Assembly: GCA_963751455.1 (NCBI GenBank)
Contig: CAVVUN010000003.1
Location: 288,001 to 352,000, forward strand
From: Nitrospirota bacterium
GTDB lineage: Bacteria > Nitrospirota > UBA9217
Reading direction: 5' to 3'
DNA: 64,000 bases
The translations under genes were made by a program, and so were the position numbers. Of the stretch, positions 1 to 64,000 are shown in pieces (the stretch's first letter is position 1; each line of letters starts with the position of its first letter). The notes beneath the pieces were generated by a model. The model was not told where the DNA came from. It did not search any database and saw nothing but the letters and a program-made list of their open reading frames with translations.

Positions 1-329
1 GAGGAGGCCAGTATATCGAGGCAGGCTCCGGCTCCTCTTCTGTTCTTCAGTTCGGGATGGCTAATGCCGTGATGGGTTCGGATTGTGTGCTTAACCCGAA
101 TGCCGGGTATGCTGCGCTCAATGAAATCGCAAGCTCTACCTCGGATATGGTGCTTGCAACCGCGCTTATTTTCTTCCATTCCTCTTGCGACGGCACTGCA
201 AAAGTTTCGGCAGCCGCGGGCAATTATTACCGGGCTAACGGCGAGTCGATCCCTCTGAATTTGAACGGTCCGTAAGTCCGGATATCTTAACGTTCGTGGT
301 GAAAGGGCGATCTGAAAGGTTTGCTCTGA

Positions 330-1352
330 TCATTCGAAGTAATTGAGGTAATCCAGCGCATCGCCGGACCCGGCAGCAAGGCAGGTAAGGGGGTCGCTGA
401 CTTTACGGAAGGGGAACATCAGTTCTTGTTCAAGACGCAGGTCGAGGTTGGGCAACAACACGCCGCCGCCCGCAAGAGCGATCCCGCTATCGAGTATGTC
501 CACGCTTTCCCGGGGGGACAGGGCCTGGAGAAACGCCTTGATTGACGTTATTATAAGTCGGATCTTCTTTGAAAGGACCTCTCGGATCTCCTCGCCGGAA
601 ACCTGCGCCGAGCCGCGCGTTCGATCTGCAATGTCGTATCCCTCCACCCGGATGCTCTTGTTCAGTTTGACCGGATAGGCATCGCCTATGCTGATCTTGA
701 CCCGTTCCGCAGCATGATCGCCGATATTGAGGTTGTAGCGTTCCCTGAGATAGCCTGCTATGGCCCGGTCCATGTGTTCGCCGCCTATGGGCAGTGAACA
801 GGCGCGGACGACTTTTCCGCCGGCAAGGACCGCCATTTCGGTGGTATCTCCGCCGATATCAACGACCATGTTGGCTCTTTCGTCCGACAAGTCCAACCCG
901 GCGCCGATCGCAAGGGCATGCGGCTCTTCCATCAAGTAGACTTCTTTCGCACCCGCTGACTCGAGCAGTTTACGGATCGTAGCTTTTTGCTGATCAGAAG
1001 CCGTGCAAGGCACATTTGCGAGCACCCTGAGCGACCTTGGAAACCATGGCCTTATTGGTTCAAGGTACTGCATCAGCATTTCCCTGGCAGCCTCGAAATC
1101 TACAATCGCGCCGTGCCGGACGGGCTTTTGCAGCGTGACCTGGCCGAAATACGGTTCGAGCAGCAGCTTTTTGACAGCTGAACCGGTAAGGACATGGCTC
1201 GTACCGTAAAGCGTTCGCTTAACGGCAATCACGGAAGGTTCATTAACGACGATGCCGCTTCCTTTCCTGAATATGACCGTATTCGTGCTTCCGAGGTCTA
1301 TCGCAAGATCATAAGCAAATTTTTTGGTGATTTTATGCAGAAAAGGCGGCAT
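330..1352 (-). CDS. MreB/Mbl-like actin ATPase (divergent stand-alone paralog)
   Basis: AIDLGSTNT, NEPSVIA, EEPHALAIGAGL, VVDIGGDTTE and LAGGG motifs of the MreB family. Start could be 1352 or 1382. Confidence 0.85.
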   Translation of the reverse strand: MPPFLHKITKKFAYDLAIDLGSTNTVIFRKGSGIVVNEPSVIAVKRTLYGTSHVLTGSAVKKLLLEPYFGQVTLQKPVRHGAIVDFEAAREMLMQYLEPIRPWFPRSLRVLANVPCTASDQQKATIRKLLESAGAKEVYLMEEPHALAIGAGLDLSDERANMVVDIGGDTTEMAVLAGGKVVRACSLPIGGEHMDRAIAGYLRERYNLNIGDHAAERVKISIGDAYPVKLNKSIRVEGYDIADRTRGSAQVSGEEIREVLSKKIRLIITSIKAFLQALSPRESVDILDSGIALAGGGVLLPNLDLRLEQELMFPFRKVSDPLTCLAAGSGDALDYLNYFE

Positions 1353-1572
1353 GTTTTTTTTTGAACACTGAAATTGTGACATACATTATCCGTCACCATG
1401 CTTCGATTTGCAAATAAAACTTCGCGCGGCGCTCCCTCGTCGTCTCTCAGTCGCTTCTCTGCCTGCATCCCGCGTTTAGCGAGATGGTACGACATACCAT
1501 TCCGCACATTCATTGGTTTCGCTCTTTTTCTTCCAATCCTTTATAGTAGGAGGTCTACCACATTAATCGGTA

Positions 1573-1601
1573 TTGACACTAAACGGTTGCCGTGATAATT
1601 T
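1573..1601 (+). promoter_or_regulatory. putative sigma70 promoter
   Basis: TTGACA at 1573 and a GATAAT/TAATTT -10-like element upstream of the 1668 ORF. Confidence 0.35.
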
Positions 1602-1667
1602 AGGGCCGTTATAGGCTTTCAAACTATCCGGCTGAGTATCGCGCTGATTCGAAGCAAGGGAATTACC

Positions 1668-3029
1668 ATGACCATGGAATGCTATAAGACGATCCGGGCG
1701 AACCTGTACGGAGGGCACTGGCAAAACCCGTTCTCACAGCTTCTGGAAGACCGTGCAGGAATACGCGGGCCGGTTCAAGGCACCCCTGAGGAATTCTCAC
1801 AGATATTATATGAATTGACGCAGGGCGAATTGAACAGGAAAAGCGCGAAAGTCACCTGCGAAGCCGTGGCAAATGGAAAAAAGAACATATTGAAGTTTAT
1901 GGACGGCTGTCTTTTCAACGTCATCAAGACAAAAGGCGGACTTGCCCAGGCGTTGATCGTCATTACGCCGTATGCGCCTTCGAGAGTCGATCTTTTCGAT
2001 TCTCATGAAATACCGCTTGCTCATCTGGTTTTTGAGGGCCTCAGAATAAACGAGGCGTACACGCAGGTTGCCTCCGAATACAGAAGAGAAGAACGAAAAC
2101 TGGAAGCGGAAAAAGCCGCTGAGGAGAGAAGGCTAAGCCGCGAGAGCAGCCTCGACAGGACGCTTACGACGATAGAAAAGGCCAAAAGCGGAGAAACGAT
2201 AATGATCCGGGGCATGCACAACATTGAGGCGCTTGCCGGGCTCGGCTTTGTCCGCAGCCTGGTGGACAATCCGGATAATTGGATCGATGCGGAGGACTTC
2301 CCCGGCATGCGGTACCGTCATGCAAAAAGCGGAATTGAAATGCTCCTGACAGGGCGCGAGAAGTTTCGGCCGATCGAGGAGCTCAACCGGCTTGAACTGT
2401 TCTTTTTCGTAAATAGAAGCGACGACGATCCTGCCTCATTCGTGAAGATGCAAAATAAATTCCGGGAAACAAACAGGGATGGGTCGCTGTATTCGGCCAA
2501 AGAGTTCCATGACGATCTGATAGCCATGGCAAAATATCCGGAAGAGCTCAAGGGCAGAACCGAAGCCGACCTGGGGCTTATGGCAGACGAGGTCGGAGTT
2601 GTTATTGACAGACGGCAGGAGCTGGACAAGGGGATTCTGCCGTATGACGCCGTTTTCAATCGGGACACACAGAGAATAATAGATTATATCTTGAAAAACA
2701 AGACCCCGGCTGCTGAAATAAGAAAGGCGCTTGACTACTTCGAATACACCGGTATGATCGACTCGCCGTACAAGGAAACACTGGATCAACGGATAAAAGC
2801 AGCGCTTGCCGCGGGGGCCGGGGGCAATACGAGTATTGAATCCCTGCTGTACGACAAGAGGGTAAAGGAGATTGTCGCCACAGTGCTGAAAAAATTAGCA
2901 GGGGAACAATTAACCCTGAAAATCGTAACCGTGGCGTTGGCGCCCTATGTAAATGAACTGGGATTCGGGAAACTCGTCAAGATCCGCGAGAGGATATTGC
3001 AGTTAAAGGAACTCGTTCGTACCCAATAA
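1668..3029 (+). CDS. hypothetical protein (453 aa)
   Basis: Long ORF with AAGGGA RBS-like sequence and a charged helical segment; no family recognised. Confidence 0.75.
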   Translation: MTMECYKTIRANLYGGHWQNPFSQLLEDRAGIRGPVQGTPEEFSQILYELTQGELNRKSAKVTCEAVANGKKNILKFMDGCLFNVIKTKGGLAQALIVITPYAPSRVDLFDSHEIPLAHLVFEGLRINEAYTQVASEYRREERKLEAEKAAEERRLSRESSLDRTLTTIEKAKSGETIMIRGMHNIEALAGLGFVRSLVDNPDNWIDAEDFPGMRYRHAKSGIEMLLTGREKFRPIEELNRLELFFFVNRSDDDPASFVKMQNKFRETNRDGSLYSAKEFHDDLIAMAKYPEELKGRTEADLGLMADEVGVVIDRRQELDKGILPYDAVFNRDTQRIIDYILKNKTPAAEIRKALDYFEYTGMIDSPYKETLDQRIKAALAAGAGGNTSIESLLYDKRVKEIVATVLKKLAGEQLTLKIVTVALAPYVNELGFGKLVKIRERILQLKELVRTQ

Positions 3030-3246
3030 ATATAATCGGCCCTGCCGCCCCTCTTTTTAATGCTTCCCGGCGCTCCGGAAACGATTGCGGATCTTTTTTC
3101 AGTGATTTCCCGGATTAACAATTCTCTTCTTCCATTTAAAATGCCCTTTCGTTATAAACACCAAGCATCATAGGCCCGGCTCTTTTATGTTTCCTGATGC
3201 AAACGCCCTTTCTCAACAATGGCTGCTTCAATAATCCGACTGCCGC

Positions 3247-3648
3247 CTATGCCGCCTTTTTCTTCTTATCTCCGGTCCATTTGCGTATCGAGGCCATGAC
3301 CTTCGCCCGCATTTCGTGGGTAAAATCTTTGATCCCGTGCTTTTCCCTGGCATGCGCCGCTGCTCCCTCCGAGATCAGATCCTCGCTCATGGCTATATAC
3401 CGCCAGGTGCATTCCGCTCCCATATCGCAGTTGTATTCCCTCATCACGAGATCTGCTGCCCCCGCAGCGGCGTCTTTCGTGGGATAGGTGAACAGATTTT
3501 TAATCTTTCCGACCGTCTCGTTGTCAAGTGCCTGCACGCCGTGGACGTCACGTAAATGCAACGCGACCATATCGGCAAGCAGTTCCTCGGTAGCTATATG
3601 CTTCCAGGAACACTGGTAACCAAGGCTGGAACATTTGAATTCTCTCAT
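3247..3648 (-). CDS. tandem DUF1059-like small metal-binding protein
   Basis: Two repeats, FKCSSLGYQC...HLRDVH and YNCDMGAEC...HAREKH; AGGAGG RBS before the ATG at 3648. Confidence 0.8.
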   Translation of the reverse strand: MREFKCSSLGYQCSWKHIATEELLADMVALHLRDVHGVQALDNETVGKIKNLFTYPTKDAAAGAADLVMREYNCDMGAECTWRYIAMSEDLISEGAAAHAREKHGIKDFTHEMRAKVMASIRKWTGDKKKKAA

Positions 3649-3772
3649 TTCGCACCTCCTCGGGCGTCCTTTGTAATATAAAGGATGCACACCATCCTGT
3701 TTATAGTATAGCATTCAGGATTCTTTCAGGCTTTGGTACACTGGAGGGAAGTCAACATCCCGGGGCCTTGGG

Positions 3773-3895
3773 CTCGCGCAGAGTCGCGGAGACAGGCTTA
3801 AAATCATATGATGTTTCTAAAAAGTACTTAGTCTTAAACAAAGATAAAATATTGTCTTTTCGCTTTACCCTCCGGGCCTCCGCGTCTCCGCGTGA
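3773..3895. repeat. imperfect palindromic intergenic repeat (REP/MITE-like)
   Basis: CTCGCGCAGAGTCGCGGAG ... CTCCGCGTCTCCGCGTGA arms; a related arm occurs near 20875-20895. Confidence 0.5.
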
Positions 3896-3984
3896 AATAG
3901 ATCCGGCTTTTTAGAGGAAACGTGATAACCATCGGCGGCCTTGAAAAAAAGGTTTCGGAGACTGAACGAGCATGAAGCAAAACG

Positions 3985-4014
3985 GAAAAGGCGGTGATCG
4001 CTCACCGCCTTTTC
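3985..4014 (-). terminator. intrinsic terminator hairpin
   Basis: GAAAAGGCGGTGA-TCGC-TCACCGCCTTTTC with A/T tails, downstream of the 4047..4364 gene. Confidence 0.75.
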
Positions 4015-4046
4015 TGTTTCCATCACTTCGGACTACCCATTCCTTC

Positions 4047-4364
4047 TTACGCGGTCTCTCCAGCTTGTTTCCTCTGCCTGAGCGCGGACGGGAGCGATAC
4101 TACATAACCAATTGCCGTACCTCCCAGAGAGCCTACCACGATGCTCACCGCGGCTGCGCAGGTAATCCCGACGCCGATTCCCATTACGATCGCGGCCCTC
4201 ACGAAGAGAGTCGGTTCTACGGTTCCGCCCATCAGTTTCTGGAGCAGTATCAAGGTCCCGAAGCTGCCGAAGTAGAATCCCGGTACGATTCCCGCTATTA
4301 CGAATACCAGCCCGCCTGCTATTGCACCGATCTTCATTCCTGCTTTTATTGTCTCGTTTTTCAT
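4047..4364 (-). CDS. small Gly-rich membrane protein
   Basis: Hydrophobic Gly-rich helices; AGGAGA RBS; resembles its upstream neighbour (GIVPG vs GLLPG). Confidence 0.8.
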   Translation of the reverse strand: MKNETIKAGMKIGAIAGGLVFVIAGIVPGFYFGSFGTLILLQKLMGGTVEPTLFVRAAIVMGIGVGITCAAAVSIVVGSLGGTAIGYVVSLPSALRQRKQAGETA

Positions 4365-4421
4365 GGCGATCTCCTTTTTAGATCAAATTTTATTAATAGC
4401 GAATTGCGGTTTTTATCGAAT

Positions 4422-4742
4422 TCATCTGCTCCCTGCAAGCATCTTATTGTCGTGGGTCACCTGCACCAGGGCATCTGCAGCATATCCCATGAGCCAGCCG
4501 GCAGTTGACGCCGCTGTAAGGATCGCGATTCCTGATACCAGAACTCCCGCGAGCATGGACACTAGTACGATACCGCGCGCGATAAGGCCGGACTCAAGAG
4601 GAAGGCCGAACAGCATACCGGAAAAACTTAATCCCGCTGCGCCTCCGAGCAAGCTGCCCGGCAAAAGTCCGAAGAGTGTGAACGCCACCAACCCTGCACC
4701 TGCTCCCATGTATGCCGCTTTTCTTGTCATTGTGGTCTTCAT
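4422..4742 (-). CDS. small Gly-rich membrane protein
   Basis: Hydrophobic Gly-rich helices; AGGAGA RBS. Confidence 0.8.
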   Translation of the reverse strand: MKTTMTRKAAYMGAGAGLVAFTLFGLLPGSLLGGAAGLSFSGMLFGLPLESGLIARGIVLVSMLAGVLVSGIAILTAASTAGWLMGYAADALVQVTHDNKMLAGSR

Positions 4743-4780
4743 TGTAGTTCTCCTTTGCGTTCGTTCTTTGCGTGGTATAT

Positions 4781-4796
4781 TGCATCGCGCATGCCA
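4781..4796 (-). promoter_or_regulatory. sigma54 (-24/-12) promoter
   Basis: Minus strand reads TGGCATGCGCGATGCA (GG-N10-GC), about 40 bp upstream of the ATG at 4742. Confidence 0.7.
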
Positions 4797-5059
4797 AAGT
4801 CTAAGTTCTTGATTTTGCGGAGCTGCGGCTGGTTACGGCGTTTGCAAGAGTGAGAAACAAGGTCGTGATGTTACAGGAATGCAAAGAAACGTCCGCAGGT
4901 ATGCTGATACGGGATCAGGATACAGGAATACGGATATACCAAACCATAAGTACCTTTTTTCTGTGCACCATTCCCGCCGATAAAAAGAAAATAGCCGACT
5001 TATTCACGAAACAAGTCACCGGGCTCGCACATCAAGTAATAGGGTCTGCTTCCTGGTTT

Positions 5060-5345
5060 TCAGTTCAGCAGGTCTTTTACCATGCCGCTTACCAGCCGTG
5101 CGATTGCCGGAGCAGCAGTAAGGCCCGGGGATTCGATGCCGATGAGATTGATCAGGCCCGGAATGTTGTTTCTGGTTTCGTCCGTGATCACGAAATCTCT
5201 CACCGGCTCCCCGGGCCCCTGGAGCTTCGGCCTGACACGGCCATTTCAGGCCGGAAGGCATCCTTTTCGAGTCCTCTGATGATCCTGTTGGCAGCCTCGA
5301 AAAAAAGGTTCCCTTTGGCGGGGTCCACTGAATACGCGATAGCGT
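5060..5345 (-). pseudogene. 3' remnant of an L-2-hydroxyglutarate oxidase-like FAD oxidoreductase
   Basis: YSVDPAK...FRPEMA, a frameshift, then VRPKLQGPGEPVRDFVI...GLINLIGIESPGLTAAPAIA; 5' part absent. Confidence 0.7.
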
Positions 5346-5698
5346 CTGCCCCGTTGCGTTGCATAACCGTGCACGGCAGCCATTTTTTTTGTACTGTCCA
5401 TTTTTAGACTGTTTATCCGTTAATAGCAGGTTTTCCGACACCACAGCGGACATCAAATTGCGCAACTACCTGTATTACAAGAAGTTCAGTTATGGAACAA
5501 AATTTGCTAGATAAAGAATATATTTTATAAAAAAAACATATACATACCCTGAAAATACCCCGGCACGGCGGTCGAGCACTCGGGTATTATTGAACTGCTT
5601 CATGGGGCAGTTCGGAATTGTCAGTGGCTCATTCCCCATAGCAAGCTGCGGCGAAGTCGACTTTACTTGCCGGGCGTGCGTATAAGGAGGAACAGAAA

Positions 5699-7738
5699 AT
5701 GACCAGCGCGAAGAGGACCCGGAAGGTAAAATCGAGCGGTTGCGCGGAGCTGAAAAAAAGACTTGCTGAGATGGAGGCGCGGGCAAAACGCGCGGAGGCT
5801 GTCCTCACGTTCAGCGCTGCTCCAACGCTGCTGGTGGATAAGGAGCTGACCATCACTGCCATAAACGATACGGCCCTCCACGCAATGGGGTTCAATCGCG
5901 ACGAAGTCGTCGGCAAAATGAACTGCTCGGATTTTGCGAAGACTCCCTTATGCGGAACGGAGAACTGCACGCTCAGAAACTGCATTCGTTCCGGCCGGAC
6001 GATCACAGCAGAGACGATCGCCGAGACCAGGGAGGGCCGGAAGTTTCCTATCAAGGCAGCGTGTTCTCCCCTCAGGGACGAACAGGGCAACATTTATGGA
6101 GGCATGGAGGTGATCATCGATCAAACGGACGTTGTCCGCGCACAGCGGCAGATAGAAAATATCCTCAAATCGATTGCCGCTCCCATGTTCGTTACCGACG
6201 CGGATTTGACCATTACCTCCATAAATGAGGCTGCGCTCAAAGCCATGGGATACCGGAGGGAAGAGGTTCTCGGCAAAATGACCTGTGCCGATTTTTGCAG
6301 AACTCCGCTGTGCGGGACAGACAAATGCACCATTAAAAACTGTTTTCGAACCGGGCAAGCCATCATCGGCGAGACCGTTGCAGAGGCAAAGGACGGCCGG
6401 AAAATTCCTATACAGGCTGCCTGTTCCTCGCTATTCGACGAGCACGGCAAACCCTACGGCGGTATGGAAGTCATCATCGACATTACCGAAGTAAAACGTC
6501 TGCAGCGCGAAGCGGATGAACAGCGAACCTACCTGGAGCGCCAGGTCGGCATACTGGTTGAAAAGCTCGAGGCCTTCAGCAAGGGCGATCTCTCCATGGA
6601 AATTGTGGCGGAACGCAAGGACGAGATGGGCCGGATCGTCGACAGCCTGAACCATGTTCTTCAGAACCTGAGAGGTCTTGCCCGGGCCGCAGAAATAATC
6701 AGCCGCGGAGATTTGACAGGCAACGTCAGCGTGCTTTCGGACAAGGACACGCTCGGGAAATCCCTCTCGGCCATGATCGAAAAACTCCGGACGGTCGTTT
6801 CAGATGTGAAATATGCGGCGGATAATGTTGCTGCCGGCAGCGAGCAGATGAATGCCGGGTCCGAGCAGCTGTCCCAGGGCGCCACAGAACAGGCGGCATC
6901 CGCGGAGGAGGCGTCGGCCTCAATAGAAGAGATGCATGCGACAATACGGCAAAACGCGGACAATGCGCAGCAAACGGAAAAGATCGCGCTTAAATCAGCG
7001 GTCTACGCCGAGGAGAGCGGAAAGGCGGTCTCGGAAGCAGTTGTGGCAATGAAGGACATCGTCGGGAAAATATCGATTATCGAAGAAATTGCCCGTCAGA
7101 CGAATTTGCTTGCGCTCAATGCCGCTATCGAAGCGGCCCGGGCCGGCGAGCATGGGAAGGGCTTTGCCGTTGTGGCCGCGGAAGTGAGAAAACTTGCAGA
7201 GCGGAGCCAGACGGCCTCGGGGGAGATCAGCACGTTATCGTTATCCAGCGTCCAGGTCGCCGAACGCGCCGGGACGATGCTTACACGGCTGGTACCCGAT
7301 ATTCAGAAGACGGCCGAACTGGTGCAGGAAATCAACGCTGCCAGCAAGGAACAGTCGAACGGAGCAGCCCAGATCAGTGAAGCAGTCGTGCAATTGAACC
7401 AGGTGATCCAGCAGAATGCCGGCGCTGCGGAAGAGATGTCCACGACCGCGGAACAGCTTTCCTCCCAGGCTGAACAACTTCTGGACACGGTATCATTCTT
7501 TACAACGGTTGAAAACGAACATGAATCTCCGGATAACAGGCCGCGGTTATTAAATGATAACACTATCCGGTACGGGAAAACGCCTGAAAGTCCGCGCCGG
7601 CTTTCGCAAAAAAAACCCATCAAGCCGCTTCAGCCCGCTCCCTCTCGCCGTACAGCAGGCGTTTCCCTGCGCATGGCTGATGACAGCGACTCCAATGGAA
7701 ATGGTGATAAAAAAGACCCTGATTACGAGCGGTATTAA
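5699..7738 (+). CDS. soluble methyl-accepting chemotaxis protein with two Cys-rich PAS domains and HAMP
   Basis: [43 protein letters not shown] signature; duplicated PAS; no TM helix; AAGGAGG RBS. Confidence 0.95.
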
Positions 7739-8057
7739 AACTGCTGAAACAAAAATCTAACGACAGATCTTTACTGTGTTACGTCGTGACCATCTCACCT
7801 GCGGGAAGCTCTTTTCGTTCTACGCTCCATCCCGGTAATTGGGTGCCGCGTCCAAGCTCCGTCATCCCCCTTACGTGCGTTTCTTTACGCCTGAGATAAC
7901 GCTCAACCCGTTATCCTTGCGGGGCAGAACGGGAACTCCGGCAGCTCACAGCTGCAATGCAGGGCATTCCGAATTAAACAGCTCATATGGCAGCATCAAT
8001 ACTTGACACATCACCAGATACACGGCATACTAAGCGAAGAAGCATACGGAGGACCCT

Positions 8058-8531
8058 ATGCAACGTATCATGGCAACCGCGCTGTTCATTCTGGCAATGT
8101 CGGCTCAGACCGTACAAGCCGGAGAAATCCGCGAAATAGAACTGAACGACGGCAGCATTATTACCGGAGAGGTGCTGTCATTGACCAACGGTATATACAC
8201 GATAAAATCCCAGACTCTGGGTACGGTGCGCATCGAGGAAGCGAAGATACGGGCACTCCGGTCACGGACGCCGGCTTCCCCCGGTCCTCAGTCGAACAGC
8301 GGCGCATCAACGCAGCCGGGACCGCTCATGGATAAAATGATGAGCAGCGCAGAGATCATGACCCTGATCCGGGGGCTGCAGGACGATCCGGACTTCACGA
8401 AAATCCTCGCGGACCCGGACATCATGCAGGCGGTCAAAAATAATGATGTCGCGACACTGCTATCCAAACCTGAATTCATGAAACTCCTGGACAAATCCTC
8501 TGTTCGAAATATCCAGGATAAGGTCAAATAG
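8058..8531 (+). CDS. exported hypothetical protein
   Basis: Signal peptide ending VQA, IELNDGSIITGEV motif, GGAG RBS. Confidence 0.8.
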   Translation: MQRIMATALFILAMSAQTVQAGEIREIELNDGSIITGEVLSLTNGIYTIKSQTLGTVRIEEAKIRALRSRTPASPGPQSNSGASTQPGPLMDKMMSSAEIMTLIRGLQDDPDFTKILADPDIMQAVKNNDVATLLSKPEFMKLLDKSSVRNIQDKVK

Positions 8532-8549
8532 GGAACCTCTTTCCGGCAG

Positions 8550-8960
8550 ATGCAATTACGAAAACTACAATTCAAAGCCGTTCTTTTGGGAGTTCTTACT
8601 GATACGATCGGCACGCTGGCCATTGCAACCGTGTTAATCTTTGCGATGGCGGCAGCCGGGCTTCCGGGGGATGAAATTACCGCTCGCATGCGGGGCTTCA
8701 GCGGTCTTATGCTGATGCTGATCTTCGGCCTGGGCTTTACGCTCACTGGCGGCTATGTCGCCGGACGTATTGCCCGGCAATCCGAGATCCTGCACGGAGC
8801 GGCCGTTGCGGGAATAGGTCTGGTCCTGGGTCTTTTATTCCGGGAAACGGGCCTGCCTCTCTGGTATGAAATAATCAGCTTCGCTGCAATGGTCCCGATC
8901 GGCATGGCGGGCGGTTATATTGCACGAGAAGGAAACGTGAAAAGTTCAAGTATGAAGTAA
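8550..8960 (+). CDS. hypothetical membrane protein (about 4 TM)
   Basis: Hydrophobic helices and a GGYVAGRIA...HG motif. Confidence 0.75.
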   Translation: MQLRKLQFKAVLLGVLTDTIGTLAIATVLIFAMAAAGLPGDEITARMRGFSGLMLMLIFGLGFTLTGGYVAGRIARQSEILHGAAVAGIGLVLGLLFRETGLPLWYEIISFAAMVPIGMAGGYIAREGNVKSSSMK

Positions 8961-9058
8961 GAAGTTTGAACATGAAACATGAGCATCTTTTTCCTAATTT
9001 CTACATTCTGCCTTCCTACTTCTACCCTGTTTCCCACGAGCTTTTCTGCTGATCCTGC

Positions 9059-9583
9059 TCAGCGTGCATATACGAGCTGCACTAAACCTCTTTCAAACCG
9101 TTTTACATCCTGAAGCGAGAAGGAAAGCCGTGTCTGCATATTGTCGAACAGACGAATGCCCTGGCCCAAAAGCACCGGGACCAGCGTAAGAAAGATTTCG
9201 TCGACAAGTCCCCGATTGATAAACTGCTGCGCAACGTTTGCGCCTCCTTCTATCCATACGTCCTTTCGTCCCGCTTTGTCTTTTGCCGATTTGAGCACCT
9301 CTGCAATATCACCGCGGGTGAATACCGCATCCGGACGCGCCGGTTTTCGGGCCGGAAGATCTTTGGACATGATAAACAGAGGCACCGGATGGGCATTTTC
9401 CCAGCCGCTTTTGATTTCAATGTCGTAGGTTCTTCTTCCCTCGATGATGGCCCCTATTTTCGAAAAAAAAGCATCATAGCCATAATCGACGTTCTGATAA
9501 GGGTCCAACCAGGAGAGGTCGTCTTCTTTTCCGGCTATATACCCGTCAAGCGATATCGCGATATAAAGAATCGTTTTCTGCAC
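9059..9583 (-). CDS. dihydrofolate reductase / RibD C-terminal family protein
   Basis: YIAISLDGYIA, GRRTY, VWIEGGA and GLVDE...PVLLGQGIRLF motifs. Confidence 0.9.
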   Translation of the reverse strand: MQKTILYIAISLDGYIAGKEDDLSWLDPYQNVDYGYDAFFSKIGAIIEGRRTYDIEIKSGWENAHPVPLFIMSKDLPARKPARPDAVFTRGDIAEVLKSAKDKAGRKDVWIEGGANVAQQFINRGLVDEIFLTLVPVLLGQGIRLFDNMQTRLSFSLQDVKRFERGLVQLVYAR

Positions 9584-9640
9584 AGGTTTATTTTCCTGGA
9601 ATAAAGGCGCACCGGGCCGGTGCAGCCTTGCTGCTGGATG

Positions 9641-10300
9641 TTAATCGAAATCTGACCAGTCGTGCGGACTCTGCCGCAGTTGTTTGAGTTTTTCGAGCTG
9701 CTCCTTGTTCAGCACATCTCGCGCGCGGTTCATTGCGTCCAGCTTTGCTTCGATCATCTGTCTTCGCACATCGAAGATCTTGGCATAGACTGCCCCGATT
9801 TTTTTCGGGTCCGGCCTGTCTGCCGAGTAGAGATCATTCAACTGCGATTCGGCATCGAACGTATTACCTTTCAACGTCCAGAGCTGCTTACGTAAATCGA
9901 GCTCTATCTTGTAGATCCGTGTCCGCTGGTCAACGTTCAGGTCGAGCATCCGCAGCGGACCCGGGAACATCATTCCGTCTCCTCCTCCGTGCCCGCCCAT
10001 CATGCCCTTTCCATGATGTTCCATACAGCTTCCGTCCTGACCGCCTCCCATGCCTTTTCCATGGGATTCCATGCAGCATCCGTGCACAGCGCCGCCCGTC
10101 CCCATACCCGTATCGCCCCCCATGCCCTGCTCCTGCATCATGTCCATATGATGAGGATCCACAGGCTCCTGAGGGCTTTGCTGCTGCGCCGATACAGACA
10201 GCGGCAGGACAGCAAGAATCAGCGCCGCTGCCATGCTTAATGCCAGGGTATGCATAAGAAACCTCCTTCTGCTTGCTCGTTGTTGAAATATTTCTTTCAC
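9641..10300 (-). CDS. Spy/CpxP/ZraP-like periplasmic protein with His/Met/Cys-rich linker
   Basis: Signal peptide, GM/H-rich repeats, LDLNVDQRTRI...VLNKEQ (LTxxQ-like) motifs. Confidence 0.75.
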   Translation of the reverse strand: MKEIFQQRASRRRFLMHTLALSMAAALILAVLPLSVSAQQQSPQEPVDPHHMDMMQEQGMGGDTGMGTGGAVHGCCMESHGKGMGGGQDGSCMEHHGKGMMGGHGGGDGMMFPGPLRMLDLNVDQRTRIYKIELDLRKQLWTLKGNTFDAESQLNDLYSADRPDPKKIGAVYAKIFDVRRQMIEAKLDAMNRARDVLNKEQLEKLKQLRQSPHDWSDFD

Positions 10301-10469
10301 TGTCGCAATTCAGCACCTGTTTTAAATATAGTGGGACGTTCCCGGTTGTCAACCAGCGGGCCTGGCGAGAAAGGATTACGCCCCCAAAAAACTTGCATTA
10401 GCAGCTGACCTGTTGTAAGCTTGCTGCTCAGAACGAGCGGTTTTTCGAAGGAACTGCGGGCAGATTGAC

Positions 10470-11795
10470 ATGACGATCAGGAACCATACTCTTGAAGACG
10501 GCGCGAATATCGCGGTCATTGGCGGCGGCCCCTCGGGCTCGTTCTTCAGCATCTTTGCGCTCAAGATGGCGCGAATGCTCGGGAAAGAGCTGAAGGTCAC
10601 GATCTTCGAGCCAAAGGATTTCACCAAAACCGGTCCGGCCGGCTGCAACCACTGCGGCGGCATTATTTCGGAACTGCTGCTGCAAACCCTGGCCGTCGAG
10701 GGCATCAACCTTCCTGAAACGGTTGTCCGCAAAGGCATTGACTCCTACAAGCTCCACACAAACCACGGAAGTGTGTTCATCACCACACCCGCCTTTGATA
10801 AGACCATTGCGACGGTGTCGCGCGGCGGCGGCCCGAAAGGGGTCATGGTCGAGGGGAAGGAAAGCTTCGATCAGTTTCTGCTGAGCGCTGCCGAACAGGA
10901 AGGCGCGGTGCGCAAGCCGCTGATGGTCGACCATCTCGAATTCCGAGAGGGGTTGCCGCGCCTGTTCTCAAACAAGCAGGAGGTCATGACAGCCGATGTG
11001 GTGGTGGGTGCTTTCGGTGTAAATGGCCGGACGACGAAGCTCGTTGAGAACATGGGGTTCGGCTATCAGGAGCCGCCCGTAGTCACGGCCGCCATTGCCG
11101 AACTCGGCATGAGCCCGGACGCCATCGCCGAACGCTTCGGAAATTCCATTCATCTGTTCCTTATCCCGGACAAAGGCGTCAAGTTCGCGGCAATGATTCC
11201 CAAAGGCTCGTATGTAACCCTCTGCATCCTCGGGAACGCCGTCAATTCCAAGACCGTCGCGGATTTTCTGGAAAAGCCGGTTGCGCAGGCGCTGCTGAAG
11301 GACATTGATTACCGGCTGGAGTGCCGGTGTCTCCCGAAGATGAACGTGGGCGCGCCAAAAATACCTTTTGCCGACCGGATGGTCATGTGCGGCGACGCGG
11401 GCTCCACACGGTTGTTCAAGGACGGTTTGGGGGCAGCGTACCTCATGGGCAAGGCGGCGGCAAAGACCGTGGTGTTTCACGGCGTGAGCCGCGAGGATTT
11501 CAAACAAGGGTACCATCCCGTCTATAAAAGCATTATCACCGACAACTACTACGGGCGCTACCTCTATACCATCACGGATATTTACCGGAAGAACGGCTTC
11601 CTCACCAGGGGAATGCTGAACGTGGTCCGGACGGAACAGCGCCGGTCCGGGAACGACCGGATCCTGAGCTCGATCCTCTGGGACATGTTCACCGGCAATG
11701 AACGGTATAAGGCCATTCTGCCGCGGGCGTTGAGCGTCAGGATGCATCTCGATCTCTGGCGCACCTTTGCCGGGCAGTTGGTGGGGCTCTCGTAA
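10470..11795 (+). CDS. FAD-dependent oxidoreductase (geranylgeranyl reductase-like fold)
   Basis: VIGGGPSG Rossmann motif, CNHCGG, MCGDAG...KDGLG. Confidence 0.85.
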   Translation: MTIRNHTLEDGANIAVIGGGPSGSFFSIFALKMARMLGKELKVTIFEPKDFTKTGPAGCNHCGGIISELLLQTLAVEGINLPETVVRKGIDSYKLHTNHGSVFITTPAFDKTIATVSRGGGPKGVMVEGKESFDQFLLSAAEQEGAVRKPLMVDHLEFREGLPRLFSNKQEVMTADVVVGAFGVNGRTTKLVENMGFGYQEPPVVTAAIAELGMSPDAIAERFGNSIHLFLIPDKGVKFAAMIPKGSYVTLCILGNAVNSKTVADFLEKPVAQALLKDIDYRLECRCLPKMNVGAPKIPFADRMVMCGDAGSTRLFKDGLGAAYLMGKAAAKTVVFHGVSREDFKQGYHPVYKSIITDNYYGRYLYTITDIYRKNGFLTRGMLNVVRTEQRRSGNDRILSSILWDMFTGNERYKAILPRALSVRMHLDLWRTFAGQLVGLS

Positions 11796-11861
11796 AAAAC
11801 GGGATGAAAACATTCCAGCACCGTTAGACTAAAAAATCTCCGCACTGCGGAGAAGGATTCT

Positions 11862-11952
11862 ACCGCGAAGACGCGAAGGTCGCGAAGGAAATCCTGAAGT
11901 TTTGAATTAAAGTAAAAACCCAGTATTTTGTTGTCCTCGCGTACTTCGCGGT
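11862..11952. repeat. palindromic MITE/REP-like element
   Basis: ACCGCGAAGACGCGAAGG ... CCTCGCGTACTTCGCGGT arms; resembles the inner module of the 29286 and 54268 elements. Confidence 0.6.
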
Positions 11953-12033
11953 TCCAATGTTATGGTTTCAGCTGCCTGGTCTTTTCTTACTTGTGACCTG
12001 CAGAACATTGAAATATTTTCCAGGAGGCGCCTT

Positions 12034-12429
12034 ATGAGAGACGGAGAGCTTGGAAGAGTTTACAAGGACGGCGAGCCCATATGCACTGAGGGCGATCAAG
12101 GCGACGTGATGTACGTTATCCAGACCGGGAAAGTGGCGATCACCAAGCATGCTCCGGCCGGAGAGATGACGCTCGCTACGCTCCAGGGCGGAGATATCTT
12201 CGGAGAGATGGCGCTGTTCGACAAAATGCCGCGTTCCGCAACGGCAAGGGCGATCGGCGAGGCGCGCGTGCTGAGCATCGACAAGAAAAAGCTTTTTCTC
12301 ACGATCAGCCATGACCCGACGCTGGTATTCAAGATGCTCGACACCATGAGCCGGCGGATACGCACACTGAACGAGAACCTGGCCGGCCAATCGGAAGCAA
12401 GAACGGAAATACAGAAGTTATTCTACTAA
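12034..12429 (+). CDS. cyclic nucleotide-binding domain protein
   Basis: EGDQGDVMYVIQTGKV and GDIFGEMALFDKMPRSATA; AGGAGG RBS. Confidence 0.9.
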   Translation: MRDGELGRVYKDGEPICTEGDQGDVMYVIQTGKVAITKHAPAGEMTLATLQGGDIFGEMALFDKMPRSATARAIGEARVLSIDKKKLFLTISHDPTLVFKMLDTMSRRIRTLNENLAGQSEARTEIQKLFY

Positions 12430-12477
12430 TCCGGGTTCCCAATCCGGGAAAAGCATTTAGCTCAGGAATTTTCTTAA

Positions 12478-12512
12478 AAGGGGAGGGACGTGATGTCCCT
12501 CCCCTTGCTTTG
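12478..12512 (+). terminator. intrinsic terminator-like hairpin
   Basis: GGGGAGGGAC-GTGAT-GTCCCTCCCC followed by TTGCTTT. Confidence 0.6.
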
Positions 12513-12784
12513 TGATATTCTGCACTCGAGTCACACCAAGAAATCTTACCTCATTATAGTTATTGACATTCGCAACAAATTACCTTACTCTTTGTTGAAT
12601 TTGTGGCCACAAAAGGCACATAACGCACATAAAAAGCCAAATAAACCTTTTGTGAATTTTGCGGCATAAAAACAGGGGAGAGAGACGGAGACACCTTCTG
12701 GAATTTCAACAAAGTTCTCCGGGTTCGCTTGGCGTCTGTGCCAAAAATATTTATCGTTGCGACTTTGATCAAAAGGAGAGCTCA

Positions 12785-13537
12785 ATGAAAAGAATCTTCA
12801 AACAAACGGCAGGTATTTTCGCTGTGTTTCTTCTGGTTTCCTGCGGCAGCGGCCAGCAGTCTTCCCGACAGGAAGAGAATGCGAAAAGCGGCGCTTCCCA
12901 GAGTGAAAGCGCGAATACTGAGGACGGCATCGGCAATAACGCCTATCAACAAAACAGCATCACGACCGCCGGCACCGGGACCTCACCGCGTTTGATCACG
13001 GACCTGACCGGTTCGACGATGATCCCGGTCTGCAGTGGAAGGACCGGAACTGCCGGACCCGCGGGAACCATGGGACCCGGCGGAAGAACGGAATCCGCCG
13101 GCATGAGGGGCAGCATGGGACGGACAGGAACCACCGGAAGGACGGGGTCCATGAGAGGCACAGTAACCACCGAACCGTCTATTGTCCAGGTCACGATTGA
13201 CATCAGGCCAGGCGGAGCTCCGAACAGCATCAATCCGGGGAGTCAGGGTGTGACGCCGGCCGCGATCTTATCATCGCCGGGCTTCGACGCCTCAGCGGCA
13301 GTGGATCCTGCATCGCTCACCTTCGGCGCTACAGGAGATGAGCCGAGTCTTGCATTCTGCGATAGCGGGTACGAGGACGTTAATAATGACGGTTTATCCG
13401 ATCTGGTCTGCCACTTTACCACCCAATTGACGGGTTTCAAAAGCGGAGATGCAGTGGGCATCTTAAAAGGACGGACGACCGATGATGCAGCTTTTGAGGG
13501 ATCAGATTCAGTACGTATTGTGTCTTCCGCAGAATAG
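12785..13537 (+). CDS. lipoprotein with Gly-X-Y-like tract and C-terminal beta domain
   Basis: LVSC lipobox; GRTGTAGPAGTMGPG... tract; IDIRPG..NSINP and DVNNDGLSDL Ca-loop-like motif; AAGGAG RBS. Confidence 0.8.
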   Translation: MKRIFKQTAGIFAVFLLVSCGSGQQSSRQEENAKSGASQSESANTEDGIGNNAYQQNSITTAGTGTSPRLITDLTGSTMIPVCSGRTGTAGPAGTMGPGGRTESAGMRGSMGRTGTTGRTGSMRGTVTTEPSIVQVTIDIRPGGAPNSINPGSQGVTPAAILSSPGFDASAAVDPASLTFGATGDEPSLAFCDSGYEDVNNDGLSDLVCHFTTQLTGFKSGDAVGILKGRTTDDAAFEGSDSVRIVSSAE

Positions 13538-14054
13538 AAGCATGACGTAGTTGTAGTAATTAACATCCATTGTGGTGCACGCTGGCGAAGGTGGGAACGT
13601 CCCTGACTTTTCCGAAGCCTCGGGCCTTCGAGGATTTGTATCTAAGCACACAAAACTTAACCGGATGACCCGGCTGGATCGCATAGGCAGGACCTGCCGT
13701 GAATGCTGCTGACACGGCGAGTAAAAGGAACAACTTCAAAAAACGCATCATGTGGCCTGCTTACTAAATAGTAAGCAGGCTGGTTGCGCCACTGGCTCCA
13801 CCACCTACCCTGGCGCCCAAATCGGCCGGGTGGTTTCATAGCCGCCCTCTGGTTAATAAAAAGTAGCCTTCGGGAACACCTAAGAACGTTCACCCCCTCT
13901 CTCGTTTTAATCAATATCCCATATAAGTAAAACATAAAAACGATAAAGCGTGTGTGATCTGAATTACAAATCGTTATATAGTTATTCCCTCATGAAATGG
14001 TTTTGATATGCAGTAAACTGATCGGCGCAAGGGGGATATTGCGGCGGTCACAAA

Positions 14055-15302
14055 TTACCAGGCTCCGCCGTTTGAGAGGACAAAGATATCGGCAACGGGA
14101 GTTCCGTCGGCATTCACAAACCTGCCGTGGATATCGCCGTATTTCTGCTGATCAGGATAATTGTTTCCAATCAGCCCGTAACCCCATGCCGCAAAATACC
14201 GATGATTAACGCTGTCATAGGCAAGCGTCGGATGGCGGTCCCCATGGTAATCGGAATGTGACAGCATGAGATTGGCGCTCGATACGGCATTGTCTGCAGT
14301 CCCGTCTGCGGCAAGCGCCTGGCCGTATATGCGTTCATTGCCCAGGGTGTTGTCGCCATATATAATGAAGTATTTTTGGCCGGCGGGGTCATATGCGGAT
14401 CGGTGATATAAAACATTGCGTTCACCGGTTGAGATCGTAAGGAAGGTGCTGAACGGACCTCCCGCTGAATTCAGAACTTGTCCTTTGAGGGAATAGACTC
14501 CGGTGTCCGGATCGGATTCTTCCCATGTGACCAGAAATCTTGAATTGATCGTGTCACGGGCTGCAGACGGCCGATATTGCAAGCCGCTCGCTGCAGATAT
14601 CAGGAATTCCGGAACAGCAAACGAACCATCCGGGTTGATGATGCAGCCTCGTATCCCGTGGCCGCCGCTTTCCCAGGCACAGAAGAACCTATTATTGATG
14701 CCGTCGTATATTAGCGCAGGAGAGACGCCTGCTGCTGCGGTCTCGGAGACTATTATTTGACGTCCGGCAAGCACGCCGTCCGCGGTTATACCTTGAGCGC
14801 TCAAACTGTCAATGTTCGAGAAATGTCTTTCTCCCCATACGACCAGAAACGAGCCCTGGGCATCATCATAGGCCGCTGACGAACACCCGGGGAACGATGC
14901 ATTTCCGGACACGGAAAAGGATGGCCCGTACAGGGTTCCGTCTCCGTTTATAAGCTGTCCGTAAACGGCATTTGATCCGGTCCAGACGACAAGGAATTTC
15001 TGATGAAGCCCGTCATAGGCTGCTGAGGGGCAGAAATATTGGGAATCGGCTTCGGAAATCGTGAGCTCAGCGCCGGTCGGTGCTCCCTCATTGCCGACGA
15101 ACCTCCCCGAAATACGCCCTTCATTCTTTTTCCCGAATCTCTGTTTCACATATACTGCAAAAAACCTGTTGGCTGTGTCATCGTAGACAGCGGCCGGAGC
15201 AGATGCGCCGCCTGTATCCGACGTTCCTCCCGGACACGCGTTGAGCGTGAGGCACAAACAGAACAGTACCCCGATAGAGACTATTTTTGTTTTTGTCGGC
15301 AT
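14055..15302 (-). CDS. lipoprotein with repeated beta-propeller-like blades
   Basis: LNAC lipobox; repeats of the form PsaAYD...FLVVW...YGQ/ING..DG; GAGGAGG RBS. Confidence 0.8.
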   Translation of the reverse strand: MPTKTKIVSIGVLFCLCLTLNACPGGTSDTGGASAPAAVYDDTANRFFAVYVKQRFGKKNEGRISGRFVGNEGAPTGAELTISEADSQYFCPSAAYDGLHQKFLVVWTGSNAVYGQLINGDGTLYGPSFSVSGNASFPGCSSAAYDDAQGSFLVVWGERHFSNIDSLSAQGITADGVLAGRQIIVSETAAAGVSPALIYDGINNRFFCAWESGGHGIRGCIINPDGSFAVPEFLISAASGLQYRPSAARDTINSRFLVTWEESDPDTGVYSLKGQVLNSAGGPFSTFLTISTGERNVLYHRSAYDPAGQKYFIIYGDNTLGNERIYGQALAADGTADNAVSSANLMLSHSDYHGDRHPTLAYDSVNHRYFAAWGYGLIGNNYPDQQKYGDIHGRFVNADGTPVADIFVLSNGGAW

Positions 15303-15416
15303 CGTTGATGCCTCCTCGGTATTTCTATTTTTTCTCTGTGTCTGCGGTGCGCTCTGCGGCACAGTGTTCCACTATATTGGATCTCTGCGGGCGCAGCAGT
15401 TCCGTCCCCGGTAAAG

Positions 15417-16511
15417 CTACCACAGAATTCCCGCCATCACACCAGCCGTGATAGTCTGCCCGAGCTGCCCGAACGCGCCGGGAGTGCCTTTTCTGTCATA
15501 AGAAGCAACCTGCAGCGAGGGATCCACGTAGAAATTATACGGACCAAAAAGCATTTTATAACCCGTATGAATATTCGCTTCGGTCAGGAAAGTTTTCCCT
15601 TTCCCTGTTGTTACAAACGGTGTCCCAAGGTCGTCTTTCCAGGTGCCCTCAACCCACCAGCGGCCGACACCGAGGCCCATATACCAACCCTGTTGCGCGC
15701 GCCCGCCGGGATAGAAGCGGGCCCCGATTTCCGCGCCCATCCCGCGCGCTGTTTCAGCATACGATTCGGTGTCGCATCGATAGGCCACGTACCCGATTTT
15801 CGCGTACGCAGCCATGAAGCGGAAGACGGTTATTTCGGGGGATAGTGAGAAGGTATATCCGAAGTCATCATACGCATCCGTCATAAAGCCCGATACTCCG
15901 AAGCCAAGGGTATTCTTCCCGGCCAATGCATTCTTCGGTTCCTTCTCAACGGGTTGTTGGACTGACTTTCTGCCTGCACGGGCTGCGGTCTCGCTGGTTG
16001 CTCCGGCTCCACTGTTCACGACGCCGCCCGATATCGTATTTGCTATCTTATCTGTAATTTCGTCGCTTATCCCGTTTATACATCTTTTCCAGCTTCTTTT
16101 TGACCTTTCCGCAATCTGTCCGGATGCAATCGTCTCACTGCTTTTTTCGAGGACATAATCGACGGATACCTTTGCACTCCGGCCAAACGGATGTAAAAAA
16201 CCGAATTTCAAGTAAACGAGATTATAAGCAAGAACATAACGATCAGGTTGCTTCTTCTGGTCTTCATCATCGGAAGTGACAACGTTAAAGCCGCGCGCAT
16301 TCAGCTTTTGAGCGATGGATCTTTTCAGCCTTGCATCGATCGCGCGTTGCTGGTCCCGGTGCGAGCCCTCGGTCTGCGCGGTTATAGTGCTTCTCGAAAC
16401 GAGCAGGATCGTCTCGTCCTGCGAAGGCCCTCCGTTTTCGCCGGCACGGGAAATTCCCTCTAAAAAAAGAAGGGACGAAAGCATAACAACCGAAAGAAAA
16501 AGTTTCATCAT
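15417..16511 (-). CDS. exported protein with probable C-terminal outer-membrane beta-barrel
   Basis: Signal peptide; alternating aromatic beta strands (GARFYP, GWYMGLG); C-terminal Trp. Confidence 0.65.
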   Translation of the reverse strand: MMKLFLSVVMLSSLLFLEGISRAGENGGPSQDETILLVSRSTITAQTEGSHRDQQRAIDARLKRSIAQKLNARGFNVVTSDDEDQKKQPDRYVLAYNLVYLKFGFLHPFGRSAKVSVDYVLEKSSETIASGQIAERSKRSWKRCINGISDEITDKIANTISGGVVNSGAGATSETAARAGRKSVQQPVEKEPKNALAGKNTLGFGVSGFMTDAYDDFGYTFSLSPEITVFRFMAAYAKIGYVAYRCDTESYAETARGMGAEIGARFYPGGRAQQGWYMGLGVGRWWVEGTWKDDLGTPFVTTGKGKTFLTEANIHTGYKMLFGPYNFYVDPSLQVASYDRKGTPGAFGQLGQTITAGVMAGILW

Positions 16512-16551
16512 GATTCGCGACCCCCCCTCGCGAATGCCTATGCATATCCCT

Positions 16552-17028
16552 TCAGGCAGCTACTGTTTTAAATACGGCCGTGGAACCGGCGGTAAGATAT
16601 ATTTTTTGTCCAACGACATTCTCTGCGTCATCGCCCATGCGCAGTGTGTACTCCTTGTCCGGCTCCAGATCGGATGAGGGAGTCACCGTTATTGTACGCG
16701 GCGTATCCCACGTTTTGACGAAGATCACTGGAACATAGCTTGAATCCGCCAAAAAAACAGTTGCAGGCGCGGATGTATTCATGTCATCGGTAAATTCGAT
16801 CGTAAATTTTGTATGGAGAGGAATATTTTGATTTATTGGATTCTTCTGAAGCAGCATTGTCCGTGATTGATCATCGAGAAAATACATCCCGCTGACCATG
16901 GGACCGACCAAAACCGACCCCGGTCCGTATTCGCCGCACGCGATCGGGGTCCCGAGAAGAAGGGACGCGGAAGAGAGGGTTGCAAAGCGTATTAAAAATT
17001 CCCGCCGTGAATAATCGTGAGGATTCAT
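16552..17028 (-). CDS. Tat-signal lipoprotein with YG motif and Ig-like (Big_5-like) domain
   Basis: SRREFLI; PIAC-GEYGP; IEFTDDMN...ITVTPSSDLEPDKEYTL. Confidence 0.85.
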   Translation of the reverse strand: MNPHDYSRREFLIRFATLSSASLLLGTPIACGEYGPGSVLVGPMVSGMYFLDDQSRTMLLQKNPINQNIPLHTKFTIEFTDDMNTSAPATVFLADSSYVPVIFVKTWDTPRTITVTPSSDLEPDKEYTLRMGDDAENVVGQKIYLTAGSTAVFKTVAA

Positions 17029-17051
17029 ATGACGCCGCCTTTGGAAGACCC

Positions 17052-17531
17052 TTATACGGTTACCGTTTTAAAAACGGCTGTCGCGCTCTCGGTCAGCCAC
17101 AGATTGTAGCCTCTCGCGTCTTTGGTGTCATCACCAAGACGCAGCGTATATTCAGTATCAGGCGCCAGATTCTCTGCGGGGACCACCGTTAACAGACGGA
17201 CCGTCTCCCAGACTTTATTGTCGCATCCGACAGAGGTATTGGCAGGACCGGTCAGAGAAACCGAGGCCGGCGTCGCGGTATTCATGTCGTCGGTGAACTC
17301 GATCGTAAATTTTGTCTGCAAAGGCACGTTTTGAATGTTCTGAAGCAGCATGTTGCGCCCCTCGGCGTCGAGAAAATAGATGCCGCTCACCATGGGATAC
17401 TCCTGTTGGGAGCCCATCGGGCCGTAACAGGCCGTCGTGGTCACGCTGAGCATCAGCGCACCGGACGAAAGATAAGCGAACTTCTTTAGAAATTCCCTGC
17501 GCGAATAATCATCGTTCATCATGGATTCCAT
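17052..17531 (-). CDS. Tat-signal lipoprotein with YG motif and Ig-like (Big_5-like) domain
   Basis: SRREFLK; TTAC-YGP; IEFTDDMN...LTVVPAENLAPDTEYTL; paralog of 16552..17028. Confidence 0.85.
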   Translation of the reverse strand: MESMMNDDYSRREFLKKFAYLSSGALMLSVTTTACYGPMGSQQEYPMVSGIYFLDAEGRNMLLQNIQNVPLQTKFTIEFTDDMNTATPASVSLTGPANTSVGCDNKVWETVRLLTVVPAENLAPDTEYTLRLGDDTKDARGYNLWLTESATAVFKTVTV

Positions 17532-18627
17532 CCTCCTGACCGATTTTATCGAGGCAGCAGAAGCCGGCGGGGCTGCTGTCCTGGTCCAATAAGTGGAAGC
17601 CGCCGCCTTCGCAAAGGACCCAGTGCTCGCAGTCTCCGCACTGATGAGAAAACGTCTTCCTTCTGTCGGCGCGGTACCGTGAAAAACCGTTTTTCCAGAT
17701 ATCGATAAAGGGCGTTTCGCTGATATTCCCCTCTATGAATTTTCGCGAGACGCTCGGGCAGCCCGTTACCTTGCCGTCATGCAGTATGCTCCCGATAAGT
17801 ATCCCCGAACCGCAATAATGGAATTCATCCCGGACAACGCACTCCCATTGCGGCCCCCAATAGCCTTCCTCGCTGAGATATACACTGATGTCGGTCTGCG
17901 TTGCCCGCTGTTTTGCGATAAAGCCGAGCATCTTTACGTAATCGGCCTTATCAAGCGAAAGCTCTCCGTTGCGTGAAGCCCTGCCTCTTGAAAAAACCGG
18001 CGTGAAACGGACCGCGGGCGCCTCGAGTCGGATCAGCTCCTCGAGGAAGGCATCGAGATGGTCGATGTTGATACGGTTTACGCAGCAAATCACGTCGAAC
18101 TTATTAAAAAAACGGTCTTCGAGCAAATGACGAACAGCGGAGGTGACGATCCTGTAGGAACCTTTGCAATTTCTCAGCTTTTCATGGTCCGCCTCTATGC
18201 CGTCCAGGCTGACCGAGATCGTCTTCAACTGCGCGTTTTTCAAACGCGCGATCATGGGCCCGTCCAGCAGCATCCCGTTCGTGGTAATCCCCCAGTTGTA
18301 GCCAAGACCCGCGGAAAACGCGCCGACGTCGATGATGTCCGGCCGGAGCAGCGGTTCGCCGCCGATAATCGCAAAAGTGCATTTTTCGGCAGGATAATAT
18401 TTCGCTATGGAGCGGAGTTCCCGCCTGATCACGCCTCCGTCGATTTCGTTTGCCAGTGTGGAATCATTTCGAACGCAGTCGCTGCCGCAGTGGAGACAGG
18501 CAAGGTTGCACCGGAGGGTCGCTTCCCAAAAGAGATATTGCAACGGGGTGGAGCGCTTCAGCTGCTCCTTGCGCTCGATAAAAGCTTCAAGCGCTTTAAC
18601 TTTTTGTTCAATGGAGTTCACGGACAT
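17509..18627 (-). CDS. radical SAM/SPASM maturase (rSAM/lipoprotein-system-like)
   Basis: LFWEATLRCNLACLHCGSDC, GGEPLLRPD, ITTNG, SISLDG-like motif; SPASM CGSG...DGKVTGCPS...CGDCEHWVLCEGG. Confidence 0.92.
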   Translation of the reverse strand: MSVNSIEQKVKALEAFIERKEQLKRSTPLQYLFWEATLRCNLACLHCGSDCVRNDSTLANEIDGGVIRRELRSIAKYYPAEKCTFAIIGGEPLLRPDIIDVGAFSAGLGYNWGITTNGMLLDGPMIARLKNAQLKTISVSLDGIEADHEKLRNCKGSYRIVTSAVRHLLEDRFFNKFDVICCVNRINIDHLDAFLEELIRLEAPAVRFTPVFSRGRASRNGELSLDKADYVKMLGFIAKQRATQTDISVYLSEEGYWGPQWECVVRDEFHYCGSGILIGSILHDGKVTGCPSVSRKFIEGNISETPFIDIWKNGFSRYRADRRKTFSHQCGDCEHWVLCEGGGFHLLDQDSSPAGFCCLDKIGQEDGIHDER

Positions 18628-18861
18628 CGTGTCTCTCTCTCCCGCTTGCGATAAGAGCACATTCAATTTTTCATATCCGCAAAGCCCGGCCCTTCACCGT
18701 TGTTCAATTATAATGGAAATTACAGATTAAATAAAGAAGATAAAAATGAAAAAGCCGCGCCTCTGCGTCGTCATGGAAAATTGCCTTGTACCGATCCCGG
18801 TCGGCGCCTCATTCGTTGCTGTTTGACTTTAAGCGCATTCCTTGTTAATGTGTCGTTATAA

Positions 18862-19054
18862 GTGGAGCCCCCTCCGGCAGGAGCCGGAGGCTCCCCTCAA
18901 TAACGCGACCTTCCGCCTGCACCAAGCGTTTACGAGTGCGCTTAGCGCGAGTGCATGGCGGAACTGCTAACTCGCGTTTGCACGGCGCTTCATGCCGGCG
19001 CGAGTTAGCGCTTTCCACCCCCGGCGGGAGCCGGGGGATGCCAAGGCGCGGGAT
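18862..19054 (+). repeat. structured multi-hairpin repeat, copy 1
   Basis: Homologous to 36683..36876 and 56506..56654. Confidence 0.9.
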
Positions 19055-19088
19055 TGCGTTCTACAGGGAACAGGAAAGAGGCTATAGC

Positions 19089-19937
19089 ATGGATCAGGCT
19101 CGCATAGTATTTACCCGATTCCACGGAGACGGCAAGAACATGTTCAACGACATTTTTGCCATCGACCCGGACGGAAAGAATGAGACCCGGCTCACAATGA
19201 GCCCGGGCGCGAACGGAGAATACGTCGATAATGCAGCGCCCCGGTATAACAGGGACAGGACGATGATCGCCTTCGTAAGCACGAAAAACAACTCCAGGAA
19301 GTTGTTCAATATATTCTTCATGGATCTTGCCACCCGGAAAACCGCCCAGATCACGTCCGGAGATCTCGATATCAGCAGCGTTGACTGGGCGCCCGATGAC
19401 AGCCGGCTTGTCTTTTCCGGTTTTGACGAAAACAGGCTCCAGCAGGTGCGCGTGGTCAATATGGACAGTACGGGATTCACCAAACTGACCACCGGGCCGT
19501 CGGAGCACATGAACCCGCTGTGGTCGCCACGAGGCGATCTGATCGCGTTCGTCGAGTTTCCGCCCGGCACCGGCTCTTCCCATATATGGGTCATGGACCC
19601 CGCCGGGGGGAATCAGAGGAGGCTCACGACGGACGATGCGCCGCATTCGAATCCTTCATGGTCGCCTGACGGGTCCTGGCTCATTTACCGCTGCGATCTG
19701 GGCACACCTCATCTGCGCAGGATCAACGTAGATACCGGGGAGATCGTTCTGTTCGAGCCTCCTGCGCGGGGAGTTGATTCGTCTCCCATCTGGTCCGGGA
19801 AGGAAATCGTTTTTTCAGGCAACTGCGATTGGGAAGAAGCTGAGTCGATATTCAATCTCTACCGGATGTCCGAAACAGGAGAAAACATTCAGCGCTTGAC
19901 AACGGCGCAGACTTTTGACTATTGCGGGGACTGGTGA
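19089..19937 (+). CDS. TolB-like PD40 beta-propeller protein
   Basis: Repeated P.WSPDG..I/L motifs; the upstream ORF extension derives from the repeat. Confidence 0.85.
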   Translation: MDQARIVFTRFHGDGKNMFNDIFAIDPDGKNETRLTMSPGANGEYVDNAAPRYNRDRTMIAFVSTKNNSRKLFNIFFMDLATRKTAQITSGDLDISSVDWAPDDSRLVFSGFDENRLQQVRVVNMDSTGFTKLTTGPSEHMNPLWSPRGDLIAFVEFPPGTGSSHIWVMDPAGGNQRRLTTDDAPHSNPSWSPDGSWLIYRCDLGTPHLRRINVDTGEIVLFEPPARGVDSSPIWSGKEIVFSGNCDWEEAESIFNLYRMSETGENIQRLTTAQTFDYCGDW

Positions 19938-19995
19938 AGACTGACGGGGAGACTAAGGGAGTTTTACTTTAAGGGTGCGGAAACTTGTGAAATCT

Positions 19996-20038
19996 GCCTG
20001 CACCCGGCGCTTACGAGTGGCCCCGCGAGTGCAGGGCG
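19996..20038 (+). repeat. solo variant of the optional hairpin of the 3-copy element
   Basis: GCCTGCAC..GCGCTTACGAGTG..CGCGAGTGCAGGGC resembles 18915-18959. Confidence 0.55.
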
Positions 20039-20062
20039 CGTAATCTTTGGATAGCAAAAACC

Positions 20063-20800
20063 ATGAGACAATTACCTGTCCTCTACCAGGACGAATATCT
20101 CGTTGCCGTGAATAAGCCATCTGGTCTTCTGGTTCACCGGAGCGACATAGCCCGCCATGAAACGGAAAACGCCATGAAGACCGTCCGGAACCAGCTGCGG
20201 CAATGGGTCTATCCGTTCCATCGCCTCGACAGGTCCACGTCAGGCGTCCTGTTGTTCGGATTGGACCAGGAGACGGCCCGGCGCATGACGCAGTTTTTCA
20301 CCGACGATAAAATTTCAAAAAGTTATCTTGCCGTCGTACGTGGGTACACCAGGGAGGAAGAGCGGATCGATCATCCCTTGAAGGAACGGCGGGACAGGAT
20401 GGCCGATCAAAAGGCGGACAAGGACAAGCCCGCGCAGCAGGCCATTACCGCCTATAGGCGGCTGGCGACCGTTGAACTGCCCCAGCCCGTCGGGCGTTAT
20501 GCCACGGCACGTTATTCCCTTGTACAGGTGAAGCCACAGACGGGCCGCAACCACCAGATACGGCGTCACATGAAGCACATATTTCACCCGGTGGTCGGCG
20601 ATACCACCTACGGAGACGGCAAACAGAACGATTTTTTCCGGAAGAATTTCAACTGCGATCGCCTGCTGCTGCATGCCGGCAGGATCGAGTTCACGCATCC
20701 CTTTACCTGCGGGCGGATTGTTATTCAAGCCGCCCTCGATGAAAAATTCAGAACGCTTCTTAAAGCCCTGGACTGGGGTACGATCGCGGTCTCCTCGTGA
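20063..20800 (+). CDS. truC: tRNA pseudouridine synthase C-like (RluA family)
   Basis: VNKPSGLLVH, HRLDRSTSG, TGRNHQIRRHMKHIFHPVVGD. Confidence 0.8.
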   Translation: MRQLPVLYQDEYLVAVNKPSGLLVHRSDIARHETENAMKTVRNQLRQWVYPFHRLDRSTSGVLLFGLDQETARRMTQFFTDDKISKSYLAVVRGYTREEERIDHPLKERRDRMADQKADKDKPAQQAITAYRRLATVELPQPVGRYATARYSLVQVKPQTGRNHQIRRHMKHIFHPVVGDTTYGDGKQNDFFRKNFNCDRLLLHAGRIEFTHPFTCGRIVIQAALDEKFRTLLKALDWGTIAVSS

Positions 20801-20913
20801 AGCCGGAATAACCGGCAGGGAAAAGCAGAGAGAATTGAGAAGAAATCATTAATGTCCCTGCGTATCGCTTCGCGGACTCCGCGTCTCCTCGTGAGCAAAA
20901 AAATTTAAAGCCT

Positions 20914-21546
20914 ATGCGATCGTACGATCCCAAAAATCGCGGTCACAAGCGGCCGTCTCAGCATCAGCGCAGCAGCGTGGATATTGACATCGAGTCGCTC
21001 CTTCAGCTCGAGAACCGCTGCAACGGGTGCGCGAAGGGCGATAAGTGCTGCTGCTCATCGTACGAGGTCTGTGTTACCGCTGCGGAGATAAAGAGGATAA
21101 TCAGGGTCCTTCCCGAAGCTGCCAAGCTCTGCCCCCGTCTGCTGACTGCGCGGGGATATGACAATGTGTTCGAGGAAGAGGAGCCGGGCCTTTTTTCCAT
21201 CGACACGAACGAGGACGGCCTCTGTGTCTTCGCCTATTGGTCCAATGGCCGGACACACTGCTCCCTGCACACCGTCGCCATGACGCTCGGCCTGCCCCTG
21301 GAGCAGGTGAAGCCGAAAGTTTGCCTTCTCTGGCCAATGCACTTCTCTGATGGCGAAGAGGTCCTCGCCACGATCAACGATGCATTTCTGTTCAAATGCA
21401 ATGTCCGGAAAGCGCCTGGTTCGCGCAGACTGGACGAGGGGTTTGTCGAAACAATCGAGCGCGTGTACGGCGAGGGATGCGGGGCCCAGGTGATGCAGGC
21501 GGCAGAGAACGGGGACCGCCGGACGCTGCTGATAGTACGGCGCTGA
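20914..21546 (+). CDS. Cys-rich Zn/Fe-chelating protein (YkgJ/DUF3109-like)
   Basis: CNGC..CCC, GLCVF, CSLH and KPKVCLLWP motifs. Confidence 0.7.
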   Translation: MRSYDPKNRGHKRPSQHQRSSVDIDIESLLQLENRCNGCAKGDKCCCSSYEVCVTAAEIKRIIRVLPEAAKLCPRLLTARGYDNVFEEEEPGLFSIDTNEDGLCVFAYWSNGRTHCSLHTVAMTLGLPLEQVKPKVCLLWPMHFSDGEEVLATINDAFLFKCNVRKAPGSRRLDEGFVETIERVYGEGCGAQVMQAAENGDRRTLLIVRR

Positions 21547-21688
21547 GAGTCAGGCTCACGCAGGACCGTAACCGCCTGCCGTTGCCATGACCAGGCAAGC
21601 ACTCTTTGCGGCTTGGCGGTTTTGTGTGAGAACAAATCAAATCGTGGTTTCCCAAAAGGCAACGGTCACAAATTAGGAATTAAAATGC

Positions 21689-23824
21689 TTGGTTACCCAT
21701 TCGCACACTGCTAAGGTGTGGACTTTTTGGTCCAAGCCTGCTATCCTTTCCTGCATGGTCGCCACCATCCGCATACGGAACTTCTCCACAGCTCTTAAGT
21801 TTATCCTCGTATTTTTTTTGATCTCCTTCACCATGGCCCACGCGGGCATTCGTCCGGCATTCGCTGACTCAGCGGCGGAGCAGAACATGCCGATGAAGGC
21901 GGTTGCAGTGTTCCATTGCGACTACTCACCGGTCTCTTTCTGGGACAAAAATACAAACAGACCTTCAGGATTTTTTGTCGATGTTATGGACAGCATTGCC
22001 GGTCCTGCGGGTCTGGATGTGAAATATATCTGCAAGGACGGCTGGCCGGAAATAATAGCCGCAATCCAGGGCGGTGAGGCGGACTTCGGCGTCCTGATGA
22101 AAAGCGAAGAGCGTGAGAAAATCATGCTGTTCAGCTCCCCGATCGAAGCGAGCTACCTTTCCTTTTTCGCCCGTTCTCAAGGACGTGTCGACCCGGACAG
22201 AATACCCGACGGACACACGGTGGGCGTTGTAAGAGGCAGTATGTCCTATGAGCAGTTGAAAAAGCGCACCGGGTTCAATCTGCAGACAGAAGGCACGTAC
22301 CAGGAAGGCATTTTCAGGCTGCTGGCCGGCAAGATCGATTTGTTCGCGGGCGAAGATTCCATGATATTGAAAACCGCCAGGGATGCGGGCCTGGATGACC
22401 GCATAGCAAAAGTCGGCAAACCTTTTCTTGAACGGGTAAGATGCCTGGCCGTAGGCAAGAACAATGATCGAATGCTTGCACGGCTGAACAAAGCCCTGCA
22501 GGGGTTTACCGGAAGTTCGGAATATCAGCGGATTTACCTCAAATGGTACGGCGCGCCTGCTCCGTACTGGACGGCCAGGAAAATACTCTTCTCAAGCGGG
22601 CTTTTTCTGATCATCGCCGTTTGCGGAATGGCAGTATGGCGATACATCTCTATTTGGAAAATCAACCAAGAGCTGACTGTCAACATCGCCGAGCGCAAAC
22701 AAGTGGAAAAGCAGCTGACTACGGCGGTTATCAGTTCCGATCAGGAAAAAGCAAAAACCGAGGCAGTCATTGCCGCGATAGGCGACGGACTCGTTATTGT
22801 GGACAGGGACTTTAAAATCCTCTATCTCAACGAAGTTATGAAGAAAATGCTCGGAGACCTCGCGGGCGAAGTGTGCTACAAGGCCGGCGAGGGAAGAGAA
22901 ACCATCTGCGAAAACTGCCCTGTCGACCTTTCTCTCAGGGACGGTCAGATCCACCGCGTTGAGAGGACCCGGACCGCCGGGACGACAATTACTCACATGG
23001 ACATTACCTCGTCTCCTTTGCGGAATGCGTCAGGGGAGATCATTGCGGTTATCGAAATGGTCCGGGACATTACCGGGCGGAAGCGGGCGGAGGAAGTGCT
23101 GAGCAGGTCCCGATACGAGCTTGAGGTCCTTGTGGGGGAACGAACCGCGGAACTGACGAGGATCAACGACCAGCTCAGAAATCTTTCCGTACATCTTCAG
23201 AATGCACGGGAAAACGAGCGTACGAGGATCGCGCGTGAAATTCATGACGACCTGGGCCAGTCTCTCACGGCTCTCAAAATGGAGATCTCTCTTCTGAGGA
23301 AAAATCCGGTAAAAGACCGGAAAACCATGATCGAAAAGGCACAATCCATGACCGCTCTCGTGGAAGCGACGATCGAGAGTGTGAAAAGGATTTCAACGGA
23401 CCTGAGGCCGGGAATACTTGACCATCTCGGTCTTACTTCGGCCATAGAGTGGCAGGCCGAAGAGTTCGAAAAGAGGACCGGCATTTCCTGCATGGTAAAC
23501 TGTGATCCGGAGCAAATGCATCTTGACAGGGACCGGTCAACGACCGTGTTTCGCATCGTTCAGGAAACACTTACAAACACGGCACGCCACGCGAATGCCA
23601 CGAAAATCCGCATTCACCTGAAGCTGCAGGACGAATACCTGACACTCCGGGTCGAAGATAACGGCAGGGGCATTGCCGAAAGCGAGATATCAGACCCGAA
23701 GTCACTTGGCCTTATCGGCATCAGGGAACGGGTTAATAACTGGGGAGGATCGCTGGGGATAACAGGGAGCAGAAAAACTGGAACCATCGTAACTGTGCGG
23801 ATCCCCCTCGATTCCGCGGGTTGA
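21689..23824 (+). CDS. sensor histidine kinase (periplasmic SBP, PAS, HisKA_3, HATPase)
   Basis: ERTRIAREIHDDLGQSLT, QETLTNTARHA, DNGRG, GLIGIRER; start uncertain. Confidence 0.9.
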   Translation: MVTHSHTAKVWTFWSKPAILSCMVATIRIRNFSTALKFILVFFLISFTMAHAGIRPAFADSAAEQNMPMKAVAVFHCDYSPVSFWDKNTNRPSGFFVDVMDSIAGPAGLDVKYICKDGWPEIIAAIQGGEADFGVLMKSEEREKIMLFSSPIEASYLSFFARSQGRVDPDRIPDGHTVGVVRGSMSYEQLKKRTGFNLQTEGTYQEGIFRLLAGKIDLFAGEDSMILKTARDAGLDDRIAKVGKPFLERVRCLAVGKNNDRMLARLNKALQGFTGSSEYQRIYLKWYGAPAPYWTARKILFSSGLFLIIAVCGMAVWRYISIWKINQELTVNIAERKQVEKQLTTAVISSDQEKAKTEAVIAAIGDGLVIVDRDFKILYLNEVMKKMLGDLAGEVCYKAGEGRETICENCPVDLSLRDGQIHRVERTRTAGTTITHMDITSSPLRNASGEIIAVIEMVRDITGRKRAEEVLSRSRYELEVLVGERTAELTRINDQLRNLSVHLQNARENERTRIAREIHDDLGQSLTALKMEISLLRKNPVKDRKTMIEKAQSMTALVEATIESVKRISTDLRPGILDHLGLTSAIEWQAEEFEKRTGISCMVNCDPEQMHLDRDRSTTVFRIVQETLTNTARHANATKIRIHLKLQDEYLTLRVEDNGRGIAESEISDPKSLGLIGIRERVNNWGGSLGITGSRKTGTIVTVRIPLDSAG

Positions 23825-23973
23825 TAAGTAAAGCTCCGGGCTGGGGCGGGCCAGGCGGCCCTTAGCTGCACTGGAACGGCCGGAATCATATACGCGGTTC
23901 ACTCAGGAAGACGTACCTGGATTTCACAGGCATAGGCGGAACTGTGGAGAACGCAGAAGGACGCGTAACAAAA

Positions 23974-24705
23974 ATGCAGCGAAAAAAATCCTCGATTCTA
24001 GTTGTCGACAGCAGCGCCTCCTATATTTTTTATGTTGCAATGCTGCTCAAGAAATTCCAATATGACGTTCAGATAGCTTCCACCGCAGAAGACGCCATCA
24101 GGCTTATTGCGCGCTCAGCTCCAAGCGTTGTAATCACCGATACTACCCTTCCGAAAATGAGCGGCGTTGATCTGCTGAAACAGTTGAAGAAAAATTCCAG
24201 TCTCAGCTTTATCCCGGTGATGATCCATACAGCAGACCCGAATCCGGCAATCAAGGCTGTGTGCATGGATGCACGTTGTGCCGGCTATTTTATAAAGCCA
24301 GTGGAACCGGATGCGCTGTACCGAACGATCCAGGCGGCAACAGAAGCCACGCCCAGACAGACAATCCGGATCAGGGTCACTCTCAAAGCACGGATCACCG
24401 GTGCGGGAGCCGGACCGGCCAACAGAGTCGAGGACGTTACCAGTCTCTCCGACGGCGGGCTTTACATCAAAACCTCAGTGCCCGAACCCGTCAATGTCCT
24501 TGTTCCTCTCAAACTGTTGATCCGCAAACGCGAGCTCGCGCTGACGGCCGTTGTGCTTTACAGCTCCGTCAAAATCGGCGGTCCGCATTCTGAGCCGGGT
24601 ATGGGGCTGAAGTTTGTGACTATAGAACCGGAAGACCGCAACTTTATCCGCGAATACATCCGGGAGCAGGTTATGACTACTATGGGGACCGAACCCCGGA
24701 AGTGA
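23974..24705 (+). CDS. response regulator receiver + PilZ domain protein
   Basis: ILVVD...ITDTTLPKMSG...KP receiver; RQTIR...SLSDGG...GMGLKF PilZ motifs. Confidence 0.85.
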   Translation: MQRKKSSILVVDSSASYIFYVAMLLKKFQYDVQIASTAEDAIRLIARSAPSVVITDTTLPKMSGVDLLKQLKKNSSLSFIPVMIHTADPNPAIKAVCMDARCAGYFIKPVEPDALYRTIQAATEATPRQTIRIRVTLKARITGAGAGPANRVEDVTSLSDGGLYIKTSVPEPVNVLVPLKLLIRKRELALTAVVLYSSVKIGGPHSEPGMGLKFVTIEPEDRNFIREYIREQVMTTMGTEPRK

Positions 24706-24806
24706 CGAAAAGCTGTCGGCTTCGGGAATCACCCGTTTCTTCGAAAACCTAAGTGTTGCCTCTTCTTGGCGCGAGGAGTAAAATGTAACTGTAGAGGAAG
24801 AAGGGA

Positions 24807-25001
24807 ATGACTAGAATGACTACACGCTCAAATACCAATACGGGCGGGCCCGGAAAAGAGACAAAAGAGAGGGCGTCGCTTCCGGTCGCGGCTAAAGAGG
24901 GCTCGTGCAGGTGCAAGGAAACTTCCGAAATGAAGCCCCGGCAGCTTCTGAAGCTCATGTTGAGCGACCTGGCTTTCTGGAAAAAAACGAAAAGGGGATA
25001 A
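24807..25001 (+). CDS. small hypothetical protein
   Basis: GAAGGGA RBS; CRC motif and amphipathic C-terminus. Confidence 0.35.
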   Translation: MTRMTTRSNTNTGGPGKETKERASLPVAAKEGSCRCKETSEMKPRQLLKLMLSDLAFWKKTKRG

Positions 25002-25150
25002 TACAGAACCTCAAGAAGGGGCTTGCTCGGATTAACACGGACTTTGAGACGCAACGGATAGGTTCTCAGCTTAATTTATTAAGTTTATCGAGGATTATTC
25101 GTGCCGTGGCGAAACCTGGGTTTTCAGTTTTTTTGGAGGAGAAATCATTT

Positions 25151-25756
25151 ATGGGTGAAAGACAGGTATTCCAGCCTCTCACGAGGGAAGAGAAAATAAC
25201 GGTTGTGCTCTACCGTGCCGGTATAGCGCTAGCTGCGGTCATTATGAGCGGCTTGGCATATCTACTGGTAATAGCATCTTCCAACACCGATGCCGCAGTC
25301 ATAGGCCGATCAGCGGATGTCCTTGCCTATGGCCTTTATGTGTCCGTCGGCATGAGCGTATTCTTTATTCATTTGTATATAGGCAAGTTCAAAGTCTACC
25401 TGAAAAACCTGTACTTCATCAGCCTCGGCTGTCTGGTCCTGCTCCTCTTCCTCGGAAATGGCTCCGTATCCGGCGTGGTTGCGCAGAAAGCTTACGGCTC
25501 GCTGCTCCTGCTGCCCCTTTCCGGATGCCTGGGATTCGTTGCCGCAAAGGAAGCCTTCTGCTTTCAGCTTTTCGAGGGCTACTTCCTTGCCATGATCATG
25601 CCGGCCTACCTGGTTCTCGTCTCAAGCTCTGCTCTCACCGGCAGGGGAGCGTCCTATGGCCTGGTCCTGATCGCCGCTATGCTGATTATCTTCACACTGC
25701 GAAAAGTATTTATGCCCGTCGCATACGATATCGGCGACAAAACGGCCTATCGGTAA
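25151..25756 (+). CDS. DUF2301-like integral membrane protein
   Basis: IHLYI, KEAFCF..EG and DIGDKT motifs; GGAGGAG RBS. Confidence 0.8.
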   Translation: MGERQVFQPLTREEKITVVLYRAGIALAAVIMSGLAYLLVIASSNTDAAVIGRSADVLAYGLYVSVGMSVFFIHLYIGKFKVYLKNLYFISLGCLVLLLFLGNGSVSGVVAQKAYGSLLLLPLSGCLGFVAAKEAFCFQLFEGYFLAMIMPAYLVLVSSSALTGRGASYGLVLIAAMLIIFTLRKVFMPVAYDIGDKTAYR

Positions 25757-25762
25757 ACCCTT

Positions 25763-26356
25763 ATGCCCATCCTCATGCGCGTCTTTTCAGACTATATCTG
25801 ACCCTTCTGCTATATCGGCGAAGGTATCGTCGAAAAGCTGAAGCAGGAATTCGACCTGAGCGTCGAATGGCAAGGGATGGAGATCCATCCTGAGACACCG
25901 CCGGAAGGTATGCCGATGACGGCCCGGTTCAAAAAGGAGGACATCACCCGCGTTATGCAGCATCTGCGGACAGCGGGCGCGCCGTACGGGATCACATTTG
26001 CTGACCGCCCGTTTCTTTCGAACTCCCACTTGGCGCTTCAAGCTGCTGAATTCGCCCGCGATCACGGCAAATTTCGGGAACTCCACACCTCTCTCTTCAC
26101 AACTTATTTTTCCGTCGGCCTCGACATCGGCAATATCGACATACTGACTGAACTGGCTGAGGATGCCGGCCTTGATGCCGGAGCGATGAGGAACGCCCTG
26201 CAGGATGGGACGTACTTGCCCCGGCTCGAAGAAGCGAAGCAGGAGGCTGCTCTTCGGAACGTAACCAGCGTGCCTACGTTTTTTTTAGGCGACAAAAAGA
26301 CCATCGTCGGCGCGCAGCCGCTGGACGTATTCAGGAAGACCCTGCGCTCACTGTAA
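25763..26356 (+). CDS. DsbA/FrnE-family oxidoreductase, selenoprotein (UxxC)
   Basis: MPILMRVFSDYI-TGA-PFCYIG reads in frame into EIHPE...VTSVPTF...IVGAQP; TGA at 25799-25801 sits at the first Cys of CPFC. Confidence 0.85.
25815..25833 (+). promoter_or_regulatory. bacterial SECIS-like hairpin
   Basis: TCGGCGA-AGGTA-TCGTCGA stem-loop; the G-containing loop starts about 20 nt after the UGA. Confidence 0.65.
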
Positions 26357-26424
26357 CCGGCAAAGGTCAGTGATCGTCGTGCCGGAAGGCGCTCTCTTAA
26401 GCGAGAGGTCGCAAAAGGAGACAA

Positions 26425-27039
26425 GTGGCTATTATACAGTACAGTACAAAACGGCATTTACCGGGTGTTCTTATTGCAGGAATCCTCATGCTTCAGAGCT
26501 GCAGTTACACGGCATTGCCGCGCAGCGTGCCGATCATCAGGGAAATGGAGGGGGATTCATTTCAAGGGATCTCGGTGCTGGTGACGAACGCGGAGCCCGA
26601 CGCGGCGGAAAGGCCTATCCCGGCAGAAACGAAGAAGAGCTCAGCTTTTAAAGCGAATAAACGCGCATGGTCCCAGAAACTGGTCGAGTCCCTTGCCGGA
26701 GAGCTTGCCCGGCGCGGCGCCGACATTCGCGTTTCAGCCCCCGTGATTATGAGTGTAGCGGTGCCGGAGATCGTTATTATTGAGACCCGGGAGCTTCTCG
26801 GGCTAAAGGCCAAGGCTGCAGTCACTGTGACATCAGGCTGGACAAAAGAGTTCGAAGGCGCGGCAAAAACGGAAACAGCCGGTGTTTCTTCCGCGTCCGC
26901 GGAGATGGACCGGCTGGCAGGCCGGGCTCTTTCGGAGATCATCAAGCAGATCATCTCGGATGCTGAACTTTTAGAGCAGTTGAGGGCACCTCACTCAAAA
27001 AAGGACATGGAGAAAGATGAAAAAGAGTCGACGCGGTGA
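26425..27039 (+). CDS. putative lipoprotein
   Basis: LQSC lipobox; AAGGAG RBS before GTG. Confidence 0.7.
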   Translation: MAIIQYSTKRHLPGVLIAGILMLQSCSYTALPRSVPIIREMEGDSFQGISVLVTNAEPDAAERPIPAETKKSSAFKANKRAWSQKLVESLAGELARRGADIRVSAPVIMSVAVPEIVIIETRELLGLKAKAAVTVTSGWTKEFEGAAKTETAGVSSASAEMDRLAGRALSEIIKQIISDAELLEQLRAPHSKKDMEKDEKESTR

Positions 27040-27141
27040 CTCATTCCGCAGCAGGACCTTGACAGGGCGTCTGCACGATCTCAAGCTCGCAACTTGTGCG
27101 ACAACTTCCCTAGTACCTCGCTCGATTCGAGCTGCATAAAA

Positions 27142-27642
27142 TTAAGCTGCCTTCTTAAACTGCTCTTTCTGCACCTGTACTTCTCTCTTGGCCGGCTGCT
27201 GCACTCCCTCAATTGTCTGCACAGCGCTCTCTTCCGCTAATAGCAGGGTCGTGTCCGTTTCTTTCTTCATTTTCTTCTTATTCTGGTCCTGCCAAACTGC
27301 TGCAATAAGCGCTCCCAGCTCGAACGCTATAATGCGTGCGGCAACAGGATCGTCCTTCACAAACTGCAGGACACGGTTTGTCGCTTTCGAGGCGCTGTCC
27401 TGAGCAGCCAGTCCGATCCTCGACGCGGAATCCTTGGCCCTGCCTGCAAGCTGTTTTCCCCGTGAGGCTGCGCTCAGTGCTTTGCTCCTCACTTTTTCCT
27501 TCATTACCCACTTCCAGTGGCCGACAGACAATCTTTCCTCGATTTGGCTTATCGTTTCGGTTATTTCTCCTCTGACTTTCGCTATATCGCGCTCGATTAT
27601 ATCAGGAGGCATGTCTTTTGTTATGCTTTTATTCTCAGCCAT
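27142..27642 (-). CDS. DUF3618/ElaB-like hypothetical protein
   Basis: IERDIAKVRGEITETISQIEERLS; GAAGGGAG RBS. Confidence 0.65.
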   Translation of the reverse strand: MAENKSITKDMPPDIIERDIAKVRGEITETISQIEERLSVGHWKWVMKEKVRSKALSAASRGKQLAGRAKDSASRIGLAAQDSASKATNRVLQFVKDDPVAARIIAFELGALIAAVWQDQNKKKMKKETDTTLLLAEESAVQTIEGVQQPAKREVQVQKEQFKKAA

Positions 27643-27915
27643 TCTGTGTCTCCCTTCAAAGGTTGATATTGATTTAATCGCTTTTGAAATCAACAAATGC
27701 TCTTCTGATCCGGGGGACTTACTTAAAACTATTTTAAGATTATCGCTGTTCACAACGCCTGTCAAATCAGGAGAAAAGCAGTCGGCTTTTTTCTTTGAAC
27801 CCGGGATTCCCTATCTTTCATGAGACGATATACTTAATGAGAGGATTAAAGCGGATGAGTGCGTTGCCTGCGATTCTATTTATTTTATTGATTTTTAGTC
27901 GAGCGTCTCTGCGGT

Positions 27916-28899
27916 TCAGCACGAAACATCGTGCCTATGGTGCCGCCGGTACCGAAGGTATTCCACCAGACCGAAAAGGGATGCGAGAGCCATGGAAAGG
28001 AACCAAAGGAAGGATATGGATGTGCTGACAGAAGCCGGAATGCCGACAAGGCTGAAGAGCAGAACAAATGCACTCTCCCGTATGCCGAAACCGGAGATTG
28101 AAAGAGGAATAATCATTGCTGTAAGAATGACCGGAACGAGAATAAAGAGGGCGGTGAAGGACAGTTTCTCGCCCATGCCCATCGCTATCACAGCGATCAT
28201 CAAAATAAGCAGGGCCTGGCCCACTGCCGACAGCGCCGCCAGTTCCAGCAGTATGCTTTTTTTCTTGAGGACATCCGCGGTATAATCGTAAAAAGCCGAA
28301 AGCGTTGATATGCTTTTCCCAATCCGCAGCTTGAAAAAAACAAGACTGATCAATAAAAACACCGTGAAGAAAAGAGGAATCGCCGTGTGCATTCCAATCG
28401 TCTTCAGCTCCTTAAAAGCGGCTAATCCGGCAATCAGGCCCATTGACAGTCGTACAAAAACACCCATGTAGCGGTCGAGGAACACCGATCCAAAACTCAT
28501 TCCTCCGTTTCGGGTCTCTCCGTACAGATAATACACCTTTACTACGTCACCGCCGATTGCGCCGGGCAGAATATTATTGAAGAAGCTGCCGATCAGCTGG
28601 AGGGAAAAGAGTTTTCCAACAGGATACTGTTTGTTAAGCAGCAGCCGCAGTCTGAGTGAAGCAAGGAGCGCAATTACGAGATAAATAAGGGAGGCAAGCA
28701 GAAAATACCAGGGACTCATTGAGCGAAGGTGCTCGAGCACATTGCGGGGCCCGGCCTTTTTTAAGACAGCATACAGAAGTAATGCGCTGACGAAGACCTT
28801 GATTGACAGCAACACCATTCTTTTTTTCGGGCTGGATGAGTTACTCAAGCCCTTGTACGCGGCTTGGATCGCCGTAATTTTTTCGAGTAGAAATTCCAT
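27916..28899 (-). CDS. lysylphosphatidylglycerol-synthase TM / flippase-like (UPF0104) protein
   Basis: FFNNILPGAIGGDVVK, DRYMG, PLSISGFGIRE. Confidence 0.85.
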   Translation of the reverse strand: MEFLLEKITAIQAAYKGLSNSSSPKKRMVLLSIKVFVSALLLYAVLKKAGPRNVLEHLRSMSPWYFLLASLIYLVIALLASLRLRLLLNKQYPVGKLFSLQLIGSFFNNILPGAIGGDVVKVYYLYGETRNGGMSFGSVFLDRYMGVFVRLSMGLIAGLAAFKELKTIGMHTAIPLFFTVFLLISLVFFKLRIGKSISTLSAFYDYTADVLKKKSILLELAALSAVGQALLILMIAVIAMGMGEKLSFTALFILVPVILTAMIIPLSISGFGIRESAFVLLFSLVGIPASVSTSISFLWFLSMALASLFGLVEYLRYRRHHRHDVSC

Positions 28900-29079
28900 T
28901 ACAATGAGTGATGAAAAGAAGCTTCCCGCTACGCTCGGCATGACAAAGGTGTGGGGTTTCCGGCTTTTTACAAGTTCATCAAAATCATGTTCCTAAATCT
29001 GCTAATGCTGCACCTCTGGGGTTGTGCTTAAATGTAAGCGGTCAGTATACTACAATAAACGGAAAGAAAAGGGAAGAGG

Positions 29080-29278
29080 GGTGCAGCTTATAAAGCCGGC
29101 GCGGCCGGCGCTTGAAGCGGTATTGGCACTGAACAGCCTTGCCGGGAAACAGTTTAAGCACATCTCTCTGTCTCAGAGGAGGCAGTTTCTCTGGTGGATC
29201 GAGAGCGCAAAGCAGCAAGAGACGTAGACCAGGAGAATCGAGAAGACCGTGGAGCTTCTCTCGAATAAAAGTCGATGA
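29080..29278 (+). pseudogene. YdeI/OmdA-domain remnant
   Basis: SQRRQFLWWIESAKQQET*TRRIEK with an in-frame TAG; N-terminal part missing. Confidence 0.6.
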
Positions 29279-29285
29279 ACGATTA

Positions 29286-29559
29286 CTAGTGCACTGTAAA
29301 ACTAATTCTTGATTGTATTGCACCTTTAGCCGGGTCCAGTAGTCAGTTACAAATCGAATTCCTCTCAAAACGGCAGGAACATTTACCGCGAAGTCGCGAG
29401 GAACGCGAGGAAAGCGAAATTCCCGGCCACAGGATAGTATTGCCTTCCTGGCGACCTTTGCGCCCTCGCGGTTCAATCTTTTTAGTTCCGGCTTGTTGGC
29501 TTAAAGCACACCGTAATGACGTCGTGGAACTATTAACAACTAAGTTTACGTTGTACTAG
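29286..29559. mobile_element. composite MITE with CTAG-bounded terminal inverted repeats, copy 1
   Basis: CTAGTGCACTGTAAA ... TTTACGTTGTACTAG; homologous to 54268..54572. Confidence 0.8.
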
Positions 29560-29657
29560 TATAGCCCGCCAGGCGTCCATGGAAACGGTATGGCCGTGAA
29601 CGACGGCTGCTCGCGCTAGCCCTGAGCAGCGCTCACCGCGGCAAAAAACGCCGCTTA

Positions 29658-29798
29658 TTATCTTTTCTTTTTCTGATGTCCGGGCGTCAATTCCTTCTTG
29701 ATCTGACCGGGCGGCACATGCTTTTTTACAATGCACGCTGATGCCGTTCCCAGCACGAATACGCTGAGCATAAGCACTATAATGAATCTGTTTCTCAT
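29658..29798 (-). CDS. small lipoprotein with PPGQxKK motif
   Basis: MRNRFIIVLMLSVFVLGTASAC followed by PPGQIKK..PGHQKK; AAGGGG RBS. Confidence 0.65.
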   Translation of the reverse strand: MRNRFIIVLMLSVFVLGTASACIVKKHVPPGQIKKELTPGHQKKKR

Positions 29799-29999
29799 GT
29801 CAAGCCCCCTTACCAGTAGAGAACATTTCTGCACCGGATTAAAAAATTTCGCTATGTTCCATGAATTTTTCGACGAAGTCAATAGTTTTCTATTGGGCCT
29901 GACAACGCAGTCCGCTGTTAACATAATCTCCTGCAAATTTTGATACAATAAGATATTAACACGGCCGCATTCTCTTGTATCCCTGATTAAGGAGTTTAA

Positions 30000-31562
30000 T
30001 TGAAACGTCTGCTTGTTATAATGACATGGTTGCTGGTCGCTGCATTCGCATTGCTTGCGCGTGCAATAGATGCGGAATCAGTCGAGGAGCTGGGACTGTC
30101 CCGCCGCGACAGTACTACTCTTTCTGCTCCCGTCACTACGGATGAAGGCAGCTGCCCTCCTGGGCCCGATGCCGGCATTTGTACGGACACGGGCGAAAAA
30201 CAGGTTGCACCGTTGCCGCAAAACAGGACCTCTCCTGATCAGGCCCAAAAGCAGCTTAAACAGAACCAGCCTGAAGCCGTGCCCTCGCCGAGGGCTGGAA
30301 GGAAAGCGCCGAAAGAGCCCGGAGAGCACGGCAGCTTCACTGTCTATTTCTTCTATGGAGAGGGGTGCCGGCATTGTTCGGATGAAAAACCGTTTCTGGA
30401 TGGACTCAGCAAGCGCTTTCCCGGCATGGAGGTCAAATCCTATGAAGTATGGCATGATCGTACCAACGCGGCCTTGATGTCCGCTTTTGCGCGGGCCTAT
30501 GATGTCGAGGCAGCCGGCGTTCCGATGACCTTCATCGACCGGAATGCTTTTATCGGCTTCACCTCCGCAACCGGCCGCGAGCTGGCGTCCGCTGCAAGAC
30601 GCTGCAGCGCGGGTACCTGTGCAGATCCAGCAGCTCTTGCATCAGGAAAGGGTGCGCTTGAAGCGACGCCGCGGATAGATGGCGCCGGACCGGATACTGT
30701 TTCATCAGAGCTGCAGGCTAAGAGAGGTGCCGACACCGCCCTTGATCTCCCGTTTTTCGGCAGGGTGGATGCCGCTGGCCGGTCCCTGCCGTTTTTGACG
30801 GTCATGATTGCGGGGATGGACAGCTTCAATCCCTGCGCTTTCTTCGTGCTCCTGTCCCTGCTGGGGCTCATGATCCATGCGCGGTCGCGAAGACGCATGC
30901 TCCTGGTCGGCGGAACTTTTGTTTTCTTCTCGGGGTTCCTGTATTTTATTTTCATGGCCGCATGGCTGAACGTGTTCCTCGTAATGGGGCAGGTTTCCAT
31001 GATAACGACAGTGGCCGGCGTATTGTCCCTGATCATCGCGCTTATTAATATCAAGGATTTTTTTCTGTTTAAAAAGGGCGTCTCCCTCACCATTCCGGAG
31101 AGTGCAAAGCCGAAGCTCTTCGAGCGGATGCGTGGTCTGCTCAGGACTTCATCGCTGCCTGCCCTTGTTTTGGGCACGTCCATCCTTGCCATTGCCGCCA
31201 ATGCCTACGAACTTCTGTGCACAGCCGGCTTCCCGATGGTCTACACGCGCATTCTGACCCTGCACACGCTTCCGGCTGTTTCCTATTACCTCTTCCTGGT
31301 TCTTTATAATGTGGTGTATGTAGTCCCGCTTCTCGTGATCGTCGGTGTTTTTGCGGCGACGCTCGGAAGGAAGCAGCTGACGGAACAGCAGGGCCGAGTG
31401 CTCAAACTGCTCTCGGGCATCATGATGCTCAGCCTTGCGCTGGTGCTGCTGATCAAGCCGGAGCTGCTCAACAATGTGCTGATTTCGTCCGTGATCCTTG
31501 TCGGGTCTGTGGGTGTATCGATTGTTATTGCTTCCATTACCCGAAGATTACGGTTTCAATAA
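30000..31562 (+). CDS. thioredoxin/glutaredoxin domain fused to CcdA/DsbD-like membrane domain
   Basis: FFYGEGCRHC, GVPMTFI, DSFNPCAF, ELLCTAGFP; multiple TM helices; AAGGAG RBS. Confidence 0.85.
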   Translation: MKRLLVIMTWLLVAAFALLARAIDAESVEELGLSRRDSTTLSAPVTTDEGSCPPGPDAGICTDTGEKQVAPLPQNRTSPDQAQKQLKQNQPEAVPSPRAGRKAPKEPGEHGSFTVYFFYGEGCRHCSDEKPFLDGLSKRFPGMEVKSYEVWHDRTNAALMSAFARAYDVEAAGVPMTFIDRNAFIGFTSATGRELASAARRCSAGTCADPAALASGKGALEATPRIDGAGPDTVSSELQAKRGADTALDLPFFGRVDAAGRSLPFLTVMIAGMDSFNPCAFFVLLSLLGLMIHARSRRRMLLVGGTFVFFSGFLYFIFMAAWLNVFLVMGQVSMITTVAGVLSLIIALINIKDFFLFKKGVSLTIPESAKPKLFERMRGLLRTSSLPALVLGTSILAIAANAYELLCTAGFPMVYTRILTLHTLPAVSYYLFLVLYNVVYVVPLLVIVGVFAATLGRKQLTEQQGRVLKLLSGIMMLSLALVLLIKPELLNNVLISSVILVGSVGVSIVIASITRRLRFQ

Positions 31563-31736
31563 GGAGGATTTTGTTGGTCCAAATACTCGGGACAATATTT
31601 TTTTCAGATACAGACATGGAGCGCTTTGAAAAACGGGGGCTTTTTATAGACAAGGATGACGGGAAAAAGAGCTTTTGAACGCAGGTCAAGGCAAAAGGGC
31701 CGGACTACTATCACTATTGACCGGGCTTGACGTTTT

Positions 31737-31967
31737 TCATGCCTTCCGGCCTTTTCTGATCCTCCCGATTATGCTCTTTACTCTTGCGAGCAATGTCCGG
31801 GCCCATATGAATTCTGTAGCGAGAATGGCAAGACCGGCAAGTATTATGAGCAGGCCGGGTCCGGGCAGTGCAATCATAACGATGCCCATTAAAACAATGC
31901 CCATACCGATGATGCCGACCATCATGGGTTTCGCCTGCTTCAATGCTTTACTCATAAAATCGATCAT
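31737..31967 (-). CDS. PGPGW-domain small membrane protein
   Basis: LPGPGLLIILAGLAILATEFIWA. Confidence 0.8.
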   Translation of the reverse strand: MIDFMSKALKQAKPMMVGIIGMGIVLMGIVMIALPGPGLLIILAGLAILATEFIWARTLLARVKSIIGRIRKGRKA

Positions 31968-32069
31968 ACCCGGAATTCCTTTGCCCTTACGATACGGTTT
32001 TCTCTTAAACAGAATAAGTACAGGTGCCTTTATCGTTAATATAGCGCACAAATTGCACAAAGATCGCCC

Positions 32070-33372
32070 CGTTGCTTCATAATTAAATGTTACCGGAAGA
32101 TAGTAAGTTATGTGTTGGTTCGGTTTTACGTTTTAAAGATCTTTTTAAGCTTAACCTCCAAGGCTTTTCTCAGCTCAAAAGGGTTTAGCGTTTTATATTG
32201 TTCTTTGAGTTTGCGCTTTGTTTCCTCGGAGACGTCGGGAGACTCCAGGACTCTCCGGTAAGGGGTTTTGGGCTTATCATAGCGTTTCACGGTCTTTGAA
32301 GCAACTCGTTTCTTTTCCAGCAGCTTCACCGAAGGACAGAAGAAGTTCAGAAACAGCCTCCATTCGGAGGTATAAAGCTCATTCATGAGAGGAACAGCCT
32401 CCGGAGAGTCCAGGCGATCGTAGCCGAGCCATTGCCTCACATGGGTCCAGTTTTTCTGCTCGATATGGGCATTATCGTCCTTTTTATAGGCCCTGCTCCT
32501 GGTGAACTGAATCGGCCGTTTCCTCTCCGTCAGATAGCGAAGCAGGTGATGGTTTAAGAACTCACTGCCGTTGTCCGCGTCAAAACCCAGGATCGGGAAC
32601 GGCAGGGATTGTTCGATATCCTTGATCTGGTCGATGACATCCTTGATAGTTTTTGCCCCAGACGGCACGCTGTTCCGTCCAGCCGGTTGCGATGTCCACG
32701 CAGTCGACGGTATTGGCATACATGCCTTCTGTAGAGCTTCCGCAGTGGGCTACGGTATCGGCTTCCAGGAAGCCCGGCCGGGATTCATCCCATTGGTTGG
32801 TTTTCACCGGGATATGCCTTCTTAAGAGCGTTCCCGGCTTGGTGGTGGCCCTGCCGTGCTTGGTATACTCTGCGCGGACCGGGTTTAGTATCCGGTCGAT
32901 GCTCGACGGAGATATTCTGAGCAAGGCCGCTGCCGTCTCCTGCGAGATGGGGCCATAGGTCTTGATATATCCCGGCAGCCATTCCGGGATGATGGCCTTA
33001 AGGCGCTTTGAGCATGGCAGATTTGCCGTCTTCCAGATGCGCTTTAAGGGTATCAGGAGCGTCTCAGTGTCATATACCGGCTTTCTGCCTCGTTTTGCCG
33101 GAGTCTTTTGAGTAAATCGCCGGAAGGTCCGCAGAAGCCTGAGCGCATGCTTTCGGTGATACCCGCAGGTTGAACAGAACTCGTTCAGGATCGCTGTTTT
33201 TATCTTCCGGGAGGCGGCCCGGTACCGTTTAACGATTGCAGCCAGATACTCCCGTTTTGATCGTGGACTCATCAGAACTAACCCTCCTTTTGGGGGTATA
33301 GTTCCGGTAACATGCATTATGAGTCAACGATACTTTTCAAAATGCGGTTGGGTAACATTTATTGTGAGTCAA
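32070..33372 (-). mobile_element. insertion sequence with integrase-core transposase (IS481/ISNCY-like)
   Basis: GGTAACA-N7-TGA(G/A)..CAA repeats: inverted at 32070-32099, direct at 33302-33329 and 33351-33372. Confidence 0.7.
32126..33272 (-). pseudogene. DDE transposase, frameshifted
   Basis: GFLEADTVAHCG in one frame, FDADNGSEF...DNAHIEQKN in the next; one extra base near 32640-32655. Confidence 0.85.
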
Positions 33373-33528
33373 TTCGTCGCCGCCAAGCCGTTTGACAGAG
33401 AAACTGAGTACTTTAATAGCGGAGTGGAATCAATACAATAATCCTCTTTGGTGACTTTCCGATGCCGGCAGATCTCTCCCTGTATCTCCATCTTGTATCA
33501 TTGACTTTCATAATACGCTTCGATTATC

Positions 33529-33861
33529 GTGACTCTTCAAAAAAAAGATAAAAATAAACCAGGCTGCTGGTTGCTGTATATTCTGAGATGCAAGGACGGC
33601 ACGCTCTACACCGGCATCACGAATAACCTCGAGCGCCGCGTCAGTCAGCATAATAAAGGTACTGCCTCACGCTATACTCGAAGCCGGCTTCCCGCGAGGC
33701 TCGTATACCGCGAGCGCTGCAGGGACAGGTCCAGCGCCTTGAAAAAGGAATGCAGGATGAAGGCGCTGGCCAGGAAAGACAAAGAAGAATATATTAAAGC
33801 CAGGCAGAGCAGAAGCACGGCAGCCGCAAAAATGCGCGCGGTCCTCAAAGGAAGCCGATAA
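33529..33861 (+). CDS. GIY-YIG nuclease (UPF0213)
   Basis: LYILRCKDGTLYTGITNNLERR..HNKG.ASRYTR. Confidence 0.9.
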   Translation: MTLQKKDKNKPGCWLLYILRCKDGTLYTGITNNLERRVSQHNKGTASRYTRSRLPARLVYRERCRDRSSALKKECRMKALARKDKEEYIKARQSRSTAAAKMRAVLKGSR

Positions 33862-33877
33862 TTAATCGATTTTCTCT

Positions 33878-35020
33878 ATGAATAGTTTATCGCTGGAATC
33901 ATATCGTAAAGAGTTTCCTGTAACGGACAGGTATATATACCTGGACCACTCCGGTATTGCTCCGATGTGCTTAAGAGTAAGGCGGGCAATCGAAAAATTC
34001 CTGCTTGAATCAGCTGAAGGCGGCGCGTTTCATTATCCAGGCTGGCTGCAGAGGATCGCCGAGGTCAGGAAATCCTGCGCATGCCTGATCAATGCGGCTC
34101 CGGAAGAGCTTGCCTTTGTAAAGAGCACCTCGCATGGTCTTTCCATCGTTGCAGAAGGCCTTGACTGGAAGCCCGGGGACAACCTTCTTATTTATGAAAA
34201 AGAATTCCCATCCAATATATTCCCCTGGCTGAACCTGAGAAGAAAAGGTGTGGAGATAAAAACCATTCCTTCCCGCGACGGCAGAGTCGTGACGGAAGAC
34301 ATAGCGGATCTCATGACCTCCCGGACCCGGCTTCTGGCCGTGAGCTCTGTCCAGTTCTCGAACGGTTTCAGGATCGATCTGAAGAAAACAGGGGAGCTTT
34401 GCCGCCGGAAGAAAGTCCTGTTCTGTGTCGACGCTATCCAGAGCCTTGGCGTTATTCCCATGGACGTAAAAGAATATAACATCGACTTTCTTTCGGCCGA
34501 CGGTCATAAATGGCTGCTCGGACCCGAAGGCATCGGCATCTTCTATTGCAGACAAGAACTTGCCGAACAGCTCAATCCGCCGCTTGTCGGCTGGAAAAGT
34601 GTCAAGAACGATCTCTCATTCGATATGCCGGATTTTTGCCTTAAAACAAATGCGCTTCGGTTTGAAGAAGGATCGATGAACGTTATGGGCATTTTCGGGC
34701 TGGGGGCAGCTGTTGATCTTCTGCTTGAAGTTGGAATTGAGAATATTGAAGAGCGCGTTTTCGGCCTGGGTGATTTCATTATTAAGGAAGCCGAAAAGAG
34801 GGGCTTTACGATATTGACGCCGAAAAAGAAGGCGGCGCGTGGAGGCAATATTACATTTACGGGTAATTTCGACGCGGCCGGTGTCAGAGAAAAATTGCTG
34901 AACAACGGGATAATGGTGAATGTTCGGGGCGGCGGTCTTCGCGTGTCGCCGCATTTCTATAATAATCAAGAAGAGCTCGAACGCTTTTTTGCAGTGCTTG
35001 ACAAGGTCACGAAACGCTAG
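33878..35020 (+). CDS. class V PLP-dependent aminotransferase (cysteine desulfurase-like)
   Basis: YLDHSG, VDAIQSLG, DGHKWLLGPEG, LRVSPHFYN. Confidence 0.9.
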   Translation: MNSLSLESYRKEFPVTDRYIYLDHSGIAPMCLRVRRAIEKFLLESAEGGAFHYPGWLQRIAEVRKSCACLINAAPEELAFVKSTSHGLSIVAEGLDWKPGDNLLIYEKEFPSNIFPWLNLRRKGVEIKTIPSRDGRVVTEDIADLMTSRTRLLAVSSVQFSNGFRIDLKKTGELCRRKKVLFCVDAIQSLGVIPMDVKEYNIDFLSADGHKWLLGPEGIGIFYCRQELAEQLNPPLVGWKSVKNDLSFDMPDFCLKTNALRFEEGSMNVMGIFGLGAAVDLLLEVGIENIEERVFGLGDFIIKEAEKRGFTILTPKKKAARGGNITFTGNFDAAGVREKLLNNGIMVNVRGGGLRVSPHFYNNQEELERFFAVLDKVTKR

Positions 35021-35289
35021 CCAAAAGAACTAAGCGCTTCTCCCTTCACGGTCCATCCTGCGTACGCTGATCTGTTGCATCCTTGTCATTGCGTTGTCTT
35101 CAACATCTCCTTGACATTACTCGTCTGTCTGTGTAAAAATTTAACCGGTAATGTGATAATCATCGTTCGGCACTGAAAAACCGCACTGCAAAGCAGTCAG
35201 CTGCGGGAAAGCACGCTCCGGAACGTCAAAGCGGATAGTCATGTAAACCGTTCATCAGCATGTTCGACGGAATAATTCGAACATCTTTC

Positions 35290-35311
35290 TATTTCAACAA
35301 TTATTGAAATA
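35290..35311. promoter_or_regulatory. palindromic operator 1 (probable ArsR site)
   Basis: TATTTCAACAATTATTGAAATA upstream of the ArsR gene. Confidence 0.7.
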
Positions 35312-35337
35312 CGAAAAAAGCTTGCATGGAGGGGGCA

Positions 35338-35658
35338 ATGATGCAGCTGACGAAACAAACAATGCCGGAAACAATGTATCGGGCATCAAGATGCTGCAGG
35401 GTTCTCGGAAACCCTACGGCATACCTCGTTGTGCGGTCACTTGGGGCCAAGCGGAAGACGCCTGGAGAGCTGAGCCAGAGTTTACACGTTCCGGTCACTA
35501 CCATTTCAATGACGCTGCGTCACTTGCGGCAGGTGGACCTGGTAAGATATGAGGCCAGGGGAAATACAAAGCACTATTGGCTCAAGAACAGGAATGTCCT
35601 GGACATACTCAATTCATTCGAGAACTGGGTTGAAACTATGCGAAGCTGCCAGTCCTGA
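35338..35658 (+). CDS. ArsR/SmtB family transcriptional regulator
   Basis: RVLGNPT...TPGELS...ISMTLRHLRQVDLV winged HTH. Confidence 0.85.
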   Translation: MMQLTKQTMPETMYRASRCCRVLGNPTAYLVVRSLGAKRKTPGELSQSLHVPVTTISMTLRHLRQVDLVRYEARGNTKHYWLKNRNVLDILNSFENWVETMRSCQS

Positions 35659-35666
35659 CAATTTCC

Positions 35667-35690
35667 GTATTTCAACAATTGTTGAAATAC
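35667..35690. promoter_or_regulatory. palindromic operator 2 (probable ArsR site)
   Basis: Perfect 24-bp palindrome GTATTTCAACAATTGTTGAAATAC upstream of the hydrolase. Confidence 0.75.
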
Positions 35691-35755
35691 TGTTTGTTCG
35701 GCAACTCAATAAAAAAAAATCCGAGGCGGAAAGTGTATTTCTTCGAAAAATATAT

Positions 35756-36724
35756 ATGCGAAAAACAGTCGTTGCGATAATGGCATTTGCCCTTTTTGAA
35801 ATCAGCATGGGCTGCACTAAGACCATTCCCGAAACTTCTGACGAACAATGCCCACGGATGGTCAAGGCAAATGGCGTTGAGATCTGTACCCAGAGCTTTG
35901 GAAACGAAAAGGACCCCGCCATTCTTCTGATCATGGGAGCCACTGCGTCGATGCTGAGCTGGGAAGACGATTTTTGCCGGCAGCTTGCCAACGGAGGCAG
36001 GTATGTGATCCGATATGACAACCGCGACACAGGCCGCTCGATAACCTATCCTGCAGGTAAACCTGAGTACAGCCTGAACGACCTGGTAAAAGACGCAGTC
36101 GGCGTGCTCGACGCCTATCGGATAGACCGTGCACATATTGCCGGCGCATCCATGGGCGGGATGATTGCCCAACTTCTCGGAATTAATCATCCTGGCCGCG
36201 TTCTCAGTCTGACACTCATCATGTCGAGCCCTCACGGTCCCGAAGATCCGGACCTTCCTCCGATGTCCGAAAAGGTCCTGACTCATTTCCAGTCCGGGGG
36301 TTCCGTTGACTGGTCCAATGAAGCTGCGGTCATCGACTCCAGAGTAGCGACAATGCGCGTGCTTGGCGGTTCCGAGCGTACTTTTGATGAGCAGCGGGCG
36401 CGCCGTCTCGTAAGGAGAGAAACGAAACGGGCCATCAACCTTGCCAGTATGAACAATCACGCGTTGATGACGAGCGAGAGGTGGCGTGAGCGGCTTGGAA
36501 AGATTAAAGCACGGACGCTGGTGATCCATGGAACGGACGACCCGGTGCTTCCGTACGGGCATGGAAAAGCCCTTTCGAAGGAAATCCCTGGCGCGTCACT
36601 GTTGACGCTTGAAGGAGGCGGCCACGAACTGCACCCCGATGACTGTGAAACCATTATTAGGACAATGCTTCGGCACACATCAGTGGAGCCCCCACCGGCA
36701 GGAGCCGGTGGCTCCCTCAAATAA
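35756..36724 (+). CDS. alpha/beta hydrolase (RdmC/EstT/EstX-like esterase), possible lipoprotein
   Basis: RYDNRDTGRS, GASMGG nucleophile elbow, HGTDDP, GGGH; SMGC lipobox-like; last residues come from the repeat. Confidence 0.85.
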   Translation: MRKTVVAIMAFALFEISMGCTKTIPETSDEQCPRMVKANGVEICTQSFGNEKDPAILLIMGATASMLSWEDDFCRQLANGGRYVIRYDNRDTGRSITYPAGKPEYSLNDLVKDAVGVLDAYRIDRAHIAGASMGGMIAQLLGINHPGRVLSLTLIMSSPHGPEDPDLPPMSEKVLTHFQSGGSVDWSNEAAVIDSRVATMRVLGGSERTFDEQRARRLVRRETKRAINLASMNNHALMTSERWRERLGKIKARTLVIHGTDDPVLPYGHGKALSKEIPGASLLTLEGGGHELHPDDCETIIRTMLRHTSVEPPPAGAGGSLK

Positions 36725-36876
36725 CGCGACCTCCCGCCTGCACCAAGCGTTTACGAGTGCGCTTAGCGCGAGTGCATGGCGGAACTGCGAACTCGCGACC
36801 GCGAGGCTCATCAGGCCTCGCGCGAGTGAGCGCTTTCCACCCCCGGCGGGAGCCGGGGGATGCCAAGGCGCGGGAT
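36683..36876 (+). repeat. structured multi-hairpin repeat, copy 2
   Basis: Homologous to 18862..19054; overlaps the hydrolase stop codon. Confidence 0.9.
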
Positions 36877-37071
36877 AACGCTTGCCGCTCTGCCTCCTGC
36901 TCGTTCGTTTCATGTTTCGGTTTCGTCCTTGACATTCTTCCCCGGTATATGCAACAATTTCATAGTTTAAGCTGAATATTTAGATAATCAGCAACTGTTC
37001 AATATGTCCTTATTACCGCTTGTCCGTGGATAATTTCGACATTTTTTAATTTTTTTCCTGGGGAGGGTCTT

Positions 37072-38310
37072 ATGCAGCAGAAGGCAATTTCTGTCAGACA
37101 GGTTTTAAGCCTGCCGGTCATTGTTGCGGCTCTCGGCTATTTCGTCGACATCTATGACCTCGTGCTCTTCAGCATCGTCCGTGTTCCGAGCCTCAAGTCG
37201 TTCGCGCTTTCCGGGCAGCAGCTTACTGATTATGGTGTATATCTTCTGAACATGCAGATGGCGGGCATGCTCGTCGGCGGAATCATCTGGGGTATTCTCG
37301 GCGACCGGAAGGGACGTCTCAAGATCATGTTCGGCTCGATCTTCCTCTACTCGGCTGCAAACTTCGCAAACGGAATGGTGACGTCTCTTGAGGCGTATGC
37401 CTGGCTGCGCTTCATCGCCGGCATCGGGCTCGCGGGTGAGCTGGGCGCCGGTGTCACTCTTGTCTCCGAGGTGCTGCACACGAGCATCCGGGGTTACGGC
37501 ACGATGCTCGTCGCTTCCGTTGGGGTGTCGGGCGCAATCCTGGCAAACATGATCGCAAGCACCTATGACTGGAGGACCGCTTTCATGATCGGCGGCGTAC
37601 TCGGACTCCTGCTGCTCGTTGCCAGGATCAGCGTTTCCGAATCCGGTATGTTCCGGACCATGGAGGGAAAGACTGCGCTCGCGCGGGGCAATTTCCTTGC
37701 GCTTTTTACGGAGCGGAAACGCTTTTTCCGCTATCTCAACTCAATCATGATCGGCGTTCCGATCTGGTTTCTAGTGGCGATTCCGATCACGTTCTCTCCG
37801 GAGTTCGCAAAGGCGCTCGGTACCACCGGTCCCGTAACGGCCGGGAACGCGGTCATGTTCTGCTACCTGGGCCTGGTATTCGGCGACTTGTCCAGCGGGC
37901 TGCTCAGCCAGGCATTGAAGAGCAGAAAAAAAGTAATCCTTCTTTTCATGCTGCTGACCGTTGCCTCTATCGCGCTCTACTTCCTGCAGGGAGCTCAGAC
38001 GCCCGGCTTCTTCTACGGTGTCTGCCTTGTGCTTGGATTCGCGGGCGGATATTGGGCCATATTTGTAACCGTTGCCGCGGAACAGTTCGGCACGAACCTT
38101 CGCGCTACCGTTGCCACGACGGTACCCAACTTTGTACGGGGCATAGTGGTCCCGATCACGCTTCTCTTCCAGTTCTTCCGGCAGTACTTCGGGCTCGAAG
38201 GCGGCGCTCTCATCGTTGGAACGCTCTGCCTGGTTGCGGGGTTCCTTGCCCTGTCTTCGCTTGAAGAGACCTTCCACAAGAACCTGGATTACTACGAAGA
38301 ATTTCTATAG
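37072..38310 (+). CDS. MFS transporter
   Basis: GILGDRKGR, RFIAGIGLAGE, EQFGTNLRAT; about 12 TM helices. Confidence 0.92.
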   Translation: MQQKAISVRQVLSLPVIVAALGYFVDIYDLVLFSIVRVPSLKSFALSGQQLTDYGVYLLNMQMAGMLVGGIIWGILGDRKGRLKIMFGSIFLYSAANFANGMVTSLEAYAWLRFIAGIGLAGELGAGVTLVSEVLHTSIRGYGTMLVASVGVSGAILANMIASTYDWRTAFMIGGVLGLLLLVARISVSESGMFRTMEGKTALARGNFLALFTERKRFFRYLNSIMIGVPIWFLVAIPITFSPEFAKALGTTGPVTAGNAVMFCYLGLVFGDLSSGLLSQALKSRKKVILLFMLLTVASIALYFLQGAQTPGFFYGVCLVLGFAGGYWAIFVTVAAEQFGTNLRATVATTVPNFVRGIVVPITLLFQFFRQYFGLEGGALIVGTLCLVAGFLALSSLEETFHKNLDYYEEFL

Positions 38311-38379
38311 ACACAAGGCGGGCGGAGAGGTACTTTAAAAAGGTGCGATAACAGAAGCTGCTTTTAAAAAAGGAGAACT

Positions 38380-39024
38380 GTGTTGCTGCCGAATCCTCCA
38401 ATCGTCATAACAATGTTTTTTGCTTTTCTCGGCCTGATCTTTCTTATCATCGCCATTGCGGCCCTGAAGAAAAGAAAAATGTTCGGCACCGCAATGAGTT
38501 TCATGCTGGCGTTGCTGATGCTCTCCTTGTTCGCCCTTTTCGGTACCGTAAGTATTGCCATCCAGGGGTATAACGCCTTGACCAGGGAGGAGCTCGCTGC
38601 AAGGGTGAACGTCGAACCAATAGGAGAGCAGGCGTTCATGGCCAGGTTTTCCATGCCGGATGGCAGCGAAAAAACCTTCTCGCTTGCCGGTGATCAGCTT
38701 TACATTGACGCCCACATTCTCAAATGGAAGCCGTGGGCAAACATATTCGGGATGCACACCTCCTATGAGCTCGATCGTGTTGCAGGCCGCTATGCAATGC
38801 TCCGTGATGAAACAACAAAGGTCCATACAGTGTATACGTTGTCAAAAGAGAAATCCCTGGACATGTTCGATCTGCGGCGCAGGTTTCAGATTCTTAATCC
38901 CCTGCTTGATGCTGAATATGGGTCCGCCACATTCATCAATTCGAACAGCAAGGAGGAATTCAGGGTATTGGTTTCAACCACAGGACTGCTGATTCGCAAG
39001 TCGGAACCTGTGACGGCTCCATAG
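38380..39024 (+). CDS. membrane-anchored hypothetical protein
   Basis: Two N-terminal TMs; GDQLYIDAHILKW and DAEYGSATF; AAGGAG RBS. Confidence 0.8.
   Translation: MLLPNPPIVITMFFAFLGLIFLIIAIAALKKRKMFGTAMSFMLALLMLSLFALFGTVSIAIQGYNALTREELAARVNVEPIGEQAFMARFSMPDGSEKTFSLAGDQLYIDAHILKWKPWANIFGMHTSYELDRVAGRYAMLRDETTKVHTVYTLSKEKSLDMFDLRRRFQILNPLLDAEYGSATFINSNSKEEFRVLVSTTGLLIRKSEPVTAP
38855..39019 (+). repeat. about 165-bp direct repeat, copy A (3' end of the 38380 gene)
   Basis: Near-identical to 39802..39966. Confidence 0.9.
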
Positions 39025-39224
39025 TTACAGTGGAATGGCTGTTTTATTTGCCGTTTGGCAACAGGGGCAGGCTGCGGATGATTACAACGAAGCTTGGGGT
39101 GTCCCGGTGAGTTTCAATTAAACAATCGGTGGGGAAAAAAACAAAGACGGGCGCTGAAGAACCGCGCCCCCCCTTCACGACTTTGTTCCAGTTGGTGATG
39201 ATATCGCTGAACGGGATGCAGACG

Positions 39225-39527
39225 CTATTGCTTGGTGCGACGAGAATCGAGCCACCGTTTGAGCGATTGCGGGTTCTCTCCGCTTGGCCGCCCTGCCAAT
39301 AAGCCCTCAAGCCCGATGTGTTCGTCTATGTCGGGCCATTCAATAGCGTAACCATCGCCTAACAATTGCCAGCGCATCCGCTCTTCCTGTGAAGCATTGA
39401 GCAGGCGAGGATACCAGGCTAAAGGAACGCTGATACGACGACCATCAGTGAGATATACTGTCAAGTCATCATCTGTCACGGACACTTTTACAGCAGTAGG
39501 TTCTACATCAAGCACCAAAGTACTCAT
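39225..39527 (-). CDS. DUF2442 protein (putative antitoxin)
   Basis: LTDGRRISVPLAWYPRL...IEWPDIDEHIGLEGLL. Confidence 0.85.
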   Translation of the reverse strand: MSTLVLDVEPTAVKVSVTDDDLTVYLTDGRRISVPLAWYPRLLNASQEERMRWQLLGDGYAIEWPDIDEHIGLEGLLAGRPSGENPQSLKRWLDSRRTKQ

Positions 39528-39744
39528 GCCACGCCTCCAAAAGGGCCGGTGCATGCTTTGCCACAAGACGAGCAATGTGGTTCAACTCATGTCCTTGAAA
39601 GCCCCGGTTTTTTGCAAGTGCGACCGGATCAAGCCAAAACTTGGCGATTAGACGTTCTCGTTTTACATGAATATGAGGAGGTTCCCCTTTGTCAGAACTG
39701 AAAAAGACGAAACGATAGGGGCCATCCTCAAGCACGGTCGGCAT
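39508..39744 (-). CDS. DUF4160 protein (putative toxin)
   Basis: GPYRFVFFSSDKGEPPHIHV...AKFWL...AWHEYFG; overlaps DUF2442. Confidence 0.85.
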   Translation of the reverse strand: MPTVLEDGPYRFVFFSSDKGEPPHIHVKRERLIAKFWLDPVALAKNRGFQGHELNHIARLVAKHAPALLEAWHEYFGA

Positions 39745-39801
39745 AGATAATAATAGCAAAACCAGCCGACGGTTTCAACGTATTTTACCAGAAAGTCAAG
39801 G

Positions 39802-39966
39802 CCCTGGACATGTTCGATCTGCGGCGCAGGTTTCAGATTCTTAATCCCCTGCTTGATGCTGAATATGGGTCCGCCACATTCATCAATTCGAACAGCAGGG
39901 AAGAATTCAGGGTATTGGTTTCCACCACAGGACTGCTGATTCGCAAGTCGGAACCTGTGACAGCTC
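39802..39966 (+). repeat. about 165-bp direct repeat, copy B
   Basis: Duplicate of 38855..39019, followed by its own stop codon. Confidence 0.9.
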
Positions 39967-40742
39967 ACTGACCTATGGCGAGCGTTTATGAAACCCTTGA
40001 TTCCCGTCTCGCGATTCTCAGCGAGATGGTACGATAACGGGTCTACGATTTACCCTTGATTCTCGTCTCGTGCAATAAAGCCCCCTCTCCCTTTTTCCCT
40101 CTCCCTCCAGGGGGCTCCAGGGGAGAGGGGCAGGGGTGAGGGAAATTTATCTATCGAGGGTACGACAAGTGGGTCTAAGTATTATTATGCTAAGCGTGAA
40201 TAAAGTTTGAAATTCATGCCGGGAAGAAGTCTGGAAGACCTCCACAGCGCAACCCATTCCATCGAATGGGCCGGTTCCCGCCAGTTTTTTTACGTTTTCC
40301 AAGGCACTTTTCAGGCACAATCCCAACAAAGGCACTATCTGACGGACTCCCTATATCCAGCCGTCGCATAATCGGCTTTCTTAGGCATGTTCTCCGAACG
40401 CTAACCGTGGTGAATGTTTGACTTTGTTTATCATAGTTCTTCCTGTAGTTTTGGTGTTTCAAGCCAACGCAACAATAGAAGCTTTATCAGGAATTTATAT
40501 CGGACATTACCTTTTGGATAGACCTTTCAAACTTCACCTTGACACACACACTCGCATAAAATATACTTCGCAAAGATAAAGTTGCACAATATTCATCCCA
40601 GTAAATCCGAATTTCCGTACTTTTTACGATCAAATATTGCCATGCCGGCTTTGCACTTTGGTGCGTCATTATATTAATTTTTCACCCCAGTATTACCGGA
40701 TTTTTTGAAATACCGGGGCGGTTTCCGTCCTTTCAAACACGT

Positions 40743-40877
40743 GTTCTCCCGGCGCTTCGCGCCGCGAGAACCCCCGGGTGATCGGCTGAACCGTTCTCCC
40801 GCGAAACCAGCGCGGGAGAACAACCGGTTCGATACGGCCTTTGCCCCTGCGGGGCAAGCCGATCACCCGGGGGTTAA
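40743..40877. repeat. nested-hairpin element, possibly attC-related
   Basis: AACCCCCGGGTGATCGGCT ... AGCCGATCACCCGGGGGTT perfect arms enclosing further hairpins, directly before the FRG RBS. Confidence 0.55.
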
Positions 40878-40892
40878 TTTGATAGGAGGCTG

Positions 40893-41571
40893 ATGGTGGC
40901 AGAAAAAACTATCAAAACATTTGCGTCACTACACAAAGCGGTCATGCAAAATGATGAAAAGGGCCATGATTTATCGTGGCGTAAAAGACACCTCGCATAA
41001 ACTCGTACCAAAAGTTTGTCGCTACGAGAACTTCAAAAGATTATCTCTTGAAGAAATGGAGAAGGAAGAGAAAACCATGCTCCGTTTATTCCGCGAGCGT
41101 GCTTGGTCAAGCCTTCCGGATGTCAAGACGACGAACTGGGAGTTGCTTGCGCTTGCGCAACATCATGGGCTACCAACTCGTCTATTAGATTGGTCGCGCA
41201 ACCCTTTAGTGGCGGTTTTCTTTGCAGTGGAGGACGAGCATGACGGAGACAGCTTGATTTATGCATTCAATAACAATAGGTTCATTAAGATCGATGAAAA
41301 CCCCGATCCATTTAAACGGACAAAAGTAGGGAAGTTCATTCCCAACCACATAACACCGCGAATTACAGCCCAAGCCGGCATTTTCACTATACACCCTGAT
41401 CCTCGTCAAGCATACAACTCAGAGGAAATTGATCATTGGATAATCCCGAATAAAAGTCGGCAAGAACTGAAAAGAGTTCTTTATAAATACGGCATCCACA
41501 AGGCCACACTCTTCCCCAACTTGGATGGACTAGCCAAGCATATTGCGTGGCTTAGAACCGATCAGCATTGA
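40893..41571 (+). pseudogene. FRG-domain protein with a 5' frameshift
   Basis: IYRG, LAQHHGLPTRLLDWSRNPLVAVFFA, RITAQAGIF; the AGGAGG-linked start at 40893/40896 is out of frame by one base at GGG 40961-40963. Confidence 0.8.
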
Positions 41572-41626
41572 CCTAACCCTACCAGGAGAGAAATGCTGAG
41601 CTGCATTCCTCACATCGACGTCAATA
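41571..41626 (+). other. degenerate attC-like site
   Basis: ACCTAAC directly at the FRG stop; imperfect GAGAGAAATGC/GCATTCCTC arms; GTC in place of GTT. Confidence 0.45.
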
Positions 41627-41636
41627 GGAGCATAAG

Positions 41637-42491
41637 ATGCTTTTTTCTCAACGAAAAGGCTTAAAAGAAGCTCAAAAAATTGCTCAGATCGATTCGATGG
41701 ATGACGATTTGCGGTTTGGCCTGTGGACAGCTCTTCATGAATGTATATGGAATGAGTTTCAAGGGTATGCCGGTTACAACGACATAAAGCGATCGAATCT
41801 AGAACTTCTTTTTAAACGTTTATGGCATTCATATTTCAAGTACCCCATTGACAATCTAGAGCAATATCACCACCAAGCTATAAAAAGGATAAGGGAGTAT
41901 TTCTTAGAATGCAAATGGTTTGAAGTTTATGACATCATAGAGTTTATAAGTAAGAACTGTCCAGATGAACTCCAAGATGATTTTTGCAAATTTTGCAATG
42001 ATGTTCTTGATAGAGAAAACTCGGCTTATAGATTTGTTGAGGATGAACTAGCTGAAATATCTTCTCCGGTTGAAATTGAATCCATTGAAGAAGCTATTGA
42101 AAAAAGCTCCAAGCTTGGTGGTGTCAGAAAACACCTTAAGACATCCCTCGCCCTATTGTCGGATCGTAAGAAACCTGATTATAGAAACTCCATTAAAGAA
42201 TCGATCAGTGCAGTCGAAGCAATTTCTATTTTGATATCGGCAGATAAAAAAGCAACTCTAGGTACAGCTTTGGCTGTGATTGAACGCACAGGCACAATTC
42301 ATTCTGCACTCAAGAAGAGCTTATCATCGCTTTATGGATACACAAGCGATGCGGATGGAATAAGGCATGCGATGCTGGATGAAGACAAACTTACTTTCAA
42401 TGACGCAAAATTTATGTTGGTCACATGTACTGCTTTTATCAACTATCTTATCGGTAAGGCGAGTGAGTTGGGCTTAAAATTTAAAACATGA
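41637..42491 (+). CDS. AbiJ N-terminal domain (NTD4-like) protein, putative anti-phage
   Basis: FSQRKG...LW, WFEVYDIIEF, YRNSIKESISAVE, LYGYTSDADGIRH; low GC. Confidence 0.8.
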   Translation: MLFSQRKGLKEAQKIAQIDSMDDDLRFGLWTALHECIWNEFQGYAGYNDIKRSNLELLFKRLWHSYFKYPIDNLEQYHHQAIKRIREYFLECKWFEVYDIIEFISKNCPDELQDDFCKFCNDVLDRENSAYRFVEDELAEISSPVEIESIEEAIEKSSKLGGVRKHLKTSLALLSDRKKPDYRNSIKESISAVEAISILISADKKATLGTALAVIERTGTIHSALKKSLSSLYGYTSDADGIRHAMLDEDKLTFNDAKFMLVTCTAFINYLIGKASELGLKFKT

Positions 42492-42529
42492 TTGCCACGG
42501 CATCTGTAATGTATTGTTTGAGGAAGTGG

Positions 42530-42587
42530 AACTAACCTGGCGGTCCACATCGACTCGCCTTGCGGCGAGTGACCGCCGCGTTAGGCT
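42530..42587 (+). other. integron attC site
   Basis: AACTAAC..GGCGGTC(C)AC..ACTCGCC-TTGC-GGCGAGT..GACCGCC..GTTAGGC: R boxes, paired L boxes with an extrahelical base. Confidence 0.75.
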
Positions 42588-42935
42588 CAGGGCGCTCAAT
42601 GAGGTTGATATTTTTCTCATGCAAGGTCGGAGGTTGACGGAACAACACGGAACAACCAAGAAACGCCTGTGCTGCGGGGCTGATAACCGACTTTCTATCC
42701 ATAGGACTAGAAAAAGTAGCATGAAAAAGTAGATACCCACGGGCTTACGCCCGTGGCACTTGAATTCAAAAGAAGCACCCCCTCCTAACTCCCCCTGAAG
42801 GAGGAGGGAAACAAGAGGGACGCATTCAACCACGGGCTAACGCCACGTGGTCTTCTGCTTCGTTTTGGATCAAAGTTCATTTGATTTCCTCCTAAAGGAG
42901 AGATAAACTAGTAATAATTGTAAAACAAAAACTTC

Positions 42936-42965
42936 TTGACAGTTTCTCACACACGCCTGTATACT
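42936..42965 (+). promoter_or_regulatory. sigma70 promoter
   Basis: TTGACA-N18-TATACT upstream of 43007. Confidence 0.6.
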
Positions 42966-43006
42966 GTATAGACCTTAACGGGTATTCTCTGCGGAAAGGA
43001 TCGTTA

Positions 43007-43327
43007 ATGACAGACAAACCACGACCGGCTGTTAGGCAGGTTTCTGTAAAGCACGTCTACCCTGACGACTTAACGACCAGTTATGCTTCACAGATTGTCG
43101 TTCAGCATGACCCTGAAGTGTTCGTAGTGTCTTTCTTTGAAGCGTTTCCTCCGCTGGTTCTTGGCAGTTCCGAAGAAATTAAGTCTGGACTAGCGAATAT
43201 AAAGCATGTAGAAGCAAAATGTGTCGCACGGATAGTATTGACGCCTACAAAAATGAAGGAATTCGTCCAGATAGCGCAAAACAATTTGCAGAGATACATG
43301 AAAAGTTTTGAATTTAACGCCGAATAG
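43007..43327 (+). CDS. DUF3467-like protein
   Basis: YASQIVVQH..EVFVVSF...VARIVLTPTKMKEF...L..NLQRY. Confidence 0.7.
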   Translation: MTDKPRPAVRQVSVKHVYPDDLTTSYASQIVVQHDPEVFVVSFFEAFPPLVLGSSEEIKSGLANIKHVEAKCVARIVLTPTKMKEFVQIAQNNLQRYMKSFEFNAE

Positions 43328-43345
43328 TTTATAGAGGTATTACAA

Positions 43346-43621
43346 ATGACAACCGCCCTGACAATGCCAGTTACTCCAGGACGTGCATCAAAACTTAAGC
43401 TTTCCCCTAAGGCTTTTAAAGTCTTTTCGCTTCAGAAGGACTATAAGCTGAATCAAATAGCTTATGATGTTACTTCTCTTGTGGAAACGCTAGTAGAATC
43501 ATGTGACGTAATCGACTATCCGAGTCACCGTGGGTCGTACTTTACCATGTTAGCTTCTGAAGACATCCTCGCGAGAGAATGGAATTCTCCAGAAGAGGAC
43601 CGTGCATGGGAAAATTTGTAA
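43346..43621 (+). CDS. putative antitoxin (DUF2281-like C-terminus)
   Basis: LASEDILAREWNSPEEDRAWENL; overlaps the toxin start. Confidence 0.75.
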   Translation: MTTALTMPVTPGRASKLKLSPKAFKVFSLQKDYKLNQIAYDVTSLVETLVESCDVIDYPSHRGSYFTMLASEDILAREWNSPEEDRAWENL

Positions 43622-43935
43622 AGGGAGACGTTGTTGTAATCCCCTTTCCGTTTTCTGATTTAACACAAACAAAAAGACGCCCTGCTCTAGTCGTCGTTCC
43701 TCTAAGGGGTGACGATGTAATTCTCTGTCAAATTACTTCAAATACAGTTGACCCTCTCGCTATTCCGCTCGTTGTCTCCGACTTTAACCAAGGAGCCATT
43801 GGCCACGACTCCTATATTCGTCCGAATCGTCTTTTTACCGCCGATTCTAATCTGATACTGCGTTGCGCCGGACGTATCTCAAATCCCAAAATAAATGAAG
43901 TAATTGACAAAATAGTTGAAATTATTAAATCCTAA
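43606..43935 (+). CDS. PemK/MazF family toxin
   Basis: KGDVVVIPFPFSDLTQTKRRPALVV...LCQITS...SYIRPNRLFT. Confidence 0.9.
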   Translation: MGKFVKGDVVVIPFPFSDLTQTKRRPALVVVPLRGDDVILCQITSNTVDPLAIPLVVSDFNQGAIGHDSYIRPNRLFTADSNLILRCAGRISNPKINEVIDKIVEIIKS

Positions 43936-44124
43936 ATGGAATGTAAAACCATTCCTGAATGAATCACTTTAATGACTGCATAAATCCGAAACCATAAATA
44001 ACTTTATGTCTGTTCCTCGTCATAATCCAATCCGCTACAAGCCCGCAGCCCGTAATAAATCTTTCTTGGAATTAGATGCACTTTTGGATAATCAAACCGT
44101 TTTCCATATACTTCCGAAGGACTA

Positions 44125-44557
44125 ATCGGGTAGCCGGGGGATTCTCTCCCCCAGCCCCACACCACCCGGCGTGCGGGTCCGCACCGGGCGATTCGCGGAA
44201 AATTATCGGGCCGTAGCCGGATAGTAAGTCTTGATCCATCGTGTTCTGATAGAAGTAAGCCCCTGCCTTTTGAGATATGCGTTGGACAGGCCGACGTTCA
44301 TGGCCTCGGTCTTTGCAAGATGCCAGTAGCCCTTCCTGCTCATTCCCACAGATACGGCGTGCTTTTCGCTCACGCCGAGTTTCATCAGCTCCCTCACCCG
44401 CTTTCTCGTCCTGCGCCACTGCTTCCAGTAGCACATACGCATACGGCGACGAAGGCGCTGATCGAGTTCGACGGCGTCGTTGTATCTCATGCCGATACCG
44501 AAGTAGTTCATCCACCCCTGAAGATAAAGGCGGATTTCCTCGTACCGACGCTTCATT
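44125..44557 (-). mobile_element. group II intron 3' remnant (maturase C-terminus, domains V and VI)
   Basis: LQGWMNYF...RRRMRMCYWKQW domain X; DV GAATCGCCCGGTGCGGACCCGCACGCCGGGTGGTGT; DVI ending CCCGAT. Confidence 0.9.
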
Positions 44558-46181
44558 CCTTAAAAGAGCAGTTGGTCCTTGTCAAACGAAGTTAATTGAT
44601 GGATATTGCAGCAATTAACCCGAAGAGGAGGACTCGCCCAATGGGTGAACCAAATAGATCGTTGTCTGCACGGAAACCAGAGGGAGTTGCGGTCGATACG
44701 TTCAGCGGTCGTATCCACGTAGAATGGGATCCGACTGCAGCCGTTACGCCACTGGGACAGATGGCATTTTTCATCGATTTTCTGAAGACCGGCGGTCTCT
44801 ACGATCCCTGGGTTGCTGATTGTCCGCTTCACTACACAAGCCCCAATGCACCGGAAAAGCGAGATGTGCTGGGCACGGTGTTATTGTCTGTTCTGGCCGG
44901 CCACCATCGCTACTCGCATATTACGAACGTTCGGTGCGACAACGTCAATCCCGGCCTGCTCGGCATGACCGCCGTCGTGAGTGAGGACTCGGTGCGAAAA
45001 GCCCTGCGCCAGATAGATGAAACTCAGGGGGTGCATTGGCTCAAGGAACATGTCAGGCGTTGTTATGACGCGCTGCTTTCTGTGTCCTGGATCATGGATG
45101 GCGACACCACGGTAAAACCGCTGTACGGGAAACAGGAAGGCGCAGTGGTCGGCTATAATCCTCACAAGCCTGGCAGGCCGTCTCATACCTACCACAGCTA
45201 TCTGATGGCCAACACCCGGCTCGTGCTGGATGTCGAGGTACAGGCGGGCAACAAAACCGCAACCTGCTATAGCACGCCGGGCTTGTGGGAGTTGCTGGGC
45301 TCCATTCCAAAACGTCACTGGCCCGCGTTTTTTCGGGGCGATTCAGGCTGGGGAAATGACGTCTTCATGTCCCAGGCGGAAACAAAAGGCCTGCCCTATC
45401 TGGTCAAGCTCCGCCTCACCAAAAACGTGCGGAAGCTCATCGAAAAGACATTTCAGCGGAATGGTTGGCAGCAAGCCGGTCAGGGATGGGAAGGTGTGGA
45501 AGAAGAACTTCAGCTTATGGGGTGGAAGATAAAGCGGCGCGTCATCGTACTTCGACGGGCGCTCAAGGGCGATGTCGTCATCAGTGAGAAAGACAAGGAT
45601 CAGATGGAGCTTGGTTTCGTCGAGACGAATGGAACCGCAAAGCGGTATGAATACGCAGTGCTGGCCACAACCATTCCGGGCGAAGTCCTTACCATCGCGC
45701 AGCACTACCGGGATCGGGCCGATGCTGAGAACAATTTCGATGAACTGAAAAATCAGTGGGGGTGGGGAGGCTATACGACCAAAGATCTGAAACGCTGTGG
45801 CTATATGGCCCGGATCGTGGCGTTGATCTACAACTGGTGGTCCCTCTTTGTGCGGCTCGCCCGACCGGACAAGCATCTGGAGGCTGTTACGAGCCGGCCG
45901 TTGCTTCTTCATGCGGTCGCCAAACAAACATATCACCAGAGCCAGACTACCGTGACCATTACAAGCGCTCACGCAAAGACGGAGAAAATACAGGGCACGC
46001 TCAATGAGATCGCCCTGTTTCTGAGAAGACTCCGGGAAACTGCGGAGCAGTTGACGCAGGCGGAACGTTGGAGGTTGATCTTAAGCCGTGCATTCAACAA
46101 AATCCTGAAGGGGAAACCCCTCTCGACGCCAGCTTTGCTGCCTCAGCCAATGTGAAAATAGACTCAACTGCCGTTTTTAGG
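44558..46181 (+). mobile_element. IS1380-family insertion sequence
   Basis: TIRs CCTTAAAAGAGCAGTTG and CAACTGCCGTTTTTAGG. Confidence 0.85.
44641..46155 (+). CDS. IS1380-family DDE transposase
   Basis: MDGDTTVKPLYGKQEGA..GYNP, RGDSG, YRDRADAENNFDELKNQ. Confidence 0.88.
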   Translation: MGEPNRSLSARKPEGVAVDTFSGRIHVEWDPTAAVTPLGQMAFFIDFLKTGGLYDPWVADCPLHYTSPNAPEKRDVLGTVLLSVLAGHHRYSHITNVRCDNVNPGLLGMTAVVSEDSVRKALRQIDETQGVHWLKEHVRRCYDALLSVSWIMDGDTTVKPLYGKQEGAVVGYNPHKPGRPSHTYHSYLMANTRLVLDVEVQAGNKTATCYSTPGLWELLGSIPKRHWPAFFRGDSGWGNDVFMSQAETKGLPYLVKLRLTKNVRKLIEKTFQRNGWQQAGQGWEGVEEELQLMGWKIKRRVIVLRRALKGDVVISEKDKDQMELGFVETNGTAKRYEYAVLATTIPGEVLTIAQHYRDRADAENNFDELKNQWGWGGYTTKDLKRCGYMARIVALIYNWWSLFVRLARPDKHLEAVTSRPLLLHAVAKQTYHQSQTTVTITSAHAKTEKIQGTLNEIALFLRRLRETAEQLTQAERWRLILSRAFNKILKGKPLSTPALLPQPM

Positions 46182-46210
46182 ATTATGTCTTTTCAAAAAG
46201 CGCGCGAAGG

Positions 46211-47959
46211 CTATCTTCCCAATCTCAGCTTCCCTCCCGCAGCAGACTTGACCGCTTCCTGCAGCACATCGTTCAAACGCTTCTCGACTTCATCGATCCT
46301 TCCGCCCTGTTCGTTCAGGCCGCCGAAGCTTTCCCTCAGGTCCTTCAGCTGCGTCCCGGTCCGGTCCTGGATCGCTGATTTAAGTTGTTGTTCGAGCCTG
46401 GCGCCTTGTTCCTGTACGACCGATCCCACTGCGTTTTTGAGCACCCGGTCAAGGTCCGACGATACGTTCATCGTATAGTTTTCGAGAGAACCGGCTATAT
46501 CCGCGGACAGGGAAAATTTGGAAACCTTCGACAGAGCGGATTTTACCGCCGTAACAAACGGATTGTCCGATCCGTCGCCTCCTATGTTCATCACTGCCGA
46601 GCTTACATTGGCGGTAATATTCGCCTTCAGCGCCTGGGTAAACGACCCGTCGATATTGAAATCAACAAGCCCTTCCTTCATCGCTATGGGCAAGTCTTTG
46701 TTCTTCGAGAGAACGAGATCGTTGACCCGGAAGCCGCTTATTGAAAGACGTGCAATATCTTTAGGACTGACCGGCACAACATGGTTGAGCGATCCCGTGA
46801 TCGAAATCGACTTTGCGGCTTTCAGTTTTTCCCCGGACAGCGCGAACGTAAGCGGAATGCCGAGGATGTTCTGATCGGGAGTGATGTTCCTGATCGTTCC
46901 TGCGAGGACCCCCGCGGTTGTCTCTGCCGAAATCGCGGACCGGTCGATCAGAAAATCGGGCAGCGGTCTGAACTCCCTGAAGCGGACATCTACCCCTTTC
47001 CCGCGTACCGGTTTCACCACGGTCACGTCTTTTTTTTGCGCCTTTGCCCTCTCCACAACCGGCTGCAGCCTGTTATACCACAGAAGTCCGCTCCGGACCC
47101 ACGACGAGAGCTGGTCGCCGAACAGGAGTTGGCTGATATTGGCAAGGCCCGCGGGCGAGATGCTGTACTTGTCCCGCAGCCGCCGCACATCGTTCAGGGG
47201 TGCCTGCTCGGCTTTTTCGAGCACGCTTTTGGATGCGGCCAGATCGCTCTTGAACGCCGTGCGCACATTTTTCACAAGGTCAAGGTCCTGCTCGATGTCT
47301 CTCCTGATTGCCCTCACCTCTGAAACCTGCGAGGCAGCGCCCAGAATGTCCCTCTGCGACTTCCTGACCTTCTCGATCCTGGCTTTGTAACCGTCAACCT
47401 TGGCCTTGTTCGGCATTTCTTCGATTCGCTTTTGCCAGTCCGCTTTTCTTTTCTGAAGGTCCGCGCGCGTAGTCTCTATCAGCTTGATCGATTCAAGGTT
47501 CTCGTTCTGCAGGATCTCCTTTATATTCGGAGTTTTTATCGCGAGCCCGAACACCGTTTCCTTGCCTTCTTCAGCCTTTTTTTCCTCGCGCTTGCTCACG
47601 CGGCCGGGACGTTTCCGCGGAGTATCGAATCGAACGCCTTCAACGGCCATCTCGTTAATGATCGTCTTGCGCCGCAGCAGGTTCAGACTGTCGAGGGAAA
47701 AGGAGATTCGGCCGCATTCGACACTGTTCGTTGCCGGCGCCTCCGGGTTCGTAACCTCGAGTCCGTTCAACGTCATCGCAAGCGGAACAAGCGTCACGTC
47801 TACATCATGCACGTCGACTTGGGCGCCTACGATCAATTCACCGGTCCTTTCGATGGTGCGCTTCACGAGACCGTCGAAGATAAGCAGCCAGAATACAGCG
47901 AGCATTCCCGCAATCAGGACAAATACTATGACTCCCTGCCACCGGATCCATTTTGTCAT
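46211..47959 (-). CDS. TIGR03545-like AsmA-related protein
   Basis: KWIRWQG N-terminal anchor, GAQVDV, RGKGVDVRF..PDFLI; coupled to the upstream gene. Confidence 0.8.
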   Translation of the reverse strand: MTKWIRWQGVIVFVLIAGMLAVFWLLIFDGLVKRTIERTGELIVGAQVDVHDVDVTLVPLAMTLNGLEVTNPEAPATNSVECGRISFSLDSLNLLRRKTIINEMAVEGVRFDTPRKRPGRVSKREEKKAEEGKETVFGLAIKTPNIKEILQNENLESIKLIETTRADLQKRKADWQKRIEEMPNKAKVDGYKARIEKVRKSQRDILGAASQVSEVRAIRRDIEQDLDLVKNVRTAFKSDLAASKSVLEKAEQAPLNDVRRLRDKYSISPAGLANISQLLFGDQLSSWVRSGLLWYNRLQPVVERAKAQKKDVTVVKPVRGKGVDVRFREFRPLPDFLIDRSAISAETTAGVLAGTIRNITPDQNILGIPLTFALSGEKLKAAKSISITGSLNHVVPVSPKDIARLSISGFRVNDLVLSKNKDLPIAMKEGLVDFNIDGSFTQALKANITANVSSAVMNIGGDGSDNPFVTAVKSALSKVSKFSLSADIAGSLENYTMNVSSDLDRVLKNAVGSVVQEQGARLEQQLKSAIQDRTGTQLKDLRESFGGLNEQGGRIDEVEKRLNDVLQEAVKSAAGGKLRLGR

Positions 47960-48480
47960 TTCAGTCTCCCGGCCCAGCCGGACACTGTTTCATAGTAGTG
48001 GTAGAAATCGCTGGCTTTGATCATCTGCATGACACGTGTCTTTCTAATCCAGGTGAGGAACGTTGCCCGGTACTTCCGTATCAGCATGTTCGACAGGAGA
48101 AACAGCGGTATGAAAAACAGGATAGCGAAGATAAAACCGCCCATCACGACCGAATTGTTGAACCTTTGGATCCTCCAGATCGTGGAATTATACATCGCAG
48201 TCCACACACCCTCAAGGGGGGAAGCTGTAAGCAGTGCCAGCCCCAGCGGATGAAAGAGCGGATCGAGAAGATAGGCGATTCCTGAAAAAAAAGCGGTCCC
48301 GAGCAGATAGGCAGACAGGTTCACCCTGACCAGGCAGACAATAAGGATAATGACCAGGTTCAGCGGACTAAGGAAAGTGAGAAAGCCGCTCACCATAGAA
48401 AAACTGAAAGCAAGGCTGATTTGAGAGGGGTCGGTCTCGGAATTCAGGACCTTCAAAAGCTTTGCGAGCATCCGAATCAT
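47956..48480 (-). CDS. TIGR03546-like membrane protein
   Basis: LNSETDPSQI, LDPLFHPLG, RFNNSVVMG. Confidence 0.8.
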   Translation of the reverse strand: MIRMLAKLLKVLNSETDPSQISLAFSFSMVSGFLTFLSPLNLVIILIVCLVRVNLSAYLLGTAFFSGIAYLLDPLFHPLGLALLTASPLEGVWTAMYNSTIWRIQRFNNSVVMGGFIFAILFFIPLFLLSNMLIRKYRATFLTWIRKTRVMQMIKASDFYHYYETVSGWAGRLK

Positions 48481-48587
48481 GTGGTGACCTCATGGAGTCG
48501 AGGGACGATCGTTCGCTTCGCTCACTATGAAGAGGGACGCAGTTATACCGGCTTTTTCGTCCATCTTCGCTCATCCGTCATCCCTCA

Positions 48588-50180
48588 TCAATTTTTTACA
48601 GTATACCTCGCATCGAACCGGCGCGCTGCCGGGATTTTCGTGATGCCGTGGTCCGGGTTCGCGCTCGTATGCTCCAGGATCTTGAATACTGCTTCTGCGC
48701 TGCCTTCGGCCTGCATTGCCTCTGCAATTTCTTCGGCGGTAAACGCTTTGCCGATGTTCGTGATCAAATAGGTCATCACTGTCTGCTGAAGCTTTATGAT
48801 CTCGCCCGCCATTTTCTTGCCCGCCTCGACCCCCGGCTGGTGATACGCATTGATGCCGACGAGCGCGGCATAAAAACCGACTGCCCGCTCGTACAGCGCA
48901 ATCAAGGCGCCTATTGATTGCGGGTCGAGCTTATCGAGCGTGATCGTGATCGATTCCCGCTTGTTTTCGAACAAGGCGTTCCGGGTGCCCTCAAGATACG
49001 CGCTCAGGTAGTCGCCGCTCGTCACGCCCGGCTCCACGTCGATTGACTTTTCTTTGCGGTCTTCGAGCACCTTGATGAAGGTCGCAAAGAAATTGTTGAC
49101 GCCGTCCCGAAGCTGCTGCACATAGGCATGCTGATCGGTTGTGCCTTTGTTCCCGTAGACCGCAATGCCCTGGTTCACAACCCGTCCCTTAAGGTTTTTT
49201 TCCTTGCCAAGCGACTCCATCACGAGCTGCTGAAGATACCGGGAGAAGAGCGCCAGCCGGTCTTTATAAGGAAGGATAACCATGTCCTTCGCGCCCTTGC
49301 CGCCGGTTGCATGATACCAGGCAAGGGCCAGAAGCGCCGCAGGATTGGACGCGGTTTGCTTCGACCTCGTCTGCTCATCGCACACTGCTGCACCCTTTAA
49401 CAGGGCATCAATGTCGATTCCCTGTAAGGAAGCAGGGAGTAAGCCAACTGCTGACATCAGGGAAGTTCTCCCACCAACCCAATCCCACATGGGGAAAGTC
49501 GCAATCCATGAATCTTTTTTCGCCAATTCATGAAGCTTGCTCCCCACTCCTGTAACAGCGACTGCATGCCGTGCAAACGAAAGCCCGGCTTTTTCATACG
49601 CAGCGGCAACTTCAAGCATGCCGTTTCGCGTTTCAATTGTGCTGCCGCTTTTTGAAATGACGATTGTCAGGGTATCGTCAAGGCCTGTTCCGATATCGGC
49701 CAGGACCCTGTCAATGCCGTCCGGATCGGTGTTATCGAGAAACCTCGGTTTCATCTTGTCGGCAGTCGTTGCCAGGGCATCAGCGATAAACTGCGGACCG
49801 AGAGCCGAACCTCCGATCCCGATGATAAGCATATTCTGAAAGCGGGCCCGTTTTCTCGGCGCGATCCGGGCAGCATGTATCGCGTAAGTAAAATCTTTTA
49901 CAGCCTGGATCATCTCTTCGATATCCCGTTTGATTTCCGGAGACGGTGCGCGGCCGGGCGAGCGGAGCCAGTAATGCCCAACCATCCGGTTTTCATCCGG
50001 GTTCGCAATCCCGCCTGCCTCGAGCGCTTCCATGGCGGCGTATGCCTTGTTTATCGGCGCCTTCATCCGGATGAAATAATCCTTTTCGAAAAACATTCTG
50101 CTGATGTCAAGGGAGAGGCCTGCGGAAGGCGCTTCGCATAAATATTTTTTGTACTGCTTCCAGCCTGATTTATTATCCAT
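48588..50180 (-). CDS. pgi: glucose-6-phosphate isomerase
   Basis: [42 protein letters not shown]. Confidence 0.95.
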
Positions 50181-50242
50181 TGTTTGTCTGCCGCAGGCCA
50201 TTATTCAGCTGATGCGGAAATTTCCTCCTTGAAGAATTCAGG

Positions 50243-50506
50243 TTATTTTTTTTTCGAGGTCTCTTCTTCCGTGCCGTAAACAGCCCTGATCCGGCGGCCC
50301 AGTTCCCGAAGGGCATCGCTGAAAGTCCTTCCCTCATCCATTAGCTCCCGCATCACCTCTGCCTTGCTCAGTTCGGTGATGATCTCGTCATTGCCGTCCG
50401 CCACGTCGCACTTGTTTTCTCCCTTGGTTACCTGTTCCAGAATGCAGGCTTCCAGCTGTGCGACAGAATACTTTTCTACCAGCTTTTTTAATTCTTTGGT
50501 TTCCAT
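50243..50506 (-). CDS. small hypothetical protein
   Basis: 87-aa ORF co-directional with pgi. Confidence 0.65.
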   Translation of the reverse strand: METKELKKLVEKYSVAQLEACILEQVTKGENKCDVADGNDEIITELSKAEVMRELMDEGRTFSDALRELGRRIRAVYGTEEETSKKK

Positions 50507-50646
50507 AGTTTAAAATAATACAAATATTTTATCATAGACGGAGCAAACATTAAAGATATTCGTCGTTGATGAATCTTGCATTCGAGCTGCTCCATTCGGG
50601 CAAAAAGAGCTTTTTAGCCATTCAGCATTATGGTAATATACGGGCC

Positions 50647-52017
50647 ATGCATGAAAAGGAAACGATATGCGCAGTTTCAACGCCTCCGGGCGAAGGCGGC
50701 ATCGGCATCATCCGGGTAAGCGGTCCGGAGGCAATCAGTATCACCGCTGCCGTGTTCAGGCCGGTCAACGAAAAAGATCTTCAATCCGGGGCCTCTCACA
50801 CGATCCATTACGGCCATATTATTGATCCGGCTGACGGCAAGGTTGTCGATGAAGTGCTCGTCAGCCTCATGCGTGCACGTTCCACGTATACGCGGGAAGA
50901 CGTTGTAGAGATAAACTGCCACGGCGGTATGACGCCGCTGTTGCGCACAATAAATCTGCTGATCGCGGCAGGCGCGCGGCAGGCCGAGCCCGGTGAATTT
51001 ACCAGAAGAGCGTTCCTGAACGGAAGGATAGACCTGGCACAGGCGGAAGCCGTGATGGATGTAATCAGGGCAAAGACGGAGCTGGCGCACAAGGCGGCGA
51101 ACGAGCTTTTGCTGGGGGGCTTGTCCGGCGAAATCGGCGGCCTCAGGAACGATCTTATTTCGAGTCTCGCGTCCGTAGAGGCGGGTATCGATTTCCCGGA
51201 AGAGGATATCGAGACGCAAAGCGGACGCCCTCTTATTGACGAGCTTTCGCAAGTTCTTAAAAGAATCGAAAGCCTTCTCTCCGGCGTCGCATATGGAAGG
51301 ATACTGCGGGAGGGTTTTGCGACAGCCATAGTGGGCCGGCCGAATGTCGGAAAGTCTTCACTTCTGAACGCTTTACTGAAACAGGACCGGGCGATCGTAA
51401 CCGAGATCCCGGGTACGACAAGGGACGTGCTCGAGGAGTATCTCAACATCAGCGGCGTACCGCTCAGGATCCTGGATACAGCCGGCATAAGGCATTCCCA
51501 TGATATCGTGGAGCAGGAAGGCGTCCGAAGATCGCTTTCAGCGATTGCGTCCGCGGACATGGTCCTCGTCGTTCTTGACGGCTCTTGCGCGCTTTCTGAT
51601 GAAGACAGACGAGTACTGGGCGAAGTCAAGGATAAGAAAACGATTGCCGTGATCAACAAGTCGGACCTGCCGCGAAAGAGCGAACCGATCACATGGCCTA
51701 CAGCGCAGGTCGCGGTATCGTGCCGCAACGGAGAAGGGCTGCAGCTTCTTACACAGACGATATCCGATATGGTTAAAAACGGGATGGCTGCCTCACGCGA
51801 GCATGCCTGGCTAGTCAACGAGCGGCACAAAAGGGCACTGGAGAAGACGAAGCAAGGTCTTGAAAAATCGATTACGTCAGCCAATGCGGGTCTGTCACCT
51901 GAATTTATCGCCCTGGATCTTCGGGACGCGCTCGACAGTATAGGTCTTATCATCGGCGCCACCTATACGGACGATATTCTTGACCGGATCTTTAACGACT
52001 TTTGCATCGGGAAGTAA
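50647..52017 (+). CDS. mnmE: tRNA modification GTPase MnmE
   Basis: GRPNVGKSS, IPGTTRD, DTAGIR, NKSD, FCIGK C-terminus. Confidence 0.97.
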   Translation: MHEKETICAVSTPPGEGGIGIIRVSGPEAISITAAVFRPVNEKDLQSGASHTIHYGHIIDPADGKVVDEVLVSLMRARSTYTREDVVEINCHGGMTPLLRTINLLIAAGARQAEPGEFTRRAFLNGRIDLAQAEAVMDVIRAKTELAHKAANELLLGGLSGEIGGLRNDLISSLASVEAGIDFPEEDIETQSGRPLIDELSQVLKRIESLLSGVAYGRILREGFATAIVGRPNVGKSSLLNALLKQDRAIVTEIPGTTRDVLEEYLNISGVPLRILDTAGIRHSHDIVEQEGVRRSLSAIASADMVLVVLDGSCALSDEDRRVLGEVKDKKTIAVINKSDLPRKSEPITWPTAQVAVSCRNGEGLQLLTQTISDMVKNGMAASREHAWLVNERHKRALEKTKQGLEKSITSANAGLSPEFIALDLRDALDSIGLIIGATYTDDILDRIFNDFCIGK

Positions 52018-52093
52018 TGAAAAGGGGAAGTACGCTTTTTGTAAGACGCTCACACCTCAGACCAGTAAAGAAAAATCTGAAGCCTGAAAAGCT

Positions 52094-52183
52094 TTATCCG
52101 CAGATTACGCAGATTTCGCAGATAAAAACAAAACCAGAATTCCGGTTTTAGAATCTGCGTCAATCTGCGAAATCTGCGGATAA
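52094..52183. repeat. palindromic repeat of CGCAGAT units
   Basis: TTATCCGCAGATTACGCAGAT ... ATCTGCGAAATCTGCGGATAA; same family as 60810..60891. Confidence 0.7.
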
Positions 52184-52222
52184 GATAATATGTTGAGCTG
52201 TTAAATATCCTGAGGACTTCGA

Positions 52223-54100
52223 ATGTCTTTCGAAAAAAAATACGACGTCATCGTGATCGGGGCAGGCCATGCAGGGTGCGAGGCTGCGCTGGCTTCGGCG
52301 CGCATAGGCTGTTCCACGCTTATGCTCACGATAAATCTCGACAGCATTGCCCTCATGTCGTGCAACCCGGCGATCGGCGGTCTTGCAAAGGGGCATCTCG
52401 TGAAGGAAATCGATGCCCTGGGCGGCGAGATGGCCAGGGTAATCGACCGAACCGGCATACAGTTCCGGATCCTGAACCGGAGCAAGGGGCCGGCCGTTCA
52501 TGGAACGCGGGCACAGGCGGACAAGCAGCGCTATCGGCTCGCGATGAAAGAATCCGTTGAGAAGCAGCCGGGCCTTGACGTAAAGCAGGGCCTGGTCGAG
52601 AAAATCATCGTCGAGAACGGCAAAATTTCGGGCGTTGAAACGAACATCGGCGTGCAGTACCTCGCGCCTGCGGTAATAGTTACGACCGGTACTTTTTTAA
52701 AGGGTCTCATTCATATCGGTCTCGTGAATTATCCTTCCGGAAGGGCAGGCGAGTTCCCTTCCGTTGGTTTGTCGGACTGCCTACGCGAAATCGGGTTCGA
52801 CATCGGACGGCTCAAGACGGGAACGCCCGCGAGGTTGAATGGAAGAACTATCGATTTTTCCGGAATGAAGCCCCAATGCGGGGACGAACCTGCCCCGTTC
52901 TTCTCGTATTCTGAAAAGGTACATCCTCTCCCACAATTGCCCTGTTATTTAACGTATACGAATACGCAAACCCATGAAATCATACGCAACAATCTTGATC
53001 GCTCCCCACTTTATGCCGGGGTAATAAAGGGAACGGGGCCAAGATATTGCCCTTCTATTGAAGATAAGGTGATGCGGTTTTCAGAGAGGGAGCGACACCA
53101 GGTCTTCCTGGAACCTGAAGGGCTCGACACCGAGGAATATTACGCGAACGGGGTGTCGACCAGCCTTCCATACGACGTACAGTTGAAGCTGTATCGTTCG
53201 ATTCCCGGCCTGGACAAAGTTGAAATAATGAGGCCTGCCTATGCCATAGAATACGACTATGCGCCGCCCACCCAGATCAGGCATTCGCTCGAAACCAAGA
53301 AAATCGAGGGGCTCTATTTTGCCGGACAGATCAACGGCACTTCGGGATACGAGGAGGCCGCGGCTCAGGGGCTGATGGCAGGGATCAATGCCGCTCTCAA
53401 GATTCAGAGACGTGAGCAGTTCGTGCTCTCCCGCTCCGAGGCCTACATCGGCGTTATGATCGACGACCTCGTTACCAGGGGTACGCTCGAACCGTATCGC
53501 ATGTTTACTTCTCGCGCGGAATACCGGCTCATCCTGAGAGAAGACAACGCAGATTTGCGGCTTCGCGATAAAGCCCATGCAATTGGACTCGTATCCGGCA
53601 TCGAGTATGCCGAGTATTGCGAAAAGAAGGAAGCGATCGACACCGAGATTTCCCGGCTAAAAAATACCCGGGTGAAATCATCTTCGGAGATCAATTCGAT
53701 GCTTGAGGAAAAAGGCACCAATGCGCTGTCTGGAGAGATCCGGCTTGAACAGCTGCTGAAGCGTCCGGAAATGACGTATTCCGATATCGTTGCCATGAGC
53801 CCGCCGCCGTTGCCTCTCGAAAGAGCCGCCGCCGAGCAGGTCGAGATCCAGGTCAAGTACGAGGGATATATCCTCCGCCAGATGGAGCACGTTGCCGGCT
53901 TCGCGTCACTTGAACAGAAAAAGCTTCCGGCTGATATGGATTATAACGCGTTGACCGGACTCGGTGCCGAGGTGAAGCAGAAGCTGATGCAGGTGCGGCC
54001 GGTATCGCTCGGCCAGGCCTCAAGAATTTCAGGCGTTACTCCGGCTGCTATCTCGCTCCTCATGGTAGCCCTTGAAAAAAGGAAGCGCGGCAGGGAATGA
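52223..54100 (+). CDS. mnmG: tRNA uridine-5-carboxymethylaminomethyl synthesis enzyme MnmG
   Basis: GAGHAGCEAA, SCNPAIGG, GPRYCPSIEDK, AGQINGTSGYEEAAAQG. Confidence 0.98.
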   Translation: MSFEKKYDVIVIGAGHAGCEAALASARIGCSTLMLTINLDSIALMSCNPAIGGLAKGHLVKEIDALGGEMARVIDRTGIQFRILNRSKGPAVHGTRAQADKQRYRLAMKESVEKQPGLDVKQGLVEKIIVENGKISGVETNIGVQYLAPAVIVTTGTFLKGLIHIGLVNYPSGRAGEFPSVGLSDCLREIGFDIGRLKTGTPARLNGRTIDFSGMKPQCGDEPAPFFSYSEKVHPLPQLPCYLTYTNTQTHEIIRNNLDRSPLYAGVIKGTGPRYCPSIEDKVMRFSERERHQVFLEPEGLDTEEYYANGVSTSLPYDVQLKLYRSIPGLDKVEIMRPAYAIEYDYAPPTQIRHSLETKKIEGLYFAGQINGTSGYEEAAAQGLMAGINAALKIQRREQFVLSRSEAYIGVMIDDLVTRGTLEPYRMFTSRAEYRLILREDNADLRLRDKAHAIGLVSGIEYAEYCEKKEAIDTEISRLKNTRVKSSSEINSMLEEKGTNALSGEIRLEQLLKRPEMTYSDIVAMSPPPLPLERAAAEQVEIQVKYEGYILRQMEHVAGFASLEQKKLPADMDYNALTGLGAEVKQKLMQVRPVSLGQASRISGVTPAAISLLMVALEKRKRGRE

Positions 54101-54171
54101 CGATTTCTGTAGTAGGGTCTTCGCCTTTCTTTGCGGCTTGGCGGCTTTGCGCGAAATCCAGTTAATTTTTA

Positions 54172-54247
54172 TGTCATTTCGAGCACAGCGAGAAATCTTG
54201 CATATAGGAAACAAACCAATGGATTTCTCCTTGTGGTCGAAATGACA
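54172..54247. repeat. GTCAT...ATGAC palindromic REP-like element
   Basis: TGTCATTTCGAGC...GAGAAATC / GATTTCTC...TCGAAATGACA. Confidence 0.65.
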
Positions 54248-54267
54248 AGCTTTTTCGAAACGCATTA

Positions 54268-54572
54268 CTAGTGCACTGTAAAAATGTTTTTTGATAGTTT
54301 TGCACCTCTGCTTGCACGTCACCCGGCATGATTAGTCGGGTTCCGGTAGTCAGTTACAAATAGAATTTATCTCAAAACGGCAAAGAATATTTACCGCGAT
54401 GTCGCGAGGAACGCGAGGAAAGCGAAATTCCCGTAATATGTAAGAGAAGTATCGCCTTCCTGGCGACCTTTGCGCCCTCGCGGTTCAATCTGATTGGTTC
54501 TGGTTTGACCCGCGAAAAGCACGCCGGAATGACGGCGTTGAACCTTTAATAATTAAGTTTACGCTGTACTAG
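54268..54572. mobile_element. composite MITE with CTAG-bounded terminal inverted repeats, copy 2
   Basis: CTAGTGCACTGTAAA ... TTTACGCTGTACTAG; homologous to 29286..29559. Confidence 0.8.
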
Positions 54573-54643
54573 GAGCTTCTTTCTTTCAGAGAAAGAGGAC
54601 GCACATGAAGAGGTCTTGAGTTGATAACATCGGAGATTAAATC

Positions 54644-55288
54644 GTGACCCCCAGGGAAGTGTTAGTCTCGGGAGCAGCAGAGCTCGGCATCGCTTTAACA
54701 GGTGATCAGGTCGACTCGCTGTTCATATATATACGGGAAATGAAAAAATGGAACAGAAGAATTAACCTGACCGCTATCGTGAATGAGCAGGACATTGTGA
54801 TCAAGCACCTTCTCGACTCTCTTTCTTTTCTCAATGGATTTAACCCCCGGCCGGGGATGCTGCTTCTCGATATGGGGTCTGGCGCCGGATTTCCTGGTTT
54901 CCCGATCAAGATTGCAAAACCGGAGATCTCTGTAACGCTCGTTGAGTCCGTAAAGAAAAAATGTTCCTTTCTTCGTCATATTGTCAGGACGCTGTCGCTG
55001 TCAAACGTCGAGGTATTGGATGCAAGGACCGAGGAACTATCGGATTCGCATCCATCGAGATATGATGTAGTTACGGCTCGCGCGTTCGCGGACATGGCAA
55101 CAGCGCTCAAAGCGGGCAAGGCGTTGGTGAAACCCGGAGGCTTAATAGTCTTGAGCCGCGGGCCCCAGGAAACAATTGCCGGTCAGGAGTTGACCGGCAT
55201 AGGAATCCAACTCGACCGTAAGCTAGATTTTACCCTTCCACATTCTAATTATAACCGTGCGCTCTGGGTTTTTAAGAAAGTGGGGTGA
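54644..55288 (+). CDS. rsmG: 16S rRNA m7G527 methyltransferase RsmG
   Basis: WNRRINLTA, KHLLDSL, DMGSGAGFPG, VTARA; follows mnmG. Confidence 0.95.
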   Translation: MTPREVLVSGAAELGIALTGDQVDSLFIYIREMKKWNRRINLTAIVNEQDIVIKHLLDSLSFLNGFNPRPGMLLLDMGSGAGFPGFPIKIAKPEISVTLVESVKKKCSFLRHIVRTLSLSNVEVLDARTEELSDSHPSRYDVVTARAFADMATALKAGKALVKPGGLIVLSRGPQETIAGQELTGIGIQLDRKLDFTLPHSNYNRALWVFKKVG

Positions 55289-55361
55289 GAAGTGCTAATA
55301 ATATCGATATATCGTACAATGTGCGATCAATTTAGGGCATTTTAGAGTTAGTGTGGTTTAA

Positions 55362-56426
55362 ATGGAAGAATCTATTAAAATACCTTTGGAGTGGCGCCGG
55401 GTAGCAAAAGAAATTGCCGGTCAGGGTGGGCCGGCGTTGGTGTTAGGCGCTCCAGGATCGGGCAAGACAACCTTCTGCCTCTATCTTACCGGCGCGCTCT
55501 GCCGGGAAGGCAGGACTGTTGCCTGGATCGATGCAGACCCGGGGCAGCCCTTCATCGGTCCGCCAGGTGTGCTTTCTCTGACCGCTTATTCAATGGCTTC
55601 GGACCTTCTCAAGCGCAGGAACCCACAGGTCCTCAGTTTTGTCGGCAATACTACGCCTGTGGGCCATCTTCTTGAAATCATATCAGGCCTTCAAAAATTG
55701 TATTCTCTCGCTGACTCCATGAATCCGGATTTGATTCTTATCAATACCTGCGGACTTGTAAACGGGGCTGCTGCACGCGAACTCAAATTTCACGAGATTG
55801 ACATGATCGCACCCCGCAATGTCGTGGCGCTGCAAAAGGGAACCGAGGTTGAACACCTGCTTGCCCCTCACTCTCATCGCGCGGGATTGCTTCTCCATCG
55901 GCTTCCCGTACCGGACGATGCAAAGGTCTCGACAAACGAGGCGAGGCGCGCAATCCGCGAACACCGGTTCAAAGAATACTTTCGCGGCGCCGATTATCAG
56001 GAAATAGCTCTTCATGATGTAGGCGTTCACGGCCCCGGTCTCGGTACCGGTGAACGGCTCGGGTTCAGGGACGTCAATACCCTTTCAAAGATTCTTCAGG
56101 CCATCGTTATTCATGCCGAACTCTCTGCAGACAGGCTGTTCCTTCTGGTTGAGGGCGAGTACGCAGGCGATGAATTGTTCACAGCCAAAGAGCGATATAA
56201 TGTGCGCGAGGTGATTGTGCTGAAGCGATCCGAGATCGACCATGTGCTGGTAGGGCTGAACGACGATCGAAACCTCTGCCTCGGGCTCGGCATCCTTCGC
56301 GATCTGGATCTGAAAGAGTTGACCGTGCGAGTAATAACCCCGGTTCGGGATATTTCCGCGGTGCGCAATCTATCCATTGGCTCTCTTCTGGTAAGTCCGG
56401 CCGGCGGAGAGCTCGGTCACTGGTAA
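55362..56426 (+). CDS. Clp1/Grc3/Nol9-like polynucleotide 5'-kinase
   Basis: GAPGSGKTT P-loop, DADPGQ..IGPPG, INTCG, RRAIRE..F..YF lid. Confidence 0.85.
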   Translation: MEESIKIPLEWRRVAKEIAGQGGPALVLGAPGSGKTTFCLYLTGALCREGRTVAWIDADPGQPFIGPPGVLSLTAYSMASDLLKRRNPQVLSFVGNTTPVGHLLEIISGLQKLYSLADSMNPDLILINTCGLVNGAAARELKFHEIDMIAPRNVVALQKGTEVEHLLAPHSHRAGLLLHRLPVPDDAKVSTNEARRAIREHRFKEYFRGADYQEIALHDVGVHGPGLGTGERLGFRDVNTLSKILQAIVIHAELSADRLFLLVEGEYAGDELFTAKERYNVREVIVLKRSEIDHVLVGLNDDRNLCLGLGILRDLDLKELTVRVITPVRDISAVRNLSIGSLLVSPAGGELGHW

Positions 56427-56444
56427 AGCCTTTTCCCATCGTAT

Positions 56445-56460
56445 TGTTCCACGTGGAACA
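56445..56460. promoter_or_regulatory. parS site
   Basis: TGTTCCACGTGGAACA, perfect consensus. Confidence 0.95.
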
Positions 56461-56505
56461 ATCTTCTTTCTTATGTTCTCGTCAAATTCTTAAGTCGGTT
56501 TCTTA

Positions 56506-56654
56506 GTGGAGCCCCCACCGGCAGGAGCCGGTGGCTCCCTCAAACAACGCGACCTCCCGGAACTGCGAACTCGCGAACGCGAGGCTCATCGGGCCTCGCG
56601 CGAGTGAGCGCTTTCCACCCCCGGCGGGAGCCGGGGGATGCCAAGGCGCGGGAT
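56506..56654 (+). repeat. structured multi-hairpin repeat, copy 3 (lacks one hairpin)
   Basis: Homologous to copies 1 and 2. Confidence 0.9.
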
Positions 56655-56793
56655 TGCCAATTCCAACCGTAACTCCCGCGAAAACCGGAATCCTCTTTAG
56701 CATTAACCTCTGGATCAATCAAATCCGGCTGACGGGAACAGACATTAAACTCCGCTTCCAATCCGATTCCCTTTCCCTACAATAATGAACGGT

Positions 56794-56837
56794 ATATGTC
56801 CCAGATCATATGTGCGCCGCAAAGAATTTGGTATAGT
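56794..56837 (+). promoter_or_regulatory. CRP/FNR-type (HcpR-like) site and extended -10 of hcp
   Basis: ATATGT-N6-TCATAT near-palindrome, then TG-G-TATAGT at 56829-56837. Confidence 0.55.
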
Positions 56838-56880
56838 GTGTCCAACGACAGCGAAAAATTCTTTATCCAGGGAGGAAATC

Positions 56881-58545
56881 ATGTTTTGTAATCAGTGCGA
56901 ACAGGCTTCAAACAACAAGGCTTGCACCAAATTCGGTGTTTGCGGTAAGGACCCACAGGTTTCCGCACTCCAGGATCTTCTGATCCACAGTCTTAAGGGA
57001 CTTTCACTCTATGCAGACACGGCACGAAAACAGGGCGTTGTGGATCGTGAAGTGAACGAGTTTACGGTCAAAGCGCTCTTTTCCACACTCACGAACGTGG
57101 ACTTCGATCCGGAGCGCTTCGTTTCACTCATTACGCGAAGTGTTAACCTCCGGGAAAAGATCCGGACCGGCGTGAAAGAAATTTTTTCTCATGCAAGCGT
57201 AAATTTCAAACCAGCAGCTTCAATTGATGCCCTCGTGAAGCAGGGAGAGAATGTAGCGGCTGAACGACTCTCATCCTCAACCAATGCGGACCTCGCGTCC
57301 CTCCAGGACATACTGCTGTACGGTCTGAAGGGCGTTGCAGCGTACTCAGACCATGCAGCCATACTCGGCAAAACAGACGACTCCGTGTACGCGTTCCTGC
57401 ATCAGGCGCTCGCGGCCCTGACCAGGACTGATCTCGGCCTGAATGACTGGATCGCGCTTGTTCTCAAATGCGGCGAGGTAAACCTCAAAGCCATGGAGCT
57501 GCTGGACGCAGGGAACACCGGCACGTATGGCCATCCGGTCCCGACAAAAGTGCCGATCACCCCGAAAGAAGGGAAAGCCATACTTGTCTCCGGACATGAC
57601 TTAAAGGACCTTGAGGGTCTGCTGAAACAAACCGAGGGAAAGGGGATCAATATCTATACGCACGGCGAGATGCTGCCCGCGCATGGCTATCCTGCGCTAA
57701 AGAAATATCCGCACTTCTATGGCCATTACGGCACAGCCTGGCAGAACCAGCAGAAAGAGTTTGCGGCATTTCCGGGGGCAATCGTCATGACAACGAACTG
57801 CATCCAGAAGCCAATCGAATCGTACAAGGGCAACATATTCACGACCGGTCTTGTGGGCTGGCCCGGCGTACACCATATCGCAGATGGAGATTTTACTCCG
57901 GCTATAAATCGTGCCCAAGAGCTTCCCGGCTTTACCCCGACAGCAGCAGGCAAGGAAGTAACGGTGGGATTTGCCAGGAATGCCGTGCTTGGCGTAGCGG
58001 ACAAGGTCATTGAGGCCGTGAAGGGCCGGGCAATCCGTCATTTCTTCCTGGTCGGCGGCTGCGACGGCGCGCGGCCGGGCAGAAACTATTATACGGAATT
58101 CGTTGAGAAGGCGCCTGCGGATACAATCGTAATGACTCTGGCATGCGGCAAGTTCCGGTTCTTTGACAAGGAACTGGGAGACATCAACGGAATTCCGCGA
58201 CTGCTCGATATCGGGCAGTGCAACGACGCCTACTCGGCGGTCCAGATCGCGCTTGCGCTTTCCAAGGCGTTCAATGTCGGCGTGAACGAGCTTCCCTTGT
58301 CACTCGTCCTCTCCTGGTACGAGCAAAAGGCGGTTGCCATCCTGCTCACATTGCTCCACCTGGGGATCAAGGACATCCGGCTCGGGCCAACGCTCCCGGC
58401 GTTCATCACTCCCAATGTACTGGATGTGCTCGTCAAGAATTTCAGTATAAAGCCGATCGCTGGAACGCCCGAAGAAGATTTCGAGCAGATCCTTGGCCCC
58501 GACTGGGCAAAGATAAATGAGCTCGAAGCGGAAACTGCTGTTTAA
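56881..58545 (+). CDS. hcp: hybrid cluster protein (hydroxylamine/NO reductase)
   Basis: MFCNQCEQ...CTKFGVCGK, YTHGEMLPAH, GGCDG, GQCNDAY, SWYEQKA; GGAGG RBS. Confidence 0.97.
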   Translation: MFCNQCEQASNNKACTKFGVCGKDPQVSALQDLLIHSLKGLSLYADTARKQGVVDREVNEFTVKALFSTLTNVDFDPERFVSLITRSVNLREKIRTGVKEIFSHASVNFKPAASIDALVKQGENVAAERLSSSTNADLASLQDILLYGLKGVAAYSDHAAILGKTDDSVYAFLHQALAALTRTDLGLNDWIALVLKCGEVNLKAMELLDAGNTGTYGHPVPTKVPITPKEGKAILVSGHDLKDLEGLLKQTEGKGINIYTHGEMLPAHGYPALKKYPHFYGHYGTAWQNQQKEFAAFPGAIVMTTNCIQKPIESYKGNIFTTGLVGWPGVHHIADGDFTPAINRAQELPGFTPTAAGKEVTVGFARNAVLGVADKVIEAVKGRAIRHFFLVGGCDGARPGRNYYTEFVEKAPADTIVMTLACGKFRFFDKELGDINGIPRLLDIGQCNDAYSAVQIALALSKAFNVGVNELPLSLVLSWYEQKAVAILLTLLHLGIKDIRLGPTLPAFITPNVLDVLVKNFSIKPIAGTPEEDFEQILGPDWAKINELEAETAV

Positions 58546-58558
58546 TATCTCGCCCTAA

Positions 58559-58688
58559 CAGGCTGTTAAAACCTCCATTTACTCTTCGACAAGCTCAGAG
58601 CGAACGGAGAGATTATTGAAATGACGGGTTCTTATCCGTTCGTGGTGAGCTTGTCGAACCACCACTTAAAAACTTTTTAACAACCCTG
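58559..58688. repeat. MITE-like element with nested palindrome
   Basis: CAGGCTGTTAAAA ... TTTTAACAACCCTG ends enclosing TTCGACAAGCTCA...TGAGCTTGTCGAA. Confidence 0.65.
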
Positions 58689-58799
58689 CTGGAACTCAGG
58701 CAGAACGGGTAATACCGTTCTGCCTTTTTTGTTTCCCGTTGCGCCACAGTAAACGTTGCGCTCACGCTGTTACCCCACGATAATACACTGCAACAGCAA

Positions 58800-58815
58800 T
58801 GTTCCACGTGGAACA
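58800..58815. promoter_or_regulatory. parS site
   Basis: TGTTCCACGTGGAACA, perfect consensus. Confidence 0.95.
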
Positions 58816-59001
58816 TCTCGATTGCGGAATTGGGATTGCGGATTGCGGATAAAATTCCGAAAACTTGCCACAGCAAGCTGCGGGAAAAATCTCTCTTCTT
58901 GTTCTCTTCAATTGATGCGAGACCAAATCACAGGGTCGTGTCATTGTTCAATGCAACGGTACAATAACAAACATCTTTTCACGCACATTCACTTCCTTTA
59001 C

Positions 59002-59077
59002 CGTCATTCCGGCTTGTCCGGAATCTTTCCTGCATTTTCAGAAGGATTCCCGACGCGCTTCGCTTGCGGGAATGACG
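59002..59077. repeat. GTCATTCC...GGAATGAC palindromic REP-like element
   Basis: CGTCATTCCGGCTTGTCCGGAATC ... GATTCCCG...CGGGAATGACG. Confidence 0.7.
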
Positions 59078-59194
59078 TTATAGGGGTTTATGTGCGACTT
59101 TGACGGGACCGTGGACCAAATCAATTTATCCTTTCATTTGCTGTAACCTTATGGTACATTATGAAGGTTTTAAACAGGTTGTCTGGAGGAAAAA

Positions 59195-59971
59195 ATGGGC
59201 AGGGTCATCGCAATTGCCAACCAGAAGGGGGGAGTGGGTAAGACCACAACCACCGTCAACATAGCAGCATCTCTGGCGGCAGCTGAAAAGAAGGTTCTGC
59301 TCATCGACTCCGACCCCCAGGGCAATTCCACAAGCGGTATGGGAATTGATCGCAAAGATATTTCAGGCAGCACCTACGATCTTTTTACCGGCAAGCGCAC
59401 GCTCGATGAAATCAAAAAAGCCTCGCATTTTCCGTGGCTTGAGGTTATTCCGTCCGGCATTGACCTTGTCGGCGTTGAAATTGAACTTATCCAGATGATT
59501 GCGCGTGAACGGGTGCTCAAAAAGGCGATCGCGGCCTTCAGAAACAATTACGATTATATTTTTATCGACTGCCCGCCCTCGCTCGGACTGCTCACAATAA
59601 ACGCGTTAACTGCCGCAGACGGAGTGATCATCCCGGTCCAGACGGAATACTATGCGCTCGAAGGGCTGTCGGCCCTCATGAATACGATCAAGCTGATCAG
59701 GCAGGACCTCAATCCCGAGCTGGCGATAGAGGGCGTGCTCCTGACCATGTACGACAGCAGGAACAATCTCGCCGAACAGGTCTCGCAGGAAGTACGCAAG
59801 TTCTTCGGCAGCAAGGTGTTCACCACGGTGATCCACCGGAACGTGGCGCTGAGCGAGGCCCCCAGCCACGGAAAGCCGGTGCTGCTCTACGACATCCGGT
59901 CGCGCGGCGCGCAAAGCTACCTCGAGCTCGCAAAGGAGGTTTTGACCAATGCAAAAGCAGGCGCTCGGTAA
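59195..59971 (+). CDS. parA: chromosome partitioning ATPase ParA/Soj
   Basis: NQKGGVGKTTT, DSDPQGN, IDCPPSLG, EAPSHG. Confidence 0.96.
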   Translation: MGRVIAIANQKGGVGKTTTTVNIAASLAAAEKKVLLIDSDPQGNSTSGMGIDRKDISGSTYDLFTGKRTLDEIKKASHFPWLEVIPSGIDLVGVEIELIQMIARERVLKKAIAAFRNNYDYIFIDCPPSLGLLTINALTAADGVIIPVQTEYYALEGLSALMNTIKLIRQDLNPELAIEGVLLTMYDSRNNLAEQVSQEVRKFFGSKVFTTVIHRNVALSEAPSHGKPVLLYDIRSRGAQSYLELAKEVLTNAKAGAR

Positions 59972-60794
59972 AGGCCTCGGCGCGCTCATACCTGATCTGT
60001 CCGCACTCGATGATAAGGAGCGTAAAGCGCTCGGCATCTCCGAGATCGAGCTGGATAAGATCATCCCGAACGAATACCAGCCCCGCAAGGTCTTCGACGA
60101 TGAAAAGCTGAAAGAGCTCGCGGCCTCGATAAAAGAACAGGGCGTCATCCAGCCGATCATCGTTCACCGGTCGGGAAGCGGATACCAGTTGATCGCGGGA
60201 GAACGCCGGTGGCGCGCATCGCGCATAGCCGGACTCAAAACGATTCCCGCGCTCATTAAGGAAGCAACAAAACGAGAGCTCCTCGAGATGGCGCTGATCG
60301 AAAATATCCAGCGCGAAGACCTGAATCCCCTGGAAGCGGCCGAAGCATATAAGAGACTGCAGGACGAGTTCAAACTTACACAGGACGATCTTGCGAAGCG
60401 GGTCGGCAAAGAACGCTCAACGGTGACCAACTTTCTTCGGCTTCTCAATCTTCCGAAAGAAGTAAAGCATGAGCTTGCAATCGGCAGCCTCAGCATGGGC
60501 CATGCAAAGGCGCTGCTGTCCCTCGAGCGCGTTCGCGACCAGATACAGGCTTCAGTCATGATCGTTAAGAAGGGGCTCTCCGTGCGCGAGGCGGAAGCGC
60601 TTACCACAAGGCTCAAAAACCCGCCCAAGGAGAAGAAGGCGCGGCTGGGCCACGAACTCAAGGCCGTGGAGGAAAAACTTAAAAAGGCGCTCGGCACCAA
60701 AGTCAGCATAGCTTCCAAATCAAAAGGCGGCAGGATCGTGATCGAGTATTATTCGAATGAGGAGCTGGACAGGATACTGGAAAAGATAATTTAA
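59949..60794 (+). CDS. parB: chromosome partitioning protein ParB/Spo0J
   Basis: LGKGLGALI, QPRK.F, AGERRWRA, ENIQREDL; HTH. Confidence 0.96.
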   Translation: MQKQALGKGLGALIPDLSALDDKERKALGISEIELDKIIPNEYQPRKVFDDEKLKELAASIKEQGVIQPIIVHRSGSGYQLIAGERRWRASRIAGLKTIPALIKEATKRELLEMALIENIQREDLNPLEAAEAYKRLQDEFKLTQDDLAKRVGKERSTVTNFLRLLNLPKEVKHELAIGSLSMGHAKALLSLERVRDQIQASVMIVKKGLSVREAEALTTRLKNPPKEKKARLGHELKAVEEKLKKALGTKVSIASKSKGGRIVIEYYSNEELDRILEKII

Positions 60795-60809
60795 AACAAA
60801 AGAATATTT

Positions 60810-60891
60810 GGACGCGGATGAACGCGGAAAAAACGGATTAAATAAAATTGCTGTCATTGTAATCTGCGTGTATCTGCGAAAATCTGCGTCC
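60810..60891. repeat. palindromic repeat (family of 52094..52183)
   Basis: GGACGCGGATGAACGCGG ... ATCTGCGTGTATCTGCGAAAATCTGCGTCC. Confidence 0.65.
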
Positions 60892-60928
60892 CGAAATTTT
60901 AAACATAATTTATGAGGAGGGTTTATAA

Positions 60929-61321
60929 ATGCTAAAAAAAGGTTCAGGCACGCCGGAGCAGGCCGAGATCACGGCATTTCTGGGCAAAGGCACGGAATTC
61001 AAGGGTGTGCTCAGCTTCGAGGGTACTATCCGGGTGGACGGGAAGGTAGAAGGAGAAGTCGTTTCGAAGGACACCTTGATAGCGGGAGACGGCGCGTTTC
61101 TCCAGGGAGAGATAACGGTCGGTACGATCATCAGCAGCGGCAAGGTCGTCGGCAACATCAACGCATCTCAGAAAGTTCATCTCCTCGCGCCCGGCAATAT
61201 CCAGGGCAATATCAAAACGCCTAAACTCATTATCGAGGAAGGCGTGGTTTTCGACGGCAAGTGCGAAATGGCTGCAGAGAAGAAAAGTTCAGAGCAGAAG
61301 GTGGTGTCGCTTACGAAATAG
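60929..61321 (+). CDS. bactofilin (polymer-forming cytoskeletal protein)
   Basis: LGKGTEFKG...IRVDGKVEG...IEEGVVFDGKCEM. Confidence 0.92.
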   Translation: MLKKGSGTPEQAEITAFLGKGTEFKGVLSFEGTIRVDGKVEGEVVSKDTLIAGDGAFLQGEITVGTIISSGKVVGNINASQKVHLLAPGNIQGNIKTPKLIIEEGVVFDGKCEMAAEKKSSEQKVVSLTK

Positions 61322-61358
61322 AATGACGCTTTCATTATCATGTAGATTGATAAATCTG

Positions 61359-61388
61359 TTGACGAATGTAGATTTTTCATGTTAAACT
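61359..61388 (+). promoter_or_regulatory. sigma70 promoter of the TA pair
   Basis: TTGACG-N18-TAAACT with extended TG. Confidence 0.5.
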
Positions 61389-61417
61389 TAGTTAGGTAAG
61401 ATTTATAAGGAGTTAAC

Positions 61418-61666
61418 ATGAAAACAACTGTATCTACAAGAGGACAAGTTTCAATTCCAGTGGAACTTCGAAAAAAGTTCAACATCGAGCCCGAAACACA
61501 GCTGGAATGGATCGAAGAGGGCAATGCCATCAAGATCATCCCTCTGCCGAAAGATCCAATCAAGGCATTCCGGGGAGCAGGGCGCGGACGGTATACCTCC
61601 GAAAAGCTGATAAAGGACCGGAAGAAAGAACGCCTGGAGGAAGATGCCCGTGACCGAAACACCTGA
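61418..61666 (+). CDS. AbrB/MazE-type antitoxin
   Basis: VSTRGQVSIPVELRKKFNI; AAGGAG RBS. Confidence 0.88.
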   Translation: MKTTVSTRGQVSIPVELRKKFNIEPETQLEWIEEGNAIKIIPLPKDPIKAFRGAGRGRYTSEKLIKDRKKERLEEDARDRNT

Positions 61667-62072
61667 GTCCGTCGTCCTTGACACCTCAGCGATACTTGCG
61701 TTATGGAACGAAGAAGACGAAGCCTCTACGGTCGAAAAGATCCTCCGCGACAGGCCGCACAATCGAAAAATATTTATCTCCTTTATGACTTTCATGGAAT
61801 GCCGGTACCGTGTGTGGAAAGACCACGGCCGGAGCGCCGCCGATGAACTCTTCAGGTCCCTCAGCCTCCTTCCTGTTACCCGCGTTGACGTCGACGATAC
61901 GCTGCTCATGATGGCATCAGAACTCAAAGCGCAGCACAAAATCTCTGTCGCAAACAGTTGGATTATTGCTACGGCGATTACGCGCAACGCGACGCTCGTT
62001 CATAAAGATCCCGAATTTGAAGCCCTGTCGGATATCGTTACTATGAAGATTCTTCCGTACAAGAAAAAATAA
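61644..62072 (+). CDS. VapC/PIN-domain toxin
   Basis: VLDTSA, FMEC, LVHKDPEF; overlaps the antitoxin. Confidence 0.88.
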   Translation: MPVTETPESVVLDTSAILALWNEEDEASTVEKILRDRPHNRKIFISFMTFMECRYRVWKDHGRSAADELFRSLSLLPVTRVDVDDTLLMMASELKAQHKISVANSWIIATAITRNATLVHKDPEFEALSDIVTMKILPYKKK

Positions 62073-62231
62073 CTCTTTTGTGAATGTTGCCGGCCGGCTA
62101 ATATTCCTTTGTTGTATGTTAACGAAGTCAGATTAATAATTGTTATGCGGGGGACTAACATTCAAAATTCGGTGGTAGTGGTACGGTTCCGTTCAGATAA
62201 TAACTGTTAACACAGAATTTGACAAAAGCGC

Positions 62232-62262
62232 GTAGGTCGGGTAGAGCAAAGCGAAACCCGAC
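62232..62262 (+). repeat. GTAG-family REP, left
   Basis: GTAG-GTCGGGT-AGAGCAAAGCGAA-ACCCGAC. Confidence 0.85.
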
Positions 62263-62300
62263 AGATTTTCAAGGATGATTAATAATTCCTCAAAGGAACC

Positions 62301-62843
62301 ATGCGATACAGGAGATCGCGAGCAAAAGGGGCGACATTCTTTTTTACCGTTGTGACGCACAATCGACGCCCTATCCTCTGCCAAGAATGCAATATTGCGT
62401 TGCTTCGCGAAGCATTTGCAGATGTCATTTCACGGCATCCATTTACTTTTGACGCATTTGTTCTTCTGCCCGATCGCTTGCATTGCATGTGGACCTTGCC
62501 GGAAAATGACAATGACTTCTCAAACCGTTGGCGGCAGATCAAAAGCCATTTCAGCAGGAACTGCCGGGATGAATTTAAGGGTCGCGTAACGATCGGTCAT
62601 AAGAACAAGTGCGAACAGGCTGTGTGGCAGCGACGCTTTTGGGAACATCAAATCAGGGACGACAACGACTTTATCCGACATGTCGAGTATATACACTACA
62701 ATCCTGTAAAGCACGGCTTGGTGAAGGCTCCGGCTGCTTGGCCACACTCGACTTTTCATCGCTATGTAAAGCAGGGTATCTATCACAGCGATTGGGGCGC
62801 GGGTAAAGAGATTGTATTCGATCAAGGCGTCGGAAACGAATAA
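62301..62843 (+). CDS. REP-associated tyrosine transposase (RAYT), HUH motif altered
   Basis: FFFTVVT, LPDRLHCMWTLP, VWQRRFWEHQIRD, YIHYNPVKHG. Confidence 0.9.
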   Translation: MRYRRSRAKGATFFFTVVTHNRRPILCQECNIALLREAFADVISRHPFTFDAFVLLPDRLHCMWTLPENDNDFSNRWRQIKSHFSRNCRDEFKGRVTIGHKNKCEQAVWQRRFWEHQIRDDNDFIRHVEYIHYNPVKHGLVKAPAAWPHSTFHRYVKQGIYHSDWGAGKEIVFDQGVGNE

Positions 62844-62847
62844 AAAT

Positions 62848-62879
62848 GTCGGGTTTCGCATTCGCTCTACCCGACCTAC
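62848..62879 (-). repeat. GTAG-family REP, right (inverted)
   Basis: GTCGGGTTTCGCATTCGCTCTACCCGACCTAC. Confidence 0.85.
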
Positions 62880-62929
62880 GAGCTGCTTACCAAACGTTGA
62901 ATAAAAATTTGAACGAAGGTAATTCATAC

Positions 62930-64000
62930 ATGAACATTTTCCATCTTCACCGCACGCCCGCGCTCTCCGCGTACCAGACTACGAGCCTGCTGCAGGCCGC
63001 ACAGGAAAAAGTCTCTCACGCTATCCACGGGATTTCGACCGAGTTCTGCTTCAACGTCGCCGCAGACAATCCTCTTACCCCCGATGAGATGCGCCTGCTC
63101 CGCTGGCTCCTGGCAGAGACCTTCGAACCGGAACAGTTTGCGGATAAAAGTTTCTTAAATCCTCCCATTCCCCCCTTTGTAAAAGGGGGGTCAGGGGGGG
63201 ATTTGCCGCACGTGATTTTCGAGGTCGGTCCCCGCATGAACTTCACCACTGCCTGGTCCACGAACGCTGTCTCGGTCTGCCATGCCTGCGGGCTTAAGAA
63301 AATTTCCCGTATTGAACGGTCCCGCCGTTATATGCTTCTGATTCAGGATTCAGCATCAATCAGCCGCGAACACGAGACCGCCTTTCTCTCACTCGTGCAT
63401 GACCGTATGACGGAATGCCGCTATCCCGAGCCGCTCACAACCTTTGCAACCGGCATTAAAGCTGAACCAACTCGCATCATTCCGCTGATGGAGCAGGGCA
63501 GGGCAGCGCTCGAGAAAATCAACCGCGAAATGGGCCTGGGGATGGACGACTGGGACCTCGACTACTACACGAACCTCTTCGTAAAAGACATCAAGCGAAA
63601 CCCGACGAACGTCGAGTGCTTCGACCTTTCCCAGTCCAACAGCGAGCACTCACGCCATTGGTTCTTCCGCGGCAGGCTTGTCATCGACGGGAAAGCGGTT
63701 CCCGAAAACCTGATGAAGATCGTGAAGGCAACCTACGAGGCGAACAGGAACAACAGCGTGATCGCCTTCAGCGATAATTCGAGCGCGATTACCGGATATG
63801 ACATCACAACCATTATCCCGCGGCTTATCGGAAAACCTTCGCCCTTCGAAGCCACAAAACGGAAATATCATATAATCTTCACGGCGGAAACGCACAATTT
63901 CCCGTCAGGCGTGGCGCCCTTCCCCGGGGCCGAAACCGGAACGGGCGGTCGCATCCGCGATGTCCAGGCAACCGGGACCGGCGGTCTTGTTGTCGCGGGC
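62930..64000 (+). CDS. purL: phosphoribosylformylglycinamidine synthase, large form (5' part; runs off the window)
   Basis: EVGPRMNFTTAWSTNA, RIERSRR, HDRMTE, QSNSEHSRHWFF, AETHNFP, GAETGTGGRIRD. Confidence 0.95.
   Translation, partial: MNIFHLHRTPALSAYQTTSLLQAAQEKVSHAIHGISTEFCFNVAADNPLTPDEMRLLRWLLAETFEPEQFADKSFLNPPIPPFVKGGSGGDLPHVIFEVGPRMNFTTAWSTNAVSVCHACGLKKISRIERSRRYMLLIQDSASISREHETAFLSLVHDRMTECRYPEPLTTFATGIKAEPTRIIPLMEQGRAALEKINREMGLGMDDWDLDYYTNLFVKDIKRNPTNVECFDLSQSNSEHSRHWFFRGRLVIDGKAVPENLMKIVKATYEANRNNSVIAFSDNSSAITGYDITTIIPRLIGKPSPFEATKRKYHIIFTAETHNFPSGVAPFPGAETGTGGRIRDVQATGTGGLVVAG
63157..63204. repeat. palindromic repeat inserted in frame in purL
   Basis: AAATCCTCCC..CCCCCCTTT-GTA-AAAGGGGGG..GGGGGGATTT, read as NPPIPPFVKGGSGGDL. 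Confidence 0.75.

Follow-up and report, generated by a model that had tools for sequence, protein, structure and literature searches.

Spliceases excise tyramine (C8H9NO) at XYG motifs, giving an alpha-keto-beta-amide. As far as the accessible parts of the relevant papers go, they comprise the type I enzymes PlpX and PcpX (TIGR04103), which come with a Y protein, and the binary type II enzymes RhaX, RcsX and RasX (PMC11414181, PMC11626197, PMC10533398). The accessible text of PMC11414181 describes non-cyanobacterial spliceases as having no Y protein or RRE and as using a leader helix, and it gives three YG motifs and two splice sites for PcpA, the IYGP of which apparently is not among the splice sites. 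According to the available portion of PMC11626197, Ser/Cys proteases are inhibited by spliced peptides and not by unspliced ones, and the DYG of RcsA is left unmodified, so that known enzymes do not splice every YG. Scott et al. (2022; Chem 8:2659), as represented in the accessible parts of PMC10849128, PMC9811515, PMC11002830 and PMC10533398, found PlpX-like enzymes associated with YG across 189 genera and counted 27 characterized and 939 predicted systems; their survey may include the enzyme lineage described here.

A second described pair is TIGR04133 (rSAM_w_lipo) and TIGR04134 (putative lipoprotein), both hypothetical equivalogs, with members over the cut-off in Bacteroides thetaiotaomicron. 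One paper names TIGR04134, for type B T9SS domains, which is apparently a slip for TIGR04131. Our literature search, which took in few of the subscription journals, found nothing linking spliceases to lipoproteins or to TIGR04133, and nothing on twin-arginine RiPP or radical SAM lipoproteins or on tyramine excision in Bacteroidetes.

A radical SAM enzyme gene with two predicted lipoprotein genes

We analyzed a window of 64,000 nucleotides from a Nitrospirota contig (CAVVUN010000003.1), the minus strand of which carries a three-gene cassette that is single-copy in the host genome. The first gene (17509-18627) codes for a radical SAM/SPASM enzyme of 372 aa (P0001), in which Radical_SAM (PF04055) and SPASM (PF13186) both scored above the Pfam cut-offs. 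Its CxxxCxxC radical SAM motif (C40-C47; 18487-18510) was invariant in 80 homologs, and sequence comparison placed the SPASM region, with GCPS, at C272-C357 (17557-17814). The genes for lipoprotein 1 (156 aa; 17052-17522) and its paralog, lipoprotein 2 (158 aa; 16552-17028), follow. Lipoprotein 1 has alternative starts at 17531 and 17519; the start at 17522 has the best GGAGG ribosome-site spacing and agrees with a database protein (P0002). As originally predicted, lipoprotein 1 overlaps the end of the enzyme gene, whichever start is taken, and the paralog comes 23 bp further on (gap, 17029-17051). Scanning the cassette for promoters and terminators gave chance-level results. Solved structures offered no close match (best PDB match, E of 6e-14), and no longer fusion of the lipoprotein family was found among 7991 scored candidates, a weak negative.

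The two lipoproteins are about 55% identical and share one layout: SRREFL, a moderately hydrophobic stretch, a Cys after Ala, YGP, and a Big_5 Ig-like domain (PF13205; E of 3.5e-10 for lipoprotein 1, at 17064-17333, and 3.8e-9 for lipoprotein 2, at 16564-16830). The leader strings SRREFLKKFA (lipoprotein 1; 17475-17504) and SRREFLIRFA (lipoprotein 2; 16981-17010) combine the twin-arginine pair with a clade-specific FLxx[FY]A motif. Each protein has exactly one YG, the Tyr being Y33 in lipoprotein 1 and Y34 in lipoprotein 2. In lipoprotein 1 it lies in ACYGP, where the residue before Tyr is the predicted lipobox Cys itself (CYGP, 17418-17429); in lipoprotein 2 it lies in ACGEYGP, where Glu precedes Tyr (predicted lipobox Cys and site, CGEYGP, 16921-16938). 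The sequences and the Big_5 matches bore out the SRREFLK and SRREFLI signals, the two YGP contexts and the Ig-like domains of the original prediction. Its lipobox claim stood in part: the Cys is present in both proteins, but the lipoboxes are atypical (TTTAC, and TPIAC with Pro at -3), and lipidation is therefore predicted only. The features of a Tat lipoprotein are present (S/T-R-R-x-F-L, hydrophobic stretch, predicted lipobox Cys), and the host genome encodes TatC, Lgt and Lnt. The predicted absence of a separate PqqD/RRE gene extended to the whole host genome, where PqqD had no match; lack of an RRE is expected here, given that spliceases from outside the cyanobacteria have no Y protein (PMC11414181, accessible text).

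We aligned 19 of 20 homologs of lipoprotein 1, excluding a partial one. ACYGP was kept in 14 of the 19, YGP lay further on in 3, and YG was absent in 2. The Cys was near-invariant, and the gene adjacent to the enzyme is thus a predicted lipoprotein; the Big_5 domain has invariant residues of its own. A structure model of lipoprotein 1 built on the 19 homologs has a helix at residues 4 to 32, then a low-confidence tether that includes the YGP, and, beginning at residue 44, a confident beta-sandwich (pLDDT >89 from residue 41) that resembles the Ig domains of SbsC and CopC. By this model, a flexible tether is predicted to link the leader helix to the Ig domain and to hold the YG site.

The enzyme is patchily distributed, being present in 6 of 64 genomes of the family; the same locus was found in a same-family genome (G239, locus L087) and in a record named Nitrospirota (L004). 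The flanking genes, ORFs of 364 and 435 aa downstream and a TolB-like ORF upstream, were rejected as parts of the system because they are absent from related loci, one weak propeller match aside. Both downstream proteins look exported, have no Pfam match and have a paralog elsewhere in the genome: the 364-aa protein (15417-16511, minus strand) ends in Trp and is possibly a barrel, and the 435-aa protein (14055-15362, minus strand) has a lipobox-like Cys and repeats. A segment at 18936-19070, which lies upstream of the TolB-like gene, shows 93% protein-level identity to a place on contig C6 and is likely a small repeated element in the upstream region of the enzyme.

Placement of the enzyme among radical SAM families

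TIGR04133 was by far the best NCBIfam match of the enzyme, at 278 bits (cut-off, 425); seven other close-clade enzymes scored 290 to 320 bits. TIGR04134 matched nothing in the host genome, and neither lipoprotein matched any other NCBIfam model. The predicted likeness to this pair therefore holds in that TIGR04133 is the nearest family, but membership in TIGR04133/TIGR04134 is ruled out by the score and by the partners. Type I splicease membership is ruled out as well: the enzyme reached 105.7 bits on TIGR04103 (cut-off, 725), its partners had no Nif11 match, and PqqD is missing from the genome. The heme b synthase model gave 105.2 bits, and further heme-biosynthesis SPASM models also matched near 100 bits.

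At E up to 1e-60 the enzyme has 505 relatives. We fetched related loci with the enzyme itself or with a profile of 80 relatives, and these loci split into a close group (at least 54% identity) and a distant group (33-41%). Among 17 distant enzymes scanned, 14 were above the TIGR04133 cut-off, 2 were partial and 1 (L022) was a basal outlier. A first tree had 57 rows and a second had 38, after 6 long branches and 13 redundant rows had been dropped; the rows include one PlpX-family member, a Nostoc TIGR04103 protein that is itself uncharacterized, and the characterized spliceases are not among them. In the 38-row tree, the close group was a single clade (100/100) with TIGR04133 proper as its sister (97/89), and together they joined the PlpX-family/GDL group at 100/96. 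The joined group holds the Nostoc protein, GDL-type enzymes and two further relatives, and MftC, PqqE, NirJ, AcgM and others fall outside it. A grouping with spliceases, which had been put forward as a check on the original prediction, was thus recovered from the 38 rows, but the 57-row tree left the join without resolution. In an AU test of one alternative, grouping with NirJ2/TIGR04053-like rows was weakly rejected (p-AU of 0.04). At the base of the PlpX/GDL group lies an Agathobacter radical SAM enzyme (L098:1513-2667); its gene adjoins an MFS transporter, and a precursor is not annotated.

The enzyme and the Nostoc protein are 28% identical and have in common the strings WE.TL.CNL.C.HCGS, P..S/M.G.A, GY[YFW]GP and GCPS, which were also seen by eye in PlpX, PcpX and RhaX in the accessible supplement of PMC11414181. 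HCGS is the end of CxxxCxxC with the following Gly-Ser and is common to PlpX-family enzymes. In the SPASM domain, the usual CX3C Cys is replaced by Gly343, His345 two residues on is invariant, and the loop Cys is shifted; the Gly/His change is common to the enzyme and TIGR04133. Judged from these sequences, the altered auxiliary-cluster ligands compared with PlpX could mean a different chemistry.

The YG site and its tag in related loci

We searched the loci for a same-strand ORF within 700 bp of the enzyme that has YGP or YGxP in its first 110 aa. Leaving out our own locus and one duplicate, such an ORF was found at 17 of 20 close-clade loci and at each of the 15 flanked on both sides by 500 bp or more; each of the three misses has <100 bp of downstream DNA, and two are possibly one locus. 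The distant loci gave 48 of 68, or 37 of 43 with both flanks, against a background of 212 of 2157 (9.8%) long host-genome ORFs used as anchors. Since the loci are kin and not independent, these figures are to be read as a contrast and not as a P value.

A profile of the lipoprotein family found 16 places in 9 of the 64 family genomes. All 11 copies beside an enzyme have YGP, whereas none of the three intact copies away from any enzyme (L125, L134, L129) has YG in the tether. Two of these strays are close kin, one of them in a genome with the enzyme on another contig, so that the strays count as about two independent cases. The remaining two places are decayed remnants (L132/L138, on G087:C9), one with AYGPPP out of frame, and in their 99%-complete genome an enzyme ortholog was not found. 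That YGP is kept beside the enzyme and missing from strays suggests that the enzyme likely cuts the tyrosine from the backbone before export. The leader motif does not strictly track the enzyme, because two YG-less strays retain RR and FLxxFA. As separate observations, the remnants adjoin a two-gene module that, by impression from its translation, resembles a toxin-antitoxin pair, and the three strays adjoin a related gene of about 170 to 230 aa ending in an aromatic residue. Each stray paralog and its neighbor, which could be an outer-membrane barrel, may have been repurposed as a pair.

The tether YG is often repeated, three times in L004 and four times in L013. The residue before it varies (L, V, A, M, C, E or S), and Pro follows YG at 36 of 38 sites. 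The leading rival to splicing is another radical reaction at the same Tyr of the same substrates, either a cross-link or cyclophane at the ring or a side-chain cleavage with the backbone left unspliced. It would fit the long branch, the low identity to the PlpX family, the altered SPASM ligand set and the strictness of the Pro, which is unlike the characterized MYGV, MYGA and LYGS sites (accessible supplement of PMC11414181). However, no second residue is fixed for a cross-link, as both X and the Cys spacing vary; the conserved feature is the Gly after Tyr, as in the splicease rule; and spliceases are the nearest characterized relatives in the tree. On balance, we hold this alternative to be rather unlikely and prefer splicing.

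We then compared partners hand-picked from the loci for having YG, 26 from close and 47 from distant (TIGR04133-lineage) loci. RRxF occurs in 24 of the 26 and in none of the 47. F[LM]xx[FY][AV] is present in all 26 close partners, two without RR included; the host genome has 20 other twin-arginine candidates, 1 of which carries the motif in its stricter version, xx[FY]A. In the close group, the spacer from Cys to YG ranged from 0 to 26 residues by automatic lipobox calls, a few of which are off; CYG occurs at 8 sites among the 47 TIGR04133-lineage partners. Conservation of RR, lipobox and YG, another proposed check, was seen for the adjacent YG(x)P and, in the close partners, largely for RR, but was incomplete for the lipobox, a call for which is absent in 6 of the 26.

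The cargo behind this leader varies. Besides Big_5 proteins, the close-clade partners include Pal/OmpA fusions and short Pro-rich peptides in which YGPP is repeated up to four times; four Calditrichaeota paralogs have a different domain. A tag profile built from 24 leader-plus-YG segments returned 111 representatives, with YG in 110 (partly by construction), RRxF in 87 and CYG in 6. Classed by their sequences and not by gene neighbors, the 109 new matches include 31 Big_5 proteins, 13 OmpA proteins, 1 carboxypeptidase-regulatory-like protein and 64 without a Pfam match. The RR-leader/YGP tag is thus portable across Ig, Pal/OmpA and Pro-rich cargo, so that a folded cargo is not a general feature, and nor is a site next to the lipid Cys. 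The original prediction had explained Tat export by folded cargo; as a general rule this is ruled out by the unstructured Pro-rich partners that carry RR, and it also sits poorly with the lack of RR in TIGR04133-lineage partners and its retention in two YG-less strays. Its placement of a ketoamide at or beside the lipidated Cys fails as a rule too, given the spacer range, the rarity of CYG among tag matches and partners without Cys.

Several individual partners deserve description. Three proteins encoded next to enzymes of the same clade (L009:4323-4820, L010:5323-5829 and L011:4413-4922) join the RR leader and YG tether to a peptidoglycan-binding domain of the Pal/OmpA type; of the two scanned, L009 reached 135.9 bits on TIGR02802 and L010 fell just below the cut-off. 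Two betaproteobacterial partners (L002:6110-6487 and L003:6106-6510) have neither RR nor Cys; FLxxYA is retained in them, and VYGPP occurs once in a chain of low complexity. In the TIGR04133 lineage, the YG partner of a true TIGR04133 enzyme (L023:1547-2116; similar, L067:1159-1731) has a C-terminal domain that is acyl-carrier-protein-like by weak matches, L023 being the one scanned. Partners at L021, L031, L056, L078 and L081 have no recognizable lipoprotein signal and are acidic or membrane-tailed with YGPPP, which suggests cytoplasmic or membrane substrates.

The short partners bear on the possibility that these proteins are precursors, from which proteolysis after splicing would free a short active (lipo)peptide, the Ig domain being a carrier only. 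Many partners are disordered peptides of 60 to 115 aa with repeated YGPPP, and known spliceotides are leader-core peptides (PMC11414181, accessible text). On the other hand, inspection of the close-clade loci looked at brought no dedicated peptidase or transporter to notice, the Ig domain has its own invariant residues, and the Pal/OmpA cargo is intact by its TIGR02802 score. We give this precursor scheme a slim chance. It is highly improbable, in our estimate, that YGP does no more than mediate docking or sorting and that the enzyme acts elsewhere, for example on a small molecule or cofactor. The heme-biosynthesis matches and the CopC-like Ig fold would agree with such a role, but the cargo is interchangeable while the tag is kept and even repeated, YG is lost in strays, and no other neighbor in the window recurs in related loci.

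Proposed modification and comparison with known systems

The cassette is real and enzyme-coupled, and it is a twin-arginine variant of the rSAM/lipoprotein system. The sequence comparisons support that the partners behave like substrates at YG, and we conclude that the enzyme is probably a tyramine splicease of the binary kind, the substrates of which are exported proteins, most of them with a lipid anchor. The identity of 28%, the altered cluster ligands and the YG sites skipped by known enzymes count against splicing. The enzyme would bind the N-terminal leader helix of its partners in the cytoplasm, as RhaX does on the RhaA leader (PMC11414181, accessible text), and excise tyramine at the single X-Tyr-Gly-Pro site of each; Tat export and lipid anchoring of the modified proteins would come next. 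For Tat, delayed export is a better reading than a folded-cargo need, because unstructured partners also carry RR, and Tat would not be required by the chemistry, because TIGR04133 partners lack RR.

In lipoprotein 1, the ketoamide would form on the residue at which the lipid is predicted to be attached, and splicing would alter the anchor residue itself because X is the predicted lipobox Cys; lipoprotein 2 would carry a Glu-derived ketoamide two residues from the predicted lipid Cys. As a bolder and doubtful extension, lipoprotein 1 might be spliced at the lipobox Cys and then diacylglycerylated, cleaved and N-acylated, so that its mature N-terminus would be a lipidated alpha-keto-beta-amino acid, a new lipoprotein anchor. 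RR-FLxxFA...YGP might at the same time be a portable modify-then-export tag through which envelope proteins unrelated to one another receive electrophilic ketoamides, and the enzyme might control access to Tat much as a proofreading chaperone does. The basis for splicing at this Cys is that CYG is the sole YG of lipoprotein 1, is kept in most of its aligned homologs, and recurs in the TIGR04133 lineage.

Because only spliced peptides inhibit Ser/Cys proteases (PMC11626197, available portion), a tethered hydrolase trap would, by analogy, be the leading function. Most speculatively, the ketoamide could be a membrane-tethered reversible covalent trap for Ser/Cys hydrolases of the cell envelope, and the Ig, Pal/OmpA and Pro-rich parts would be interchangeable display scaffolds. 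If splicing is true, nature would use beta-amino acid ketoamides to modify membrane-anchored proteins of the envelope as well as small peptides. If the lipobox Cys is spliced, the system would test the tolerance of Lgt, LspA and Lnt for a changed backbone and define a new anchor chemistry. The locus also offers a direct and cheap test of the function of the TIGR04133/TIGR04134 pair, that of Bacteroides thetaiotaomicron included, and protein labeling, for which PlpXY serves (PMC10533398, accessible part), could be another use of a splicease that is independent of a Y protein and comes with a short YGP tag and a leader coupled to export.

Among known systems, the GDL-motif peptide-associated radical SAM enzymes (TIGR03913) fall in the same larger clade, and one GDL precursor (L092) has YG; unlike the system described here, their precursors are small DUF1843 proteins without an export signal, and the enzyme is longer. 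With the tyramine spliceases our system shares a radical SAM/SPASM enzyme beside XYG substrate genes, the common strings, one clade in the pruned tree and, with the binary ones, the lack of an RRE. It differs in identity and in auxiliary-cluster ligands, in having an activity that is predicted, and in its partners, which are predicted exported lipoproteins with signal peptides, in contrast to Nif11/GG-leader peptides. Closest is TIGR04133/TIGR04134, with a sister enzyme clade, the same SPASM Gly/His change, and a neighboring gene for a predicted lipoprotein whose tether, behind the lipobox Cys, holds YG(x)P, in some cases directly as CYG. Our lineage is set apart by its sub-cut-off score, the lack of a TIGR04134 match, RR in nearly all partners versus none, YGP where the TIGR04133 partners mostly have YGxP, Big_5, OmpA or Pro-rich cargo, and a shifted loop Cys (CE[GA][YF] in TIGR04133, EEGYWGPxWEC in the close clade); its hosts include Nitrospirota, Calditrichaeota and Betaproteobacteria. 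Newly added here are the CYG case, the portability of the tag, the loss of YG in stray paralogs and the decay of the lipoproteins where the enzyme is missing.
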